DNA of 64,000 nucleotides, taken from a bacterium. GTDB lineage: Bacteria; Patescibacteriota; Minisyncoccia; Phycocordibacterales; CAIZLB01. The stretch covers positions 17,783 to 81,782 of the forward strand of contig JAYTSY010000009.1 of assembly GCA_043745355.1 (NCBI GenBank), given 5' to 3'. The position numbers and the translations under genes were made by a program. Under the pieces are notes generated by a model. It was not told the DNA's origin, made no database searches, and was given only the letters and a program-made list of their open reading frames with translations. The first letter of the stretch is position 1. Every line of letters starts with the position of its first letter. Of the stretch, positions 1-64,000 are shown piece after piece.

Positions 1-57
1 ATTATATATGTATGCTTAAAAATGTCAACAAGCTACCCTTGCTATCTGTGTGATTTG

Positions 58-66
58 TGATATAAT
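58..66 (+). promoter_or_regulatory. candidate extended -10 element (TGATATAAT) upstream of the DGR target gene
   Basis: TGnTATAAT read directly. The same element type recurs before other operons here (2869, 5610, 11991, 53400). No TSS data. Confidence 0.35.
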
Positions 67-102
67 ACTGGGTAGGTAAGGACTTTGAAATATTTGCGAG
101 TG

Positions 103-150
103 CGCCATAGCTAAAAGAAGCTGAATTATCGGCTTTTTCTAGCTATGGCG
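103..150 (+). other. long inverted repeat in the 5' leader of the DGR target gene
   Basis: Perfect 11-bp arms CGCCATAGCTA (103-113) and TAGCTATGGCG (140-150), with further imperfect inner pairing. It lies between the candidate -10 and the ATG at 245. Confidence 0.4.
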
Positions 151-244
151 AAACATCATTATCCTAATAATCTGCGGCGGGTCTGACTTGGTCAGAACGT
201 ACAAAGACTGGGATTGAGGGGTGCATTAGCTTGGCAAAACCAAC

Positions 245-1024
245 ATGAGTAATCAAACTGCAGCTGCAATCGCGGCTTTCGTTAACAGCATCAATTGGGA
301 GCACAAAGGGCTTGACCTTCAAGCCATCATCGAGGCGGGGAACCAAGGTAAACTCCGCGGTCCTTCGACCGACTGGCTTGTGAATCGTGGTTGGGAAAAA
401 GAAACTGAAACGAAGTCCATTAGTCCGAAATCTTTGACCACCCTGCTCGACCCTGTCGGCACGGTCAAGGTCCCGGCCACCACGACTCCGTTCGTCGCCA
501 AAGACCATTTTGTCGTGAACACGGACGCCGATGCTCCCGTGAAGATCTACGAAGTGTGGAACGGATTCAAAACCCGTTTTCTTCAGGGCGATGGCAAGAT
601 CGAGAAGCCGATCGGCGATTCTGATCTCCGTTATGCTCGTCTGAAGAAGCGTTCGACGGACACCTCTATCCTCGAAGAACTCGGTGGCGGGAAGAAGACG
701 CGGACGACGCTCACTGAAGTGTGGAGCCAGATGCTGAAGCACCCGAAAGGCGAGAAGGGAACCCTCCTCGTCAACGGTAACGCCAACATCTTCTACGTCG
801 AAACCGAAGTGATCCTTCCCGAAGAGGAACATCTCGCTTACGTGAACGAAGAAGATAAGAAAGTCGTTCTCTGTGCGGTCTACGTGTTCTGGAGCGGCGG
901 CGGTGGCTGGTTCGTCGGTGCCTACTCTGTTCTCTACGCCAATGGTTGGTTCGTTGGCGACCGGGTGTTCTCTCGCAATTCAGAACTCGAATCCTCGGAA
1001 CCTGTGGCTCCGGCGCAAGCCTGA
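245..1024 (+). CDS. DGR target (variable) protein; the C-terminal about 40 aa are encoded by the VR, likely a CLec-type fold
   Basis: 259-aa ORF. Its 3' end (864-978) is the VR copy of the TR. VR peptide is YVFWSGGGGWFVGAYSVLYANGWFVGDRVFSRN. I recognise no N-terminal domain and see no obvious signal peptide. Confidence 0.85.
   Translation: MSNQTAAAIAAFVNSINWEHKGLDLQAIIEAGNQGKLRGPSTDWLVNRGWEKETETKSISPKSLTTLLDPVGTVKVPATTTPFVAKDHFVVNTDADAPVKIYEVWNGFKTRFLQGDGKIEKPIGDSDLRYARLKKRSTDTSILEELGGGKKTRTTLTEVWSQMLKHPKGEKGTLLVNGNANIFYVETEVILPEEEHLAYVNEEDKKVVLCAVYVFWSGGGGWFVGAYSVLYANGWFVGDRVFSRNSELESSEPVAPAQA
864..978 (+). repeat. DGR variable region (VR)
   Basis: Hand alignment to 1337-1451 (offset 473): 115 positions, no indels, 22 mismatches, all opposite TR adenines. 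Confidence 0.95.
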
Positions 1025-1046
1025 TTCTTTGGCTCTTGGACACTTT

Positions 1047-1080
1047 GACCCTCGGTTCGCAATCTGCGGATCGGGGGTCA
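1047..1080 (+). terminator. possible hairpin terminator after the DGR target gene
   Basis: GACCC...GGGGTC pairing followed by a T-rich run (attttctatattt). The stem is imperfect. Confidence 0.3.
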
Positions 1081-1336
1081 TTTTCTATATTTAAAATATT
1101 GATATACTATTTTTGAAATCATGTGTTACACAACGGTCAAGACTTTTGTGTCATGGTCTTAGGATATTTTTTGCGAGAATTGTATTGGGTAAGCCTTGTG
1201 CAAGAGTGTGAAAAATATTTTTAAAAAATAATAAGAATTGGTATGCGGAGCTGGTGGACTTATATGTCCCGAATAATATTCAACCTGTCATGATTTGGGG
1301 GGTGGTGCAACAGATGGCTTCGCATACGAGAGTGGT

Positions 1337-1451
1337 TCGTTCTCTGTGCGGTCAACGTGAACTGGAACGACGGCAATGGCTGGAACGTCAATACCAACTC
1401 TGTTCTCAACACCAATGATTGGAACGATGGCAACCAGGTGTTCTCTCGAAA
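1337..1451 (+). repeat. DGR template repeat (TR)
   Basis: Non-coding copy of the VR with 31 adenines, of which 22 are substituted in VR. In the VR frame it is rich in AAC/AAT codons (NWNDGNGWNVNTNSVLNTNDWNDGNQ). Confidence 0.95.
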
Positions 1452-1456
1452 CTGTT

Positions 1457-1810
1457 TTATTTCTCCTCTGCTTTTGGCTGGGGAGTTTTTGTTAGTAGCC
1501 CCTTTTTCCATCCGCCGAGTTGTCGGCCTATCTCCTCAAGCCTTGAGAGAAAATCTGAATATTTAGCAGTGGGTATGAGCTTGTTCTCCCATGCAAGTTG
1601 AGCAAAAAACTTTACGACATCAAATTTTGTTACTGCTCTGTTAAGTAGAGGAATTTTGTGTTCGAGGGGAAGATAGCTGAGACAAAACATCAATTCGATA
1701 CAATCTAAAAAAGCCTGTTCAATTTTGTTTCCAATTCCATACCGCTCAACTTTCGGAAAATCACGATACAGTGTGAGCCAGAAACGATATGTCTCCTTCG
1801 CTTTGAGGAT
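1457..1810 (-). CDS. avd: Avd-like accessory variability determinant (four-helix bundle); start codon unresolved
   Basis: The minus-strand frame is open from 1825 to the stop at 1457-1459. It translates as ..VILKAKETYRFWLTLYRDFPKVERYGIGNKIEQAFLDCIELMFCLSYLP...LEEIGRQLGGWKKG, matching the Avd / 23S-IVS four-helix-bundle pattern. There is no ATG/GTG/TTG upstream of 1693, so an ATC at 1808-1810 is one possible start. Confidence 0.7.
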   Translation of the reverse strand: MLKAKETYRFWLTLYRDFPKVERYGIGNKIEQAFLDCIELMFCLSYLPLEHKIPLLNRAVTKFDVVKFFAQLAWENKLIPTAKYSDFLSRLEEIGRQLGGWKKGLLTKTPQPKAEEK

Positions 1811-1844
1811 TACCTGTGGTAATTCTCAAGGGGGGGGTAGTATT

Positions 1845-2876
1845 ATGATTCATATGAATTGTAGTTACCAAGATATCATATCTATTCAGAATCTGTGCGA
1901 AGCATGGTGTGAATTCGTGCGAGGTAAGAAATCAAAAAAGGATGTTGCGGAATTTTTTCTTAATTTATCACAAAATATTTTTATGCTTCACGAGGAACTG
2001 GCAAGCAAGACGTATATTCATGGTGCTTATGAAGCTTTTAATATCTCGGATCCAAAACCGAGAAATATTCACAAAGCGACAGTAAGAGACAGGTTGCTCC
2101 ACCATGCCATCTATAAAATTCTGTATCCGTATTTCGACAAGAAATTCATATATGATTCTTATTCATGCAGGAATATGAAAGGAACGCACAAGGCAGGAAA
2201 ACGTTTCTTAGATTTTGCCAGAAAGGAATCGCTAAACAATAAACGTACATGTTGGGTGCTTAAATGCGACATAAGGAAATTCTTTGCTTCGGTGGATCAG
2301 AGTATTCTCATCAAAATATTGAGACGATATATTTCTGACGAAAATACAATCTGGCTTATTGAGAAAATATTGGAAAGTTTTTCAAGCACAGGAGAGACGA
2401 TAGGATTGCCACTCGGCAATCTGACATCACAGCTATTGGTCAATATTTATATGAACGAGTTCGACCAGTGGGTGAAGCATGTTATGAAATTAAAATATTA
2501 TATACGCTATGCTGATGACTTCGTAATTCTAAGTCGTGACAAACATTACTTGCATGAATTGACCCCAAAAATCGCATATTTCTTGAACGAATATTCAGGA
2601 CTGTCGCTTCACCCTAAGAAGGTGTCTATTAATACATTTGCCTCCGGTGTCGACTTCCTCGGCTGGATTCATTTTCCTAACCATCGCGTCTTGCGCACTA
2701 CCACCAAACGCCGAATGTTCAACAATATAATAGAAAAACAGGGGAAGAAAGAAACCATCCAGTCATATCTCGGACTTCTACGTCACGGCAATAGTGGAAA
2801 ACTACAAAAAGAAGTTAAAAATATTTCAAATAATTTTGCACAGTCGCAAGTTAAAAACAGCGATAGTTTGATATAA
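1845..2876 (+). CDS. DGR-type reverse transcriptase
   Basis: RT motifs include IGLPLGNLTSQLLVNIYMNEFD (DGR-typical LGxxxSQ) and YIRYADDFVILS (YxDD). The ATG at 1845 follows a G-rich RBS (aagggggggtag). ORF-track codons 1725-1844 are antisense to avd and probably not translated. Confidence 0.9.
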   Translation: MIHMNCSYQDIISIQNLCEAWCEFVRGKKSKKDVAEFFLNLSQNIFMLHEELASKTYIHGAYEAFNISDPKPRNIHKATVRDRLLHHAIYKILYPYFDKKFIYDSYSCRNMKGTHKAGKRFLDFARKESLNNKRTCWVLKCDIRKFFASVDQSILIKILRRYISDENTIWLIEKILESFSSTGETIGLPLGNLTSQLLVNIYMNEFDQWVKHVMKLKYYIRYADDFVILSRDKHYLHELTPKIAYFLNEYSGLSLHPKKVSINTFASGVDFLGWIHFPNHRVLRTTTKRRMFNNIIEKQGKKETIQSYLGLLRHGNSGKLQKEVKNISNNFAQSQVKNSDSLI

Positions 2877-2921
2877 TAAACTCACAAATCGCACCTTTCA
2901 CAAAAGGTGCCTGACCCCAAC
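2869..2921 (+). promoter_or_regulatory. conserved promoter and palindrome leader, copy 1 (TGATATAAT, then GCACCTTT-CACA-AAAGGTGC, then CTGACCCCAA)
   Basis: About 50-nt element nearly identical to 5610-5662. The extended -10 overlaps the RT stop codon. The perfect 8-bp inverted repeat lies just downstream of the expected TSS. Confidence 0.5.
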
Positions 2922-3695
2922 ATGTCCCTCAACCTCCTCCAGCATCTCAATCATCTCGGTCTCTCGTCCAAAGAAATTGAAGTATATGAATTTCTCCTTG
3001 CGGTAGAAGCAGCATATCCAATGGAAATAGCCAAAGAAACGAGAATGAAGCGCTCAACGGTGTATGTCATTCTCGATTTGCTCAAGAAAAAAGGATTGGT
3101 CCGAGAAGTTCAGAGAGGAAAGCGTTTCGTGTACATATCAGAGGAGCCGGAACGCATTAGATTTCTTCTTGAAAAACTCAAACTTGAAACGGAGGATCAA
3201 ATAAAAAGCTTGGATCAAATCATCCCGCAGCTCAAGGCTACTGTTCGCAAAAAAGGCGAAGCACCCATCATAAAGTTTTTTGAAGGTGAAAAGGCCGTAC
3301 AAAATTCTATGGAAGAATTGGTAGCAAATCCAAAATTTCGATCCGAACTTGATTACGGGGTTTTTTCTCTCGAATTGATCTATAAATTATTTAAATCAAG
3401 AAATTTAAAAAAATATATCGATTTCAGGCTTACAACTAACAAACTTTTCAAAGTTATTTATACTGCTGAGGAGGGGGAAATTGCGGCGGGTATAGATGGA
3501 CAAGAAGCAATTAAAGTTGATCATGGAGAATATCCATTTTCATGTGACATCAGTGTATTCGAAGACGAGGTCCGTTTTCATATGTTGGGCAAGACAATTT
3601 ATGGCATTTTGATAAAAAACCCAGAGTTGGCAGGGACTTTAACTAGTTTGATTAAGTTGGCAGCGGGGAATGCTCAAATCCCACAGAGTAAATAA
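2922..3695 (+). CDS. TrmB-like winged-helix transcriptional regulator
   Basis: N-terminal LGLSSKEIEVYEFLL...STVYVILDLLKKKGLV HTH pattern, with a C-terminal domain shared with three paralogs in this window. The ATG at 2922 is preferred over the GTG at 2907, which lies inside the leader hairpin. Confidence 0.7.
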   Translation: MSLNLLQHLNHLGLSSKEIEVYEFLLAVEAAYPMEIAKETRMKRSTVYVILDLLKKKGLVREVQRGKRFVYISEEPERIRFLLEKLKLETEDQIKSLDQIIPQLKATVRKKGEAPIIKFFEGEKAVQNSMEELVANPKFRSELDYGVFSLELIYKLFKSRNLKKYIDFRLTTNKLFKVIYTAEEGEIAAGIDGQEAIKVDHGEYPFSCDISVFEDEVRFHMLGKTIYGILIKNPELAGTLTSLIKLAAGNAQIPQSK

Positions 3696-3873
3696 TTATT
3701 TAAAACGTCTAAGTCTTACTAAACATCTAATTACATTAGATATACTCATAAATAGATAATATCTAGTATATTTTAGAGCAGTATTTTAAATACATCTAAT
3801 ATAAATTGACACTTTTTAACATTAACATAGTATTAACACCAGAAAAGGTCATTGACAAAGGAGGGCATATCGC

Positions 3874-3939
3874 CAGAGCGTAGCTTGCTGTGTGGTTGGA
3901 CAAAGATCCAACTAAACACGCATAGCAAGCTACGCTCTG
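3874..3939 (+). other. 66-nt near-perfect hairpin in a G+C-richer leader upstream of the SPFH gene; candidate structured RNA or attenuator
   Basis: 16-bp perfect outer stem CAGAGCGTAGCTTGCT / AGCAAGCTACGCTCTG, then GTGT/ACAC and GTTGGA/TCCAAC inner stems. TTGACA-like boxes lie upstream at about 3816 and 3852. Confidence 0.35.
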
Positions 3940-4043
3940 TGAGCGCAAGTAAGTCAGTCTGTTGGCTTCCTGTTTAGGGAAGAGAGATACGAGAAGCATT
4001 TAGGCTAATCGGCTCTCTAATAGACGGCACTACGCGCTCCGTT

Positions 4044-5453
4044 ATGCGCTTTCAACAAAACAAGTATATGAAGACACTTATCGTGTTTCTGTGGATCGCG
4101 GCTTTAGCCGTATCGGTCACCCTCAATTCGTGGGTGCTCGTCAATCCTATCGTCGGACCTCACCTGGCTGCGCAAGCGGTAAATGGTGGTGACAATGAGT
4201 TCATCGCGAGTCATGCCTATCAGGGTGGTACTCGCGCCCTCGTGTCCCTCGAGTTCTGGGCGAGCCTTGCCATTTTTCTGATCCCCCTCGGGGTGACGAT
4301 GTGGTATCGGCGCGTGCAAATCAACAAAGTTATGCAGAGGGTTGGCGCGGCTATGCTCCTTCTCCTCATGCTTAACCTAGGTGGTTGCATGAAAGCCTAC
4401 AAGACGCCTCAATATGTCGAGGTCAAGCCCTCGCAAACGGCGTTTTTTATCCCGCTCGTTGGTGACAACAAAGCGGGGCAGGCAAAGTTTGACTCGAAGA
4501 CCTATGAAGCGTTCAAGAAGATTGGAGTAAAGAGACTTGAAGTTCCTCAGGAATGGCTGCCGACTGGACGAATGGAAAATAACGGCAAGTGGGTGCCCTC
4601 GGCCCGTGTGGTCATCGTCGATCGTTCCTCGGTCACGCGTGAATGGACAAAGAGCCTCCATAGTGGAAGCAAAAGCATTGACCAAGCGGTCAGTGTCGAG
4701 TCGCAAGACTCTGTTAACTTCTCGCTCGGCTTCAAGGTGACGGCCTACATCGCCGAAGAGGATACTTCAACGTTCCTCTACTACAATGCCTCTCGCGTCA
4801 AGGAAGATGCGTCTGGTCGTTGCGAAGTCGTCGGTCTCGACGAAGTGATGGACACTGAAGTCCTCTCGCGTCTCCAAAAAGTGGCTGCGCGTGAGTTCGG
4901 CCAATATCCGATGGACGTCGCACGGACCAAAAAGGCGGAGGTCTATGCCGTGATTGACACGGAAGTGATCCCGTTCTTCAAGGAACGTGGTATTACGATC
5001 ATGACGATCGCTCAGCTCGGCGGTTTGAGCTACGACAACATCAAGATCCAAGAAGCGATTGATAAGACAGTCATGGATCAGCAGGAGAAAGTCAGTGCTT
5101 TGGCTGCGTTCGACGCTCAACAAACGAAGAATAAAACCATCAAGCTGTCTGCCGAAGCCGAAGCTGCCGCAACGCTTACCAAAGCGGAAGGTGAAGCCAA
5201 AGGCAAACTCGCAGTGCAAAAAGCAATCGCTGAAGGTATCACTGCCGTCAACGAGGCGACCAAAGCTTCCGGTAGCAGCGAGGTGTTCTTCAAGCTCAAA
5301 GAGCTGGAGGTCCAAATGGAGTTCGCCAAGGCGAGCAAGGGAAATGTGCCGGCGATTCTCATCACCGGCGAGAACAAAGGCGGGTCAGGAACGAACTTCC
5401 CGCTCTCACTACCTCCTGATGTGTTGAAGAACAGTCAGACTCCCGCGAAGTGA
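4044..5453 (+). CDS. SPFH/band-7-like membrane or lipoprotein with a coiled-coil C-terminus
   Basis: C-terminal half resembles prohibitin/HflK-type SPFH plus an Ala/Glu/Lys coiled coil. There are N-terminal TM segments. An internal lipoprotein-type signal (MQRVGAAMLLLLMLNLGGC) begins at the ATG at 4332, so the start is uncertain (4044, 4068 or 4332). Confidence 0.6.
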   Translation: MRFQQNKYMKTLIVFLWIAALAVSVTLNSWVLVNPIVGPHLAAQAVNGGDNEFIASHAYQGGTRALVSLEFWASLAIFLIPLGVTMWYRRVQINKVMQRVGAAMLLLLMLNLGGCMKAYKTPQYVEVKPSQTAFFIPLVGDNKAGQAKFDSKTYEAFKKIGVKRLEVPQEWLPTGRMENNGKWVPSARVVIVDRSSVTREWTKSLHSGSKSIDQAVSVESQDSVNFSLGFKVTAYIAEEDTSTFLYYNASRVKEDASGRCEVVGLDEVMDTEVLSRLQKVAAREFGQYPMDVARTKKAEVYAVIDTEVIPFFKERGITIMTIAQLGGLSYDNIKIQEAIDKTVMDQQEKVSALAAFDAQQTKNKTIKLSAEAEAAATLTKAEGEAKGKLAVQKAIAEGITAVNEATKASGSSEVFFKLKELEVQMEFAKASKGNVPAILITGENKGGSGTNFPLSLPPDVLKNSQTPAK

Positions 5454-5525
5454 TTCGCACACAAGGTCTCATAAACCAAAGATGGTGGTAAACCACCCGG
5501 TCTGAAGGATGGCCGCAAACCTTCG

Positions 5526-5559
5526 CCCCGCATCTTGATCGATGCGGGGTTTCTTTTTT
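5526..5559 (+). terminator. rho-independent terminator
   Basis: CCCCGCATC / GATGCGGGG stem followed by TTTCTTTTTT. Confidence 0.8.
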
Positions 5560-5609
5560 ACAAATTATTTATTTTGTGTGTACAAAATCATGTGAAGCTG
5601 CATTTATTT

Positions 5610-5662
5610 TGCTATAATAAAAACACAAACCGCACCTTTAACAAAAGGTGTCTGACCCCAAT
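5610..5662 (+). promoter_or_regulatory. conserved promoter and palindrome leader, copy 2 (TGCTATAAT, then GCACCTTT-AACA-AAAGGTG, then TCTGACCCCAA)
   Basis: Near-identical to 2869-2921 and placed directly before the pilB ATG at 5663. Confidence 0.5.
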
Positions 5663-7438
5663 ATGTTTATCGATCCTGTACAAATGAAAAAACTGGTATC
5701 AGACTCGGGACTTGTTTCCCAAGCTGATATTGCTGTTGCTGAAAAGGCGCTCGCCAAGGCAGAAAAAGACGGCAAGAAATTAAATCTCGGCGAAGCTCTG
5801 ATGGCGGGAGGGAAGATGACCGAAGATGATTATCGTCGCATGCAGGCGTATCTCATGGGGATTCCGTTCGTCGATCTCAAAACCCAGAAGTTGGATTTTG
5901 AAGTGCTCTCACTTATTCCTGAGCCGATCGCTCGGAGCCATAACATCGTTGCCATAAAAAAGAAAGCAGACACATTGGAAGTTGCCATGCTCGACTCCGA
6001 TGACCTCTCCGCTATAGATTTCATCAAGAAAAAAACAGGACTCAAGATTTTGCCACGCATGACAAATACTGAGTCAATGAAAGCAGCATTGATTCAATAT
6101 CAAAAAAGTCTCAAAGCCGATTTCGGAGATATTATCCAGCAGGAAGCAGCGACACTCAAAATGGTGGCGCAGGACGGTGCTGTTCCTGGTGAAGAAGCAT
6201 CAGCAGACGATCTCAAAAAAATGGCGGAAGATTTGCCAGTGGTACGAATCGTTGACACACTTTTAAAGCACGCTGCACTTCAGGGCGCATCTGATATTCA
6301 TATTGAACAAACAGAATTTGAAGTGGTGGTGCGATATCGTATCGACGGAATCCTCCGTGACGCAATGATTTTGCCGAAGAGTGCTGGGTCAAGTATCACT
6401 GCTCGTATCAAGGTACTTTCCAATTTGAAACTTGATGAAAAACGACTGCCACAAGACGGACGATTCCGCATCGAACTCAATGGTGAAAAGATTTCATTCC
6501 GTGTTTCTATTTTGCCCACGTACTTTGGTGAAAAAACTGTTATGCGACTCCTTCGTGAAAATGTTTCAGGATTCAGTCTTGAGGGATTAGGTTTTCACGG
6601 ACCTGCACTTGAGATAGTACACGGAGGTACCAACATGTCAGAAGGTATGATGCTCACAACTGGTCCAACAGGTTCTGGAAAAACGACGACACTTTATACG
6701 GTGCTCGATATCATCAATCAGCCAGACGTAAATATTTCAACCGTTGAAGACCCGGTTGAATATCAAATGAAGCGCGTGAATCAAACGCAGGTGAAGCCTG
6801 AAATCGGATTCACATTTGCGTCAGGTCTCCGCTCGCTTCTTCGACAAGATCCGGATGTCATTATGGTCGGAGAAATTCGAGACAATGAAACGGCATCACT
6901 CGGTATCAATGCTGCGCTCACTGGTCACCTCGTACTTTCAACACTTCACACCAACTCCGCTGCAGGAGCAATTCCTCGTCTAATTGATATGAAGTGCGAG
7001 CCGTTTCTCCTCGTATCTACGCTGAAGATCATCATTGCGCAACGATTGGTGCGACGACTTTCTGACTCAAAAGAAAAGTATTTTCTCAGCAAAGATGAGC
7101 TGGCGCTTATTGAAAAGAAGATCGACATGAACCGTGTGCTCAAATCATTGCGAGACGAAAAGATTGTCGATCCTAAACTCGAATGGGAAAAGATTCCGTT
7201 TTATAAACCAAAGGCAAGTATTGAAACAGAAGACGGATATCACGGTCGCGTCGGTATCCATGAAGTATTGAAAATGAGTTCCGCAATCAAAGAGCTCGTC
7301 ATCAAAGGAGGAACGTCCGATGAGATTCAAGAGCAAGCGCGCAAAGAGGGGATGCTTACGATGATTGAGGATGGTATTTTCCAGGCGGTACAGGGATTGA
7401 CCAGTATCGAAGAAATTCTTCGAGTGGTTTCAGAATAG
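5663..7438 (+). CDS. pilB: type IV pilus assembly ATPase PilB (GspE family)
   Basis: Walker A GPTGSGKTTTLY, plus Asp/His boxes and an N-terminal GspE-N-like domain. ATG at 5663 preferred over the GTG at 5648. Confidence 0.92.
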   Translation: MFIDPVQMKKLVSDSGLVSQADIAVAEKALAKAEKDGKKLNLGEALMAGGKMTEDDYRRMQAYLMGIPFVDLKTQKLDFEVLSLIPEPIARSHNIVAIKKKADTLEVAMLDSDDLSAIDFIKKKTGLKILPRMTNTESMKAALIQYQKSLKADFGDIIQQEAATLKMVAQDGAVPGEEASADDLKKMAEDLPVVRIVDTLLKHAALQGASDIHIEQTEFEVVVRYRIDGILRDAMILPKSAGSSITARIKVLSNLKLDEKRLPQDGRFRIELNGEKISFRVSILPTYFGEKTVMRLLRENVSGFSLEGLGFHGPALEIVHGGTNMSEGMMLTTGPTGSGKTTTLYTVLDIINQPDVNISTVEDPVEYQMKRVNQTQVKPEIGFTFASGLRSLLRQDPDVIMVGEIRDNETASLGINAALTGHLVLSTLHTNSAAGAIPRLIDMKCEPFLLVSTLKIIIAQRLVRRLSDSKEKYFLSKDELALIEKKIDMNRVLKSLRDEKIVDPKLEWEKIPFYKPKASIETEDGYHGRVGIHEVLKMSSAIKELVIKGGTSDEIQEQARKEGMLTMIEDGIFQAVQGLTSIEEILRVVSE

Positions 7439-7453
7439 TTTATATATTTTTTG

Positions 7454-8668
7454 ATGAAATTTTTATACACTGCAAAAAAATCGACAGGGGAAACATTTAC
7501 TGCTGAATTAGAGGCGGCAGATAAGGGTGAATTTTACCGTGAGCTTCGCAAGTCCGGCAACACCCTCGTCACTGTAGAAGAAAAGAAAAAAGGATTTGGG
7601 ATCAACATGGAGATCAATCTCGGGTTTCTCAGTCGAATCAAAACGATGGACAAAATTACGTTTGCTCGAAATGTCGGCGGTATGCTTGAAGCAGGTCTCG
7701 CACTCTCGCGTGCAATCACTGTCGTTGAGCGTCAAACCAAGAACAAGAAACTCAAAAAGATCTATCAAAGTATTAACGAGAATATCAGTGCAGGAAAAAC
7801 TTTTCACGATTCGCTCGCCGAAGAACCGAAAGTTTTTTCCGATTTGTTTGTATCTATGGTCAAAGCAGGAGAGGAGGGTGGAACTCTCTCGGAATCTCTA
7901 AAGAATCTCGCCCTTCAGATGGAGAAGACGTACATTATCCAAAAAAAAGTAAAAGGGGCGATGATCTACCCGGGCGTTATCCTTTCGGTCATGTTTGTTA
8001 TCGGTATCATCATGATGATTGTGGTGGTGCCAAGTCTCGCAAAAACTTTTGCTGACTTGAAAACGCCCCTCCCGACAAGTACAAAAGTAGTGATTGCAGT
8101 TTCAGGATTTGCATCGAACCACTATATTTTACTTTTTCTCATAATCATCGCAGTGGTCACGTGTTTCATATACGCTTTGCGCACAAAAATCGGCAAACGT
8201 GTCGCCGATTTTGTTTCTCTACACGTTCCTGTTATCAGTACTATCGTCAAAGAAAGCAATGCGGCGCGTACCACCCGCACACTTTCGTCACTTCTCTCAT
8301 CAGGAGTTGATCTTCTGATGGCGGTACGAATCACTGGAGAAGTATTGCAGAACTCATATTATAAGAGCGTCTTGAAGCGCACGGAAGCAGTTGTTGAAAA
8401 GGGAGACCCTATTTCTACTATTTTTACACAAGAGGAAAAGTTATATCCAATATTTGTCGGCGAGATGATGAGTGTGGGAGAGGAAACAGGGAAACTTGCC
8501 ACCATGCTTGTGGGCGTCGCCAGTTTCTATGAAAATGAAGTGGAACAAAAAACAAAAGATATGTCTACAATCATCGAGCCATTCCTCATGGTTATTATCG
8601 GTGCGGGTGTAGGGTTCTTTGCTGTGTCGATGATTACTCCGATGTATTCGGTGATGAATAATATATAA
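7454..8668 (+). CDS. pilC: type IV pilus platform protein PilC (GspF family)
   Basis: Two GspF-type repeats and three TM regions. Follows pilB directly. Confidence 0.9.
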   Translation: MKFLYTAKKSTGETFTAELEAADKGEFYRELRKSGNTLVTVEEKKKGFGINMEINLGFLSRIKTMDKITFARNVGGMLEAGLALSRAITVVERQTKNKKLKKIYQSINENISAGKTFHDSLAEEPKVFSDLFVSMVKAGEEGGTLSESLKNLALQMEKTYIIQKKVKGAMIYPGVILSVMFVIGIIMMIVVVPSLAKTFADLKTPLPTSTKVVIAVSGFASNHYILLFLIIIAVVTCFIYALRTKIGKRVADFVSLHVPVISTIVKESNAARTTRTLSSLLSSGVDLLMAVRITGEVLQNSYYKSVLKRTEAVVEKGDPISTIFTQEEKLYPIFVGEMMSVGEETGKLATMLVGVASFYENEVEQKTKDMSTIIEPFLMVIIGAGVGFFAVSMITPMYSVMNNI

Positions 8669-8672
8669 AGTT

Positions 8673-9155
8673 ATGATAATGGATTTCTCAACTAGCAAAA
8701 AAAATGATATCGCAGGGTATACATTACTCGAATTGCTCGTGGTGATTGCAATTGCAGCGCTCATTGTCACGATCACAGCGCTAGCCTTTTTGGGACTTTC
8801 AAGTTCTCAGTCCCTCGAAAAAGATACGGATGTTGCGCAATCATATTTAGAGAAAGCTCGCTTGCAAGCGGTTAACTCAAATAATTTTTCAGAGTTTGGT
8901 ATCAAGGTAGCAACAACATCTATTACTATATTTCAAGGCACTTCATTTGCTACCGCAACTTCTACTTCGGTGTATAATTTATCACCAAAGGTGCAGGTTA
9001 AGACTATCTCACTTTCAAATAACGGCACTGAGTTTTATTTCAATAAAATAACGGGAGAACCTAACGCGACGGGGACGATTACATTTACTTTGACGAACGC
9101 AAGCAGTACAAAATCCATTGTCATCTATGGTACGGGACTTTCGGAAACACAATAA
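8673..9155 (+). CDS. prepilin-type N-terminal cleavage/methylation domain protein (pilin or pseudopilin)
   Basis: N-terminus ..AGYTLLELLVVIAIAALIV (class III signal with a Glu at +5). Confidence 0.8.
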   Translation: MIMDFSTSKKNDIAGYTLLELLVVIAIAALIVTITALAFLGLSSSQSLEKDTDVAQSYLEKARLQAVNSNNFSEFGIKVATTSITIFQGTSFATATSTSVYNLSPKVQVKTISLSNNGTEFYFNKITGEPNATGTITFTLTNASSTKSIVIYGTGLSETQ

Positions 9156-9158
9156 TAT

Positions 9159-9665
9159 ATGATCCGCACATTGAACAAGAAAACAAAAAATACATCTTCG
9201 GGGCTGAGCCTGGTGGAAGTCATTGTGGGTGCTGCGATTATCGGCACATCTGTTATTTCGATTGTCGGTATTTATGGCGGCCTGACAAAATTGTCGTATC
9301 GAAATACCCCACGTGTGCAGGCCGCCATGCTTGCAGAAGAGGGAACGGAGGCACTGAAGACCATGCGAGACTCAGGATGGACATCACAAATTGCATCGCT
9401 TACGGTAGGATCAACTTACCGGTTGGCATGGACAGGAGGCAGTTGGAAAGCAACAACGTCATCGGCACTTATCGACAATGCATTCGATCGGACGTTTGTC
9501 TTATCTGATGTCAATCGAGATTCAGTCACCTTTAATGTTGTAACGAGTGGTGGGGTGCTAGATACAAGTACCAAGAAAGCTACTGTGACTGTTGCGTGGC
9601 GTGATGACGGTGCGACCACCACCAAATCCTTAGAAACGTATTTATTTAATACATTCAGTAATTAA
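9159..9665 (+). CDS. prepilin-type pilin-like protein
   Basis: N-terminus ..SGLSLVEVIVGAAIIG. Confidence 0.75.
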   Translation: MIRTLNKKTKNTSSGLSLVEVIVGAAIIGTSVISIVGIYGGLTKLSYRNTPRVQAAMLAEEGTEALKTMRDSGWTSQIASLTVGSTYRLAWTGGSWKATTSSALIDNAFDRTFVLSDVNRDSVTFNVVTSGGVLDTSTKKATVTVAWRDDGATTTKSLETYLFNTFSN

Positions 9666-9666
9666 T

Positions 9667-10170
9667 ATGAAAAACAAAGGATTTTCTTTAGTCGAAACAG
9701 TAGTCTATCTCGGGTTACTTATAGTGCTCCTTGTCGCGATCATTGATTCAACTGTGTTGCTCGCAAAGAATTATCGAAACGTTAAGGCGGTACGGTCCAT
9801 CGAAAATTCAGCCATTTCATCGATGGATCGGATGGTACGTGAAATCAGAAACGCTAAAAGTATCGATGGGGCACAAACAACATACAATTCAAGTCCAGGT
9901 TCTCTTAAATTGAATACTACTGATACGAGTGGTACCGCTCAAACGCTTCGTTTTTATCTCTCGGGTGGAAAGGTAATTATGGAACGTAATGGTATTTCAA
10001 TCGGCCAATTGACTACATCAAACGCGGTCGTCTCATCTCTTATTTTCCGAGCAATATCAACGAGTACATCTGATGCAATCAAAATAGAAATATCTATCGA
10101 GAGTGGCACGACGACATCGTATGTCACAAAGAATTTCTACGAGACAGCAATCCTTCGAAATTCATATTAA
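9667..10170 (+). CDS. prepilin-type pilin-like protein
   Basis: N-terminus MKNKGFSLVETVVYLGLLIVLL. Confidence 0.8.
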   Translation: MKNKGFSLVETVVYLGLLIVLLVAIIDSTVLLAKNYRNVKAVRSIENSAISSMDRMVREIRNAKSIDGAQTTYNSSPGSLKLNTTDTSGTAQTLRFYLSGGKVIMERNGISIGQLTTSNAVVSSLIFRAISTSTSDAIKIEISIESGTTTSYVTKNFYETAILRNSY

Positions 10171-10182
10171 TACATACATATT

Positions 10183-11964
10183 GTGAAAAAAAATATCACC
10201 AATCGAAAACGATCAGCACAGCAGGGGCAAGCGGTTATTACTGCAGTTATATTCTTCTTGGTTATTTCCATCATCACAATGGTTGCGGTTGCGACTCCTG
10301 TGGCAAATCAAATTCGAGGGAGCGCCGATTTCATCCAATCGAAGCAAGGATATATTGCAGCCGAAGCGGTTAATGAAGATGCCTTGTATCGATTGAATAA
10401 AGGCAAAACCTTGCCGACAACGATGGTACTGCCGTTTAGCACAGCAACATCTTCTGCAACGGTGACAGACGTGGGTGGCGCGAAACAGATTGTTTCGATC
10501 GGTAATGTCGGATATTTTCAACGACAAGCAAAGACTACATTTTCTCAAGGAGCGGGCGTCTCATTTAGTTATGGACTGCAAGTAGGAAATGGAGGATACA
10601 CAATGTCAGGCGGTGCCGGTATCAATGGAAACGTCTACTCAAATGGCGACATCGTCGGTAGTGGTGGCCCATACATCACCGGCACCGCCATCGTCGCTAA
10701 TGTCTCAAGTCCAACGGCTGATCAATCAAATACAGGATCGACAACACCGCTGTACTCGATGCTTATTGGCGATACGAGCGCGACTCAAGATTTCACACAA
10801 GCATTTACCGTCAGCACCACAAGTCCTGTCACCGAAGTTTCACTTTATATAAAAAAGAATGGGTCACCATCAAATGCGACTGTGCAAATCATGACGAACA
10901 ATAGCGGCCAGCCAAGCACAACGGTGCTCACTTCTATTGCTCTCAGTGCCTCCTCTGTGACAACCAGTTATGGGTGGATACGTGTTGCTTTTGCAACAAA
11001 TCCGAGTCTTGTGGTCGGCACAACATATTGGTTGGTTGTAAATGGTTCAAATGGTACAGCTAATAATTATCAAATTGCTGCAACTGACGCGACATATGGG
11101 GTAGGCAATGCATTGCGAGGAACTATTGGTGGCACATGGAGTGCTCCAGCACCGACCTCGACTCTCGATGCATATTTTAATTTATATTTAGGAGGAGACA
11201 CGGGTTCAATTAGTGGAGTGACTATTGGATCAGGAGGAGTGGGAAATGCTCAAGCTCACACGGTCACGGGTTCAACAGTTGCTGGAACTATTTATTGCCA
11301 AGTCGGCTCGGGCAATAACAAAGCATGTGATACATCACAAGCTGACCCCTCGCCGACGTCATTCCCCGTTTCTGATGCAAACATCGCTCAATGGGAATCT
11401 GACGCCACCGATGGTGGTACTCGTACTGGTAACTGGACAATTGGCGGATCTATAGCAACTTCTTCGGGACCTATGAAAATTGTAGGTGACCTTACGGTAA
11501 ATGCTGGTGGTACTCTCACAGTGACAGGTACATTATATATAACAGGAAACCTAAGCGTCTCGGGTGGCGGAAAGATAGTCCTCAATTCCTCATATGGCGG
11601 AGGAAGTGGTGTTATTGTGGTGGATGGACAAATAAGCCTCACGGGAGGAGGACAAGTGCAAGGAAGCGGTACTACAGGCAGCTATGTGTTGCTTTTGACT
11701 AATAGTAGTTGCCCCTCAGGCTCGGGTTGTGGAAGCTCAAATGCGATAGAAGCCGGTGGAGGAACTGGATCAGTAGTATTGAATGCTCAAAATGGCACTA
11801 TTAATTTCTCTGGAGGCACCGCCGCTAAAGCGGCGGTTGCAAAACGTATGATTATGGGAGGTGGAACGACCATCACATATGATTCTGGCCTCGCAAGCAT
11901 GAGTTTTACCAGCGGTCCATCTGGTGCGTGGAATGTAGATAGTTGGAAAGAGGTCTCACAATAG
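10183..11964 (+). CDS. large Gly/Ser/Thr-rich pilus-associated protein (PilX-like N-terminal anchor, putative tip or adhesin component)
   Basis: N-terminal hydrophobic helix (QAVITAVIFFLVISIITMVAV), then 550 aa of G/S/T-rich, beta-helix-like repeats. Last gene of the pilin cluster. Confidence 0.55.
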   Translation: MKKNITNRKRSAQQGQAVITAVIFFLVISIITMVAVATPVANQIRGSADFIQSKQGYIAAEAVNEDALYRLNKGKTLPTTMVLPFSTATSSATVTDVGGAKQIVSIGNVGYFQRQAKTTFSQGAGVSFSYGLQVGNGGYTMSGGAGINGNVYSNGDIVGSGGPYITGTAIVANVSSPTADQSNTGSTTPLYSMLIGDTSATQDFTQAFTVSTTSPVTEVSLYIKKNGSPSNATVQIMTNNSGQPSTTVLTSIALSASSVTTSYGWIRVAFATNPSLVVGTTYWLVVNGSNGTANNYQIAATDATYGVGNALRGTIGGTWSAPAPTSTLDAYFNLYLGGDTGSISGVTIGSGGVGNAQAHTVTGSTVAGTIYCQVGSGNNKACDTSQADPSPTSFPVSDANIAQWESDATDGGTRTGNWTIGGSIATSSGPMKIVGDLTVNAGGTLTVTGTLYITGNLSVSGGGKIVLNSSYGGGSGVIVVDGQISLTGGGQVQGSGTTGSYVLLLTNSSCPSGSGCGSSNAIEAGGGTGSVVLNAQNGTINFSGGTAAKAAVAKRMIMGGGTTITYDSGLASMSFTSGPSGAWNVDSWKEVSQ

Positions 11965-11990
11965 GAATCTTTAAATATTCGCAGAAATTC

Positions 11991-11999
11991 TGCTATAAT
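11991..11999 (+). promoter_or_regulatory. candidate extended -10 (TGCTATAAT) for tpiA-pgk
   Basis: Read directly, 14 nt before the tpiA ATG. Palindrome GCAGAA-A-TTCTGC lies immediately upstream. Confidence 0.35.
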
Positions 12000-12012
12000 T
12001 GCCTGCATCTGT

Positions 12013-12990
12013 ATGAAAAAAAACAAGAAGCCGCTCATTATCGGTAATTGGAAGACCAACCCCTCAACACTCGAAGACGCAAAGAAGCGATTTGTTGCGA
12101 TCAAGCGCGCTGCAAAGTTTTATCGGAACGTTGATGTGGCAATTTGTCCGCCATTTATATTTATTCCTACTCTCGCTGCATTATCTCGAGACAATATTAT
12201 TAGCGTCGGTGCACAGGATCTTTCTGTCTTCGGAGAGGGTTCAAAAACTGGAGAGATCAGTGCTTCAATGATTGAAACATCTGGATCAAAGTTGGTTATT
12301 CTCGGTCACTCCGAGCGACGGCTGCTCGGCGACACGGATGAGGTGGTTTCAGCAAAGATTTCTCAGGCCCTGAAAACCGATATGACACTTGTCGTGTGTG
12401 TGGGAGAAAAAACACGCGAAGGGGACGATGGAGAATATTTGAATGTTATTAAAAGACAATTGCAGAGCGCGCTTTCGACCGTTGCCCGCAATCAATTTAA
12501 CCAAATCGTTATCGCATACGAGCCGGTATGGGCCATCGGTCGCAAGGATAATGTGGCCATCACTTCACATGATCTCCATCAAATGGTTATTTTCATCAAA
12601 AAGTATCTCAAGGAGTCGTGGGGCGATACTATCTCATCAATTGTCCCGATTTTATATGGTGGATCCGTGACGGCAGACAATGCACAAGATATTTTGTGGA
12701 ACAGTGAAGTGGATGGGCTGCTCGTCGGTCGCGCAAGTTGGGAAGTAGAAACATTCGGTCCGTTACTCGCTGCGGTCGCTGCAAAACAAAAGCCTGTTAT
12801 CCAACTACGGAAGAAGATGAAAAATGTGGTGGCACAGATTCGAGAGAAGAAAAAAAGTGTCAAAAAGTTAGTGAAAAAAGTGGCAAATAAATCTGTGAAG
12901 AAGATTATAAAAAAAGGAGCAAAAAAAGTTGTCAGGAAAACAGTGAAGAAAACTTCAAAAAAGAATGTAGTTAAAAGGAAGAAAAGATAA
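12013..12990 (+). CDS. tpiA: triosephosphate isomerase with a Lys-rich C-terminal tail of about 65 aa
   Basis: PLIIGNWK, ILGHSERR and AYEPVWAIG motifs. The C-terminus is QLRKKMKN...KKVVRKTVKKTSKKNVVKRKKR. Confidence 0.9.
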   Translation: MKKNKKPLIIGNWKTNPSTLEDAKKRFVAIKRAAKFYRNVDVAICPPFIFIPTLAALSRDNIISVGAQDLSVFGEGSKTGEISASMIETSGSKLVILGHSERRLLGDTDEVVSAKISQALKTDMTLVVCVGEKTREGDDGEYLNVIKRQLQSALSTVARNQFNQIVIAYEPVWAIGRKDNVAITSHDLHQMVIFIKKYLKESWGDTISSIVPILYGGSVTADNAQDILWNSEVDGLLVGRASWEVETFGPLLAAVAAKQKPVIQLRKKMKNVVAQIREKKKSVKKLVKKVANKSVKKIIKKGAKKVVRKTVKKTSKKNVVKRKKR

Positions 12991-14117
12991 TGAATATTCA
13001 ATCAATAAAAGATGCAGGTGACATAAGAGGAAAGAGGGTTATCACTCGCCTTGATCTCAATGTACCTATTCAGGATGGCAAGGTCGTTGATGACCTCCGA
13101 ATCCAAAAGAGCTTGGAAACATTGAATTATTTGAAGAATGCTGGAGCAAAAACAATTATTCTCGCACATTTAGAAGGTAAGGGCGGGGCAACGCTTGCAC
13201 CCGTTGCAGAGTATTTGAATACTATTTTTTCCGTAACATTTGTTAAAGACTTTCTCAATAAAGAATCAACAATGACAGTAATTGATTCTATGAAAGATGG
13301 CGATATTGTCCTTTTTGAAAATCTTCGCGTGAGTGAAGGGGAAAAAAAGAATGACCCATCTTTTGCGCTCTATCTCTCACAGTTTGGAGACCTCTATGTA
13401 AATGACGCGTTCTCTGTGTCGCACCGCGCTCATGCCTCTGTTGTCGCGCTTCCTGCACTCTTGCCGCATTATGCGGGTTTTAATTTACTCGAAGAAATTA
13501 ATCATATTAAAGCAGTCTTTCACCCAGAGCGGCCATTTCTATTTATCTTGGGAGGTGCAAAGTTCGAAACAAAAATGCCTCTTATTAAAAAATTCATGAC
13601 ACTTGCGGATCATGTGTTTGTGGGCGGTGCGCTCGCTAATAACTTTTTCAAAGAAAAAGGATTGAACGTCGGCGCCTCACTTGTCTCAGAGGGAAATTAC
13701 AATCTTGTGGAATATTTGAATGATCGGAAATTAATATTGTCGACAGATGTTGTGGTTAAATCCCCAAATGGCGTTGTTGTTAAAAAAGTAGCTGAAATTG
13801 CGGATGAAGACTGCATCGTTGATGTGGGCCCACAGTCAGTTGAAGATCTGAAGCCGGTCATTGCATCTGCAAAATTTGTTTTGTGGAATGGCCCGATGGG
13901 AAATTATGAAGAAGGATTCAAGGACCAGACTGAGGCAATTGCAAAAATAATTGCAGAGACTGGGGTACAATCCGCGATCGGTGGAGGGGATACGACAGCA
14001 ACACTCGCTGCACTTGCATTAGATAAAGATAAAAATATTTTTATATCAACAGGAGGCGGGGCGATGTTGCAGTATCTTTTGGATGAGACGTTGCCGGGGA
14101 TTGAAGCTTTAAAGTAA
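12990..14117 (+). CDS. pgk: phosphoglycerate kinase
   Basis: RLDLNVP..DD.RI, FENLR, and GGGDT motifs. The start overlaps the tpiA stop (TAATG). Confidence 0.93.
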   Translation: MNIQSIKDAGDIRGKRVITRLDLNVPIQDGKVVDDLRIQKSLETLNYLKNAGAKTIILAHLEGKGGATLAPVAEYLNTIFSVTFVKDFLNKESTMTVIDSMKDGDIVLFENLRVSEGEKKNDPSFALYLSQFGDLYVNDAFSVSHRAHASVVALPALLPHYAGFNLLEEINHIKAVFHPERPFLFILGGAKFETKMPLIKKFMTLADHVFVGGALANNFFKEKGLNVGASLVSEGNYNLVEYLNDRKLILSTDVVVKSPNGVVVKKVAEIADEDCIVDVGPQSVEDLKPVIASAKFVLWNGPMGNYEEGFKDQTEAIAKIIAETGVQSAIGGGDTTATLAALALDKDKNIFISTGGGAMLQYLLDETLPGIEALK

Positions 14118-14540
14118 TTCTTTCTTTATTTTCTCAACAACAACCTCTGACTCACCTTCTTTATATGTCTTGCTAGGCCAATGTTTAAAGCCATCCTCAT
14201 TTAGACGAGGAATAACATGAATATGCGCATGCGGCACTATTTGTCCTGCAGCACTTTCATTATTCATAATAATATTCACCCCATCTGCATCCATGCCGTT
14301 TTTAATCGCAATCGCCATCTTTCGTGCGGTGATTGCCATCCGGCAAAATGTCTCATCGGGGGTCGAGTAAACATTTTCAAAATGATCTTTTGGTATTACA
14401 AGCGTATGGCCTGGATTGTTGGGCATAATATCTAAAAATGCGAGAGTTTCATCATCCTCATACACCTTACTAGCAGGTATCTCTCCCGCTACAATTTTGC
14501 AAAAAATGCAGTCAGCCTCTGTAATATGGTCAGTTTTCAT
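14109..14540 (-). CDS. HIT-family (histidine triad) hydrolase
   Basis: CIFCKIVAGEIP... and HAHIHVIPR motifs. The internal Met at 14540 is preferred because the longer ORF would overlap recJ. Confidence 0.85.
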   Translation of the reverse strand: MKTDHITEADCIFCKIVAGEIPASKVYEDDETLAFLDIMPNNPGHTLVIPKDHFENVYSTPDETFCRMAITARKMAIAIKNGMDADGVNIIMNNESAAGQIVPHAHIHVIPRLNEDGFKHWPSKTYKEGESEVVVEKIKKELL

Positions 14541-14567
14541 GTCGACATTGTATGATAGAATCCTTGA

Positions 14568-16283
14568 ATGGCCAACTACTCCGTACGCGAATTTCAAGGT
14601 CAAAACTTCAAAAATGACCTCCTCCAGCATCTTCTTTTTCATCGCGGGTTGATAGAAGAGAGTGAGCAAAGAGAATTTTTATACCCAGATTATGACAAAG
14701 GAAATCACAATCCTCTGAGTCTCGCGGGCATTGTAGATGCAATCGAGCGTATACGAAAAGCAATCAAGGAGAACGAACACATCGCGATCTTTAGTGACTT
14801 TGATGGTGATGGGCTTCCAGGTGCAACAATTCTCTATGATTTCTTCAAGAAGATTTCATATTCTAACTTTGAAAACTATATTCCCCATCGCCATCTCGAA
14901 GGTTTTGGTTTGAACAACGGGGCGATCGACAAGATGGCAAGTAGAGAGACTAAGCTTATTATTACCATTGATTGCGGTATCACCGATGTATCTGAAGTTC
15001 AATATGCAAATTCGCTCGGCATTGATGTGATTATTACGGATCATCATTTGCCAGCAGAGGTGTTGCCAAATGCATTTGCAATTGTTAACCCAAAACGCGC
15101 TGACTGCAGATACCCTGAGAAAATGCTTTGTGGTTCGGGAGTTATTTTCAAAGTGGTACAAGCACTTCTCATTGATGATCGGGCGCGCGCCGAAGGCGCG
15201 CGCATGTTCGATGCTGCAAAGTCGGGATGGGAAAAATGGCTTCTCGATATGGTGGGTATGGCAACGCTTTCTGATATGGTCCCACTTCGGGGAGAGAATC
15301 GGGTGTTTGCATACTATGGACTCAAGGTACTCCGCAAAAGCCCACGACTCGGCATTATGAAATTACTTCGATCTCTCTCGGTTACTCAATCAAATCTTGT
15401 TGAGGATGATATTGGATTTTTGATCACACCTCGCATCAATGCCGCATCACGAATGGGAGACCCAATTGATGCATTCAAAATGTTGACCGCTGATACGGAT
15501 GAAGCCGCGGATCATGCTGTCACGTATCTCAATAAATTAAATGATGAACGAAAGGGAACGGTGGCGGCAATGATAAAGGAAATAAAAAAGAAAGTTGAAG
15601 AGAGAGGATTGCAGGACCTGCCAGTACTTGCCCTCGGTAATCCAAACTGGAAGCCGGCACTTTTGGGACTTGCTGCGACGACGCTTGTGCGTGACTATGG
15701 TCGCGCGGTATTTTTGTGGGGACGAGGTGATGATGGGATTTTGAAAGGATCATGTCGGTCAGATGGTGTGACAAATATCGTGGAGTTGATGCGAAGTGTA
15801 CCGGAGGAATATTTTATAGACAAAGGCGGTCATGCGGGAGCGGGAGGATTTTCACTGACAGAGGAGTATGTGCACGGATTCGCGGATGCGCTCTGCAAGG
15901 CAAAAACTGATCAGGGACAGTCCCCCTTGGCTGAGACGGATATTTTAGTTGACTCACTGCTTCCAGAAAACATCACCTGGGATACATGGTCTGCGATTGA
16001 AAAGCTCGCGCCATTTGGCGAAGGAAATCCAAAGCCATTATTTATGATTGATAAAGTGCCCCTTACGGGTATTAAAACATTCGGTAAAACAGGAAATCAT
16101 TTGGAGATGACATTTGCGGGAGCAAAAGGAAAGAAAATCCCCGCGATACAGTTTTTCTCGGAGCCCTCAGAAAAGATATCAGCCCTTAAAGCGGGTGACC
16201 CCGTGAGTTTGATTGTCACTATGGAAAAGTCGATGTTTAGGAATTTTCCGGAGCTGAGGTTGAAGATTGTTGAGGTTTTGTAA
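14568..16283 (+). CDS. recJ: single-stranded-DNA-specific exonuclease RecJ
   Basis: DHH motifs (IFSDFDGDG, ITDHH) and DHHA1 (GGHAGAGG). Confidence 0.9.
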   Translation: MANYSVREFQGQNFKNDLLQHLLFHRGLIEESEQREFLYPDYDKGNHNPLSLAGIVDAIERIRKAIKENEHIAIFSDFDGDGLPGATILYDFFKKISYSNFENYIPHRHLEGFGLNNGAIDKMASRETKLIITIDCGITDVSEVQYANSLGIDVIITDHHLPAEVLPNAFAIVNPKRADCRYPEKMLCGSGVIFKVVQALLIDDRARAEGARMFDAAKSGWEKWLLDMVGMATLSDMVPLRGENRVFAYYGLKVLRKSPRLGIMKLLRSLSVTQSNLVEDDIGFLITPRINAASRMGDPIDAFKMLTADTDEAADHAVTYLNKLNDERKGTVAAMIKEIKKKVEERGLQDLPVLALGNPNWKPALLGLAATTLVRDYGRAVFLWGRGDDGILKGSCRSDGVTNIVELMRSVPEEYFIDKGGHAGAGGFSLTEEYVHGFADALCKAKTDQGQSPLAETDILVDSLLPENITWDTWSAIEKLAPFGEGNPKPLFMIDKVPLTGIKTFGKTGNHLEMTFAGAKGKKIPAIQFFSEPSEKISALKAGDPVSLIVTMEKSMFRNFPELRLKIVEVL

Positions 16284-16388
16284 AAAGGCCTTGACTGCTA
16301 AATAATTAAATTGTATTGTCTTGATGCAGCTGAAATAGCTTGCTATTAAGGAATAAGCCTTAATAAACTCCAGAAATTGGAGGTTAGT

Positions 16389-16862
16389 ATGCTACATAAG
16401 AAATATAGTCCAATCGTTCTTTCAAAAGCCAACATGTTTGCCTTCTCCCTTGCCGAGCGCGCCATCCGGTACGTTCTTCAGGATGAGATGATTCGTTTAC
16501 TTCATGTCACCATCGATAGTACGGTGTGGACAGAGGAAAAAGATAATCATAATCACAAATCAGAGATTTCTACTTCCGTGCTTTGCCGAGGCCACAAGTT
16601 GATCGAGGTCGAAGCAGAGATTATTCTTTCAAGGTATCTTGATGGCGAGTGGGGCATCACTTCTGGAATTAAGTCTGACAGAATCAGGTTCCCTGGTTGC
16701 AAAGCCCTAAAAGGATTCTGGATTTATTTTTTGACGGGCGGTGATCGTGAAATCGAAAAAATCAAATTAGGCTACGTCTGGCAAGTGGACGTTGAGAGTA
16801 AAAGTTTTAGCTCTCCCCAAGATGATGCTTTGGTTGACGTCAGACGAAAATTGCTGGCGTAA
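16389..16862 (+). CDS. hypothetical protein
   Basis: The ORF has a GGAGG RBS just upstream of the ATG at 16389. I recognise no motifs. Confidence 0.6.
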   Translation: MLHKKYSPIVLSKANMFAFSLAERAIRYVLQDEMIRLLHVTIDSTVWTEEKDNHNHKSEISTSVLCRGHKLIEVEAEIILSRYLDGEWGITSGIKSDRIRFPGCKALKGFWIYFLTGGDREIEKIKLGYVWQVDVESKSFSSPQDDALVDVRRKLLA

Positions 16863-16877
16863 ATCATGTAGGAATTT

Positions 16878-16910
16878 GCGCCGACTCCTCACAGGGTCGG
16901 CGTTTTCTTT
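16878..16910 (+). terminator. rho-independent terminator
   Basis: GCGCCGAC / GTCGGCG stem followed by TTTTCTTT. Confidence 0.75.
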
Positions 16911-16986
16911 ATAGTTTTTCTCAAAAATTGCAATTATGTGTATATATGTGTACTATTGTGTATAGTTGGTTTATAACCAATTATCT

Positions 16987-18045
16987 ATGGAAGACAACCG
17001 ATTAAACAAAAGAATACCGCTATCGCAAGACATTCTGACCAAGATCTCCAAAATAGATCAATTTCAGGGTCTTTGGCAGGGAAGTCTCCGACTCAGTCCG
17101 CAAATTCTCGGGCGTCTCAAAGCGTTCGTCATCATTACTTCGACAGGTGCCTCGACTCGTATTGAGGGGGCAAAGATGACTGACGATGAAATTGCTCGCT
17201 TTTTACGAGGGCTTGGTGCCAAGTCGCCGAAAGGACGCGACGAACAGGAAGTGGCAGGATATGCCGATCTTATCGGCCGTGTTTTTGATAATTGGAAAAC
17301 AATAAAACTCACTGAAGGCTGGATACAGCAGTTCCACAGTATTCTTCTTAACTTCTCAGAGAAGGACAAAAACCATAAGGGCAAATATAAGGATGGCGAC
17401 AATGCTGTCATTATGGAAAATGACAAAAAAGAAGAAGTCGTGCTTTTTAATCCTACCCATTCATATCTTGTAAAGGGAGAAATGCTAGCCGCAATTGAAT
17501 GGACAAATGAACAACTCGAAAAACGTGAAATCCATCCGCTTCTTGTGATTGCAAACTTTATATTTGAATTCCTCGCAATCCATCCGTTTTCTGATGGTAA
17601 CGGCCGAGTAAGTCGTGCTCTTACTAACCTGTTACTTCTTCAGGCAGGATACAGCTATGTGCCTTATGTTTCTCTCGATGAAATTATTGAGCAGACTAAA
17701 GTCGACTATTACCTCGCACTCCGCGCTACCCAAAAGAATCATGGAACTGACCATGAAGATATTGCTCCGTGGATTAATTACTTCCTCACATCGCTCGCGG
17801 AACAGACCGATCGAGCGCACAAGATCATGAATAAAGATCAGCCAGAGAAACTCCTTTCTGAAAAACAGAAAGAGGTATTTCAGCAATTCACCGAAGGGAG
17901 GGAAATGGGAGTGGCAGAAGTCCTCACACTTCTCCAAGGTAGAATTGAAAGAGAAACTATCAAACAAGCATTGTCACGTCTGGTAAAATTAAAACTTCTA
18001 GAGCGTGTAGGGCAAAGTCGAGGGACGAGGTATGTAAAAATATAA
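16987..18045 (+). CDS. Fic-family protein with an N-terminal inhibitory motif and a C-terminal winged helix
   Basis: Fic motif HPFSDGNGRVSR and upstream S-T-R-I-E-G ([ST]xxxE[GN]). The start may be the ATG at 16987 or the TTG at 16966. Confidence 0.88.
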   Translation: MEDNRLNKRIPLSQDILTKISKIDQFQGLWQGSLRLSPQILGRLKAFVIITSTGASTRIEGAKMTDDEIARFLRGLGAKSPKGRDEQEVAGYADLIGRVFDNWKTIKLTEGWIQQFHSILLNFSEKDKNHKGKYKDGDNAVIMENDKKEEVVLFNPTHSYLVKGEMLAAIEWTNEQLEKREIHPLLVIANFIFEFLAIHPFSDGNGRVSRALTNLLLLQAGYSYVPYVSLDEIIEQTKVDYYLALRATQKNHGTDHEDIAPWINYFLTSLAEQTDRAHKIMNKDQPEKLLSEKQKEVFQQFTEGREMGVAEVLTLLQGRIERETIKQALSRLVKLKLLERVGQSRGTRYVKI

Positions 18046-18055
18046 CAAAAACAAA

Positions 18056-18793
18056 ATGCCTGAAAAACAAGTAACAATCTTTTCTGACGGAGCGTCTCGC
18101 GGAAACCCTGGTCGAGGGGGTTGGGGTTCAGTTCTCGTCTATCCAGATTCCCACGACGTGTTGCATGTCGATGAGCTCGGTGGTCGTGAGGACATGACGA
18201 CCAATAACCGCATGGAAATCAGTGCGGTCGCGTATGGTTTGGCACATATGGATGGATTTTATGAAAAATTGAGTGATATTTCATTTGTTATATATACTGA
18301 TTCTAGCTATGTACTAAAAGGTGCAACGCAATGGATCAAGGGGTGGAAAAAGAATGATTGGAAAACTGCGACAAAAGACGATGTCAAAAATAGGGATCTT
18401 TGGGAGATGCTCTCGAATGCGATGGAGGGTAAACGTATTGTATGGAAATTAGTACCTGGGCATGCTGGTGTTCCAGGGAATGAACGATGTGATGTTATTG
18501 CAACAGAACTTGCAGACAAGATAAACTTAGATTTATATAAAGGAAAATTATCTGAATATTCAATAAAAAATATATTAAATATTCCTGATATTACAAAATT
18601 GGAAAAGAAAAAGAAGAGTTCATCTTCGAAGGTTGCCTATTCATATGTCAGTGTGGTTGATGGACACGTGGAGACTCACAAGACTTGGGCAGATTGCGAA
18701 GCAAGGGTTAAGGGGACTAAGGGCGCTCGATTCAAGAAAGTATTTTCTGCGGGTGAGGAGTCAAATCTTAAAAAAGAATTTAGCAATTCTTGA
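18056..18793 (+). CDS. rnhA: ribonuclease HI with a C-terminal hybrid-binding-domain-like extension
   Basis: SDGASRGNPG, TNNRMEI, DSSYV, GHAGVPGNERCD. The C-terminal VAYSYVSVVDGHVETHKTWADCEARVKGTKGARFKKVFS resembles the RNase H1 N-terminal/caulimovirus-type HBD. Confidence 0.85.
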   Translation: MPEKQVTIFSDGASRGNPGRGGWGSVLVYPDSHDVLHVDELGGREDMTTNNRMEISAVAYGLAHMDGFYEKLSDISFVIYTDSSYVLKGATQWIKGWKKNDWKTATKDDVKNRDLWEMLSNAMEGKRIVWKLVPGHAGVPGNERCDVIATELADKINLDLYKGKLSEYSIKNILNIPDITKLEKKKKSSSSKVAYSYVSVVDGHVETHKTWADCEARVKGTKGARFKKVFSAGEESNLKKEFSNS

Positions 18794-18828
18794 GCCAAAT
18801 TTAATATCCACTGCGTATGATGTGAGGA

Positions 18829-20157
18829 GTGAAGAAATCCGATGTCATATTGCTATGTATCATTGCTGTAATATGCAATGTCGAGTTCTTCACAAAAGTA
18901 AGGGATGATGAGTACTTGGCTCGTTCGAAAGGTGTAAAGACAGATATTAGCGTCATCATAATTGAAGAGCCGGATAATCGCGGAGATAATACTCGTGTAT
19001 TAGTAAAAACGGTGAGTCACAATTCAAAAATACTTCTGACAGTGCGAACTGCAGAACTATTGCAGTATGGTGATGAATTAAAGTTGGGTGGCACCTACGA
19101 TCACCCGAAAGTGATCGATAATGCTGATGGAACAAGTTTTGATTATCCAGCATATCTTTCTGGTCAGGGAATTTATTATGTGATGAAGAATCCTGCGGTG
19201 GAAATTGTGGCACATCACCGCGGAAACTGGTTCAAGGAAAAATTACTTGATTTCAAGCACCAGTTTATCGGGAAAATAAATAGTGCATTACCAGAACCTT
19301 ATTCGCTTTTGGCGAGCGGTTTAATCGTTGCTGGAAAGGGAGCGTTGAGCGCAGACCTACAAGATCAGTTCAAACGAGCGGGTGTGATACATATCGTTGT
19401 GCTTTCGGGCTCAAATGTCACCATTGTTGCAGAAGCAATTATGAAAATACTTTCTTCCCTCCCAAAGGTGGTGGGCGCCGGCGCCGGGATTCTCGGAATC
19501 ATAGGCTTTACAGTTGTCGCCGGCGCATCAGCTACGGTTGTTCGTTCTGCAATTATGTCTATCATCGCAATCATCGGCACCGCAGCGGATAAACAATACA
19601 ACGCATTTCGTGCGCTCATTGTCGCAGCGTGCTTAATGATGATTCAAAACCCAGACATATTATTTTTTGATCCATCGTTTCAACTTAGTTTTGCTGCGAC
19701 ACTCAGCCTCATGTTTTTAGGAAAACCCGTTGAACGACGATTGATGAAAATCACTGATCGATTTGGATTACGCAGAGCTATCTCTTGCACGATTGCCACA
19801 CAGATAGGAGTTACACCTCTCATACTGCATCTCTCTGGAGTGTTTTCTGTTGTCGCACTCCCAGTGAACGTTCTTATTCTCCCTTTTGTTCCGTTTACTA
19901 TGCTCTTTGCGTTCATCGTAGGTAGTCTCAGTTTCATTAGTTTGATAATTGCAGCGCCTTTCACTTTGGTTTCATATATATTGCTCCGGTATGAACTGAC
20001 TGTTGTAGATATATTTTCATCGTGGAGTATTTCTGCAATATCCTCTAAACCCATATCTTGGCTTGCTGTTTTCGGCATATACGCTATATATGCTGCTATT
20101 TATCTCTACTTAAACGTCCACCCAAAACAAAATCGAACGAGGGTCTTGTCTCTGTGA
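18829..20157 (+). CDS. comEC: ComEC/Rec2 membrane channel portion (OB/DUF4131-like plus competence domain), lacking the MBL domain
   Basis: FDYPAYLSGQGIYY and GVIHIVVLSGSNVTIV patterns and multiple TM helices. Confidence 0.75.
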   Translation: MKKSDVILLCIIAVICNVEFFTKVRDDEYLARSKGVKTDISVIIIEEPDNRGDNTRVLVKTVSHNSKILLTVRTAELLQYGDELKLGGTYDHPKVIDNADGTSFDYPAYLSGQGIYYVMKNPAVEIVAHHRGNWFKEKLLDFKHQFIGKINSALPEPYSLLASGLIVAGKGALSADLQDQFKRAGVIHIVVLSGSNVTIVAEAIMKILSSLPKVVGAGAGILGIIGFTVVAGASATVVRSAIMSIIAIIGTAADKQYNAFRALIVAACLMMIQNPDILFFDPSFQLSFAATLSLMFLGKPVERRLMKITDRFGLRRAISCTIATQIGVTPLILHLSGVFSVVALPVNVLILPFVPFTMLFAFIVGSLSFISLIIAAPFTLVSYILLRYELTVVDIFSSWSISAISSKPISWLAVFGIYAIYAAIYLYLNVHPKQNRTRVLSL

Positions 20158-20192
20158 AACATGACCATGGTTCGATTTGTCTGAAGCTTTGA

Positions 20193-20786
20193 TTACCCTA
20201 GGTATGATTCAAACCGCGCCTCTATCTTCTTGCCGTTCATATTCTTAAAGAATGCGTCGATATACTTCTTCTTTTCAGATGGAACATAGTCGAGCATGTA
20301 TGAGTGTTCCCACATGTCGAGGGCATAGACTACCTTGAGACCGGTGAGGTGCCCGAAGTGCTGCTCGTCAACCCATGCATTGAGGAGTCGCTTTGTCTCA
20401 GGATCGTAGTACATGATCGCCCAGCCGATGCCACGAGTCATCGCAAGCGCTTTGAATCGTGCGAGTGCTGCATCGAGTGATCCCCATTCTGCAATGATTG
20501 CTTGTGCTAGTTTTCCGTCATCTCTGATATCTGACGCGCCACCTTCCAATTGTTCAAAATAGTATTCATGGTTTCGCATACCATCGAACTCGAATCCAAA
20601 TCGTCGCTGAAGTTCCCCGATCAGGTATGAATTCTTCTCCGCGTCAGCACCAAGTTCGGCAATCTTTTCAATGATGAGGTTGGCATGCTTCACATATCCA
20701 GCGTAGAGCTTGAGGTGCTCAGTGATTGTTTTTTCACTGATGCCATCAAGTGTCCCTAACTCAAATTTTCTTTCTACAAATGACAT
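20193..20786 (-). CDS. sod: Fe/Mn-family superoxide dismutase (divergent)
   Basis: C-terminal ALDMWEHSYMLDY and central NHEYYF motifs. The N-terminal His-rich motif is divergent (ITEHLKLYAGYV). Confidence 0.8.
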   Translation of the reverse strand: MSFVERKFELGTLDGISEKTITEHLKLYAGYVKHANLIIEKIAELGADAEKNSYLIGELQRRFGFEFDGMRNHEYYFEQLEGGASDIRDDGKLAQAIIAEWGSLDAALARFKALAMTRGIGWAIMYYDPETKRLLNAWVDEQHFGHLTGLKVVYALDMWEHSYMLDYVPSEKKKYIDAFFKNMNGKKIEARFESYLG

Positions 20787-20788
20787 AT

Positions 20789-21670
20789 ATGTTTAATTTA
20801 GTTCGTAACCTGATAATGAGGGCAGTATATCATGCAGTCACACCTCTTGTGATGATAGTCCTTTTTGCTTTCTTAATGCTCGCTGAGTGGGATATATATC
20901 AATATGAAGTTTTACCACAGAAGCTTAAAGTCTCGTATCTTGATATTGGACAAGGTGATTCGATTCTCATTCAAACTCCGGCACATCAATCACTGTTGAT
21001 CGATGGAGGACCGCCAAAAGGTAATGTGTTGTCTGCAATCGGAAAAGTACTTCCATTTTATAAACATCATATTGATATGGTTATGCCGACTCATCCTGAT
21101 CAAGATCATATTGCTGGAATCCCAAATGTTATTGATAGATATCATCCGCAACTCATGTTTGAATCAGGAGTGCATTCAGGAACCTGGATCGATACACTGC
21201 TTCAAAAAAATGATATTTCAAGACTGCTTGCAAGAAAGGGAATGAAAATTATTTTTGATAAGGATACATCCATGGAAATATTATTTCCTGATCGTGATGT
21301 TTCGAGTTGGGTGAAGAAAACCAATGATGCGTCAATTGTTTCAAGGTTGGTTTACAAAAATAATTCTTTTTTGTTTACCGGTGACTCGCCGATAAATATT
21401 GAAAAATATTTAGTGCGAATCGGTGCGCTCGTTCACACCGACGTACTCAAGGTCGGCCACCATGGCTCGCGCACCTCGACCAGTCCGGAGTTTGTGGATG
21501 CGCTAACACCATCGATTGCAGTCATATCTAGTGGAAAAAATAATAAGTACGGGCATCCGCATAAGGAGGTGGTGGATATTTTAAATGAGAGAAAGATAAA
21601 AATGTTGAGGACGGATGAGGAGGGGACGATTACAGTTGAGAGCGATGGGAAGAATGTAACAACAAAGTAA
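20789..21670 (+). CDS. ComEC-type metallo-beta-lactamase domain protein (separate gene)
   Basis: LDIGQGDSILIQ, HPDQDHIAG, KVGHHGSRTS, YGHP. The start is uncertain (20789 or 20816); the ORF-track start at 20750 would overlap the sod 5' end. Confidence 0.8.
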   Translation: MFNLVRNLIMRAVYHAVTPLVMIVLFAFLMLAEWDIYQYEVLPQKLKVSYLDIGQGDSILIQTPAHQSLLIDGGPPKGNVLSAIGKVLPFYKHHIDMVMPTHPDQDHIAGIPNVIDRYHPQLMFESGVHSGTWIDTLLQKNDISRLLARKGMKIIFDKDTSMEILFPDRDVSSWVKKTNDASIVSRLVYKNNSFLFTGDSPINIEKYLVRIGALVHTDVLKVGHHGSRTSTSPEFVDALTPSIAVISSGKNNKYGHPHKEVVDILNERKIKMLRTDEEGTITVESDGKNVTTK

Positions 21671-21773
21671 AACGCCCCTGTGGATTAAGTACCAGAGTGG
21701 TGAGACCCTGTAAGGCTATTCCTGCCTAGTTTTGCAGTTTAAAATGAGGTATATGTGTCGGTGTTTAATTTTA

Positions 21774-22067
21774 TTAAAGAGATACAAGAACGCACTTTGA
21801 ACCTGTAACCTTCTCAAGATTTTGCTGAATCTCATTTAGGATATTAGATATCTCTAAATCTTGACCTTTATACTCTTTAAAAACAATAAGCAAACCTTCA
21901 TCCTCGTATATAAAGGCAATTACCCCATTCGAGGTCTGTACGCTATAACCATCAGTTTTTACTGGTTCACAACTTACTACAGTTGGTGTAAATATAGACT
22001 GATATTGATCCTTTTTAATATCGAAATAAACTCCATCAATCCGTTTGATTAAAAAATTCTTTTCCAT
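21774..22067 (-). CDS. hypothetical protein
   Basis: 97-aa ORF with no recognisable motifs. Confidence 0.5.
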   Translation of the reverse strand: MEKNFLIKRIDGVYFDIKKDQYQSIFTPTVVSCEPVKTDGYSVQTSNGVIAFIYEDEGLLIVFKEYKGQDLEISNILNEIQQNLEKVTGSKCVLVSL

Positions 22068-22099
22068 GTATTCAATAATAACATATCTATATTAAGGCA

Positions 22100-22260
22100 C
22101 TCGGATCACTCCGATACTAAATTTTCTTGGCGGAGACAGCGAGATCCGCTCTCGACTAAATTTGTTACACAAATTTGTCTGGGTGCCGCCTCCTTTGCTC
22201 TGGTTCGCTTTGCTTACAACAGAGCTTCAGTCCGGCGTTCGAATCTCACTATCTTAGTGC
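22100..22260. other. hairpin-dense, G+C-richer intergenic segment; candidate unclassified ncRNA
   Basis: Contains the perfect hairpins AAATTTGT-TAC-ACAAATTT and GCTCTG...CAGAGC, plus GGCGG+AGAC...GTCT+CCGCC pairing. No ORF. Strand and family undetermined. Confidence 0.3.
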
Positions 22261-22265
22261 TGCAC

Positions 22266-22303
22266 AAAAAGAAAAAACCGCCATAAAGGCGGATTTCTTT
22301 TTG
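22266..22303 (-). terminator. bidirectional hairpin terminator downstream of rpmB
   Basis: CCGCC-ATAAA-GGCGG stem flanked by an A-run and a T-run. Confidence 0.75.
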
Positions 22304-22336
22304 TGTGCGGGCAATTCGAGCTAAGAAACTTAGGAG

Positions 22337-22579
22337 TTAGATAATCTTCGCTTTCTTCAAAGTAGCAAAAGCACCATTCTTCTGAATAGTTTTGATTGCT
22401 CGAGTAGAGAGTACGAGACTGAAGCTCTTTTTGAGTTCAGGAACATAGATCTTCTTTTTCTGAAGATTAGCGTACTTTCGGACGATGCCTGTAGGGTTGA
22501 ACTGAGTAGCACGAGTCTCGTTAGAGTACCCGCCTCCTCGAATGGAGCCCTTTTTTGTGATTGCGCAGACTTTTGCCAT
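22337..22579 (-). CDS. rpmB: 50S ribosomal protein L28
   Basis: MAKVCAITKKGSIRGGGYS...LVLSTRAIKTIQKNG. The internal Met is preferred over the longer ORF. Confidence 0.9.
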   Translation of the reverse strand: MAKVCAITKKGSIRGGGYSNETRATQFNPTGIVRKYANLQKKKIYVPELKKSFSLVLSTRAIKTIQKNGAFATLKKAKII

Positions 22580-22610
22580 ATGTTCACGCATGTTATCATA
22601 CTGAGTATAT

Positions 22611-23228
22611 TTGGCAACTTTTATGATCGGCATCTTCTCAATTGCAATATTAATCATATCCATCATCGTTCACGAGGTCGCTCACGGCCTTGCGGCTTTG
22701 TCTCAGGGGGATCCGACGGCAAAGTACGCAGGAAGGCTCACGTTGAACCCTATAGCACACATAGACGTTGTCGGGTCAATTATTGTTCCCTTCATGTGCT
22801 ACATACTCGGAGGGGTCATGTTCGGTTGGGCGAAGCCGGTTCCTGTTAATTACTATAACTTCAAAAACCCTCGATTCGGTGAGTTTTTTGTCTCTTTTGC
22901 TGGACCTCTTTCAAATATCATAATTGCCCTTATTTGTGGGCTTATTTTGCGCTTTGTGGGTATGGGATTACCCGAAGCGACCATACAAATATTGGCCACA
23001 ACAGTATTGATTAATCTTGTTTTGGCTATTTTCAATCTCATGCCGGTGCCACCACTTGATGGTTCAAAGATTCTTTTCTCCCTTCTCCCTGATAGTATGG
23101 CTAACTTTAAGCGTTCTTTTGAGCAATACGGTATGTTTCTGACTATTTTCTTCATATTTTTCCTTTGGAAATACATTACCCCGCTCATATATATAGTATT
23201 TGGCGTAATAACAAATATTACACTTTAA
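22611..23228 (+). CDS. M50-family site-2 metalloprotease
   Basis: HEVAHG (HExxH) and NLMPVPPLDG motifs in a polytopic membrane protein. Confidence 0.85.
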   Translation: MATFMIGIFSIAILIISIIVHEVAHGLAALSQGDPTAKYAGRLTLNPIAHIDVVGSIIVPFMCYILGGVMFGWAKPVPVNYYNFKNPRFGEFFVSFAGPLSNIIIALICGLILRFVGMGLPEATIQILATTVLINLVLAIFNLMPVPPLDGSKILFSLLPDSMANFKRSFEQYGMFLTIFFIFFLWKYITPLIYIVFGVITNITL

Positions 23229-23281
23229 TCAACTTCCATTTATTTAGTCGGCAGTCACGTCACGGAAATTAACACACTTTT

Positions 23282-24372
23282 ATGGATACCATTTATTTCA
23301 ATGATACGGATGGTCGGAAGCCAGAGAAACTTACCAATGTAAGTATTACTGATCCAATAACTGATCTTCTTATGACCTTGAAACAAAGACTCGCCTCTTT
23401 GTGGAATGATGACATTGGAAGTATTTATATTGATCAGAACATATCGACTCATGTGGCGTATGTGATAGATATTGTTTCAAAAAAACATAAGTCTGTTTCG
23501 ATATACGTTGACTCCCACGAAGTGTTCTGGATGAAAAATAATATTGAAAACGGTAGTTTATCTCTGGATGATATGTCATATCCAAACTACGCACCTCGCC
23601 ATCAATATCTTTCTAGGCCACATAGTGTAACTATTTTTGATCCAGAAAAGGAATTGCAGATTACTGATGACGGTAGTATTCCCATAATTATTTATACTCA
23701 CGCATCCCGTTTAACAGGACAAGTGTTTCCACTCGAATCAATCTTTAAAAGTATTAAGGAAAAGTATCCAAACGCAGTTTGTATTGCAGACGGTGCTCAA
23801 ACGGTTGGGGGAGAAAAAGTTTATCCTCTTAAATACACAGATGCGTACATTGTTCCCACCTCAAAGTTTATAGGAGCAGAGCTTCACCTCGGAGTTTGTC
23901 TTTTGAGTGATCAATTTAAAAACTTATATCTTATGGATAATGTAATTTATCCATCTGTTAATATTGATATATATAAGAAAGAATTATATTCAACAAACGA
24001 ATGTCTGAATGGATTTGTCGGTATAGATTTTGAGTCACATATCAGAGAGATGAGAGCCTATTTACTTGATGAGTTTTTGAAAGTGGGACTTATATCATAT
24101 GTTTTCGATGTCCAAGATCAAGCTAGTCATATTGTTACATTGAGCGTAGGGGATAAAGCAGTCACAGAATCTTTTGTAAAATCGCTAGAAAAAAACACAA
24201 TATATCTGTATCACATAATCTGAACTTTAGCCTTATAGAACCAGCTGTCCCACTTGTGAGAATTTCAATATCTGTGCGCTCCATAAAAGAAAATATCGAC
24301 ATTCTAGTTTCTGCATGTGAATTGATATTGAAAAATACACCCCATACCAGCAAGCTGGCACGGGGTGCATAA
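23282..24372 (+). pseudogene. class-V aminotransferase/cysteine-desulfurase-like gene with an apparent frameshift at an A7 run (about 24189-24195)
   Basis: The first frame ends at 24223. The family-like C-terminus (NISVSHNLNFSLIEPAVPLVRISISVRSIKENIDILVSACELI) continues in another frame to the stop at 24370-24372. The core is ADGAQTVGG...TSKFIGAE. Confidence 0.5.
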
Positions 24373-24395
24373 AGTGTAGACTGACTGTTATCCCT

Positions 24396-26267
24396 CTACA
24401 CGCGAGAGTTAAGGGTTTTGAACTTCTCCGCGATCTGACGAAGTTCGTCTTGTTCTGGCAGAGGTCGGAAGCAATACCTTGCGGTTGCTTCTCCGAAAAC
24501 CTCCTGCATCAGTTCTAGACGAGGATCTTCCTTGTCGGTGCCCCACTCGATAAAGTCATGTTCTGACTTGTTGAAGAGCGGGTGCTCGGTTGCCCAGTTG
24601 AGACTGACGACCTGTGGATTTCCATATTTCTCTTTCCACAGAGCGAGAGTATCCAAATGGAGCATCCTTTCGTCATGACTTTCGCCAAGGCCGAAAAGAA
24701 CCGATACGCCGAAGGATAGACCAGCCTCGTGAATGAACTCGAAGGCTTTTTCGTTTTGGTTTAACCACGGGATTCCTTTGGAACGGTTTTTGCTGAGAGC
24801 GATTGCAGCTGCTGGATTGATCGTTTCCATTCCAGCATAGATGTAGCACAGTCCGTGCTTCTGCAATCGAATAATCGCACTTTGGACACGATTGTTGGTA
24901 AGGTCAGGTATGGTGAACTGACCGCCAAATTTCATGTAGAAGTTTGATTTTTCCATCAGATCGGCAAGGCGATCCAACTGCTGAGGGCTACCCGTAAGGA
25001 GAATTGAATCCTCCACAAAGGCACTCATCAAACAATTGTTTTCCTCACCGATTTTATTAACCGCACAAAGCTGACGAAACAGACGATCTGCGCCTGTTGA
25101 AGGTTGTTGCATGAGTCCTGCTACCCCGCGGCGCTCGCTACAGAAGTCGCAATCACGCACGCAACCTCTACCTGAATCACTATAGACGTGTGCTGTGTAG
25201 TCCGTCTTGAAGATTGGAAATCGGGAATCTACCCCGAACACTTCAGCAGGGATCGGAAGATTATCTCGGTCAATCGACCTTGATGCGACCACGGTCTCGA
25301 TGTCGTTTGAGTGGTTGATCCAGCCAAGGCACCAGGTGCCGAGAGCTGAAGCAACTTCATCCATGTGCTTATAAATTTCGCTGGGCGACGAACCTTCTTT
25401 TGCAAGACGGCCAATCACTTCTGCGATCTTCAGTGACACATATTCTCCGTCGCCAGAGACAACGATATCGAAAACTGGATCGATCTTCTTTTCCTGCATC
25501 AGCTTCAAGGGTGATGCCTTATGATGCATTGGGGTTTGTCCGTCCATGTAAAATGTTTCATTCACATGTTTGCCCCCTAGCACCACGAGCACCTCGTCTC
25601 CGAAGAGACGCTTTGCTGTTTTTCCAATCTCCAGCGCTCCGGGGAACGACAGAGTCATTGATCCCAGGAAGAGGACATTAGGCTGAATAGCCAGCAGTCG
25701 TTCCTCGAGATGTGAAGCGTTGTCTTCGTAATCGTCAACGAGGATGATTGATTCACCGAGAAGACCGAAGTCTTCCCAGTTGCATTCAAGTTTTCCTTGC
25801 TGAGCTTCTTCTGCCAAGCACCTCATCGCATTTTGTAGCGAAAAAGGTGTTCGACTGTTGAGGCTTTGACGTTCCGTTGATGCTTTGTAGCTTCGTTCCC
25901 AATACGGTGCGGCGATGGCGCAGATGCGCAAGCTGTAGTCGCGATGACGTTTTCCAGCGGAGACAATTTCTTGCCTCTCTGAATTGATCGGCGCGACATA
26001 GACGAGGATCTGCTGGAAATGGAGTGAGGTGTGACTTTCGCCAGGCAGGCTGGTTTCCGTCCACCCTAATCCATACTCCAGATACATCGACACTTTGACA
26101 GCCGATGCCTCGATCACGACGGGCTCGGTAACTTTCTTGCCTTGGAAGACAACTTGTCCGCCGAACTCGTTGTTGATCGGTTCAATGACTGTCTGCCAGC
26201 GGGTGCTGGTAGTGAAATTTGCGGCCATCAGTGAGATGACCACAAGAATTGCGGTTATGGTTTTCAT
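24396..26267 (-). CDS. B12-binding-domain radical SAM protein with an N-terminal signal/TM and a domain of about 190 aa of unknown function
   Basis: CxxxCxxC motif (GCVRDCDFCSERR), preceded by a Rossmann-like LVVLGGKHVNE segment typical of class B rSAM. The N-terminus is MKTITAILVVISLMAANF. Confidence 0.8.
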   Translation of the reverse strand: MKTITAILVVISLMAANFTTSTRWQTVIEPINNEFGGQVVFQGKKVTEPVVIEASAVKVSMYLEYGLGWTETSLPGESHTSLHFQQILVYVAPINSERQEIVSAGKRHRDYSLRICAIAAPYWERSYKASTERQSLNSRTPFSLQNAMRCLAEEAQQGKLECNWEDFGLLGESIILVDDYEDNASHLEERLLAIQPNVLFLGSMTLSFPGALEIGKTAKRLFGDEVLVVLGGKHVNETFYMDGQTPMHHKASPLKLMQEKKIDPVFDIVVSGDGEYVSLKIAEVIGRLAKEGSSPSEIYKHMDEVASALGTWCLGWINHSNDIETVVASRSIDRDNLPIPAEVFGVDSRFPIFKTDYTAHVYSDSGRGCVRDCDFCSERRGVAGLMQQPSTGADRLFRQLCAVNKIGEENNCLMSAFVEDSILLTGSPQQLDRLADLMEKSNFYMKFGGQFTIPDLTNNRVQSAIIRLQKHGLCYIYAGMETINPAAAIALSKNRSKGIPWLNQNEKAFEFIHEAGLSFGVSVLFGLGESHDERMLHLDTLALWKEKYGNPQVVSLNWATEHPLFNKSEHDFIEWGTDKEDPRLELMQEVFGEATARYCFRPLPEQDELRQIAEKFKTLNSRV

Positions 26268-26431
26268 AGAGCTGTATGTGGGTTTCTGCGGGTTTGAGGT
26301 TTCTGAAATCTAAATGAACTATATCATATTTTATACTATATGTCAAAATATGCGTAATATTCGCACTTTTCAGCAAAATATGCTTGCAGGTCTTGCATTC
26401 TCCTCGTTGCTATAGTAATCTATGGTCTCAA

Positions 26432-26851
26432 ATGCCAACATTAAATCAACTTATCAAGCGAAAGCGCTCTAAGACTGCTCGAAAGAGTAAGGCTATTGCC
26501 CTTACTCGAGGTTTCAACGTTCTCAAAAACCGACCAATCTTCTTTGATGCACCATTCAAACGAGGTGTGTGCACAAAGGTAACTACAAAGACTCCTCGTA
26601 AGCCTAACTCTGCTATTCGAAAGATCTGCCGTGTTCGACTTACTAACGGCATGGAAGTTACTGCATACATCCCAGGTGAGGGACACAACTTGCAGGAACA
26701 CTCAGTGGTATTGCTCCGAGGTGGTCGTGTAAAGGACGTAGGAATCCGATATACGGTTGTTCGAGGAAAGCTCGACTGTGCTGGTGTTGAAAAGCGCCGA
26801 AAGCAGCGATCAGCATACGGAACAAAGAAGCCAAAGGTAGCAAAGAAGTAA
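26432..26851 (+). CDS. rpsL: 30S ribosomal protein S12
   Basis: [12 protein letters not shown]...PNSAIRK...GGRVKD. Confidence 0.95.
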
Positions 26852-26960
26852 TCGGGGGGTGACGGACAAATCCATACTATAGAGTAAGTATCCCGCGAAG
26901 CGGCGAGATAACTGAATAAAATCTATAGACATTATTACAGATAATTTAACCAATAAAGAA

Positions 26961-27431
26961 ATGCGAAGAAAAGTAAAAAATCGAAATGTAGCGAAAGCTG
27001 ATTCTAAATATAACTCTGACACAATCGGAAAGTTTATTAACTATTGTATGTGGGATGGAAAGAAGGAGACTGCTACGCGTGTAGTGTACGATTCACTTGA
27101 GGCAATCAAGGAAAAGGCAAAGACAGAGAACCCTATTGAAATATTTGATACTGCAATCAAGAACGCAGGTCCATCAGTTGAAGTACGATCACGACGGGTG
27201 GGTGGTGCAAACTATCAAGTTCCACGAGAAGTACGACCTGAACGACGTACATATCTTGCTATGAAGTGGATCATTGACGGTGCACGAGCAAAAAAGGGAC
27301 AGGCAATGCACTTGAAACTAGCAGATGAGCTCATCGCTGCTTCAAAAAATGAAGGTGAAGCTATCAAGAAGCGAGACAATACTCACAAGATGGCAGAAGC
27401 CAACAAGGCGTTTGCACACTTTGCGTGGTAA
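26961..27431 (+). CDS. rpsG: 30S ribosomal protein S7
   Basis: Typical S7 sequence (VEVRSRRVGGANYQVP). Confidence 0.95.
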   Translation: MRRKVKNRNVAKADSKYNSDTIGKFINYCMWDGKKETATRVVYDSLEAIKEKAKTENPIEIFDTAIKNAGPSVEVRSRRVGGANYQVPREVRPERRTYLAMKWIIDGARAKKGQAMHLKLADELIAASKNEGEAIKKRDNTHKMAEANKAFAHFAW

Positions 27432-27440
27432 TTCACAAAT

Positions 27441-27529
27441 AACAAAAGAGCCTTGGCTCGTTCGCCCCACAACCTTAAGACTCAAGTCTCAAAGGAATGA
27501 TGCGCAAACGTCGCCAAGGCTCTTTTGTT
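27441..27529. terminator. long hairpin between the convergent rpsG and TrmB-like genes
   Basis: Perfect 17-bp arms AACAAAAGAGCCTTGGC (27441-27457) and GCCAAGGCTCTTTTGTT (27513-27529) with a 55-nt loop. An A-run and a T-run flank it. Confidence 0.6.
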
Positions 27530-27540
27530 ATTTATACTGT

Positions 27541-28338
27541 CTATTTACTCAATGCCACCGACTGCCACGAGAGATTGAATATCGTAGTCATCATATTATG
27601 AATATTTTCATCCTCAATGATGGTTCCAATTGCATTCGTCTTTGAGAGATTAACAATCGATACTTTGTTTTTCGCATAGATAACAATTTCGCCAGACATT
27701 GGAAACGTTTCCTTTGGTGCAAAGCGGAGATCTAGCCACACTTTTTTGGAGATATCCCCGTATCGTATCTCATTGAACTTTCTCCCCATTTCATTGTCGA
27801 TGGTGATTCCTCTTGTCGTCACGTTATATTTCTCTTTCTTCTTTACATATTCATCAAAGAAGTCTTTAGGGAGGTATTCCATGAGCTCTGATGCATCTGC
27901 CCAAGCAAGCATCTCGTATGATTTTTTCGTGGAGTAATGATCCTCATATATTTCCATGATACCCTCCACTCCTTCGTAATAGGTTATCTTAGGTTTCTCG
28001 CCAAGCATTCCATGGAGTTCTTTAATATCAGGGAGTATGGCTTTTGCGGTTTCAAATGAGTCTTCCGCCATCTTCACTTTATCCGATGCATACTTGATGA
28101 ATCTTTCTGGTTTCTCGATTTGATAGAAAAGCTTGTTTCGCTTCTCGATCTCATTCACAAGGTTCCTGACTGAGAGGTTGAGGAGGACCTTGTAGACTGT
28201 GCTCCGGTTTAGCTCTGTGTATTCGGCAAGGCGGGAAGGGAATGCTCCTCCTAGCTCCAAAAGGGCTAAATATACAAGAGCTTCCTTGTCGGAAAAGCCA
28301 GTAGCTTCCAGTTTTTTGAGAAAAGCAGGGTTTTTCAT
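27541..28338 (-). CDS. TrmB-like transcriptional regulator (paralog)
   Basis: GFSDKEALVYLALLELG...RSTVYKVLLNL HTH and a C-terminal YYEGVEG domain. Confidence 0.7.
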   Translation of the reverse strand: MKNPAFLKKLEATGFSDKEALVYLALLELGGAFPSRLAEYTELNRSTVYKVLLNLSVRNLVNEIEKRNKLFYQIEKPERFIKYASDKVKMAEDSFETAKAILPDIKELHGMLGEKPKITYYEGVEGIMEIYEDHYSTKKSYEMLAWADASELMEYLPKDFFDEYVKKKEKYNVTTRGITIDNEMGRKFNEIRYGDISKKVWLDLRFAPKETFPMSGEIVIYAKNKVSIVNLSKTNAIGTIIEDENIHNMMTTIFNLSWQSVALSK

Positions 28339-28486
28339 TGCTTAAGCATAAGATATTGCCTATTTTTGTCAATACTAACGAACAAAATAGTCTATATACT
28401 ATAGATATGGCTAATATTAAGACTAATATGTGGTGCATATGTTCACTGGAAAATACAGATATTGAAACATGTGTTATATTTTGCTC

Positions 28487-29605
28487 ATGAAAAAAATAAC
28501 AACAATCATTATCGCAGTTTTGGTCCTTATCGGCGCCATTTGGGGTATATCAAATCTCAGAGAGTCCAACAATGGTCCAGTAACTAAACCTGTCATTACC
28601 ATAGGTGTCACCCTTCCATTGACGGGAGACGTGGCAATGCTCGGCCAGAGCAACAAGAAGGCGATTCTTTTAGCCCAAGCGCAACTTCCAAAGAATGCCA
28701 AGTACGACTATAAGCTTGTGTTTGAGGATGACCAGTTTAAGTTGGCTATAGGAGCAACGACTGCAAATAAACTTATCAGTGTGGATCATGCCTCTGCTCT
28801 CATCTCATTTGGATCACCTGTAGGCAACGTAGTGAGCCCGATCGCTGAACAGAATCATATTACTCACATAAACGACTTCGCATCTGATCCTCATGTAGCG
28901 AGTGGTAACTACAACTTCGTAGATTATACACCCGCATATCAGGACTCAAAAGTATTCATCTCTGAATTGAAGAAACGAAACATCCATACATTGGTATTTT
29001 TCGGTCAGCAGGATAACCCTGGTGTTCATGCCATCATTGAGACATTTCTTCGTGATGCATCAAGCACACCAGAAATTAAAGTACTTTCAACACAGATGTT
29101 TAATTCTGGTACTCGGGACTTCCGGACTGAAATCGCTAACGTAAAAGGTCTTAATCCTGATATCTACGTACTTGAAGCAAGCAGTCCTGAGTTAGAAACT
29201 TTGACGCAGCAATTACGACAGGCAGGGATAAAGACTCCAGTTACCACAATGGAAGCGTTTGAATTCTCACCACAACTCTCATTGTTTGAAGGTATGTGGT
29301 ATGTAAACGGTGCTGATCCAGAATCATGGTTTGTTGATACTTATTCAAAGACGTATGGAGAGACTCCGAAGTTCGGTGCAGCAAATGGATATGATTCATT
29401 CAATCTCATTGTGCAGGCAGCAGAAAAAGCAGGAGATGGAAAGACTGTGCCTTCCAGTACAGAAATTCAGCAGGAGTTAAGTAAAATAAAAGGATTTGAT
29501 GGTGCACTCGGCAAGAATTTGAATGTAGGCGCAGATCATCTCGTCGTATCGAATGCTGTTGTTCGAATGATCAAGGATGGTGTGCCGGTGACAATAGGAA
29601 AGTAG
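28487..29605 (+). CDS. ABC transporter substrate-binding protein, Leu/Ile/Val-binding (type 1 PBP) family, paralog 1
   Basis: Signal anchor followed by IGVTLPLTGDVAMLGQ. Divergent from the regulator at 27541-28338. Confidence 0.8.
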   Translation: MKKITTIIIAVLVLIGAIWGISNLRESNNGPVTKPVITIGVTLPLTGDVAMLGQSNKKAILLAQAQLPKNAKYDYKLVFEDDQFKLAIGATTANKLISVDHASALISFGSPVGNVVSPIAEQNHITHINDFASDPHVASGNYNFVDYTPAYQDSKVFISELKKRNIHTLVFFGQQDNPGVHAIIETFLRDASSTPEIKVLSTQMFNSGTRDFRTEIANVKGLNPDIYVLEASSPELETLTQQLRQAGIKTPVTTMEAFEFSPQLSLFEGMWYVNGADPESWFVDTYSKTYGETPKFGAANGYDSFNLIVQAAEKAGDGKTVPSSTEIQQELSKIKGFDGALGKNLNVGADHLVVSNAVVRMIKDGVPVTIGK

Positions 29606-29611
29606 GCAGTA

Positions 29612-29650
29612 AATAAAAACACCGCCAGAGATGGCGGTGTTTTTATTTTC
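29612..29650. terminator. bidirectional terminator between convergent genes
   Basis: ACACCGCCA / TGGCGGTGT stem flanked by A and T runs. Confidence 0.75.
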
Positions 29651-30482
29651 TCTCAATAATATCCCGCATCGCTTTGTTGTGATCGATCTTTCGGCCGCCA
29701 GCTTTGACGAAACTAAACATGTCTTTGAGGAATCCAGTCATGTTGGAGTTTGTGATCTCAATTGCAACTTCTTCTTTCCAGTTGATGATAAGAGTCGTTG
29801 TTTTGAAGAGCCAGATCTCAGCATCATAATTGAATACATTATCAGGAAAAACATGGTAGTCAGCCATGCGGCCTTCGAGACTTTCAATTGCCCCCTCAAA
29901 CTTTTTTGGATCCCTTTTGATGTCTTCTGCGTATTTTCTGTAAGCACTTTCATTGATCAGTCCATCTAAAATGATCTGGTTTGACTTGATTGCTTCATTG
30001 AATTTTCCAATGAGTGTAGATGATGCCTTTTCAACAATTTCCATGAATGATCTATAGTGCTGGATAGCACGAATGCGCTCATTTTTGTTTTCGGATGCGA
30101 TACGAGCATATGCAGGCACGATCTCTCTCGCCCCGATGTGAATGATGAATTCGTCTTCCCTTGAGACTTTTATCTTTACTCCCTTTTTATCCTTATTTGC
30201 GATCTCGATCTCCCCGAGAGCTTCTTTGAGCTTTTGAGTGAGACGCTCAAGGCTGATTGCTATGTATGATCGCCGTTTACCAATGGATTGATGCTCAACA
30301 AGCCCTTTAGCTATGAGGCCCCGAATAGCATGGTTTATGCCAGTTCTAGAGAGGGAAGTAGCCCTTACAATACCCTGAACATTCCTTGGTTCCTCGAGGC
30401 TATTTAGAATAGCAATCTCCGCCGCAGAGAGATTGAGCATTTTGAGTGAATTATTGTTCCAATCCATGCCAAAAGTATACAT
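29643..30482 (-). CDS. winged-helix (TrmB/MarR-like) regulator (paralog)
   Basis: LSAAEIAILNSL...LSRTGINHAIRGLIAKGLV HTH. Confidence 0.6.
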   Translation of the reverse strand: MYTFGMDWNNNSLKMLNLSAAEIAILNSLEEPRNVQGIVRATSLSRTGINHAIRGLIAKGLVEHQSIGKRRSYIAISLERLTQKLKEALGEIEIANKDKKGVKIKVSREDEFIIHIGAREIVPAYARIASENKNERIRAIQHYRSFMEIVEKASSTLIGKFNEAIKSNQIILDGLINESAYRKYAEDIKRDPKKFEGAIESLEGRMADYHVFPDNVFNYDAEIWLFKTTTLIINWKEEVAIEITNSNMTGFLKDMFSFVKAGGRKIDHNKAMRDIIERK

Positions 30483-30632
30483 ATGACTATAAAATAGTCA
30501 AATAAGAATAACGAATATGCGCTTATAAATATAGCTTTATTTGGGTTTATTGTTCAAAATATAGTATTGACACGACTATATATACGTTGCTTGATATGAT
30601 ATTGAGGTCTTATAAACGTAAATATTAATTAT

Positions 30633-31097
30633 ATGCAAAATACAACCACAGTAGTTAAGGGTATGGAGGGGTTTGAAAAGTTCGCGCCTTTCCTTGCCCC
30701 ACGATCTATTTCTGTTAATACCCCATGCGAAGGCTTTTCAGTCATTCAGCTTGGGCCATTTAATAAAAGATCGGAGGATGATGTTGCCGCAGCGTCTATC
30801 GTTTTGCTTGAAGTCGGAGGAGAGCATCCTCAGCACAAGCATGAGAAGTCTTATGCAACATTTCATTTCTTGTGCGGTAAAGGTCATGTGATCCTCGGGG
30901 ACGACCAAAAAAGAGTTCCGTATACAGCCGGAACAATAATGGATGTTCCCCGCGGAATGCTACATGGGTTTGCTCCGGAAGAAAGCGGAGTAATGCTCTC
31001 AACTCAGAAAGGAGAACCGATCATCGCAGAGAGCGGTGAAACAGATATCGAGTATGTTGATGCACGATGCTTTACAGAACATGGCACGGTACTCTAG
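30633..31097 (+). CDS. cupin-domain protein
   Basis: Cupin-like His cluster (GGEHPQHKHEKS ... MLHGF). Confidence 0.6.
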   Translation: MQNTTTVVKGMEGFEKFAPFLAPRSISVNTPCEGFSVIQLGPFNKRSEDDVAAASIVLLEVGGEHPQHKHEKSYATFHFLCGKGHVILGDDQKRVPYTAGTIMDVPRGMLHGFAPEESGVMLSTQKGEPIIAESGETDIEYVDARCFTEHGTVL

Positions 31098-31131
31098 AAA
31101 GTCTTAAAAATTAAATTAAACATTAAATAAA

Positions 31132-32250
31132 ATGAAGAATTATAAAATACCAGTTATTGTCCTTATTGTGTTAGCTATTGTTGTCGGAGTCTTGTATTCC
31201 AATAACAAAAAAGTTGATACAGCAGGATTGAAAATCGGAGTCATTGCACCACTCACGGGCGATTTCGGCGCGGTGGGTGAAAATGTAGTCAAAGGAATCA
31301 AAGCTGCACAGGCTGTGTATGCAGAGAAGTCAGGGCAAATGATCCCGATCATTGTTGAAGATGATAGTGCAGATGCTGCAAAAGGATTGAGTGCTTACAA
31401 AAAACTGACAGAAGTTGACCGTGTTAATGGTCTCATAAATACATTCACATCAACAATGGATGCAATCTATCAGCCTGTAAGGCAAGCAGAGTATCCGACA
31501 ATGATGGAATTCTTCCAAGCCAACAATGTCGCTGATGATAATGTATTTCAAATGACGCTCGGTAATGACAATGTGTGGGATCGATATGCAAAATATATTT
31601 CAAATTCAAAGTATGATTTGTCTCGGGTAGTGATTGTACATTCAGTTGATGCCGCACAAGCATCGTTTGCTACAGCATTCAATGCTGAGTACAAAAAACC
31701 TGTTACTACTATTGTCGCTTCATCTGATAAAAATGGCTTGCGAGGGGATGCAGCTAAAATTGCTGCACTCAAACCAACAATGGTCATTTTCTTTATGACA
31801 CCTGAGAACGGTGCGATTCTAACAAAAGAAGTGTTGCCACTCATCAGTACGTCGACTCAACTCGTCTATGACATTCAGCTTTACACTGGCCTTACACAGT
31901 ACCAGCAGCAGCTTGGTGGTGATCTCTCTAAAATAAACGGAGCAATCAATATCATGTTCGAAGGCGATAAAACAAGTACTGAATACCAGAAGTTCATTTC
32001 AACATACAAGAAATTGTATCCGAATGAAGAACCCGGCTTCCTCGCTGATTATGGCTATGACTCTTTCATGACTTATGTTCACACATACAATAAAGATAAT
32101 GCAAAATGGGTAGCGAATCTAAAGTCAGACGATGAAAAAGGAGCAAGTGGAGAAGTGAAGTTCGATAAGAATGGAATCCGTATTGTTCCACTTGTAATCA
32201 AGAAAGTGATTGATGGGAAGTCGGTGACGATTGATAGTTTGCCCTTGTAA
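31132..32250 (+). CDS. ABC transporter substrate-binding protein, Leu/Ile/Val-binding family, paralog 2
   Basis: Signal anchor followed by IGVIAPLTGDFGAVGE. Confidence 0.8.
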   Translation: MKNYKIPVIVLIVLAIVVGVLYSNNKKVDTAGLKIGVIAPLTGDFGAVGENVVKGIKAAQAVYAEKSGQMIPIIVEDDSADAAKGLSAYKKLTEVDRVNGLINTFTSTMDAIYQPVRQAEYPTMMEFFQANNVADDNVFQMTLGNDNVWDRYAKYISNSKYDLSRVVIVHSVDAAQASFATAFNAEYKKPVTTIVASSDKNGLRGDAAKIAALKPTMVIFFMTPENGAILTKEVLPLISTSTQLVYDIQLYTGLTQYQQQLGGDLSKINGAINIMFEGDKTSTEYQKFISTYKKLYPNEEPGFLADYGYDSFMTYVHTYNKDNAKWVANLKSDDEKGASGEVKFDKNGIRIVPLVIKKVIDGKSVTIDSLPL

Positions 32251-32312
32251 TCTATTCAGTAAATATATTAAAACAAAGTCGTCGCTCCAAGGCGGCGCCT
32301 TTGTGTTAATAT

Positions 32313-33647
32313 ATGTTTATGGAAAAACCTGAATTATATCGTGATGAACTAGCAGAAAAACTTGTCACTGCTCAAAAAGACAGCCGAAAAGAGATGTTGG
32401 AATCTGCCAAAGAAACAGGCGAGTATCAACAAGCATATGAGTTGCATAAAGGAGAAGTAAAAGAGTATGCAATTGCCCGAATTGATGAAAAGGTAGCTGA
32501 ATTAAAGGCAGAAATTGTTCGGCTGGATAGCATGAGGGATTTTTATACCAAACCTTCAGAACCTGGAGATGCAACGAGTGAAGTGCCGGCCACGGCACTT
32601 GATGTAGAAAGAGAACTTATCGAAATTCCTCAGAAATGTGTCCTTGAGACCTTGGCGACGGGAGAAGAAATACAAGAGGTATTGGCTTGTAGATCCTTGG
32701 TAGCATTTAGGGAACATCTCCGACAGCTCATAGAACATTTGTTAAAGGAAAACGGATTAAATAAACTGGAGTTCATCAAGAGGTTAAAACCTGACAGTGA
32801 GAGTGCTCAGCATGAAATAATGCGAACGGTTCTAAGTAGAATCGTAAGTGGAGATAGGCCTATCAGTATAGGTTCATTCCAGCACCGGCATATATTCAAA
32901 GGATTAGGATTGGATATTTCAGATTTCGCATCAAAAATTGAGTCACTTCAAACCAAAGCTAAACTCGATTTTGATATTGTGGAAAATTTCTTCAAGCCAG
33001 AGCGAGTTGTATTAAATGAATTTGCGGGGTCATTGGATAAAATGGATAGAGTTGATTTTTCATCACTTATTTCTTCCCTTCATCAGTTGGATAACGAGGG
33101 AATGAACCTGCCTGAGATAGAAGGCAGTATTCTCAAGTTTAAACCTACCGAGAGGCAGGTATTAGAGGTGCTCGCAGCAGACACTCTCGGGGAATTCAAT
33201 GAAAGATTATCAGTTTTTATTTCAGGACTTCTTGATGCAAATAATCTTAGTCCAAAAGAATTTGCTGAGGAAATCGGAATAGATCCCTCCATCATTCGAA
33301 ACGTAAGGAATGGATCAAGGCCGATAAGTAGTGGTGCCGAACAGCATAAAAAGTTATTCCTAGGATTAGGTCTTGATATTAGACTTTTTGAATCCAGACA
33401 GAGAAAGTTAATAAATGATGTAAAGTTTGGTGAGCAGAAATTGGAGGATTTCAAGTATTCAGATAGGGACATTAAGCCTTATTTACAATTGGTAGCGGAA
33501 CATTTTTCAGATGTTACTGTTGGAGATTTGGTACGTATCGCTCATTTTATTGACGATACTTTTGAAATGATCGACAAAAACAGTAATGTGTTTGTAGAAA
33601 TCCTGAGTAATGAGTTTCCCGATTTGAAGCGGACTAATAAGCAATAA
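32313..33647 (+). CDS. hypothetical protein with two internally repeated HTH-like segments
   Basis: Repeat pair ..IVSGDRPISIGSFQHRHIFKGLGLDISDF.. and ..VRNGSRPISSGAEQHKKLFLGLGLDIRLF.. Confidence 0.55.
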   Translation: MFMEKPELYRDELAEKLVTAQKDSRKEMLESAKETGEYQQAYELHKGEVKEYAIARIDEKVAELKAEIVRLDSMRDFYTKPSEPGDATSEVPATALDVERELIEIPQKCVLETLATGEEIQEVLACRSLVAFREHLRQLIEHLLKENGLNKLEFIKRLKPDSESAQHEIMRTVLSRIVSGDRPISIGSFQHRHIFKGLGLDISDFASKIESLQTKAKLDFDIVENFFKPERVVLNEFAGSLDKMDRVDFSSLISSLHQLDNEGMNLPEIEGSILKFKPTERQVLEVLAADTLGEFNERLSVFISGLLDANNLSPKEFAEEIGIDPSIIRNVRNGSRPISSGAEQHKKLFLGLGLDIRLFESRQRKLINDVKFGEQKLEDFKYSDRDIKPYLQLVAEHFSDVTVGDLVRIAHFIDDTFEMIDKNSNVFVEILSNEFPDLKRTNKQ

Positions 33648-33706
33648 ATAAATATCATGTTAAAGCGCCGCCGTAAGGCGGCGCTTTATGTTAAAATACC
33701 TCCATC

Positions 33707-34588
33707 ATGGACATCGTTCCACAACTCGTAGCCAACAGTATTATTGCAGGTGCGATATATGCTTTGATTGCACTCGGTTTCAATCTTATCTACGGAGCAA
33801 CTAAATTCTTCAACCTTACTCACGGTGTCCTTGCTGCGATCGGTGGATATACCGTCTATGCACTCATCAAGAAGTTAGGACGGCTTGGGACATCAATTCC
33901 TGAGATCATCATCGCTGCAATTGCGGGTATGGCAGTAGCTGCTCTCATAGGATTCTTGCTGGATAGGTTCATTTATAGACCACTACGAGTACGCAGAGCC
34001 TCACCTATGGTGTTCCTTGTAGCATCGCTCGGAGCATTCACCTGTCTCCAAGCGTTTCTCGCTATCATTTTCACTAGTCAGTTTCAAACACTTTCAAGTG
34101 ACGCAGGAGATATTCAGACCTTCCAAGTATATGGTGCCATATTCACTTCAACTCAGCTCATCATTATTGCGTCAACGATCATTGTCATGATCGGACTCGC
34201 TATCCTCAAGAAAACATTATTCGGTAAATCGATAGAGGCACTTTCAGATGATGAACAAGTTGCAAAGATTGTTGGTATAAACACAGAGAAGGTAATCTCA
34301 ATTGTTTTCATTATCGGCTCTGCGATCGCAGGACTTGCAGGAGTACTTGTTGGCTACGATACGGGACTTGAGCCGACCATGGGCATGTCACTTCTTTTGA
34401 AAGGGGTAGTTGCGTCAATCATCGGTGGCATCGGTAATGTGTATGGAGGAGTACTCGGCGCATTCCTTCTCGGTTTCGTTGAGAACTTCGGCATTTGGAA
34501 GATCTCGGGAGAGTGGAAGGATGCGATCGCGTACGGACTACTTATTATATTTTTACTATTCAGACCACAGGGGATTTTGAGGAAGTAA
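33707..34588 (+). CDS. livH: branched-chain amino acid ABC transporter permease (LivH family)
   Basis: QLVANSIIAGAIYALIALGFNLIYG... is a typical LivH N-terminus. Confidence 0.88.
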   Translation: MDIVPQLVANSIIAGAIYALIALGFNLIYGATKFFNLTHGVLAAIGGYTVYALIKKLGRLGTSIPEIIIAAIAGMAVAALIGFLLDRFIYRPLRVRRASPMVFLVASLGAFTCLQAFLAIIFTSQFQTLSSDAGDIQTFQVYGAIFTSTQLIIIASTIIVMIGLAILKKTLFGKSIEALSDDEQVAKIVGINTEKVISIVFIIGSAIAGLAGVLVGYDTGLEPTMGMSLLLKGVVASIIGGIGNVYGGVLGAFLLGFVENFGIWKISGEWKDAIAYGLLIIFLLFRPQGILRK

Positions 34589-34647
34589 GTTCAGTATTAT
34601 TTTAAATTTTATTTATCTGTATTTAATACGCACGATGGTATAGATAA

Positions 34648-35034
34648 TTGGTGGAAAAAGACTTTGATCAATGGAATCTCGAAAAGAAAAGGGCCGAATA
34701 CTCCAAAGATGATTCTTTTTGGGTTTTGGAAGGAGAAATTTGGTGGTGTAGGTTTGGCCTAAACATCGGAGTTGAAATTGATGGAAAGAATCATATGTTT
34801 GAAAGACCCGCCTTGGTAATCAGAAAATTTAATGACCAAATGTTTTGGATATTACCTCTTAAACATTCGACAAGCACCAATCGGTTTTGCCACAAGCTTC
34901 AAGGAGCCGAAGAGTCACAGGTTGTGTTATCTCAAATCAGAACCGTAAGCTTTAAAAGACTGGTGAGAAAGATGGGAGATGTCGAAAGAGAAGAATTAGC
35001 TTTAATTAAAGAGAAAGTAAAAGCGCTTCTATAA
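34648..35034 (+). CDS. PemK/MazF-family toxin-like protein (solitary)
   Basis: GEIWWCRFGLNIGVEIDGK...RPALVI...ILPL pattern typical of the MazF/PemK fold. TTG or GTG start. Confidence 0.55.
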   Translation: MVEKDFDQWNLEKKRAEYSKDDSFWVLEGEIWWCRFGLNIGVEIDGKNHMFERPALVIRKFNDQMFWILPLKHSTSTNRFCHKLQGAEESQVVLSQIRTVSFKRLVRKMGDVEREELALIKEKVKALL

Positions 35035-35213
35035 AATCGGCACCCCGCTCCATTTTCATGGGGCGGGGTCCTCGGAGCCATACGTCGTATGACTATAATA
35101 TCCATATTGTAGCAGAGAGTGATTAAAAATCAATCAAAAAACGATAAAATAGCTTGTCATTTTTCTCGCAGTAATTTTGTCAAAGCACTCAAAATACCCC
35201 ATAATGAAGCCTA

Positions 35214-36080
35214 ATGGAATACATCCTTCACCTTGGCGTCCTAGTCGCAATCTACGCCGTTCTTGCCCTCTCACTTGATCTCATTGTGGGCTATACAGGC
35301 CTTTTGTCGGTCACTCACGCTGCATTCTATGGCATCGGGGCATATACGACAGCAATACTCCTCACAGGATATGGCGTGAATTTCTTTGTCTCCATTCTCA
35401 TCGGCATGGTCGTCGCAGCAGTCATTGCACTCGGCATCGGATATATCCTCAGTCGATTCAAAGATGATTACTATGCACTCGTGTCTTTCGGATTCAATAT
35501 CATCGTATTTAGCGTGATGCTAAATTGGCAAGATCTTACTCGAGGACCATTAGGCATTCCTGGAATCACAAAGCCGGTACTTTTTGGATTCACATTCGGA
35601 AGCACTGGGCAGTTTCTCCTGCTCACCCTCGTTATTCTCGCTATCATGTACGCAGTTGCACGATTCATTGTTGGTTCATCATTCGGCCGGGTGCTCAAAG
35701 CAATCCGTGAAGATGAAAAAGCAATATCGGTATTTGGATATCACACGCAAGTCTACAAGCTTGTGATCTTTGTGATATCAGCCTCGATGGCAGCTGTCGC
35801 TGGATCACTTTTTGCGTCCTACATCACTTTCATCGATCCATCGACATTCACACTGAACGAATCGATCTTCATTCTCGCTATGATCATTCTCGGTGGTATT
35901 GCCAACGTGCGAGGCGCGATCCTCGGTGCACTTTTCCTCATATTGCTCCCCGAAGTATTGCGATTTGTAGGATTTCCGACTGATGTAGCAGCGCAGATGA
36001 GGCAAGTGGTATATGGCGCCCTTCTCATTGTCCTCATGCTCTATCGACCGCAGGGGTTGGTGGGAGAATATAAACTGTAA
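35214..36080 (+). CDS. livM: branched-chain amino acid ABC transporter permease (LivM family)
   Basis: LSLDLIVGYTGLLSVTHAAFYGIGAY. Confidence 0.88.
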   Translation: MEYILHLGVLVAIYAVLALSLDLIVGYTGLLSVTHAAFYGIGAYTTAILLTGYGVNFFVSILIGMVVAAVIALGIGYILSRFKDDYYALVSFGFNIIVFSVMLNWQDLTRGPLGIPGITKPVLFGFTFGSTGQFLLLTLVILAIMYAVARFIVGSSFGRVLKAIREDEKAISVFGYHTQVYKLVIFVISASMAAVAGSLFASYITFIDPSTFTLNESIFILAMIILGGIANVRGAILGALFLILLPEVLRFVGFPTDVAAQMRQVVYGALLIVLMLYRPQGLVGEYKL

Positions 36081-36092
36081 AATCGAAACGTC

Positions 36093-36860
36093 ATGACAAT
36101 AAATATAAACAGACTCACCACACATCATCTCTCAAAACACTTTGACGGCATCAAGGCTGTGAATGATCTTTCTATTGGTTTTGAACATGGAAAGATAACG
36201 GGTGTCATCGGTCCGAACGGCTCAGGTAAATCAACCCTCATCAATCTCCTCACCGGAATGATCCCGCAGACATCCGGAGAGCTCGCAATCGTTGTCGGAT
36301 CTGAAGAAGTAAAAGTTAAACAAATGCGTGCCAGAGAGACCTCTACGTTTGCGATAACTCGTACCTTTCAGGAAGTAAGGTTGTTTGAGCAAATGAGCGT
36401 GATTGATAATATTCTTGTCGTGGTCACGCGCCGATCATGGGTAGGAGCACTTTTTGAAAAGAATAAACAATATCATCACGCTATAGCTGAGAAGGTTTTG
36501 CAGCGTGTAGGTATCTGGCAGTTCAAAAACAAGCTTGCCATCAATCTCTCGTATGGTCAGCGTAAGTTACTAGAGATCGCAAGGGTTCTTGCTATGCGAG
36601 AAATTGGAAAGGCACAAACGATATTTTTTGACGAACCATTTGCTGGACTATTTCCCGAGATGGTAAAGGTTGTCGTGTCTGTTATTAAAGAGTTACGAGA
36701 TCAAGGTGCGACTATCATACTCGTTGAACACAACATGGATCTCATACGAGAACTGTCTGACTCTGTCATTGTGATGGATTCAGGAGAATTGCTTGCTGAA
36801 GGAGAGCCTACACACGTGCTATCAAAGCCTGAGGTTATAGAAGCGTACTTGGGGGAGTAG
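36093..36860 (+). CDS. livG: branched-chain amino acid ABC transporter ATP-binding protein (LivG family)
   Basis: Walker A GPNGSGKST, signature LSYGQRK, Walker B IFFDEP. Confidence 0.9.
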   Translation: MTININRLTTHHLSKHFDGIKAVNDLSIGFEHGKITGVIGPNGSGKSTLINLLTGMIPQTSGELAIVVGSEEVKVKQMRARETSTFAITRTFQEVRLFEQMSVIDNILVVVTRRSWVGALFEKNKQYHHAIAEKVLQRVGIWQFKNKLAINLSYGQRKLLEIARVLAMREIGKAQTIFFDEPFAGLFPEMVKVVVSVIKELRDQGATIILVEHNMDLIRELSDSVIVMDSGELLAEGEPTHVLSKPEVIEAYLGE

Positions 36861-36946
36861 TCTCATAATTTCTTTGTTCAGAAGATAGCAAGGAAACTTA
36901 ATTTAAGATTGGTGATCGAAAAAGCTTAAACTTAACAATGAGGCAA

Positions 36947-37711
36947 TTATTTCTCTGTAAACTGCCACAAACACATAAACAACGCATCAAGCATTGCGGT
37001 GATAGTCGGTGAATCAACAATGATCGAGTACAGCTCGCCTTCTTTGTGAGAAAAAAGTGCCACTTTCTTTCCGTAGATAATGATCGTTCCATCGAAAGTG
37101 AAACCTTTCGGAAGTAATCGTGTATCACGATGGCTGTCAGGAAGATATTCTTTTGGAATATCACTTTCTTCTCGCCATGGAATAATCATTTTTGTCTTTA
37201 CATCAATTTTCTTTTTGTAGTCCAGAACCTTGCCGATATATTTCGGGAGATATTCGATGAGTCGTGGGTTGGAGATGGTATGGAACTCCTGGATATCTTT
37301 GAGGTGAGGATTATCGTATACGTCATCAAAAACAAGTTTTACCCCTTCTCGCCCAGTATATGTTCGAACATCTGATTCCTTGTCCCCAGAGTTCTTGAGC
37401 GCCATAAGCCTTGGAATGAGGTCGTTGAGTGATGAAACCTTCTCCTCCAGGTCATTTTTGAGTCGGGCAGGGTTTTCAGCAAGGAAATGGAGGACATTGT
37501 TCTTCTTGTACGAGGAGACAAGGTGCTTCTCTTTGAGGGTGTCTAGTATGAGATATACGGTGGCACGGGGGATCTTGGTATTCGCAAATATTGCAAAAGC
37601 CGTATTAAATGACTCCCCGAGAGCCCCAAGAGGCTTCTTTAGCAGGTATATATAGACCTTAGCCTCACCCTCATTCAGGCCATATTGTTGGAGAGATTGT
37701 ATGTTTTCCAT
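36947..37711 (-). CDS. TrmB-like transcriptional regulator (paralog)
   Basis: GLNEGEAKVYIYLL...RATVYLILDTLKEKHLV. Confidence 0.7.
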   Translation of the reverse strand: MENIQSLQQYGLNEGEAKVYIYLLKKPLGALGESFNTAFAIFANTKIPRATVYLILDTLKEKHLVSSYKKNNVLHFLAENPARLKNDLEEKVSSLNDLIPRLMALKNSGDKESDVRTYTGREGVKLVFDDVYDNPHLKDIQEFHTISNPRLIEYLPKYIGKVLDYKKKIDVKTKMIIPWREESDIPKEYLPDSHRDTRLLPKGFTFDGTIIIYGKKVALFSHKEGELYSIIVDSPTITAMLDALFMCLWQFTEK

Positions 37712-37841
37712 AATATTGTCATGTTTTATGACAGCAATAGTATAGCAAAAATAGCTATATACACAAGGATATTTGACATATATATATAAATACTGTCTTG
37801 TTTATATATACCAAACTGTCAAAAAGCCCTAGTATGTGGGT

Positions 37842-38324
37842 ATGAAAAACAAAGGTATAAAAATTGATCATATAATCTCAAAATCCCACTGCCGTATTGA
37901 GGCAATGGCCTGTTTTGATTGTAGTCAATCTGCTCTCTGGGATAGAGCTGGCCACCCTCATAAATTGGCGCCAGCATGCATCAATCTTCGGGATTTTTCA
38001 GCAGGTAGAGATCTTGCAAAGGGAAACCTAGTTTTTGAGATACATACATTTGCTGGCATCCCTCAGACATATAGAGGGAAAGTAACAGACTTTAGGGATG
38101 GTGTCCACTGGGAAATGAGTACTACTCCGCGGACGCTCACGTGGTTGTTTGGATTGCCTCATCGTGTTCGATATCAATTTGGCACAAATTCGATTGGAAG
38201 TAATTTGACCGTATCTTGCGACTATCAACTTCAGGGCGTGTTCACTTTGCCAATCATTCGATCATTGGTGACCAAGACAATGGAAAGAGCAGTAAGGATA
38301 TTGGTTGGGTCAGCGGATAGGTAG
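37842..38324 (+). CDS. hypothetical protein, possibly SRPBCC/START-like
   Basis: The ORF is divergent from the regulator. The fold assignment is a weak impression only. Confidence 0.35.
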   Translation: MKNKGIKIDHIISKSHCRIEAMACFDCSQSALWDRAGHPHKLAPACINLRDFSAGRDLAKGNLVFEIHTFAGIPQTYRGKVTDFRDGVHWEMSTTPRTLTWLFGLPHRVRYQFGTNSIGSNLTVSCDYQLQGVFTLPIIRSLVTKTMERAVRILVGSADR

Positions 38325-38345
38325 TAATAATATAAAAATAATAAA

Positions 38346-39488
38346 ATGAAAAAAACATCATACGCAATAGTTTCCATTATAATTTTAATAGCTATTGTCT
38401 CTATAATAAAAAAAGTCGATGATACGAATGTAAGAAAAAATGAAATCAGAATCGGAGTCATAAGCACACTTACGGGAAATGCTGCGTATTATGGACAGTC
38501 AACTATGCATGGAGCAGAAGTTGCCCGTGCCGAGATGCAGGCAAAGTATCCAAACAAGAAGATAGTGCTTTATCACGAAGATAGTTTGTTTACACCAAAG
38601 GGAGGGATAGACGCGTACAACAAGGTAAAAGATGCGGATAAGGTACAAGCGATCATGGTGCAAGGAAGCAACGTCGCAGTTGCCGTCGAAGCTATTGCAA
38701 ACAAAGACAATATGCTCCAAGTTGATGCGTCCGTACTTGCAAGTTCATATAGAACTCCTGATGACATGTCATTTCGAATGACTCCAGGAGGAGGAAATGA
38801 GATTTCCTTCGCTGTCGATTATCTAGTTCGGAACAACCTGAAGCGAGTTGCGGTTTTGTATTTGAAAAATGAAATAGGGCAGACACTTTCTGGCGCACTT
38901 GCATCAAGCACAGGTATTCAGATTCTGGCTAACGAGGGGTATGCACCAGACACAACTGATTTCAAGACATTGCTCACAAAAATAAATCAGACTCATCCAG
39001 ATGTTATATATATTGCAGGTATTGCTGCTCAAACAGCTACTGTTTTAAAACAATCTGATGAGTTAGGTATCAAATCTAAATTCATGAGTTATCGTGGAAC
39101 AGAAGATCCAGTGCTCCTAAAGAACGCAGGACGACTTGCCGAGGGGATTCTCTACACAAGTGCATATGAAAATGCATTCAACGCGGACTACAGAAAGCCA
39201 AAAGATGTATCGATAGATACATTTATGAAAGAGTATTTAGGGATGTACCATGACGGGGGACTTCCTAATGCATATGCAGCAGAAGCATACGAAGGGACTA
39301 AAATAATCATCGAAGCCCTTTTGAAGTGCGGCGATAACAAGATGTGTCAGAAGGACTATGTATCTTCGATCAAAGACCGTGCAACAGTATTCGGAAATAT
39401 CTCTTTTGATTCTTATGGAGATGTTTCGTACCCATTCTTTATGAAGACTGTGTATGAAGGAGGGTTTAGTGCGGTGGAGCGAAATTAA
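38346..39488 (+). CDS. ABC transporter substrate-binding protein, Leu/Ile/Val-binding family, paralog 3
   Basis: Signal anchor followed by IGVISTLTGNAAYYGQ. Confidence 0.8.
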   Translation: MKKTSYAIVSIIILIAIVSIIKKVDDTNVRKNEIRIGVISTLTGNAAYYGQSTMHGAEVARAEMQAKYPNKKIVLYHEDSLFTPKGGIDAYNKVKDADKVQAIMVQGSNVAVAVEAIANKDNMLQVDASVLASSYRTPDDMSFRMTPGGGNEISFAVDYLVRNNLKRVAVLYLKNEIGQTLSGALASSTGIQILANEGYAPDTTDFKTLLTKINQTHPDVIYIAGIAAQTATVLKQSDELGIKSKFMSYRGTEDPVLLKNAGRLAEGILYTSAYENAFNADYRKPKDVSIDTFMKEYLGMYHDGGLPNAYAAEAYEGTKIIIEALLKCGDNKMCQKDYVSSIKDRATVFGNISFDSYGDVSYPFFMKTVYEGGFSAVERN

Positions 39489-39524
39489 TTTCTCTTATCG
39501 CAACTTTGCGATACAATTGAATTA

Positions 39525-40259
39525 ATGAACTCTTTCTCCCCAGACACACTCCTCGCCCTCTCAAACGTCAGCGTGCAGTACGGCGGTGTTAAAGCACTTG
39601 ATGCGGTGAATGTTGAATTCAAGCAAGGTGAGATTGTCGCCCTTATGGGACCGAATGGCGCAGGTAAATCAACAATACTCAAGGTATTGTTCGGATTAGC
39701 ACCAATTGCTGAAGGCACTGTTCTTTGGAGGGGAAACGTTGTTAATCCAGTTCCACACGAAATGGTTCCATTTGGGGTGACTCTTGTGCCTCAGGGAAAG
39801 CGAGTATTCGGCAAACTAACAGTACGAGAAAACCTTGAGCTAGGGGGTTATGCATTGAAGGATAAGAAACTTATCAACGAAAGGATCGAGGAGGTGCTCG
39901 AGCTCTTTCCCGCGCTTCGAACAAAGCTCAAACAAAAGTCAGGACAACTCTCGGGTGGCCAGCAACAAATGGTCGCTATCGCACGCGGCCTCATCACAGC
40001 TCCGCAGATATTACTTCTCGATGAACCATCACTCGGTCTTGCCCCGAAGGTAGTCAAAGAGGTTTTTGAGAAGATCAAGGAGATAAACGAGAAGAGAAAG
40101 ACATCTATTGTAGTCGTAGAGCATAATTTGAAGTCATTGCTCCCGATCGTTGACCGTGCCTATGTGCTGGATAAGGGAAAGATCATAAAGGAGGGAAGTG
40201 CAAGCTCGATCATTGAGAGCAATTTGCTTCAAAAGGTATTTTTGGGCACTCTCGTATAG
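39525..40259 (+). CDS. livF: branched-chain amino acid ABC transporter ATP-binding protein (LivF family)
   Basis: Walker A GPNGAGKST, LSGGQQQ, LLLDEPS. Confidence 0.9.
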   Translation: MNSFSPDTLLALSNVSVQYGGVKALDAVNVEFKQGEIVALMGPNGAGKSTILKVLFGLAPIAEGTVLWRGNVVNPVPHEMVPFGVTLVPQGKRVFGKLTVRENLELGGYALKDKKLINERIEEVLELFPALRTKLKQKSGQLSGGQQQMVAIARGLITAPQILLLDEPSLGLAPKVVKEVFEKIKEINEKRKTSIVVVEHNLKSLLPIVDRAYVLDKGKIIKEGSASSIIESNLLQKVFLGTLV

Positions 40260-40351
40260 CTAAAGTCTGGACTCATAAAACTATCTGTATTCTTGTGAAA
40301 AATGTAACAATTTTTCACTTGAAATTCAGGTAGAAGGAGTATAATTTGATC

Positions 40352-40702
40352 ATGCTAACGCAGCAAGATCTAATTTTAATAGAGGGAGTCGTCGAGCGAG
40401 TCGTCGAGCGAAAGCTTGATGAAAAGCTGAATGTCGCTTTTGGCGCCTTTGAAAAGAAAATTGATAAAAAGTTTGAAGATTTTGCGATAATGGTTCAGCG
40501 GGAATTTTCTAATATATATAAGCGTTTTGATTCAGTGGATGCACGATTTAACGATATGGACAAACGTTTCGATCGACTTGAAGTTCGTGTTGGCACCCTT
40601 GAAGAATCAATGAAGTTAGGGCTTCGTATTCTCAATCTCCATAATCAAAGAATTGAATCACTCGAAAGTGTCACTAAGACTTTGCAACTTGCAATTGCAT
40701 AA
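40352..40702 (+). CDS. coiled-coil hypothetical protein
   Basis: Heptad-like KRFDS.DARFNDMDKRFDRLE repeats. No other motifs. Confidence 0.5.
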   Translation: MLTQQDLILIEGVVERVVERKLDEKLNVAFGAFEKKIDKKFEDFAIMVQREFSNIYKRFDSVDARFNDMDKRFDRLEVRVGTLEESMKLGLRILNLHNQRIESLESVTKTLQLAIA

Positions 40703-40852
40703 GTAATTCTCATTGCCAACCCGCTAAAATAATGCTATTTTACCCGTACGACATGTAGTCTCCTTTTTCGGTACTTTGTGTCGGTGCATTATTAAAAACC
40801 AGGCCCCAAGCCTAAAGCGACGCAAGTCGCATATTTATTCAATAATTATTTT

Positions 40853-43000
40853 ATGAACAGAGATTATCCGTTAGACAAAGTACGTAACTTCGGTATTATC
40901 GCGCACATTGATGCCGGTAAGACAACAACATCAGAGCGCATCCTTTATTACACCGGCATGTCACACAAGATCGGTGAAGTACACGAAGGTGAAGCGACAA
41001 CCGACTGGATGGAACAGGAAAAAGAGCGAGGTATCACAATTACCGCCGCAGCTATTACTTGTTTCTGGAATCCATCGTACTTGGGCGAGGACAAATCTGG
41101 CATGCACCGATTCAACATTATTGACACTCCTGGTCACGTGGACTTTACGGTAGAAGTAGAACGATCTCTCAAAGTACTCGACGGTGGAGTTGTGGTATTC
41201 GACGGCGTTGCCGGCGTAGAACCACAATCAGAAACAGTGTGGCGTCAGGCTGACAAATATAATGTGCCTCGAGTTTGTTTCATCAACAAGCTGGACCGAA
41301 CTGGCGCATCATTCGAACGATCATTTGCTTCTATTCTCGATCGACTCAACAAAAATGCAGTACGAATGCAACTCCCTATCGGATTCGAAGGTGACTTCGA
41401 AGCAGTAGTTGACCTCCTCACTATGAAGTCATATCACTTTGAAGGTGATATGGGTAGTAAAGTAGTAGAAAAAGAAATCCCTGCTGACATGCTCGCCGAT
41501 GCGACAAAATATCGCGCTGAACTCGTCGAAAAGATCGTTGAATTCAATGATGAGATGATGAACGCATATCTCGAAGGAAAAACAGATTTCACAATTCCTG
41601 AACTCAAAGCCGCACTTCGAAAGGGTGTTATTGCTGGAAAGATTTTCCCCGTATTCACAGGATCAGCTCTCAAGAACAAGGGAACACAGCTCGTGCTTGA
41701 TGCTGTTGTCGACTACCTTCCGTCACCTCTTGATGTGCCACCAGTCAAAGGTATTGATCCAAACACAGGTGATGAAATTCTCCGACATGCATCTGATGAA
41801 GAACCATTTGCAGCGCTTGCATTCAAATTGCAGACAGACCCATTCGTAGGACAACTCACCTTCTTCCGTGTGTACTCAGGTACTATCGAAGCTGGTTCAT
41901 ATATATACAATTCAACAACAGGCAACAAAGAACGACTCGGACGAATCGTACGACTCCAGGCTAACAAGCGTGAAGAAGTAAAAAAAGTGTACGCGGGTGA
42001 AATCGCTGCTGCGGTAGGATTGAAAGAAGCAAAAACATCTCACACATTTTGTGATGAGAACAAGCCGATCATTCTCGATCCTATCAAGTTCGCTGAACCG
42101 GTTGTGTCCCTACGCATCGAACCTAAAACAAAAGCTGATCAGGAAAAAATGGGCGTCGCTTTGAAAAAGCTTGGTGATGAAGATCCAACGTTCCGAATCT
42201 CTTCAAACCCTGAAACAGGCGAAACTATTATTTCAGGTATGGGAGAATTGCATCTTGAAATTATGGTTGATCGTATGAAGCGAGAATTTGCTGTGGAGGC
42301 AAATGTCGGCAAGCCTCAGGTAGCATATCGAGAAACTATTCTCGGTGAAGCAGTAGAGGAATATAAATACATTAAGCAGTCTGGAGGAAAGGGTCAGTAC
42401 GGTCACGTTCAGATCAAATTGAAGAAGCTCCAGCCGTGGGAAGAAGGTAAGAAAATTCCAAAGAATGTGCATCGAGACGACACATTCGAATTCATCGACT
42501 CTATCAAGGGAGGTGCAATTCCAATTGAATTTATCCCAGCTGTTGAAAAGGGAGTACGAGAAGCGATGGAACGAGGTATTGTCGCAGGATTCCCGATGGT
42601 AGATATTTCATGTGAATTGCTTTTCGGATCGTACCACGATGTTGACTCATCTGAAATCGCGTACAAGATTGCTGCATCTCAGGCCTTCCAGGCTGGAGCA
42701 AAGAAAGCTCGACCAGTTATTCTCGAACCTATTATGCGTGTAGAGTGTGTTATGCCAGAACAGTTCATGGGTGATGTCACAGGATCTCTCTCATCAAAGC
42801 GAGGACAGATCGAAGGCATGGAAGATCGAGGACTCAACAAAGTTATCAAGGCAACAGTGCCACTATCTGAAATGTTCGGATACACAACCGACATTCGTTC
42901 TATGACACAAGGCCGTGGATCTATGACTATGGAATTCGATCACTATGATGTCGTGCCGCCAAACGTTGAGAAGACAATTGCCGAATCAAGAGGAAAATAA
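40853..43000 (+). CDS. fusA: elongation factor G
   Basis: [18 protein letters not shown] and full five-domain length. Confidence 0.96.
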
Positions 43001-43036
43001 TTAGGGGTCAGACCCCGTTTGGTTTGCTAAAAAACA

Positions 43037-43091
43037 CAAAAGGTCGGGCGTTTGTATCCGTGTCTGCGACATACATCCGCCTGACCTTTTG
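43037..43091 (+). terminator. long hairpin terminator after fusA
   Basis: CAAAAGGTCGGGCG / CGCCTGACCTTTTG arms (one G-U), preceded by a GGGGTCAGACCCC palindrome at about 43004-43016. Confidence 0.6.
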
Positions 43092-43589
43092 CGTTGTTTA
43101 ATACTGTAAATCTCATGAGTTGACGATTTCTTCATTAAGAGTAATATGAAAACCACTGAGAGCTTGAGCGGAAATTCATTTCCCATCGAGACGTCGAAGT
43201 ATCAGAACTTTACGATGAAAGCAGGTTTCCCTGTAGTGTTAGTTATCGGTCTCGTGAGTTTTGGTGCGCTGACAAGTCCCGAAACTCCGACAGTCGTCGT
43301 GCCAATTGTGAGCAATTCTGTTACGCAGTCCCTATCGCCTATGCCAGCTTCAGGAATCAGTGTACAGACATTTGTCCTCTTGGCGGAATGCTCAGTCAAA
43401 TTTCAACCCGCTGATCCATCGGCGGCATCAACCAGTAACAACGTGCAATCTGATCCTTCCTGGGATTGCAGTTGCAAGACGTCCCTCGAGACGTTCGACA
43501 TTCACAAGGATCCGGGGCGTATGCTCTGGAGGGACAAGTGGCTCGCCCAAATTGGGGCGGGCCGTTTTATTTACTGCTATACTTATTTT

Positions 43590-44348
43590 ATGAACATCAT
43601 CGTCATCGGGGGCACGGGCGGAATGGGTGCAACCCTTATCCAGTTTTTCAACTCCCACCAACATTCAGCCAGGGCAATTGGGCGCAAAACAAAGAATCCA
43701 GGACCACTTCTCAATCAGGCAGATGTCATTGTTCTCTCTGTTCCAAGTACAGCCCTTACGTATGCCGTGAATCTTTTAAAGGAAATTGATATAAATAAAA
43801 AATTAATTGTTTCTCTTGGATCCTGCATGTTGCATGATAAAAAAGTATTAAAGGCTTTAAAAGTTCCCCTTTTACATATACATCAGTTGTTTGGTCCCCA
43901 AGTTTATCCATATAATGGTCACAAAATTGTTTTGTCCGGAGCACTATCTCATCCTTGTGCAAAAAAGATCAAGAGTGCACTTGTCGCATCGGACGTGGAC
44001 GTACTTGTTATGACGGAAGCAAAACATGATCAGGTCATGGCGAACGTTCAAGCCATGTCGCAGTTTTCTACTATATCTATGGCTAAAACATTGAGTGAGT
44101 CAGGTATTTCTCAGAAAGATTTGATGAAAGCTTCGACTATTACTTTTAAAATGAACGCAGGCCTGATGAAACGGATCGCGGAACAAAAATCGGCACTATG
44201 GGCGACCTTACAATTTGAAAATGAATCTGCAGGAAAAGTGCTCGATAAATACCTTAGGAATGTCATTGATATAAGAAAGATGGCCAAAAAGAAAGATTAT
44301 AAAGGATTTGAGAAAATGTTCATTAAAGTGGCTAAATATTGGAAATAA
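43590..44348 (+). CDS. tyrA: prephenate dehydrogenase
   Basis: MNIIVIGGTGGMG (NAD-binding), HQLFGP, KHDQVMANVQA. The start at 43590 follows a terminator-like hairpin. The ORF-track extension from 43146 is not family-like. Confidence 0.75.
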   Translation: MNIIVIGGTGGMGATLIQFFNSHQHSARAIGRKTKNPGPLLNQADVIVLSVPSTALTYAVNLLKEIDINKKLIVSLGSCMLHDKKVLKALKVPLLHIHQLFGPQVYPYNGHKIVLSGALSHPCAKKIKSALVASDVDVLVMTEAKHDQVMANVQAMSQFSTISMAKTLSESGISQKDLMKASTITFKMNAGLMKRIAEQKSALWATLQFENESAGKVLDKYLRNVIDIRKMAKKKDYKGFEKMFIKVAKYWK

Positions 44349-44366
44349 ATAATTGTCATAATTAAC

Positions 44367-44654
44367 ATGAACGAATTAGATAGTTTGAGATCGAATATCG
44401 ACAGAATTGATAAACAAATAATTCTTTTATTGGCAGAGCGCAAGGCCACGGTCCAAAGTGTGAGCGAATACAAGATCAAAAATGACATTGAGACTTTCCA
44501 ACCAGATCGTGAAAGGGAACTTTTTGAAAGAATGGATATTCTGGCAGATCAAAATGGACTGGAGACTCAATTCGTGCGTCAATTGTTTTCTTTGATTACT
44601 CAGCAATCAAAAAAGATGCAAGAAGATTTGAAAAAAGATGTAAGAGTTTGCTAA
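44367..44654 (+). CDS. chorismate mutase (AroQ class)
   Basis: LRSNIDRIDKQIILLLAERKATVQSV..K......PDRE pattern. Confidence 0.8.
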   Translation: MNELDSLRSNIDRIDKQIILLLAERKATVQSVSEYKIKNDIETFQPDRERELFERMDILADQNGLETQFVRQLFSLITQQSKKMQEDLKKDVRVC

Positions 44655-44714
44655 TCTTTGCGCGTATCCCCAATAGGTGTATATTTAAGATAATTAAAAA
44701 TTCATTAAAACTTT

Positions 44715-45476
44715 ATGATGAGCTCAAAATACATATTGGCTTTAACTCTAGGTGTTGTAATGCTTGTCACAGTCGGAATCTCCGGGGTTTGGTATAACCG
44801 CTATATAGAAAGTTTTCGAGGGGATAACCTTGCCGCTGTCGGAAAGGCTAAAAAGCCACCAACAACTTCTCCTTATCAAAATAATGCACAGTGTTTTGAT
44901 GGTAAGGGTGCTAAGGCCAATAGTAACGGAGTTACCTTTGAGGGTCATGATTGGGGAATTACCTATTTCGCTGGTGCTGGTGATATAAGAATTGACAATA
45001 AACGTACGCAATGTGCCATGGAGCGCAATGAAAAAACTGGGGCATTTTATTATCCGAAGGATAGTCAAGGTAAAAAACAGTGTATAAGTTACCCAAAAGG
45101 TAGTGTCAACGGTGGCGTAGGGTATAGTGAAAAGGGTTCCGTTTCAGGAGAGTATTTGAGAGATATTGATACAAGTGGATATATTGGGGCATATCCTCTT
45201 GATAAAAATTTGCAGGCTTCTGGGCAGCTAGGAATAGATCCGAAAAAGGGCTCCGCGAATAATTACAAAGTAAAAGATCAATGTATAAATGTCTGCGGCT
45301 CTAACTCGGATGGTGTCACCGTCACTATTTCCGCTAAAATTATTGATCGCGGTCCAGGCAAGGGGCATACAATTGATGTGTCAGAAGGACTTGTCAAAAA
45401 GATGAAAAAACGCCTCCAAGTAGAGCCAGATAAGGTGGATGTCCAACTGGGTGAATGCATGAGTGGAACAAGTTAA
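44715..45476 (+). CDS. secreted or anchored protein with a possible RlpA-like double-psi beta-barrel C-terminus
   Basis: N-terminal TM. The C-terminal VTVTISAKIIDRGPGKGHTIDVSEG resembles DPBB proteins. Confidence 0.4.
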   Translation: MMSSKYILALTLGVVMLVTVGISGVWYNRYIESFRGDNLAAVGKAKKPPTTSPYQNNAQCFDGKGAKANSNGVTFEGHDWGITYFAGAGDIRIDNKRTQCAMERNEKTGAFYYPKDSQGKKQCISYPKGSVNGGVGYSEKGSVSGEYLRDIDTSGYIGAYPLDKNLQASGQLGIDPKKGSANNYKVKDQCINVCGSNSDGVTVTISAKIIDRGPGKGHTIDVSEGLVKKMKKRLQVEPDKVDVQLGECMSGTS

Positions 45477-45491
45477 AATAGTATTACACAC

Positions 45492-45522
45492 AAAAATAGC
45501 CCTCATTTAAGGGCTATTTTTG
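45492..45522 (+). terminator. rho-independent terminator
   Basis: TAGCCC / GGGCTA stem with a flanking A-run and TTTTT. Confidence 0.7.
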
Positions 45523-45672
45523 CGCACAGGGTAGTTTGACTTATATACCTAAAAGTGGTATAATTCAGTTAGATCCATATGTGTGAGTCCGATTACGGAC
45601 TATACAGTGGAAAGATTTAAACCCGACACGTTTCGGCGAAGCCAAAACGTGTCACAAGACCAAGGAGGTCAT

Positions 45673-46395
45673 ATGCAGTTCTTCAAAATGTTAGTGTTGG
45701 TCGTTACAGTAGTCGGTTCGGCGCTCGGTGAGGATTCCTATAGGGTTACGGTAGGATCCACGCCAGCTCAAATCGAGTACCCAGCCGTCGCGCTTCCCGG
45801 AAATGAGTCTATGGCAATCGCCGTCGTCAAGTTGAAGAAGGAGTCGGGATGGCCGTTGGCTGTTGCGTTTGCAGATGCGAAAATGGCCTTAGAGGTCGGC
45901 AACACTGCCGTCATGGAGGTGTCGCAGTTCGTCAAGACTGCCAGCCTCAAGGACGGAGCATCTACCGTGGATGTGATGTGGACAAAAAAGATTTCATCCA
46001 CCACCGCGACTCCCGAGAAAAAACAGTCGAAGGCTTTGGTCGGAGGTTGGAAGATCGCGGGCAAAGTGCTTTTGCGGGTTGAGATTCCACCGTTCAAGCG
46101 CGAGGGATACTCTCTCGTACGTCTTGGTAACGGTAACTACGGAGTTCACCAGCAGGCAGTGTGCTTTGGCAATCCGCCAAAATTGGGCGATCTCGTCGAG
46201 GTGACCAACCTTGAAATCTTGCTCGGTGCGCAAGAAGAGGGCGTCAGTTGGATGACTCACGTCCAAGTGAACGTGGCAATCTGCGGTAAAATCGTCAAAG
46301 GCAAGGCGGATCGGGATACTCGCGTGCTCAAATCGAATGACGCATTGTCCGTCCGATTCGTGCCAGAAAGTGAGTTGGGCGAACAAAAAAAATAA
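45673..46395 (+). CDS. secreted hypothetical protein (G+C-richer than its surroundings)
   Basis: AAGGAGG RBS before the ATG at 45673. Signal peptide MQFFKMLVLVVTVVGSALG. No recognisable domain. Confidence 0.65.
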   Translation: MQFFKMLVLVVTVVGSALGEDSYRVTVGSTPAQIEYPAVALPGNESMAIAVVKLKKESGWPLAVAFADAKMALEVGNTAVMEVSQFVKTASLKDGASTVDVMWTKKISSTTATPEKKQSKALVGGWKIAGKVLLRVEIPPFKREGYSLVRLGNGNYGVHQQAVCFGNPPKLGDLVEVTNLEILLGAQEEGVSWMTHVQVNVAICGKIVKGKADRDTRVLKSNDALSVRFVPESELGEQKK

Positions 46396-46407
46396 AAAAC
46401 AGTTGGC

Positions 46408-46433
46408 GGGGCGGCTCAAATTTGAGCCGCCCC
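46408..46433. terminator. bidirectional terminator between convergent genes
   Basis: Perfect 13-bp palindrome GGGGCGGCTCAAA / TTTGAGCCGCCCC. Confidence 0.8.
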
Positions 46434-46451
46434 TAATTATTTTTATATTTT

Positions 46452-48902
46452 TTATTTATTTATTTTATCTTTCCTACGAATGATAAGGGTCCATATCATG
46501 ATGTATAGAAACACTACTGCGCTCACGATCCATCCCAACCAAACACTTTTTGGAGTTTTAAATTCTAATGCGAATGAACTGGTTGCAAAGGTCAGCATAT
46601 ATGTAGGACTGACAAGGTACACAGTGTCTTTCTGGTTAGTCCTCAGCCACTCGGGAAAGTAACTTCTTTTTATCGTCACTGGTTGAGGACTTTGGTACGA
46701 AATTGGCAGTTCAATATTCATATGGTTTTTTGTTGCAATAAGTTTTGCTTCCTCATTTACAGCATTTGAATTAATGTGGTGACTTCTTATGAAAGTGATC
46801 ACTTCTTTGAAAGGTTCGTCGGCAGTGATAGTTGGGTCAAAGAAATAAATATTTTTTACAGACGGATCATGATTTATTTTACGGAGGAGAATTTCTACGA
46901 GCGGGTCGGGAGTATTCATAACAAGTATCTTGTGGTTGTCTGCGGCGGCGAAGGCGAGGAGTCTCGCCGCCGCGACATCCACATTCTGGTATAAAGGTTT
47001 TACAATCAACAGGTACGAAAACATATTGATGTCCCTGCTTGTATCAATCATTTGATCGCTCGCTAGTGCAACAACAGTATCCATGTTTTTACCATCCTCG
47101 AAATATTCTTCTTGTAATCGAATGTAATCCAAATCATTGAACCCATGCTCTCTAAAATGTACTGGTGCAAACATGGCGATGGGTTGATATTTTAATACTT
47201 GCGCCTGGGGGATCGATTTCTTGAAGGTAAATATACTAAAATCACCAAGATTTTTGATATTTTGTAATTCTTTCATAGTAGTAAAGTCAGTGTACATCTC
47301 GAGAGATATCGCCAAAAAATTCTGTACTCCGAGGAATCTTGCCCTGTTGAGGTTTTTTTGATCGTGAGTTTCGTAAAAGTTTGTTCTTTTACCAAGAAGG
47401 CTTGGTGATCCCCATAACTCCCAAGTATTAGAAAGAGTATTTCTAAATGGTCCTAAAAATAATGAGGAAATTGATGATTCTCGAAGGTTACTAAAAGTGG
47501 TCATGGCGCCGCCTGTTCCGAGCGCAGCATCAATCACGAATGACATTGGCTGCGAGTGCCGAAGATTCACTTCAACCGTTGCTAATTTTCCATCTTTTGG
47601 AAAATTAGCAACGAGAGAAGGAATATCTTCAGAATCGTAAGAGAGATAATAACCACCGATAAATGGATATGTGTAAGGAGATTTTAGTTCCGGCACATAC
47701 AAACCGAGTACGATGACTGCAAGTACTCCCACGATATAAAATCTATATTTATTTTTTATATTTTTTGATACCCAAAAAAATCCGTAGGGTATGAGAATGG
47801 TACTTAAGAATAAATGGGGTGCCAGCCAGCGAGCAACATGAATCGGAAAGGTGAAGTGAATTGTATCTGCAAACGCAAAGAGGATGATAAGCAAAGTAAA
47901 ACAGTAGAGAGGTAGTGATAATAAAAACATTGGCCGATTCTTTTGATCGAGTGAAGCGGGAAGGGAAAGTACGCCAAGTATTATTAGATACCAATAACGA
48001 AGGAGATACTCAATCGCAGCCCCCGCTTCTGGAATAGAAATGCCGGAGAAATATTCATAATGTGCGATGAGAGGAAAATACCAGCACGCTGCAAGTCCCG
48101 CTCCGACAATATATAAAAGCGCGTATTTTTTAAATGCAGTCCAGATTTTATTTATCACACGAGTATTCTCGGAAGGATATAAAATTTCCGCAATCGCCAT
48201 AAATAAACCCATAAAAATAGAAAAGAATACGATGTGTGCATTTGAAAAGAAGACCCCTGTTAAACATAGGATACTCAGAATATTTTTATATTTTCCTGGT
48301 CTGTCATTTAAAAAAATGAACAACCATAATACAAGCAACACAAAGCCTAAAAGTTGCGAGATCATAGCGGTCCCAATTGTTGATATTGTGCTTAGACCAA
48401 AAGAAAACCAAGTACTAGACATGAATAGGGTGCAAAGAAGGGCAGTAGACCAACAAATGAGATGTGAATCAGTCAGTCTTTTTGCCAGCTTAAATAGTGT
48501 ATAAGGGAGTAAAAATAGTAATATCAATACCACGCACTTTGTGATAGTGAGAAGGCTTAAAAATGGCAGTATATGGCCAACTAGAGCCACTATAAAGTAA
48601 AATAGGGGTGGATAGAACTGAGGAAAGGGCATTCCAGCGTACCAATTCGGTATCCATCCCCAAAGTGAGGGGAAAATGTGTGCCGAGTAATACTCCGTTA
48701 CTGCCTGGTGCGAGGCCCCATCCCATCCTTGGAGGAATGGTGCTGATATAAAGCCCAGGAACATATCAAGCCTAGAAACAACGACAATCATTACCAAAAA
48801 CAAAAAACCTACTAATCGGAGGGTCATAGGGTGTTTTTCAGCCAATTTTGAGAAATACTTCATGAAAAACGTCATATCGTATTCTAAACAATTTATTAAC
48901 AT
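46452..48902 (-). CDS. large polytopic membrane protein; possibly a YfhO/PMT-like glycosyltransferase (function uncertain)
   Basis: About 14 predicted TM helices in the N-terminal 420 aa, then a soluble domain of about 350 aa and a C-terminal TM. No diagnostic motif recognised. Confidence 0.6.
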   Translation of the reverse strand: MLINCLEYDMTFFMKYFSKLAEKHPMTLRLVGFLFLVMIVVVSRLDMFLGFISAPFLQGWDGASHQAVTEYYSAHIFPSLWGWIPNWYAGMPFPQFYPPLFYFIVALVGHILPFLSLLTITKCVVLILLFLLPYTLFKLAKRLTDSHLICWSTALLCTLFMSSTWFSFGLSTISTIGTAMISQLLGFVLLVLWLFIFLNDRPGKYKNILSILCLTGVFFSNAHIVFFSIFMGLFMAIAEILYPSENTRVINKIWTAFKKYALLYIVGAGLAACWYFPLIAHYEYFSGISIPEAGAAIEYLLRYWYLIILGVLSLPASLDQKNRPMFLLSLPLYCFTLLIILFAFADTIHFTFPIHVARWLAPHLFLSTILIPYGFFWVSKNIKNKYRFYIVGVLAVIVLGLYVPELKSPYTYPFIGGYYLSYDSEDIPSLVANFPKDGKLATVEVNLRHSQPMSFVIDAALGTGGAMTTFSNLRESSISSLFLGPFRNTLSNTWELWGSPSLLGKRTNFYETHDQKNLNRARFLGVQNFLAISLEMYTDFTTMKELQNIKNLGDFSIFTFKKSIPQAQVLKYQPIAMFAPVHFREHGFNDLDYIRLQEEYFEDGKNMDTVVALASDQMIDTSRDINMFSYLLIVKPLYQNVDVAAARLLAFAAADNHKILVMNTPDPLVEILLRKINHDPSVKNIYFFDPTITADEPFKEVITFIRSHHINSNAVNEEAKLIATKNHMNIELPISYQSPQPVTIKRSYFPEWLRTNQKDTVYLVSPTYMLTFATSSFALEFKTPKSVWLGWIVSAVVFLYIMIWTLIIRRKDKINK

Positions 48903-48932
48903 GTAGATAGGACGAGGTCCATAAATGATGAT

Positions 48933-48960
48933 TTGACATACCCTAAAAATTTGCTACTAT
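48933..48960 (+). promoter_or_regulatory. candidate sigma-70 promoter for tuf and the S10 operon
   Basis: TTGACA (48933-48938), 16-nt spacer, TGC-TACTAT (48952-48960). It would give a leader of about 200 nt. Confidence 0.4.
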
Positions 48961-49169
48961 CACCTATACGCGTTTAGGCGCCTTTTTTGTCTGGTAACTT
49001 CCGGGATGTTATATATACGAGAACGATACATACTATCGAGTCAACTATAAAAATCACTTCGTAAGCACTACTAACAAATTTTATCAAAAAATAATTAATT
49101 ATAGGGCTTATTTGCTAGCTATAAGGCAATCTCGCGCCTTTATAGGTGGTAAATAACTCTCCAAATCAT

Positions 49170-50366
49170 ATGGCACAAGCAGTATTTGATCGATCAAAGC
49201 CTCACGTAAACGTAGGCACAATCGGACACGTTGACCACGGAAAGACAACTCTTACGGCAGCAATTCTCAATGTATTGCACCGAGCTGGTATGGAGGCAAC
49301 CATTAAGGCTGTCGGCGATATCGACAAGGCTCCTGAAGAAAAAGCTCGTGGAATCACCATTTCTCTTTCTCACAGTGAATATGCAACAGCTGCTCGTCAC
49401 TATGCTCACATTGATGCTCCAGGTCACGCCGACTACATCAAGAACATGATCACTGGTGCCGCTCAGATGGACGGAGCTATTCTCGTAGTAGCTGCAACTG
49501 ACGGAGCAATGCCACAGACACGAGAACACGTTCTCTTGGCTAAGCAGGTAGGTGTGCCAAAGATGGTAGTATTCCTCAACAAGTGCGACATGGTTGATGA
49601 CAAAGACATGATCGACCTCGTAGAAGCTGAAATTCGTGAACTTCTCACAAAGAATGGTTTCGATGGCGAAAATGCTCCTGTTATCAAGGGTTCTGCTCTC
49701 AAGGCGCTCGAAGCTACTGGTGTAGATGATGAGTGGTCAAAGAAAGTTCTCGAACTCGTCACAGCGCTCGATACATATATTCCAGTTCCAGTTCGTGAAA
49801 CTGACAAGCCTTTCCTTATGCCTATTGAAGATATCTTCTCTATCGAAGGACGAGGTACTGTAGTTACAGGACGAATCGAACGAGGTATGTGCAAAGTTGG
49901 TGAAGAAATCGAAATCGTCGGTCTCAAGGATACTGTTAAGACAACTATCACTGGTATTGAAATGTTCAACAAGCAGTTGAACGAAGGTATGGCTGGCGAC
50001 AACGCTGGTATCCTCCTCCGAGGTTTGAAGAAAGAAGATTTGACACGAGGTCAGGTCCTTGCAAAGCCAGGTTCAGTGAAGCCTCATACAGACTTCGAAG
50101 CAGAAGTGTACATTCTCAAAAAGGAAGAAGGCGGACGACACACACCATTCTTCACAGGTTACAAGCCACAGTTTTACGTTCGAACAACGGACGTTACAGG
50201 TGAAGTGACTCTTGCTGAAGGAGTTGAAATGGTTATGCCAGGCGACACTGTTACTTTCAAAGTAAAGCTCGTTGCCCCTATCGCTCTTGAAGACAAATTC
50301 CATTTCGCTATCCGTGAAGGTGGAAAGACCGTAGGTGCGGGTGTAGTAACAAAGATCGTTGCGTAA
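49170..50366 (+). CDS. tuf: elongation factor Tu
   Basis: [18 protein letters not shown]. The ATG at 49170 is preferred over the GTG at 49146. Confidence 0.97.
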
Positions 50367-50393
50367 TCATCTCTAATTACTAAATAGTCCTTT

Positions 50394-50759
50394 ATGGCAA
50401 CAGCTCCTAAAAAGAAAACAACAGCAAAGACATCAAAGGCAGAAGCCGATGCGTCTAGCAAGCTTCGCATCCGAGTGCGGGCGTACGAATCAAAGATCCT
50501 CGATGCGTCTGTAAAGCAGATCATGGATACTGCGCTTCGATACGATGCACAAGTACTTGGTCCGATTCCACTTCCAACTGAGATCAAGAAATATACAGTC
50601 AATCGTTCAGCTTTCATCTATAAAAATGCGCGAGAACAATTTGAGATGCGAGTTCACAAGCGATTGCTTGATATCGTAAATCCCGGAGCAAAAGTGATCG
50701 AGTCACTTACAAACCTCAGCCTACCATCTGGCGTCAACATTGACGTCAAGATGATGTAA
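50394..50759 (+). CDS. rpsJ: 30S ribosomal protein S10 (with a basic N-terminal extension of about 19 aa)
   Basis: KLRIRVRAYESKILD... is the S10 core. Operon position supports the call. Confidence 0.95.
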   Translation: MATAPKKKTTAKTSKAEADASSKLRIRVRAYESKILDASVKQIMDTALRYDAQVLGPIPLPTEIKKYTVNRSAFIYKNAREQFEMRVHKRLLDIVNPGAKVIESLTNLSLPSGVNIDVKMM

Positions 50760-50806
50760 TCATCGCCTCAAGAAACTTACACAGAATTATCCACTATTCA
50801 ACTGTC

Positions 50807-51406
50807 ATGAAATTTATCCTCGGCACAAAACAGAATATGACGCAGCTCTTCGATGAGGAGGGTAGAGTTCATCCTGTGACCGTTCTCAAGACCGCCCCTA
50901 TTGTTGTTACGCAAGTGAAGACAAAAGAAAAAGATGGTTATGAAGCAATGCAGGTTGGCTACGGCGTGAAAAGCGCTAAGCGAATCAACAAAGCACAGAA
51001 GGGTCACTACAAGGAGATGGGCAATTTCCAAACACTTATGGAAGTGACTGGAGTTACCTCACCTGCAGTTGGTGAAAAAGTAGAGAGTTCAATTGAAGCC
51101 GGCGACACTGTCACGGTTTCTGCAATTTCAAAAGGAAAGGGATTCCAGGGTGTCGTCAAGCGACACGGTTTCCACGGAGGTCCACGATCTCACGGTCAGA
51201 AACACTCTGAACGAGAGGCGGGATCAATTGGCTCAGCTGGAGTTCAGCGAGTATTTAAAGGTTTGCGAATGGCTGGGCGTATGGGAGGAGATCGAATCAC
51301 GGTCAAGAATCTTACTGTCGTTGCATTCGATAAAGAAAATGGTGAGCTCTTCATTCGAGGAGCAATTCCAGGTCGACGCGGTACACTCGTAGAAGTACGA
51401 GGCTAA
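50807..51406 (+). CDS. rplC: 50S ribosomal protein L3
   Basis: Sequence and operon position. Confidence 0.95.
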   Translation: MKFILGTKQNMTQLFDEEGRVHPVTVLKTAPIVVTQVKTKEKDGYEAMQVGYGVKSAKRINKAQKGHYKEMGNFQTLMEVTGVTSPAVGEKVESSIEAGDTVTVSAISKGKGFQGVVKRHGFHGGPRSHGQKHSEREAGSIGSAGVQRVFKGLRMAGRMGGDRITVKNLTVVAFDKENGELFIRGAIPGRRGTLVEVRG

Positions 51407-51428
51407 TCTTCTTCTTAATCACACTATT

Positions 51429-52166
51429 ATGGCAACACTCAAAACAACAAAAAAGACAGTAACGAAAATTCCGAAAGAGAAGAAGATTAAGGTTGCGTCA
51501 AATCTCGATGCAACAATCTACGCTCAGGATGGTAAGTCATCTGGAACAATTTCACTTCCACCAGAAATCTTCGGTCTCTCATGGAATGCGGATCTCGTTC
51601 ACCAGGTAGTCACCTCTATGCGCATGGATGCTCGAATCCCTTATGCTCACGCAAAGGATCGAAGCGACGTTCGTGGAGGAGGTAAAAAGCCTTGGAAGCA
51701 AAAGGGAACTGGCCGCGCTCGACACGGATCATCACGATCTCCGATCTGGATTGGTGGAGGTGTTGCACACGGTCCTACAAACGAACAGAACTTTGCTCGA
51801 AAGATCAATAAGAAAATGAAAGCAAAAGCAGTCTTTACCATCCTTTCTCGCAAGATGCGAGACGGTGAAGTCATGTTCGTAAAAGAACTTGCACTCAAGG
51901 CTCCAAAGACAGTTGAGGCACGAGACATTCTCACAAAGCTCGGAACAGTTTCTGGATACGATATGCTTTCAAAGCGACGAAATAACGCAGCGCTCATCAC
52001 AGTTCCAACGCTTGAGAAAAACGTGAAGTTCGGTTTCCAAAATATGAGCAATTTGGAAGTAAGCGAATTGCGAAACTTGAATCCGCTCGCACTTCTTCAG
52101 TATAAATACGTAGTCATCTCATCACCTGAAGAGTCAGTGAAGATGCTTGCTTCTAAAATACAGTAA
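51429..52166 (+). CDS. rplD: 50S ribosomal protein L4
   Basis: Sequence (GGGKKPWKQKGTGRAR) and operon position. Confidence 0.95.
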   Translation: MATLKTTKKTVTKIPKEKKIKVASNLDATIYAQDGKSSGTISLPPEIFGLSWNADLVHQVVTSMRMDARIPYAHAKDRSDVRGGGKKPWKQKGTGRARHGSSRSPIWIGGGVAHGPTNEQNFARKINKKMKAKAVFTILSRKMRDGEVMFVKELALKAPKTVEARDILTKLGTVSGYDMLSKRRNNAALITVPTLEKNVKFGFQNMSNLEVSELRNLNPLALLQYKYVVISSPEESVKMLASKIQ

Positions 52167-52176
52167 TCCAACGACC

Positions 52177-52473
52177 ATGACAAACCTCTCAATTCAAAAA
52201 CACACAAACGCAGTCATCAAAAAACCTCGCATCACCGAGAAGGCAACTGTTGTCACTGAAAAGAATCAGTATGTATTCGAAGTAACTCCTGAAGCTACAA
52301 AGGCATCTGTGATGAAGGCTATCTTTCAGATGTACAAAGTGAAGCCTGTTAAAGTGAACATGGCAATGACTCCTATGAAAAAAGTTCGCGTCCGAGGCAA
52401 AATTGGTTCGAAATCTGCCATCAAAAAAGCGTACATCTATCTCAAAAAAGGAGATAAGATAGACATCGCGTAA
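52177..52473 (+). CDS. rplW: 50S ribosomal protein L23
   Basis: Sequence and operon position. The start at 52177 lies after the rplD stop. Confidence 0.92.
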   Translation: MTNLSIQKHTNAVIKKPRITEKATVVTEKNQYVFEVTPEATKASVMKAIFQMYKVKPVKVNMAMTPMKKVRVRGKIGSKSAIKKAYIYLKKGDKIDIA

Positions 52474-52493
52474 TCCTGCATAATCAAACCATC

Positions 52494-53336
52494 ATGAAAC
52501 GATATAAACCAACAAGCAAATCTAGGCGGAATATGGCAACCATCTCATACCGAGGTGTGATTACTACCAATGAGCCGCACAAGGCACTCACTCATGGTTT
52601 CCGACGTGGTTCAGGGCGAAACAATACAGGTCGTGTTACAACACGACACAAGGGAGGTGGACATAAGCGAATGTATCGAGAAATCGACTTCGTATATGAC
52701 AAGAAGAATATTCCAGCAAAGGTAATGACAGTTGAGTACGATCCAAACCGAACAGCATTCATCGCGCTCGTAAACTATGCTGACGGAGAAAAGCGATATG
52801 TAGTTCTTCCAAAGTCACTGAAACCAGGTGATACATTCCACGTAGGTGAAAAAGTAGAAGTAAAACCAGGTAACCGACTTCCACTCAAGAACATCCCCGT
52901 AGGTACATTTGTATATAATATTGAAGTAAAACCTTTGGGTGGTGCAAAGCTTGTCCGATCAGCTGGTAGCTACGCTGAAGTTATTGCTCAGGACGAAGGA
53001 TATTCTCAGATCAAAATGCCTTCATCAGAAGTGCGCAAGATCAAAGACGAAGCATGGGCATCAGTCGGAGAAGTATCAAACGATGAGAACCGACTTCAGA
53101 ACTATGGTAAGGCTGGACGAAGCAGATGGAAGGGTATCAAGCCTACTGTTCGAGGTACTGCTATGAACGCAGTGGATCACCCACACGGAGGAGGAGAAGG
53201 ACGACAAGGACGAGGACGACGACGCGCGATCTCAGTGTACGGAAAGCCTACAGGAAAAGGCCAGAAGTCACGACGCCCAAAGAAGTACTCAAACAAGTTG
53301 ATTGTTTCGAGACGAAAGGTGGGGAAGAAGCGATAA
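52494..53336 (+). CDS. rplB: 50S ribosomal protein L2
   Basis: Sequence (MNAVDHPHGGGEG) and operon position. Confidence 0.96.
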   Translation: MKRYKPTSKSRRNMATISYRGVITTNEPHKALTHGFRRGSGRNNTGRVTTRHKGGGHKRMYREIDFVYDKKNIPAKVMTVEYDPNRTAFIALVNYADGEKRYVVLPKSLKPGDTFHVGEKVEVKPGNRLPLKNIPVGTFVYNIEVKPLGGAKLVRSAGSYAEVIAQDEGYSQIKMPSSEVRKIKDEAWASVGEVSNDENRLQNYGKAGRSRWKGIKPTVRGTAMNAVDHPHGGGEGRQGRGRRRAISVYGKPTGKGQKSRRPKKYSNKLIVSRRKVGKKR

Positions 53337-53350
53337 TCATAAATAAAAGG

Positions 53351-53401
53351 GGTCAGTCCCCATTTCGCAACTCAAACAAAAGCCCCGAGAGGGGCTTTTT
53401 G
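53351..53401 (+). terminator. tandem hairpins after rplB
   Basis: GGGGTCAGTCCCC, then AAAAGCCCC-GAGA-GGGGCTTTTT. Confidence 0.7.
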
Positions 53402-53408
53402 TTATAAT
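53400..53408 (+). promoter_or_regulatory. candidate extended -10 (TGTTATAAT) for the inserted four-gene block
   Basis: It ends 7 nt before the ATG at 53416, which implies a leaderless or near-leaderless mRNA. Confidence 0.4.
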
Positions 53409-53415
53409 GTGTGAT

Positions 53416-53823
53416 ATGAAAATAAATCAAACACTTATTGACGCGGCTATAGCTTTGATGAAAGAAAAATATCCAAATACTGCAGGGGGAGCTGCTGCTC
53501 TATATACAGAAGATGGAAAAATACTCACAAGTGTCGGTATAGAAAAAGCGCTACATGATTCGGTTAATTTGTGTCATGAGACAGGATCGATTTTGGAGGC
53601 CATAAAATTAGATAAAAAAGTTACCGCTTCGGTATGTGTAGGAAGATTGGGTGTAGATGAACCAGTTTTAATTTATGCACCTTGCGGTATTTGTCAGGAG
53701 CGGCTTAGAATATGGGGCGAAGAGGTTGAAGTTGCGGTTGCAAAAAGTAATGATCCAACAAGGTGGGAGTCAAAGACCCTGAAAGAAGTTCAGCCTTATT
53801 ATTGGGGAAATGTTTTTAAATAA
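53416..53823 (+). CDS. cytidine/deoxycytidylate deaminase-family protein (cdd or blasticidin-S-deaminase-like)
   Basis: Zinc motifs CHETG (H/C-A-E type) and PCGICQE. The start at 53416 is preferred because 53407 lies within the -10 box. Confidence 0.75.
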   Translation: MKINQTLIDAAIALMKEKYPNTAGGAAALYTEDGKILTSVGIEKALHDSVNLCHETGSILEAIKLDKKVTASVCVGRLGVDEPVLIYAPCGICQERLRIWGEEVEVAVAKSNDPTRWESKTLKEVQPYYWGNVFK

Positions 53824-53824
53824 T

Positions 53825-54319
53825 ATGGAAATCAAATCAAAAATGAACTGCGTAGATAATGAGTTTGGAGTTGTATACAGAGATATTGATTCTGTTCTCG
53901 AATTAGGCGACAGGAGGGTCACTGGTGTTCACGCATATTGTTTCTACAATGATAAGTTAGTAATAGTCTATGCCGCAAAGAAAGATACGTGGACTCCACC
54001 AGGTGGAGGGGTGGAAAAAGGAGAAACGGCAGAAGAAGCAGTGATACGTGAAATTAAAGAGGAGTCAAATATGAGAGTGTTACATCATCAGTTTATTGGG
54101 TATCAAGATATTACTGAGCCAAGGGGAGTGATCACTCAAACTCGTTCGTTTTGCATAGTTGAACCATATGGTGATTTTATTGAGGATCCAGACGAGGGTG
54201 ATATAACAGAGATTAAATTAATTGATCCTAAGGATTACAAACAATACTTTGACTGGGGTGAGATAGGTGATCATATTATGGAGAGAGCTTTGGAGTTAAA
54301 GGAAAAATATAAGGATTGA
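53825..54319 (+). CDS. NUDIX hydrolase
   Basis: Nudix box GGGVEKGETAEEAVIREIKEESN. Confidence 0.85.
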   Translation: MEIKSKMNCVDNEFGVVYRDIDSVLELGDRRVTGVHAYCFYNDKLVIVYAAKKDTWTPPGGGVEKGETAEEAVIREIKEESNMRVLHHQFIGYQDITEPRGVITQTRSFCIVEPYGDFIEDPDEGDITEIKLIDPKDYKQYFDWGEIGDHIMERALELKEKYKD

Positions 54320-54452
54320 TATCTTTTCTAAATTAAGCCCAGGTTAAATAATGGCTTGACTTTTCCTTCTCTCTGCGTAGGATTACAACTGAAAGTCACC
54401 TGCGCCAGCGAAAGCTGTGTGCAGGTTTTCGTTTGGGGAGTATACTATCGCC

Positions 54453-55100
54453 ATGATAAGAGTAAATTTATTAATCGATGGAGGTAATTTCTATCATTTG
54501 GTATTGAAGAAATTAGGTATCAATGAAAAGAACTTTGATTTTGATAAGTTTGCAGATTTTCTTGTGGGGACAGAAAGAACCATTTCAGAAATGGGTAAGA
54601 GATACTACGTTGGAACGGTCAGAGAGAAAGAGGGTGACGAGAGGAGTAAAGAAGCTATGGCTAAACAAACTTCTTTTTTCGCCAAGCTCAAAACTACAAA
54701 ATGGGAAATAAAAACAAGTAAATTAAGAACAAGAACAGAAGAAATAAAAATTGACTCAAGAGTACAGAATTATAAGAGCTTGCAAAAGCTCGGAATTACA
54801 TCAATAAAAATAGAAAGACAAAGGGAAAAAGGTATTGATGTTAAATTAGCCACTGATCTCATTGTCGGGGCTGTCGACAATAAGTATGACACTGCAATTG
54901 TGCTTAGTTCTGACGGAGATTTGTTACCAGCGATTGACTGGGTAAGGCATCGCTATCATAAAAAGATCGAATATGTAGGTTTTTCTATTATTGATCCAAA
55001 AAACCCAGATAATCCAACAAAACCACTGTTATCGATGATTCCAAAAACAGATATTCAGAGGACATTAACACACGATGACCTAAAGGCGTTTATTAAATAA
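54453..55100 (+). CDS. NYN-domain (LabA/DUF88-like, PIN-fold) protein
   Basis: LLIDGGNFYH, GIDVKLATDL and VLSSDGDLLPA motifs. Confidence 0.75.
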   Translation: MIRVNLLIDGGNFYHLVLKKLGINEKNFDFDKFADFLVGTERTISEMGKRYYVGTVREKEGDERSKEAMAKQTSFFAKLKTTKWEIKTSKLRTRTEEIKIDSRVQNYKSLQKLGITSIKIERQREKGIDVKLATDLIVGAVDNKYDTAIVLSSDGDLLPAIDWVRHRYHKKIEYVGFSIIDPKNPDNPTKPLLSMIPKTDIQRTLTHDDLKAFIK

Positions 55101-55147
55101 AGATTTGTAATAAATCGCGTGGAAATAGGTCTCTATGGATATATTTT

Positions 55148-55369
55148 ATGCTAAAAACCACCTACGACCCCGAGGCGGAGGCCATTTATATGTTCATAAA
55201 TAAGGCTAAAATCGAAAAAACCCTCTCTTTTAACGATCTCGTTCAAATCGACCTTGATATTAAGGAAAATATCGTGGGAATTGAGGTTTTAGGGGTCTCA
55301 AACGGTCTGATTCGTCACTTTCAAAACATCCAGCTTTTAGGCTCTAAAAACAGGGTCGCGGTCATTTGA
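55148..55369 (+). CDS. DUF2283-like small protein
   Basis: [10 protein letters not shown]...[12 protein letters not shown] pattern. Confidence 0.6.
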
Positions 55370-55384
55370 CACAGTATTTTTTTC

Positions 55385-55393
55385 TGATAGTAT
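55385..55393 (+). promoter_or_regulatory. candidate extended -10 (TGATAGTAT) restarting transcription before rpsS
   Basis: Read directly. It is followed by a leader of about 85 nt containing CTGTAG..GGC / GCC..CTACAG pairing. Confidence 0.3.
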
Positions 55394-55484
55394 GTACCTC
55401 ACAAGCTCTGTAGGGGCTATTATTTTTCGCCCTGACTACAGTAGACGCCCAAACCCGTCGACTTTACCGAGACTTCAAAATTCA

Positions 55485-55826
55485 ATGACCCGATCACTCA
55501 AAAAAGGACCATTCGTCGAAGAGCGACTCTTGCAAAAGATCGCTGGCAAGAAACCCACAGATACTGGGGTTATTAAGACTTGGTACCGACGAAGCCAGAT
55601 CTCACCTGAGATGGTAGGGTTCATTTTTGGAGTATATAACGGCAAGACACACGTAGAAGTGCTCGTAGCAGAAGAAATGGTAGGTCACCGACTAGGCGAA
55701 TTCTCTCCAACACGTAAGTTTATCCGACACGGAGGTAAAATGCAGAAGGAAATTGACCAGGCCAAGAAAGACGGTGAAATCGCTGCTGCCAAGGCTTCTA
55801 AGGTCTCTGTCGAAGCTAAGAAATAA
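55485..55826 (+). CDS. rpsS: 30S ribosomal protein S19 (with a C-terminal extension)
   Basis: [11 protein letters not shown]... is the S19 core. An extra tail of about 20 aa is Lys/Ala-rich. Confidence 0.95.
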
Positions 55827-55852
55827 TCTATTCACATTAATTATTCGCCTTT

Positions 55853-56215
55853 ATGAAAGCATTCCTCAACAACTACAGACAGTCTCCACGAAAGGTTCGG
55901 GTTGTTGCTGATTTAATGCGAGGTAAGAGCGCATCTGAAGCTATGCGTGTTTTGACATTTACTACAAAGCGAGCAGTTGATCCTTTGAAGAAACTCCTTT
56001 CAAGCGCTATAGCTAACGCTAAGAACGCCGGAGTTGATATTGAAACTCTCATTGTAAAGGAAGTGCAGGTAAACACAGGTGTTACCCTCAAGCGAATCAT
56101 GCCTCGAGCCATGGGTTCTGCATCAAAGATCAACAAGCGATCAAGTCACGTGACTATCGTTTTGGGAGAGGCTCAACCTAAGAAAATCGCAAAAGCTAAA
56201 AAAACCACAAAATAA
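55853..56215 (+). CDS. rplV: 50S ribosomal protein L22
   Basis: Sequence and operon position. Confidence 0.95.
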   Translation: MKAFLNNYRQSPRKVRVVADLMRGKSASEAMRVLTFTTKRAVDPLKKLLSSAIANAKNAGVDIETLIVKEVQVNTGVTLKRIMPRAMGSASKINKRSSHVTIVLGEAQPKKIAKAKKTTK

Positions 56216-56216
56216 C

Positions 56217-56942
56217 ATGTCACACACCGTACACCCATTTGCACACCGATTAGGAATCATCAGAGACTGGAAATCTCGAGGTTTTTCAACTGACAGTAAG
56301 TACCGTCAGAACCTCAAAGCTGATATTCTCCTCCACGAATGGCTCGCAAAGAAGCTCCGAGGTATGTACGTTGCCGATATTGAAATGGAGCGATCTGCTA
56401 AAGCGGTTCGAATCATCATCAAGACTTCACGACCAGGTATGATCATCGGCCGAAACGGTGAAGGTGCTACAAAGTTGAAGAATGACATAGCTCTCTTTAT
56501 GAAAAAGCTCAATGAAAAGAGCGCTAAGCAAGTTGTTATCAAATACAAGGGCAAGGCAGAAGAGACAAAGGCTAAACTCGCTGAACTAAATTCTGAAATT
56601 AAAGTTGAGATTGATGAAGTGAAGTCTCCTGAATCAAGCTCAGCTATTGTCGCACAGATGATTGCAGAAGGTCTCGAGAAGCGAATGCCTTTCCGACGTG
56701 TGATGAAGCAAATGGTCGACAAAGTGATGGCAAGTCGAGACGTCAAGGGAGTGCGAATCTTCCTCGGTGGTCGACTTGGCGGAGCTGAAATGGCACGTCG
56801 AGAAGATTTGAAGAAGGGACAGATTCCACTTCAGACATTCCGTGCGGATATTGATTTCGTTCGATACGAAGCTAATCTTCCTTACGGAAATATCGGCATC
56901 AAGGTTTGGATTTACAAGGGCGATATCTTTGCTAAGAAATAA
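56217..56942 (+). CDS. rpsC: 30S ribosomal protein S3
   Basis: Sequence and operon position. Confidence 0.95.
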   Translation: MSHTVHPFAHRLGIIRDWKSRGFSTDSKYRQNLKADILLHEWLAKKLRGMYVADIEMERSAKAVRIIIKTSRPGMIIGRNGEGATKLKNDIALFMKKLNEKSAKQVVIKYKGKAEETKAKLAELNSEIKVEIDEVKSPESSSAIVAQMIAEGLEKRMPFRRVMKQMVDKVMASRDVKGVRIFLGGRLGGAEMARREDLKKGQIPLQTFRADIDFVRYEANLPYGNIGIKVWIYKGDIFAKK

Positions 56943-56948
56943 ACTACC

Positions 56949-57374
56949 ATGTTACTCCCGAAAAAAGTAAAACACCGAAAGTGGCAAACAGGCCGAGTAA
57001 ACATCAAGAAGATTGGTGTTGCGTCTCGAGGTGTTAACCTTGATTTCGGGTCATTCGGCCTCAAGGCTACATCAGCTTTCCGAGTAACATCAAACCAACT
57101 CGAATCTGCTCGAAAGGTAATCGCACGATCAGCCGGAAAGACTGGACGTATTTGGATCCGAGTATTCCCAGATCGTCCATGGACGCAGAAAGCCGCTGAA
57201 GTGGGTATGGGTAAGGGAAAAGGAGATCCACAGGGATACTGTGTAGAAGTGAAGCCAGGTCGAGTACTCTTTGAGGTAGACGGTATCGAAGAAGTGATCG
57301 CTCGAGAAGCACTTCGAAAAGCTGGAAGTAAGCTCCCAGTAAAATACCGAATCATTAGCCGTCACGACGCATAA
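56949..57374 (+). CDS. rplP: 50S ribosomal protein L16
   Basis: Sequence and operon position. Confidence 0.95.
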   Translation: MLLPKKVKHRKWQTGRVNIKKIGVASRGVNLDFGSFGLKATSAFRVTSNQLESARKVIARSAGKTGRIWIRVFPDRPWTQKAAEVGMGKGKGDPQGYCVEVKPGRVLFEVDGIEEVIAREALRKAGSKLPVKYRIISRHDA

Positions 57375-57407
57375 ACCGAATATAAATAACAAATTAAATA
57401 AATTGTC

Positions 57408-57629
57408 ATGTCTGAATTCAAAGGAAAAAACCGAAAAGATCTCGTCAAATCGCTTCTCGAAAAGCGTGATGCTCTTCAGGCATTCCGATTCGGCGTGACA
57501 GGTGGCAAGGCTAAGAATGTGAAGGAAGGCCGAACACTCCGAAAGGACATCGCTCGAATTCAGACTGAACTCACTTCACAAGCACACGCTGACGCAAAAA
57601 CTATAAAAGTTTTGGTAGCTAAAGCATAA
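57408..57629 (+). CDS. rpmC: 50S ribosomal protein L29
   Basis: Sequence and operon position. Confidence 0.9.
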
Positions 57630-57649
57630 ATTTAAATATTATTACCAAT

Positions 57650-57907
57650 ATGAAAACAACAACACCTACAACTACAGCAACAAAAGCACGAACACTCACG
57701 GGCGTTGTTGTTTCTGACAAAATGAAAGACACTATCGTTGTTTCAGTAGAACGATACGTAAAAGTTCCTAAGTACAACAAGTACGTGACAAAGACAAAGA
57801 AATTCAAGGCGCACGATGCTGGAAATACAAAGAAGATAGGGGACAAAGTCGAAATCCTTGAGTGCCGACCTATTTCAAAGGATAAGCATTTCACTCTCGT
57901 AAAATAA
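57650..57907 (+). CDS. rpsQ: 30S ribosomal protein S17
   Basis: Sequence and operon position. Confidence 0.93.
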
Positions 57908-57929
57908 CCAATACATTAATTAAACCGCC

Positions 57930-58301
57930 ATGTTACAACCACGATCAATCATTCAAGTAGCTGACAACACAGGAGCCAAGCTCGTGCGAGTCTTCAAGGT
58001 ACTTGGCGCCGCAGGAAAGCGAACAGCTGAAATCGGCGACATCGTCGTTGTATCAGTACAGAAAGCTGAGCCTCGAAAGGCCGTCAAGAAAAAGGACGTT
58101 CTCCAGGCAGTTGTCGTGCGACAGCGAAAGGCGTTCCGACGCAAGGACGGCTCATACGTTCGTTTCGATGAAAATGCAGTGGTAATCCTCGACAAGGGAA
58201 AAAAAGAACCACTCGCAGGTCGCATCTTCGGTCCTATTCCACGAGAACTCGCGGAAAAAGGCTTCCAGACAATCGCATCACGTGCGCCTGAGATCGTATA
58301 A
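57930..58301 (+). CDS. rplN: 50S ribosomal protein L14
   Basis: Sequence and operon position. Confidence 0.96.
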   Translation: MLQPRSIIQVADNTGAKLVRVFKVLGAAGKRTAEIGDIVVVSVQKAEPRKAVKKKDVLQAVVVRQRKAFRRKDGSYVRFDENAVVILDKGKKEPLAGRIFGPIPRELAEKGFQTIASRAPEIV

Positions 58302-58321
58302 TATTTATTAAAAATACTACA

Positions 58322-58621
58322 ATGAAAATCAAATCAGGAGACAATATTATAGTGATCGCAGGAAAGGACAAAGGCAAGACTGCCAAGGTCCTCAAGGCTA
58401 TGCCAAAGGAAAGCATGCTTCTTGTTGAAGGTATTAACATGCGAAAGAAGCACAAGAAATCAAACAAGCAGGGTGGCAAAGGTCAGATCATTGATTTCGC
58501 TACACCCATCCACGCTTCAAACGTTATGTTTGTAGAAGGGGGCAAGGGAGTACGTGTAGGCAAGAAGCTTGTCGGTGACCGACACGTTCGTGTCAGCCGA
58601 AAGTCAGGAAAGAATTTGTAA
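58322..58621 (+). CDS. rplX: 50S ribosomal protein L24
   Basis: Sequence and operon position. Confidence 0.94.
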   Translation: MKIKSGDNIIVIAGKDKGKTAKVLKAMPKESMLLVEGINMRKKHKKSNKQGGKGQIIDFATPIHASNVMFVEGGKGVRVGKKLVGDRHVRVSRKSGKNL

Positions 58622-58632
58622 TACTGAAATAT

Positions 58633-59184
58633 ATGAAACACATCACTCTCAAAGAAAAAGGAGCATCCGCATACGCAACCCTCAAAGGTACGTACGGTTA
58701 TAAGAATTTGCTCCAAGCTCCTCGAATCACAAAAGTGATTCTTTCTGCAACAACTGGTTCTATCAAAGATCCAAAGAAGAAGGAGCTCGTGGGTGATCGT
58801 CTCACAAAGATTGCAGGTCAGAAGGCGACTCCAACTGCTGCAAAGAAGTCTGTGGCATCTTTCAAGGTACGACAGGGTGACACTGTAGGATGGCAGGTAA
58901 CACTCCGAGGTGAGCGCATGTGGAGTTTCCTCGAGAAACTTGTGAACGTGGCACTACCGCGAACACGTGACTTCCGAGGTATCGAAGTGAAGTCTATCGA
59001 CAATATCGGGAACTATACTCTAGGCTTCAAGGAGCACACAGTATTCCCTGAGACAGCGGACGAGGAGTTGAAAGACGTCTTCGGTTTTGCGGCAGCAATT
59101 GTCACAACGTCGAAAAAGAAGGATGAAACAAAGGCTCTTTTGGAGCATCTCGGCTTCCTTTTCAAGAAGGCCGATAAAAAATAA
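58633..59184 (+). CDS. rplE: 50S ribosomal protein L5
   Basis: Sequence and operon position. Confidence 0.95.
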   Translation: MKHITLKEKGASAYATLKGTYGYKNLLQAPRITKVILSATTGSIKDPKKKELVGDRLTKIAGQKATPTAAKKSVASFKVRQGDTVGWQVTLRGERMWSFLEKLVNVALPRTRDFRGIEVKSIDNIGNYTLGFKEHTVFPETADEELKDVFGFAAAIVTTSKKKDETKALLEHLGFLFKKADKK

Positions 59185-59256
59185 AGTAAATAAGCCATCA
59201 AACTTTGACTTTCGGGTCAAAAATTGATAGCATCACCAAACGTCACACATACAAAA

Positions 59257-59442
59257 ATGGCAAAAACATCAACAATCGCACGATCACTCAAAGCTCCGAA
59301 ATTCGCTAGCCGGGTTGTTCGACGATGTTTCCGATGCGGTCGAAAGCGAGGCTACATGCGAGACTTCGATATGTGCCGTATTTGCTTCCGTGAAGCTGCC
59401 AACGAAGGACGAATCCCAGGTATTAAAAAATCATCATGGTAA
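59257..59442 (+). CDS. rpsZ: 30S ribosomal protein S14, type Z (zinc-binding)
   Basis: 61 aa with CxxC...CxxC (CFRCGRKRGYMRDFDMCRIC). Confidence 0.93.
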   Translation: MAKTSTIARSLKAPKFASRVVRRCFRCGRKRGYMRDFDMCRICFREAANEGRIPGIKKSSW

Positions 59443-59828
59443 CAGACCCTATCTCACAACTCGTCAACAAACTCAAGGTTGCCAACATCGCAGGCAAAGA
59501 GAATATTTCTATTTCATACTCAAAGATGAAGGAGGCAATTCTCGAAGCACTTCAGAGAGAAGGGTTTGTGAAGGGCGTTACAAAGAAAGGTAAGAAGGTC
59601 AATAAATCTATCGAAGCTGATCTCGTCTATGTTGATGACCAGCCAAAGATCAACGATGTACAGTTGATTTCAAAGCAGTCACGACGTGTGTACTACGGAG
59701 CCAAGGAGGTTCACCGAGTACAAAACGGTTTCGGGGCACTCATTATGACAACCCCAAAGGGTGTCATGAGCGACAAAGAGGCAAGAAAGGCTAACGTTGG
59801 GGGCGAAGCTCTCTTTAAGATCTGGTAA
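59436..59828 (+). CDS. rpsH: 30S ribosomal protein S8
   Basis: Sequence and operon position. Confidence 0.95.
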   Translation: MVTDPISQLVNKLKVANIAGKENISISYSKMKEAILEALQREGFVKGVTKKGKKVNKSIEADLVYVDDQPKINDVQLISKQSRRVYYGAKEVHRVQNGFGALIMTTPKGVMSDKEARKANVGGEALFKIW

Positions 59829-59838
59829 TTTTACATAT

Positions 59839-60372
59839 ATGTCACGAACTGGAAAACAAAAAATCGAAATACCGGCAAAAACAGAAGTCACACTTATTGA
59901 TGGTTTGTTTACAGTGAAGGGCCCAAAGGGTGAACTCAAGCGTGAATTCAAGACTGCAATTGAAATCAAAATTGACGGTTCAAATATTACGCTCACTCCC
60001 GTACGAAAGAGCCTTGAGACATCTGCTCTTTGGGGAACATATGCATCTCACATTGTGAACATGATAAAGGGTGTGAACGAGCATTACGTCAAGAAACTTA
60101 TTCTCGACGGTATCGGTTTCAAAGCAGAAGTTGTGGGTAACATGCTCAAGATGGCACTCGGTTTTTCACATCCTGTAAATGTTGAGATCCCCGTAGGTCT
60201 CACTGTCACTTCTGAAAAGAATATTCTTACCGTAAGCGGTGCTGACAAAGAAATGGTCGGACAGTTTACAGCAAAGATTCGTTCACTAAAGAAGCCTGAA
60301 CCATACAAAGGTAAGGGATTCCGATATGAAGGAGAGGTAATCAAGCGAAAGCAGGGTAAGAAGACTGCATAA
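59839..60372 (+). CDS. rplF: 50S ribosomal protein L6
   Basis: MSRTGKQKIEIP... The start lies after the rpsH stop. Confidence 0.94.
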   Translation: MSRTGKQKIEIPAKTEVTLIDGLFTVKGPKGELKREFKTAIEIKIDGSNITLTPVRKSLETSALWGTYASHIVNMIKGVNEHYVKKLILDGIGFKAEVVGNMLKMALGFSHPVNVEIPVGLTVTSEKNILTVSGADKEMVGQFTAKIRSLKKPEPYKGKGFRYEGEVIKRKQGKKTA

Positions 60373-60392
60373 AAAGATAGAAAAAAACTACC

Positions 60393-60737
60393 ATGAAACA
60401 ACACATTATTTCATCAACGAGAGACAGGCGGCGCAAGCGCATCCGCGCGAAAATTTCTGGTACTGCAGAACGACCTCGCCTTTCTATTTACAAATCAAAC
60501 ACTACTATGTACGCACAGCTCATCAATGATGATGCTGGTGTAACATTGGCTGCGGTTTCTACAAAAGGTGTAAAAGGCAACAAGACAGATGCCGCAAAGA
60601 AAGCGGGAGCTGAGCTTGCAAAGTCTGCAATCTTGGCAAAGATAGGCAAGGTAGTCTTCGATCGAGGAGGATTCATTTACACAGGTCGTGTGCGAGCGCT
60701 CGCTGAGGGTGCACGAGAAGGCGGACTTCAATTTTAA
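60393..60737 (+). CDS. rplR: 50S ribosomal protein L18
   Basis: Sequence and operon position. Confidence 0.94.
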   Translation: MKQHIISSTRDRRRKRIRAKISGTAERPRLSIYKSNTTMYAQLINDDAGVTLAAVSTKGVKGNKTDAAKKAGAELAKSAILAKIGKVVFDRGGFIYTGRVRALAEGAREGGLQF

Positions 60738-60748
60738 TACAGAAATAT

Positions 60749-61417
60749 ATGACCGACGAAATTCAAAAAAATAATATTGCAACTAATACTACAGAAGGAC
60801 CATCAACGGCTCCAGCTGCTGTAACTCCTGTTGCCTCAACATTCGCGCCTTCTACTGTAGGTCCTGCGGCTGACGCTGCTCGACGCGGTGGACGAGATTC
60901 TCGAGGCGGACGACCGGGTGGAGATCGACGTAGTGGTCCTCGACGAGAGCCTCGCGCTAAGCCTGAGTTTGACCAAAAGATTATTGACATCCGACGTGTG
61001 ACTCGAGTTTCCTCTGGTGGACGACGATTCAGCTTTGCTGTATCACTCGTTGCTGGTGACCGAAAGGGACGCGTAGGTGTGGGTACTGGCAAGGGAGGTG
61101 ACACAGCGCTCGCTGTGGACAAGGCGGCACGAAGCGCCAAGAAGCACATGATCACGGTGAACCTCACAAAGACGGGAAGCATCGCTCATGAAATCAAAGC
61201 TAAGTACTCATCTGCTCGCGTTGAGATCATGCCTGCTCCGGGAAAGGGAATCGTAGCTGGATCATCTGTTCGAGATGTTATCGACCTTGCTGGAATCAAA
61301 GACATCACTGCAAAGCTCCGATCTGGCACAAAGAACAAATTGAACAATGCTCGAGCCGCTGTAAAAGCACTCAGCATGATCAAGAAACCACGTCAGTCAT
61401 CTTCACATTCAAATTAA
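60749..61417 (+). CDS. rpsE: 30S ribosomal protein S5 (with an Arg/Gly/Pro-rich N-terminal extension of about 60 aa)
   Basis: The S5 core runs from ..IDIRRVTRVSSGGRRFSF. The extension is RRGGRDSRGGRPGGDRRSGPRREPR. Confidence 0.95.
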   Translation: MTDEIQKNNIATNTTEGPSTAPAAVTPVASTFAPSTVGPAADAARRGGRDSRGGRPGGDRRSGPRREPRAKPEFDQKIIDIRRVTRVSSGGRRFSFAVSLVAGDRKGRVGVGTGKGGDTALAVDKAARSAKKHMITVNLTKTGSIAHEIKAKYSSARVEIMPAPGKGIVAGSSVRDVIDLAGIKDITAKLRSGTKNKLNNARAAVKALSMIKKPRQSSSHSN

Positions 61418-61426
61418 AAAACTATC

Positions 61427-61864
61427 ATGCAAATCCATAACCTAAAACGAAAAACACCTAATCAGACAAGTGCTGTTGTTGGACGTGGTGGTAAGCGTGG
61501 AAAAACGAGCGGTCGTGGAGGCAAGGGTCAGACGGCTCGAGCGGGTAACAAGGTGCGACCTGAGATTCGAGATATGATCAAGCGATTGCCAAAGCTCCGA
61601 GGTCACGGCAAGAACTCAAACTTCTCTATCCAAGTGAAGCCACTCTCAATCAATCTCTCTGCACTCAATGCATTCGGTAACAATGACCGAGTGACTCCTA
61701 AAACTCTCGTAGAAAAAGGTGTTTCTTCTCTCTACAAGGGACGATATCCACGAGTAAAAATCCTCGCTGGAGGTGATATTTCTACAAAGCTTATTGTGGT
61801 AGACTGCACGGTATCAGCTGGCGCCAAGGTCAAGATCGAGGCGGCAGGTGGGATGGTAAAGTAG
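61427..61864 (+). CDS. rplO: 50S ribosomal protein L15
   Basis: Sequence and operon position. It follows rpsE after 9 nt, with no L30 gene between them. Confidence 0.95.
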   Translation: MQIHNLKRKTPNQTSAVVGRGGKRGKTSGRGGKGQTARAGNKVRPEIRDMIKRLPKLRGHGKNSNFSIQVKPLSINLSALNAFGNNDRVTPKTLVEKGVSSLYKGRYPRVKILAGGDISTKLIVVDCTVSAGAKVKIEAAGGMVK

Positions 61865-61891
61865 TCGGTCAAACTAAGGGGACAAAACAAT

Positions 61892-63163
61892 ATGAATACA
61901 TTCTTCGAAAAAATAAAACACCTTTTTCAGGACAGAACTCTTCGAAACAGAGTGCTTTTCGTTTTAGGTGCGCTTCTCGTATTCCGATTGATGGCTGTTA
62001 TTCCAATCCCTGGCGTCAATGTCGATGCATTGGCAAAGTTTCTAAATGGTAATCAATTTTTCGGACTTTTGAATATTTTCTCTGGAGGTGGACTTTCAAC
62101 ACTCTCTATTGTGATGCTCGGCGTCGGTCCATACATCACCGCTTCTATCATCATGCAGCTCGTCACTATGATGTCTGATAGCATGAAGCAAATGTATCAG
62201 GAAGAGGGCGAAGCTGGACGCAAAAAGTTTTCACAATATACTCGACTCGTGACGGTGCCTCTCGCTTTTATTCAAGCATTTAGTTTCATCCTCATACTTC
62301 AGCGACAGGGGATCGTAGCAAGCCTCGACACCCTCAACCTCATCACAAACGTGATCGTGATAGTTTCTGGATCAATGCTTCTCATGTGGATCGGTGAACT
62401 CATGACAGAGTTCGGTATCGGTAACGGTCTCTCTATGATCATCTTTGCTGGTATCGTTTCTCGAATCCCTGCTGCCGTTGGTCAGCTCCGTGTAATTTAC
62501 GATCCATCACAACTTCCTACCTATGTGGCTCTCATTGTCGGAGGTCTCGCTATTATCTACGCTGTTGTATTTATCACTGAGGCCGAACGGCCAATTCCAG
62601 TGACTTATGCTAAGCAAGTCCGTGGAGGCAAAATGTACGGAGGCGCTTCGACATATCTTCCACTACGACTCAACCAGGCTGGCGTTATTCCAATCATTTT
62701 TGCTCTCTCTATTTTACTATTGCCACAAATGGTTTTCAGTATCTTAAGTTACACACACAATGCGACTATTGCTCGGATCTCAGTTATGATTACAGACTTC
62801 CTCCAGAACCCATGGCTCTATGCTGCGGCATATTTCGTCCTCGTATTCCTCTTCACATTCTTCTATACAGCGGTGACATTTGATCCACAATCTATCTCTA
62901 CAAACCTCCAGAAGAACGGCGCGTTCATCCCTGGTGTGCGCCCTGGAGATCCTACCTCTCTCTATCTCAGCAAGGTGGTAACTCGAATCACACTCGTCGG
63001 TGCACTCTTCCTCGGTATCATTGCGGTACTTCCACCGCTCGTGCATGCTATCACTGGTATCCAGTCAATCACGATAGGTGGAACTGCGCTTCTCATCGTA
63101 GTCTCAGTTGTTATCGATCTCATCAAGAAAGTGGATGCGCAGTTATCGATGCGAGAGTACTAA
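61892..63163 (+). CDS. secY: preprotein translocase subunit SecY
   Basis: Ten-TM SecY pattern and operon position. Confidence 0.96.
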   Translation: MNTFFEKIKHLFQDRTLRNRVLFVLGALLVFRLMAVIPIPGVNVDALAKFLNGNQFFGLLNIFSGGGLSTLSIVMLGVGPYITASIIMQLVTMMSDSMKQMYQEEGEAGRKKFSQYTRLVTVPLAFIQAFSFILILQRQGIVASLDTLNLITNVIVIVSGSMLLMWIGELMTEFGIGNGLSMIIFAGIVSRIPAAVGQLRVIYDPSQLPTYVALIVGGLAIIYAVVFITEAERPIPVTYAKQVRGGKMYGGASTYLPLRLNQAGVIPIIFALSILLLPQMVFSILSYTHNATIARISVMITDFLQNPWLYAAAYFVLVFLFTFFYTAVTFDPQSISTNLQKNGAFIPGVRPGDPTSLYLSKVVTRITLVGALFLGIIAVLPPLVHAITGIQSITIGGTALLIVVSVVIDLIKKVDAQLSMREY

Positions 63164-63210
63164 TCTGGGTGTACCAAACTAACTAAAATTTAATATGATA
63201 AAATAAACGT

Positions 63211-63825
63211 ATGTCACCACATACGTTTATTTTTATGGGTCGGTCAGGTTGCGGAAAGGGAACACAAGCAAAATTGTTAAAAGAGTATATCGAGTCTCAT
63301 GATGATGAGAAACGAGGTGTTTTGTACGTTGAAACCGGAGACAGGTTTCGTGAGTTCATCAGTCATACTGGATTTTCAAGTAGGCTCGCTTCTGAAATAA
63401 ATAAGACGGGAGGATTACAACCTGCGTTTTTGGCTGTATGGAATTGGTCACATGTATTGATAGATGAACTGAAGGGAGAAGAACATTTGATGCTGGACGG
63501 AACACCTCGAGGTTTTCAAGAAGCCTTGGTATTCGATACTGCGATGACATTTTACGGACGAGTGAAGCCTATCGTTGTGTATGTGGACGTCAGCCGTGAA
63601 TGGTCGTCAGAGAGGCTTCACGAGAGAGCTAGCAAAGAGGGTCGTGTGGATGATCAACATGCAGAGCAGATAGAGAAGCGGCAAAACTGGTTCGATACTG
63701 ATATTATGCCGGCTATAGACTATTTTAAGCTCAATGAGAGGTATCAGTCAGTGCGAGTCAATGGCGAACAGCCTATCGAAAAGGTGCAAGCAGATATCCT
63801 TGCGGCATTGGGGTGGAACGGGTAG
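63211..63825 (+). CDS. adk: adenylate kinase
   Basis: P-loop GRSGCGKGTQ and operon position after secY. Confidence 0.88.
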   Translation: MSPHTFIFMGRSGCGKGTQAKLLKEYIESHDDEKRGVLYVETGDRFREFISHTGFSSRLASEINKTGGLQPAFLAVWNWSHVLIDELKGEEHLMLDGTPRGFQEALVFDTAMTFYGRVKPIVVYVDVSREWSSERLHERASKEGRVDDQHAEQIEKRQNWFDTDIMPAIDYFKLNERYQSVRVNGEQPIEKVQADILAALGWNG

Positions 63826-63838
63826 TATCATCGTAATA

Positions 63839-64000
63839 ATGGTCACTATAAAGACAGCTGAAGATATTGTGAAATTGAGACAAGGAGGCAAGATTCTTGC
63901 CTCTATTTTGCGTGATTTACGGGCATATGCGGCAATAGGGGTGACCTCTCTCCAGATGGAGGATATGGCTCGTAAATTGACTTTGGAGGCCGGCGCGCGC
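63839..64000 (+). CDS. map: methionine aminopeptidase, 5' fragment (runs off the window)
   Basis: MVTIKTAEDIVKLRQGGKILA... is a typical MAP N-terminus. Operon position supports the call. Confidence 0.8.
   Translation, partial: MVTIKTAEDIVKLRQGGKILASILRDLRAYAAIGVTSLQMEDMARKLTLEAGAR

Follow-up and report, generated by a model that had tools for sequence, protein, structure and literature searches.

The region studied lies within a window of 64,000 nucleotides (the whole stretch of DNA that was analyzed) and comprises the interval between rplB, the final gene of the upstream transcription unit rpsJ-rplC-rplD-rplW-rplB, and rpsS, the opening gene of the downstream unit rpsS-rplV-rpsC-rplP and onward. 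Few gene orders in prokaryotes are as conserved as that of S10, and CPR phylogenomics and binning make wide use of the syntenic ribosomal block. Four genes, coding for a deaminase, a Nudix hydrolase, an NYN protein and a DUF2283 protein, had been placed between rplB and rpsS by the initial annotation and were found there, with coordinates correct to within a few bases; the two hairpins described after rplB were also recovered, the second being a canonical intrinsic terminator. The features of the interval are the following:

52494–53336, plus strand: rplB, ribosomal protein L2 (Pfam Ribosomal_L2_N 2e-33, Ribosomal_L2_C 4e-49)
53349–53361, plus strand: small hairpin GGGG-TCAGT-CCCC past the rplB stop codon, without a T run (sequence reading; seen in the fold)
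53378–53400, plus strand: predicted intrinsic terminator, AAAAGCCCC-GAGA-GGGGCTTTT with a T run behind it, closing the rplB unit
53400–53408, plus strand: extended -10 box TGTTATAAT, 7 nt before the deaminase ATG at 53416 (sequence reading)
53416–53823, plus strand: CDA-fold zinc deaminase, 135 aa (NCBIfam NF006155)
53825–54319, plus strand: Nudix hydrolase, 164 aa (Pfam NUDIX 1.3e-13; alternative start 53810)
54356–54383, plus strand: promoter-like TTGACT-16-TAGGAT ahead of the NYN leader
54390–54448, plus strand: NYN leader motif, consisting of a hairpin, a U tract and a TATACT box
54453–55100, plus strand: NYN predicted endoribonuclease, LabA/MARF1-like with a PIN fold, 215 aa (Pfam NYN 1.9e-14)
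55148–55369, plus strand: orphan DUF2283 protein, 73 aa (Pfam DUF2283 4.4e-10)
55366–55393, plus strand: predicted rpsS promoter, TTGACA, 16-nt spacer, (TG)aTAGTAT (10/12 match plus TG)
55404–55427, plus strand: rpsS 5' leader hairpin AGCTC-TGTAG-GGGCT, then a U-rich run
55485–55826, plus strand: rpsS, ribosomal protein S19 (Pfam Ribosomal_S19 2.9e-32)

The Logan assemblies SRR22198270 and SRR23617272, which are independent of each other, carry the identical gene order with 100% identical proteins, and the block from rplB to rpsS is therefore no misassembly. The rplB product shows 58–87% identity to those of relatives, and the rpsS start at 55485 is consistent with all of them. The 91-nt region holding the rplB terminator folds with a z-score of -4.1. 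The rpsS promoter, whose -35 box is overlapped by the DUF2283 stop codon, was found to be the best promoter-like site in the region and is common to the window and its closest relative (L003). Of the suggested restart of rpsS from a -10-like box of its own and a structured leader, the promoter stood, whereas the leader as a whole was not unusually stable (z = -0.35), though it includes a short 5' hairpin that is conserved. The promoters, the terminator and the leaderless start described here are consensus-based predictions, and we infer from them where transcription would actually start and stop. Elsewhere in the window, fusA and tuf likewise lie about 6 kb apart, with unrelated genes between them.

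Properties of the four inserted genes

The deaminase matched NCBIfam family NF006155 with 175.5 bits (cutoff 129), over residues 1–134 of the protein and positions 1–133 of the 136 of the profile, while its match to Pfam dCMP_cyt_deam_1 was weak. Its motifs, C53-H54-E55 and P89-C90-G91-I92-C93, align with LCMETG and PCGVCQERL of PDB entry 3b8f, annotated as a 'putative blasticidin S deaminase', which was matched at 1.7e-31, compared with 7e-5 or weaker for canonical CDAs. Assignment to canonical homotetrameric Cdd (TIGR01354) was rejected, with 28.9 bits against a cutoff of 113.65. A housekeeping Cdd had been named as an outcome that would speak against the four-gene system, and this was borne out in part: the cutoff of the 'cytidine deaminase' equivalog NF006155 was passed, but the subfamily is that of 3B8F and not that of canonical Cdd. 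The gene has the lowest GC3 of 68 window genes. As had been described, a spacing of exactly 7 nt separates the box TGTTATAAT from the deaminase start codon at 53416, which suggests a leaderless mRNA; the same TGTTATAAT-N7-ATG layout occurs upstream of an NYN ortholog (locus L105). Within the window, a -10-like box lies 5–9 nt before the ATG in 17 of 69 genes, and a Shine-Dalgarno-like motif was present in only 10 of 69.

Whether the Nudix gene abuts or overlaps the deaminase, both of which had been allowed for, depends on the start call, its start lying either 1 nt past the deaminase stop (53825, NCBI call) or within the deaminase gene with an overlap of 14 nt (53810, Logan call). The protein matched PF00293 with 51.5 bits (threshold 21.1), and its Nudix box, GGVEKGETAEEAVIREIKEESN, is intact relative to Gx5Ex7REUxEExGU except that the last G is N. 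The family is represented in Patescibacteria by 1683 matches, the best 120 of which show 62–77% identity, and the nearest homolog (77% identity) lies in an unrelated gene context, the single context sampled. Classification as an RppH/YtkD RNA pyrophosphohydrolase (TIGR02705) was rejected, with 33.6 bits against a cutoff of 154.4. No Nudix box, NYN or DUF2283 homolog was found near the deaminase homologs in 17 loci. Their tight coupling would fit a deaminase and a Nudix hydrolase that work as a pair in this genome, though the pairing was unseen elsewhere, and the role would most plausibly be nucleotide salvage or sanitation. Organisms of this type are generally thought to rely on scavenged nucleotides.

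The NYN protein, a predicted endoribonuclease, matched PF01936 with 54.8 bits (threshold 24.2), and its acidic residues D9, D129, D135, D154 and D156 were invariant in 27 orthologs. The top Foldseek matches of its AF2 model (pLDDT 90.9) were 2qip and the NYN domain of MARF1. Homologs numbered 879, the top 120 showing 64–81% identity, and orthologs were sampled in seven different contexts, including a T4SS-like cluster, a C39 peptidase with HigBA-like genes, a neighborhood of RNase HII, L32, a NusB-Nudix fusion and RNase III (L109), and another of a DEAD helicase, a SpoU methylase and a pseudouridine synthase (L113); one ortholog lies near an rve integrase. Since three of these seven contexts, and the window itself, adjoin RNA or translation genes, the placement might not be purely neutral.

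The GNRA-capped leader hairpin attributed to the NYN gene, and given earlier as 54399–54429, was located at 54398–54426 as a stem of 12–13 bp that bulges a single U and is capped by a GAAA loop, followed by a U tract (54426–54434) and by the TATACT box (54441–54446), which ends 6 nt before the ATG. The hairpin has a dG of -22.3 kcal/mol (z = -4.0). A hairpin and U-tract leader of nearly invariant sequence precedes every NYN ortholog examined, and in 7 of 7 distinct NYN loci a TTGAC-N17-TAnnAT element was found 5–6 nt before the leader motif. In the leader alignment, pairing was 100%, with compensatory changes at two pairs and a covarying upper stem; the lower stem is nearly invariant, showing a single A-to-G change (A-U to G-U) in one locus, and the GAAA loop is replaced by UUUC in one locus. 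An Infernal model built on this motif (R1) matched solely upstream of NYN orthologs in the 788 kb searched. When the whole window was compared with Rfam release 15 at gathering thresholds, no match was obtained, and across 53300–55520 two chance-level matches were returned at E <= 5, neither of them on the NYN or rpsS leader. The NYN leader probably serves in attenuation or as a target of autoregulation.

DUF2283 proteins are known as antitoxin-like partners of DUF4258-type toxins, and the proposed pairing with a toxin-like partner found no counterpart here, no adjacent partner gene being present in the window. The flanks of the DUF2283 gene (47 nt upstream and 115 nt downstream, the latter holding the rpsS promoter and leader) contain no ORF of at least 40 aa on either strand, so that a partner cannot fit, and the protein gave no matches in PADLOC, PHROG or PDB. 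Its GC3 is 0.51, against 0.26–0.33 for the deaminase, Nudix and NYN genes; the latter three stand out as outliers of low GC and high skew, DUF2283 shows the reverse, and the block is a compositional mosaic.

The rplB-rpsS junction in relatives

The junction was compared in 67 Paceibacteria relatives, in 45 of which the gap between rplB and rpsS could be measured. Adjacency of the two genes had been described as nearly universal, a statement that fails in the host's own clade, where the gaps are hypervariable: the median gap was 1250 nt and 32 of the 45 exceeded 250 nt, with rpsS absent within 5 kb of rplB at 13 further loci. By comparison, the medians at the neighboring junctions were 10 nt (rplW|rplB), 13 nt (rpsS|rplV) and 6 nt (rplV|rpsC), and the rplB|rpsS gaps of Firmicutes controls were 31–75 nt. 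The occupied gaps came from dozens of independent MAGs and one SAG. The cargo was heterogeneous, its genes differing in nearly every relative, and included peptidoglycan (PG)-binding domains, DUF2103, glycosyltransferases, diacylglycerol kinase, ATP-grasp proteins, channels, an amidase, a tRNA synthetase, an ECF sigma factor and many hypothetical proteins, together with the ribosomal genes for L10/L12 and L19.

Signals of transcriptional separation were concentrated at this junction. A terminator-like hairpin follows rplB in 32 of 64 relatives, compared with 2/66 after rplW, 4/43 after rpsS and 4/42 after rplV. Under a strict promoter consensus (TTGAC-N16-18-TAnn[AT]T), a promoter was detected upstream of rpsS in 23 of the 45 relatives within 150 nt and in 27 within 250 nt, against at most 1/65 at rplW and rplB and none at rplV and rpsC (denominators 42–66). 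The rpsS promoter is kept even in relatives with gaps of 58–147 nt. A hairpin of the form AGCTC-N3-9-GRGCT that is joined to a T run precedes rpsS in 8 of the 45, directly past the promoter in seven of these; from a background frequency of 24 per 1.28 Mb, about 0.13 would be expected. Because terminator and promoter recur among relatives and are rare at the control junctions, rplB|rpsS may be regarded as a clade-wide transcription-unit boundary. Short gaps (<=150 nt) were present in 12 of the 45, about a quarter, some of them without a detectable promoter, so the split might not go back to the ancestor of the clade as a whole.

It is judged probable that the S10 operon is split at rplB|rpsS in Paceibacteria and that the junction is a slot for variable cargo, filled here by several independent units. 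In these Parcubacteria-type Patescibacteria, the operon would consist of two transcription units, one running from rpsJ to rplB and closed by the intrinsic terminator, the other starting at rpsS from its own sigma-70-type promoter. With the junction acting as a unit boundary, inserted genes would exert no polar effect on the ribosomal genes, and for this reason it could have become a place where insertions are tolerated and the gene content changes from one lineage to the next. The four genes would then represent at least three independent units and not one system, namely a probably leaderless bicistron of a PRK08298/3B8F-type cytosine-nucleoside deaminase and a Nudix hydrolase, a clade-wide NYN gene travelling with its own promoter and nearly invariant leader, and an orphan DUF2283 gene of different base composition.

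Alternative explanations

A new anti-phage or abortive-infection module, in which the deaminase and Nudix hydrolase would alter nucleotides or drain their pool, with the NYN protein as effector nuclease and DUF2283 as antitoxin or regulator, is very unlikely. Nucleotide-targeting enzymes combined with nucleases are a known defense logic, and the three compositional outliers of the block would fit a recent acquisition. Against PADLOC-DB 2.0, the NYN protein matched HEC-09 (1.1e-16, NYN domain) and the Nudix hydrolase matched PDC-S07 (8e-10, Nudix box only), whereas the deaminase and DUF2283 had no match and no complete co-located system was found; the defense suggestion thus came down to domain-level matches to untested or failed candidates, HEC-09 having given no protection against any phage tested (bioRxiv 10.1101/2024.01.29.577857). 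Nor did the idea of a functional four-gene cassette hold, its members never being neighbors in the 25 contexts sampled (7 NYN, 17 deaminase and 1 Nudix), a sample that a rare minority cassette may escape. No linkage was apparent in relatives either, none of their approximately 50 occupied rplB-rpsS gaps carrying a homolog of any of the four genes. These gaps are no defense island, about 5 of their 149 ORFs matching any PADLOC model, and no viral-contig relatives were found. The NYN and Nudix families are clade-wide, with 62–81% identity among the best 120 matches of each, a pattern of core genes and not of sporadic defense. The four-gene block is ordinary independent cargo and not a new defense system.

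Somewhat less remote, and still unlikely, is a selected module for RNA turnover or translation, in which an RppH-like Nudix hydrolase would prime transcripts for the NYN nuclease in co-expression with the ribosomal cluster. The top NCBIfam match of the Nudix protein is YtkD, B. subtilis RppH structures are among its PDB matches, and NYN orthologs lie beside RNA or translation genes in L109 and L113. The YtkD score, however, is far under the cutoff, the likeness to the NusB-Nudix fusion of L109 is generic (26% over the Nudix box), the promoter and terminator-like hairpin put Nudix and NYN in separate predicted transcription units, the two are adjacent in no other sampled locus, and the T4SS-like and C39 peptidase/HigBA-like contexts of NYN are unrelated to RNA metabolism. 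A mobile element, or its remnant, integrating site-specifically at the junction has slightly less in its favor: differing cargo at exactly one junction across many lineages, the GC-poor, strongly skewed composition of the deaminase, Nudix and NYN genes, and the occurrence of NYN orthologs in the T4SS-like cluster and near the integrase would all be consistent with it, but no integrase, transposase or recombinase is present among the four genes, no flanking direct or inverted repeats were detected, the bracketing repeats being <=15 nt, imperfect and chance-like, and the block is compositionally mixed. In relatives, moreover, the cargo consists mostly of ordinary cellular genes, sometimes ribosomal, which therefore points to rearrangement rather than integration. 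The chance of a chimeric contig produced by assembly or binning is negligible; the source is a metagenome-derived genome, but the two Logan assemblies come from different runs and agree, the signals at either boundary agree with the ones found in relatives, and occupied gaps recur among the MAGs and in the SAG.

Significance and comparison with known systems

The split operon with a cargo slot, preferred above, has practical consequences, as contigs would often break, or carry foreign-looking genes, at a hypervariable slot in the ribosomal block that can reach 5 kb or more; knowledge of the slot would aid genome curation, and the slot could serve as a natural neutral site. The internal terminator and promoter would show an ancient operon cut into two units, with Brandis's insertion-then-separation model directly visible across the clade. 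To our knowledge, almost no RNA biology has been studied experimentally in this group, and the hairpin ahead of the gene for the strongly conserved, uncharacterised NYN nuclease is a candidate for a new regulatory RNA. A further proposal, put forward as a real possibility rather than a probable one, is that the NYN promoter-hairpin-U tract represents a new cis-regulatory RNA specific to its gene (acting as attenuator, or as a stem-loop which NYN binds or cleaves for self-control) and that rplB|rpsS is a class-wide, previously undescribed variable locus, within an S10 gene order that is near-universal otherwise, kept open by the terminator/promoter pair and the rpsS hairpin leader.

The deaminase resembles 3B8F of Bacillus anthracis and NF006155 (PRK08298) in its full-length match, its size, which is that of small homotetrameric-type cytidine deaminases, and its C-x-E and PCxxC motifs, and no structure of the A. 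terreus blasticidin S deaminase (BSD) was matched at E <= 0.01. With the NYN proteins of the MARF1/LabA/VPA0982 type (PF01936; 2qip, 5yaa, 6fdl), the window protein shares the predicted fold (Foldseek probability 1.0) and the invariant acidic residues; it differs in being a stand-alone protein of 215 aa, without the extra domains of MARF1, and in carrying some 70 extra residues (roughly 55–125) as a beta-hairpin/helix insertion, and it is not of the YacP/Rae1 type. HEC-09 is an NYN protein embedded in Hma defense systems, whereas the window NYN lies outside Hma or any other defense system. The small DUF2283 protein recalls DUF2283/DUF4258 pairs but has no partner ORF in the window. Autoregulated ribonuclease leaders are known from the 5' UTR stem-loops of E. 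coli rne and rnc and from Regnase-1, which cleaves a stem-loop in its own mRNA. The NYN leader is similar to these as a gene-specific conserved stem-loop in the predicted transcript of the nuclease itself, but its build, with an A tract, a hairpin and a U tract, is also that of an intrinsic terminator or attenuator.

Small insertions at the boundaries of ribosomal superclusters, followed by full separation, have been described in Gammaproteobacteria and Bacilli (PMC8046335). The invasion of ribosomal clusters reported in 2019 (PMC6735719) offers the closest likeness to the junction studied here, in that a few unrelated genes enter a boundary, selection for contiguity relaxes and the halves separate; the Paceibacteria gaps span this range, from short to more than 5 kb. 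Unlike the cases in that report, the Paceibacteria boundary falls within a stretch that E. coli and Bacilli carry as one S10 operon, has its own conserved predicted terminator and promoter, and is occupied in most of a class and not in isolated lineages.

Anatomy of the four-gene block

The interval between rplB and rpsS carries four genes, encoding a deaminase, a Nudix hydrolase, an NYN protein and a DUF2283 protein. The features of the interval are listed below; L-numbers denote loci of relatives or homologues and P-numbers homologous NYN proteins throughout.

Features of the rplB–rpsS interval (window positions, strand, feature, basis)
52494–53336, +, rplB (ORF map and domain scans)
53349–53361, +, small hairpin after rplB (sequence)
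53378–53400, +, canonical intrinsic terminator, AAAAGCCCC-GAGA-GGGGCTTTT plus T run (region folds with z = −4.1)
53400–53408, +, perfect extended −10 box, TGTTATAAT, merging with the terminator T run, 7 nt before the ATG at 53416
53416–53823, +, deaminase, CDA fold, 135 aa (ORF map and domain scans)
53825 (or 53810)–54319, +, Nudix hydrolase (ORF map, domain scans and public gene calls)
54453–55100, +, NYN protein (ORF map and domain scans)
55148–55369, +, DUF2283 protein, 73 aa (ORF map and domain scans)
55366–55393, +, rpsS promoter, TTGACA, 16-nt spacer, (TG)aTAGTAT (best promoter-like site in the region)
55404–55427, +, rpsS leader hairpin, AGCUC-loop-GRGCU plus U run (after the rpsS promoter, at the predicted transcript 5′ end)
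55485, +, rpsS start

The ORF map and domain scans bore out the anatomy proposed in the initial annotation. The ATG at 53416 is supported as the start of the deaminase by its homologue 3b8f (structure-based) and by public gene calls, and the Nudix gene starts either 1 nt past the deaminase stop (53825) or with a 14-nt overlap (53810). The −35 box of the rpsS promoter shares bases with the stop codon of the DUF2283 gene. Identical proteins in the same arrangement were found in two independent assemblies from different sequencing runs, so the block is not a chimera. No record matched the L2 protein of the window in an exact-sequence search.

SD-like motifs were found to be rare in the window (10 of 69 genes), and a −10-like TAnnnT box 5–9 nt before the ATG is common (17 of 69 genes; many first genes of units carry it, for example at 14568, 37842, 39525, 40352 and 63211), which suggests from consensus patterns that leaderless mRNAs are widespread in this organism. 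The leaderless deaminase mRNA proposed earlier is thereby made plausible, as a consensus-based prediction.

In base composition the block is a mosaic. Among 68 window genes, GC3 is lowest in the deaminase gene and GC lowest in the NYN gene, the top two GC skews belong to the Nudix and deaminase genes, and the GC3 of the DUF2283 gene is among the highest. These values do no more than suggest that the first three genes could have come relatively recently from relatives of lower GC. No meaningful flanking repeats were detected in a repeat search of 53200–55600, no recombinase domain was present among the four genes, and no tRNA or tmRNA genes usable as integration targets were found. The window gave no Rfam match at gathering thresholds, and nothing relevant appeared at E ≤ 5 in the block region.

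Distribution and predicted functions of the four genes

The idea that the four genes form a functional or defence cassette was not upheld, as each traceable gene (NYN, deaminase and Nudix) was found elsewhere without the other three and no homologue of any of them was detected in any relative's rplB–rpsS gap (tblastn at 1e-4). The NYN protein has 879 homologues, the best 120 of which are 64–81% identical to it, and its conservation equals that of ribosomal proteins in the same genomes. Its orthologues occur in seven different neighbourhoods:

Neighbourhoods of NYN orthologues
T4SS-like cluster with PrgI, TraC-like, VirB4/TraG-type ATPase and T4SS pilin genes (L083:1648-7870; orthologue 78% identical)
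Region with two NYN paralogues
Methylase/glyoxalase region
C39-peptidase region with HigBA-like genes
NYN gene overlapping the RNase HII start, translationally coupled, then rpmF (L32), a NusB-Nudix fusion (301 aa) and RNase III (L109:926-4594, also L110 and L111)
Vicinity of an rve integrase
DEAD-helicase and LMW-phosphatase-fusion context

The L109 arrangement, from one Paceibacteria lineage, places the NYN gene in an RNA-processing neighbourhood with an unusual NusB-Nudix fusion. Identification of the window's Nudix protein with this fusion was rejected, since the two share 26% identity over the Nudix box only. The orthologue at L113:3001-4080 (P0005, 78% identical) is a fusion protein with a low-molecular-weight phosphotyrosine phosphatase domain (PF01451) at its C-terminus.

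The closest homologues of the deaminase (63–71% identity) lie beside gyrB, beside dnaK/dnaJ or in a cluster with GNAT, DinB_2 and serine hydrolase genes; high-GC soil bacteria have homologues approximately 50–58% identical, and the family extends to cyanobacteria, Streptomyces and Chloroflexi. Neither a Nudix box nor a homologue of the other three block proteins was present in any of 17 deaminase loci. The Nudix family comprises 1683 sequences (best 120, 62–77% identical), and its nearest member (77% identity) stands in an unrelated context.

The deaminase scores 175 bits with the NCBIfam equivalog NF006155, above the cutoff of 129, and shares approximately 50% identity with PDB 3b8f (1.7e-31), annotated as a "putative blasticidin S deaminase". 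Its C-H-E and PCGIC zinc/catalytic motifs are preserved, and it is far from canonical Cdd. The Nudix box of its neighbour is intact; no subfamily cutoff was reached, and the match of this protein to PDC-S07, a PADLOC candidate, is confined to the Nudix box. Because the two genes are tightly coupled in this genome, a two-enzyme step in nucleotide salvage or sanitation is suggested, for a pairing that is not conserved elsewhere. Such a step would be plausible here, since organisms of this type are generally held to depend on scavenged nucleotides.

The AF2 model of the NYN protein is confident (pLDDT 90.9), its best structural matches are the NYN proteins VPA0982 (2qip) and MARF1 (5yaa, 6fdl), and its acidic active-site residues are invariant. 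Its most likely role in the clade is predicted to be that of a housekeeping endoribonuclease. A PIN-type toxin–antitoxin pair of NYN and DUF2283 proteins was also considered and rejected, as no other NYN orthologue in the sampled neighbourhoods has a DUF2283 neighbour. The DUF2283 gene is an orphan, with no room for a partner toxin gene. PDB sequence searches with the NYN and DUF2283 proteins gave nothing useful, PHROGs returned only generic Nudix and unknown-function matches, and a literature search on a Patescibacteria NYN gene found no relevant paper.

A candidate leader RNA of the NYN gene

What interest remains in the block lies mostly in the sequence preceding the NYN gene, which is a candidate for a new cis-regulatory RNA or an attenuator. 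This sequence aligns almost perfectly over seven loci with otherwise unalignable flanks; the NYN proteins of these loci are 64–78% identical to the window's.

Positions of the NYN leader unit (from the alignment)
Window 54356-54448
L083:2265-2324
L085:4935-4995
L088:4934-4993
L105:2937-2995
L109:861-921
L113:2936-2994

From 5′ to 3′ the unit consists of a TTGAC-N17-TAnnAT promoter, (U)GAAAGUC 5–6 nt further on, a hairpin of 12–13 bp with one bulged U, a U tract and a −10-like box (TATACT or TATAAT) 6–9 nt before the ATG. It was found upstream of every NYN orthologue examined, and the phosphatase-fused orthologue of L113 keeps the same hairpin. The lower stem is invariant save for one A-to-G change in L105 (A-U to G-U), the upper stem varies in a compensatory manner (A-U to U-A, G-C to C-G or G-U), and the loop reads GAAA at six of the loci and UUUC at the seventh (L105). 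Pairing was observed in 87 of 87 cells, against 20–53% with the partners slid, a comparison that, with only seven sequences, is indicative rather than conclusive. The predicted stability is −22.3 kcal/mol (z = −4.0). A covariance model matched only upstream of NYN orthologues in 788 kb of Paceibacteria DNA, with no match upstream of the NYN paralogues in L085.

Some public NYN gene calls are over-extended and run through the hairpin, with N-terminal peptides KVTRAS..VRVF in P0030, P0088 and P0116, the 3′ half VRVF in P0050 and KVTCAS..VQVF elsewhere. As read from the codons of these calls only, a further compensatory change in the lower stem is implied (U-A to C-G; U13-A37 to C13-G37).

The architecture would fit a 5′ attenuator/terminator or a stem-loop recognised by the nuclease itself. 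A DNA operator palindrome is disfavoured, since the "spacer" of such a palindrome covaries as a stem. The leader had no match in Rfam 15, neither the NYN protein nor the leader pattern gave a match in IMG/VR, and no relevant paper was found in a literature search on a matching RNA motif.

The rplB–rpsS junction as a break in the S10 operon

The window's L2 protein places the organism in Patescibacteria, and the closest genomes by L2 (58–87% identity) carry Nomura-, Taylor-, Zambryski-, Yonath-, Kaiser- and Wolfebacteria or Paceibacterota labels. The window proteins were mapped onto 67 loci of relatives, sampled without Saccharimonadia, Microgenomatia and Gracilibacteria, and onto 13 Firmicutes controls. 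The rplB-rpsS adjacency, assumed in the initial annotation to be nearly universal, fails in the organism's own clade: the spacer has a median of 1250 nt (range 5–4812 nt) in the 45 relatives with both genes and exceeds 250 nt in 32 of them, and at 13 further loci rpsS is absent from the 5 kb downstream of rplB. The control spacers rplW–rplB, rpsS–rplV and rplV–rpsC of the same loci have medians of 10, 13 and 6 nt, respectively, with at most one above 250 nt, and the rplB–rpsS gap of the Firmicutes controls is 31–75 nt.

The earlier reading of termination after rplB and restart at rpsS was backed by comparative evidence across these relatives. In 32 of 64 relatives the rplB stop is followed within 120 nt by a hairpin with a T-run tail, against 2/66, 4/43 and 4/42 after rplW, rpsS and rplV, respectively. 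A strict TTGAC-N16-18-TAnn[AT]T promoter precedes rpsS within 150 nt in 23 of 45 relatives and within 250 nt in 27, against 0–1 of 42–66 for rplW, rplB, rplV and rpsC; several of the rpsS "misses" have near-consensus promoters. The promoter is kept even in relatives with a gap of only 58–147 nt, and L005, where the gap is 34 nt, has a TTGGCA-N15-TGcTAGTAT element that extends back into the rplB end. Since the junction holds conserved terminator and promoter signals, the S10 operon of the clade would consist of two transcription units split at this point, and DNA inserted between them would be expected to have no polar effect.

The AGCUC-loop-GRGCU hairpin, a simpler analogue of the NYN leader element, was found upstream of rpsS in 8 of 45 relatives, against approximately 0.13 expected by chance, and directly follows the promoter in seven of these (L003, L010, L017, L030, L031, L036 and L037). 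Its possible roles in the rpsS-rplV-rpsC... unit are those of a leader, a stabiliser or an attenuator. Taken as a whole, the rpsS leader is not highly structured (z = −0.35), and only the small 5′ hairpin is conserved.

The 185 ORFs extracted from occupied gaps fall into many small families, and Pfam scans of the 149 ORFs of at least 88 aa gave a miscellany; in this summary, which covers the top 25 of 75 families and so may miss rare recombinases, peptidoglycan-binding domains, DUF2103, glycosyltransferases, diacylglycerol kinase, ATP-grasp enzymes, channels, metallo-beta-lactamase-fold proteins, an amidase and a tRNA synthetase were recorded. The gap of L003, the nearest relative (87% L2 identity), holds three hypothetical proteins, that of L010 an ion channel and a hexapeptide transferase, and that of L008 an ECF sigma factor. 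The window and L003 have the promoter and proximal rpsS leader in common and entirely different cargo. Other ribosomal genes (L10, L12, L19) occupy the gap at some loci, which indicates outright rearrangement there. Only about five of the 149 ORFs matched PADLOC models; by this measure the slot is not a defence island.

Ten homologous minus-strand ORFs of approximately 105 aa (L040, L042, L047, L048, L052, L053, L055, L059, L061 and L067) represent cargo conserved within one subclade. A conserved AATAGTCGTTACACTCCTTT-like motif lies just upstream of rpsS in L042, L048 and L055, and L052 and L053 share a GC-rich segment (AAGGCCGGCCGTTACCTGTCTTT...CGCACCTGTTACGTGCGG) approximately 40–110 nt upstream of rpsS, which might be another structured leader.

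The str cluster is also broken in this genome, as fusA (40853–43000) and tuf (49170–50366) lie approximately 6 kb apart and the two genes scanned directly before fusA, an ABC-transporter ATPase gene and an ORF of 116 aa without a Pfam match, were not recognised as rpsL or rpsG. The fusA–tuf interval holds unrelated genes: a prephenate-dehydrogenase-like gene, chorismate mutase, two hypothetical genes and an 816-aa minus-strand ORF without a Pfam match.

The block is one case of lineage-specific cargo at a clade-wide break in S10 gene order. A literature search on a CPR S10-operon split found no relevant paper. A pattern described for Gammaproteobacteria and Bacilli is that a boundary of the ribosomal supercluster is entered by a few genes and its two sides subsequently separate (PMC8046335). 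The present case resembles that pattern in that genes invade a boundary, and differs in that this boundary is internal to the classical S10 operon. The block is an insertion of a known kind, at a ribosomal supercluster boundary, and what is new here is that the boundary is intra-S10 and has a predicted terminator and promoter of its own.
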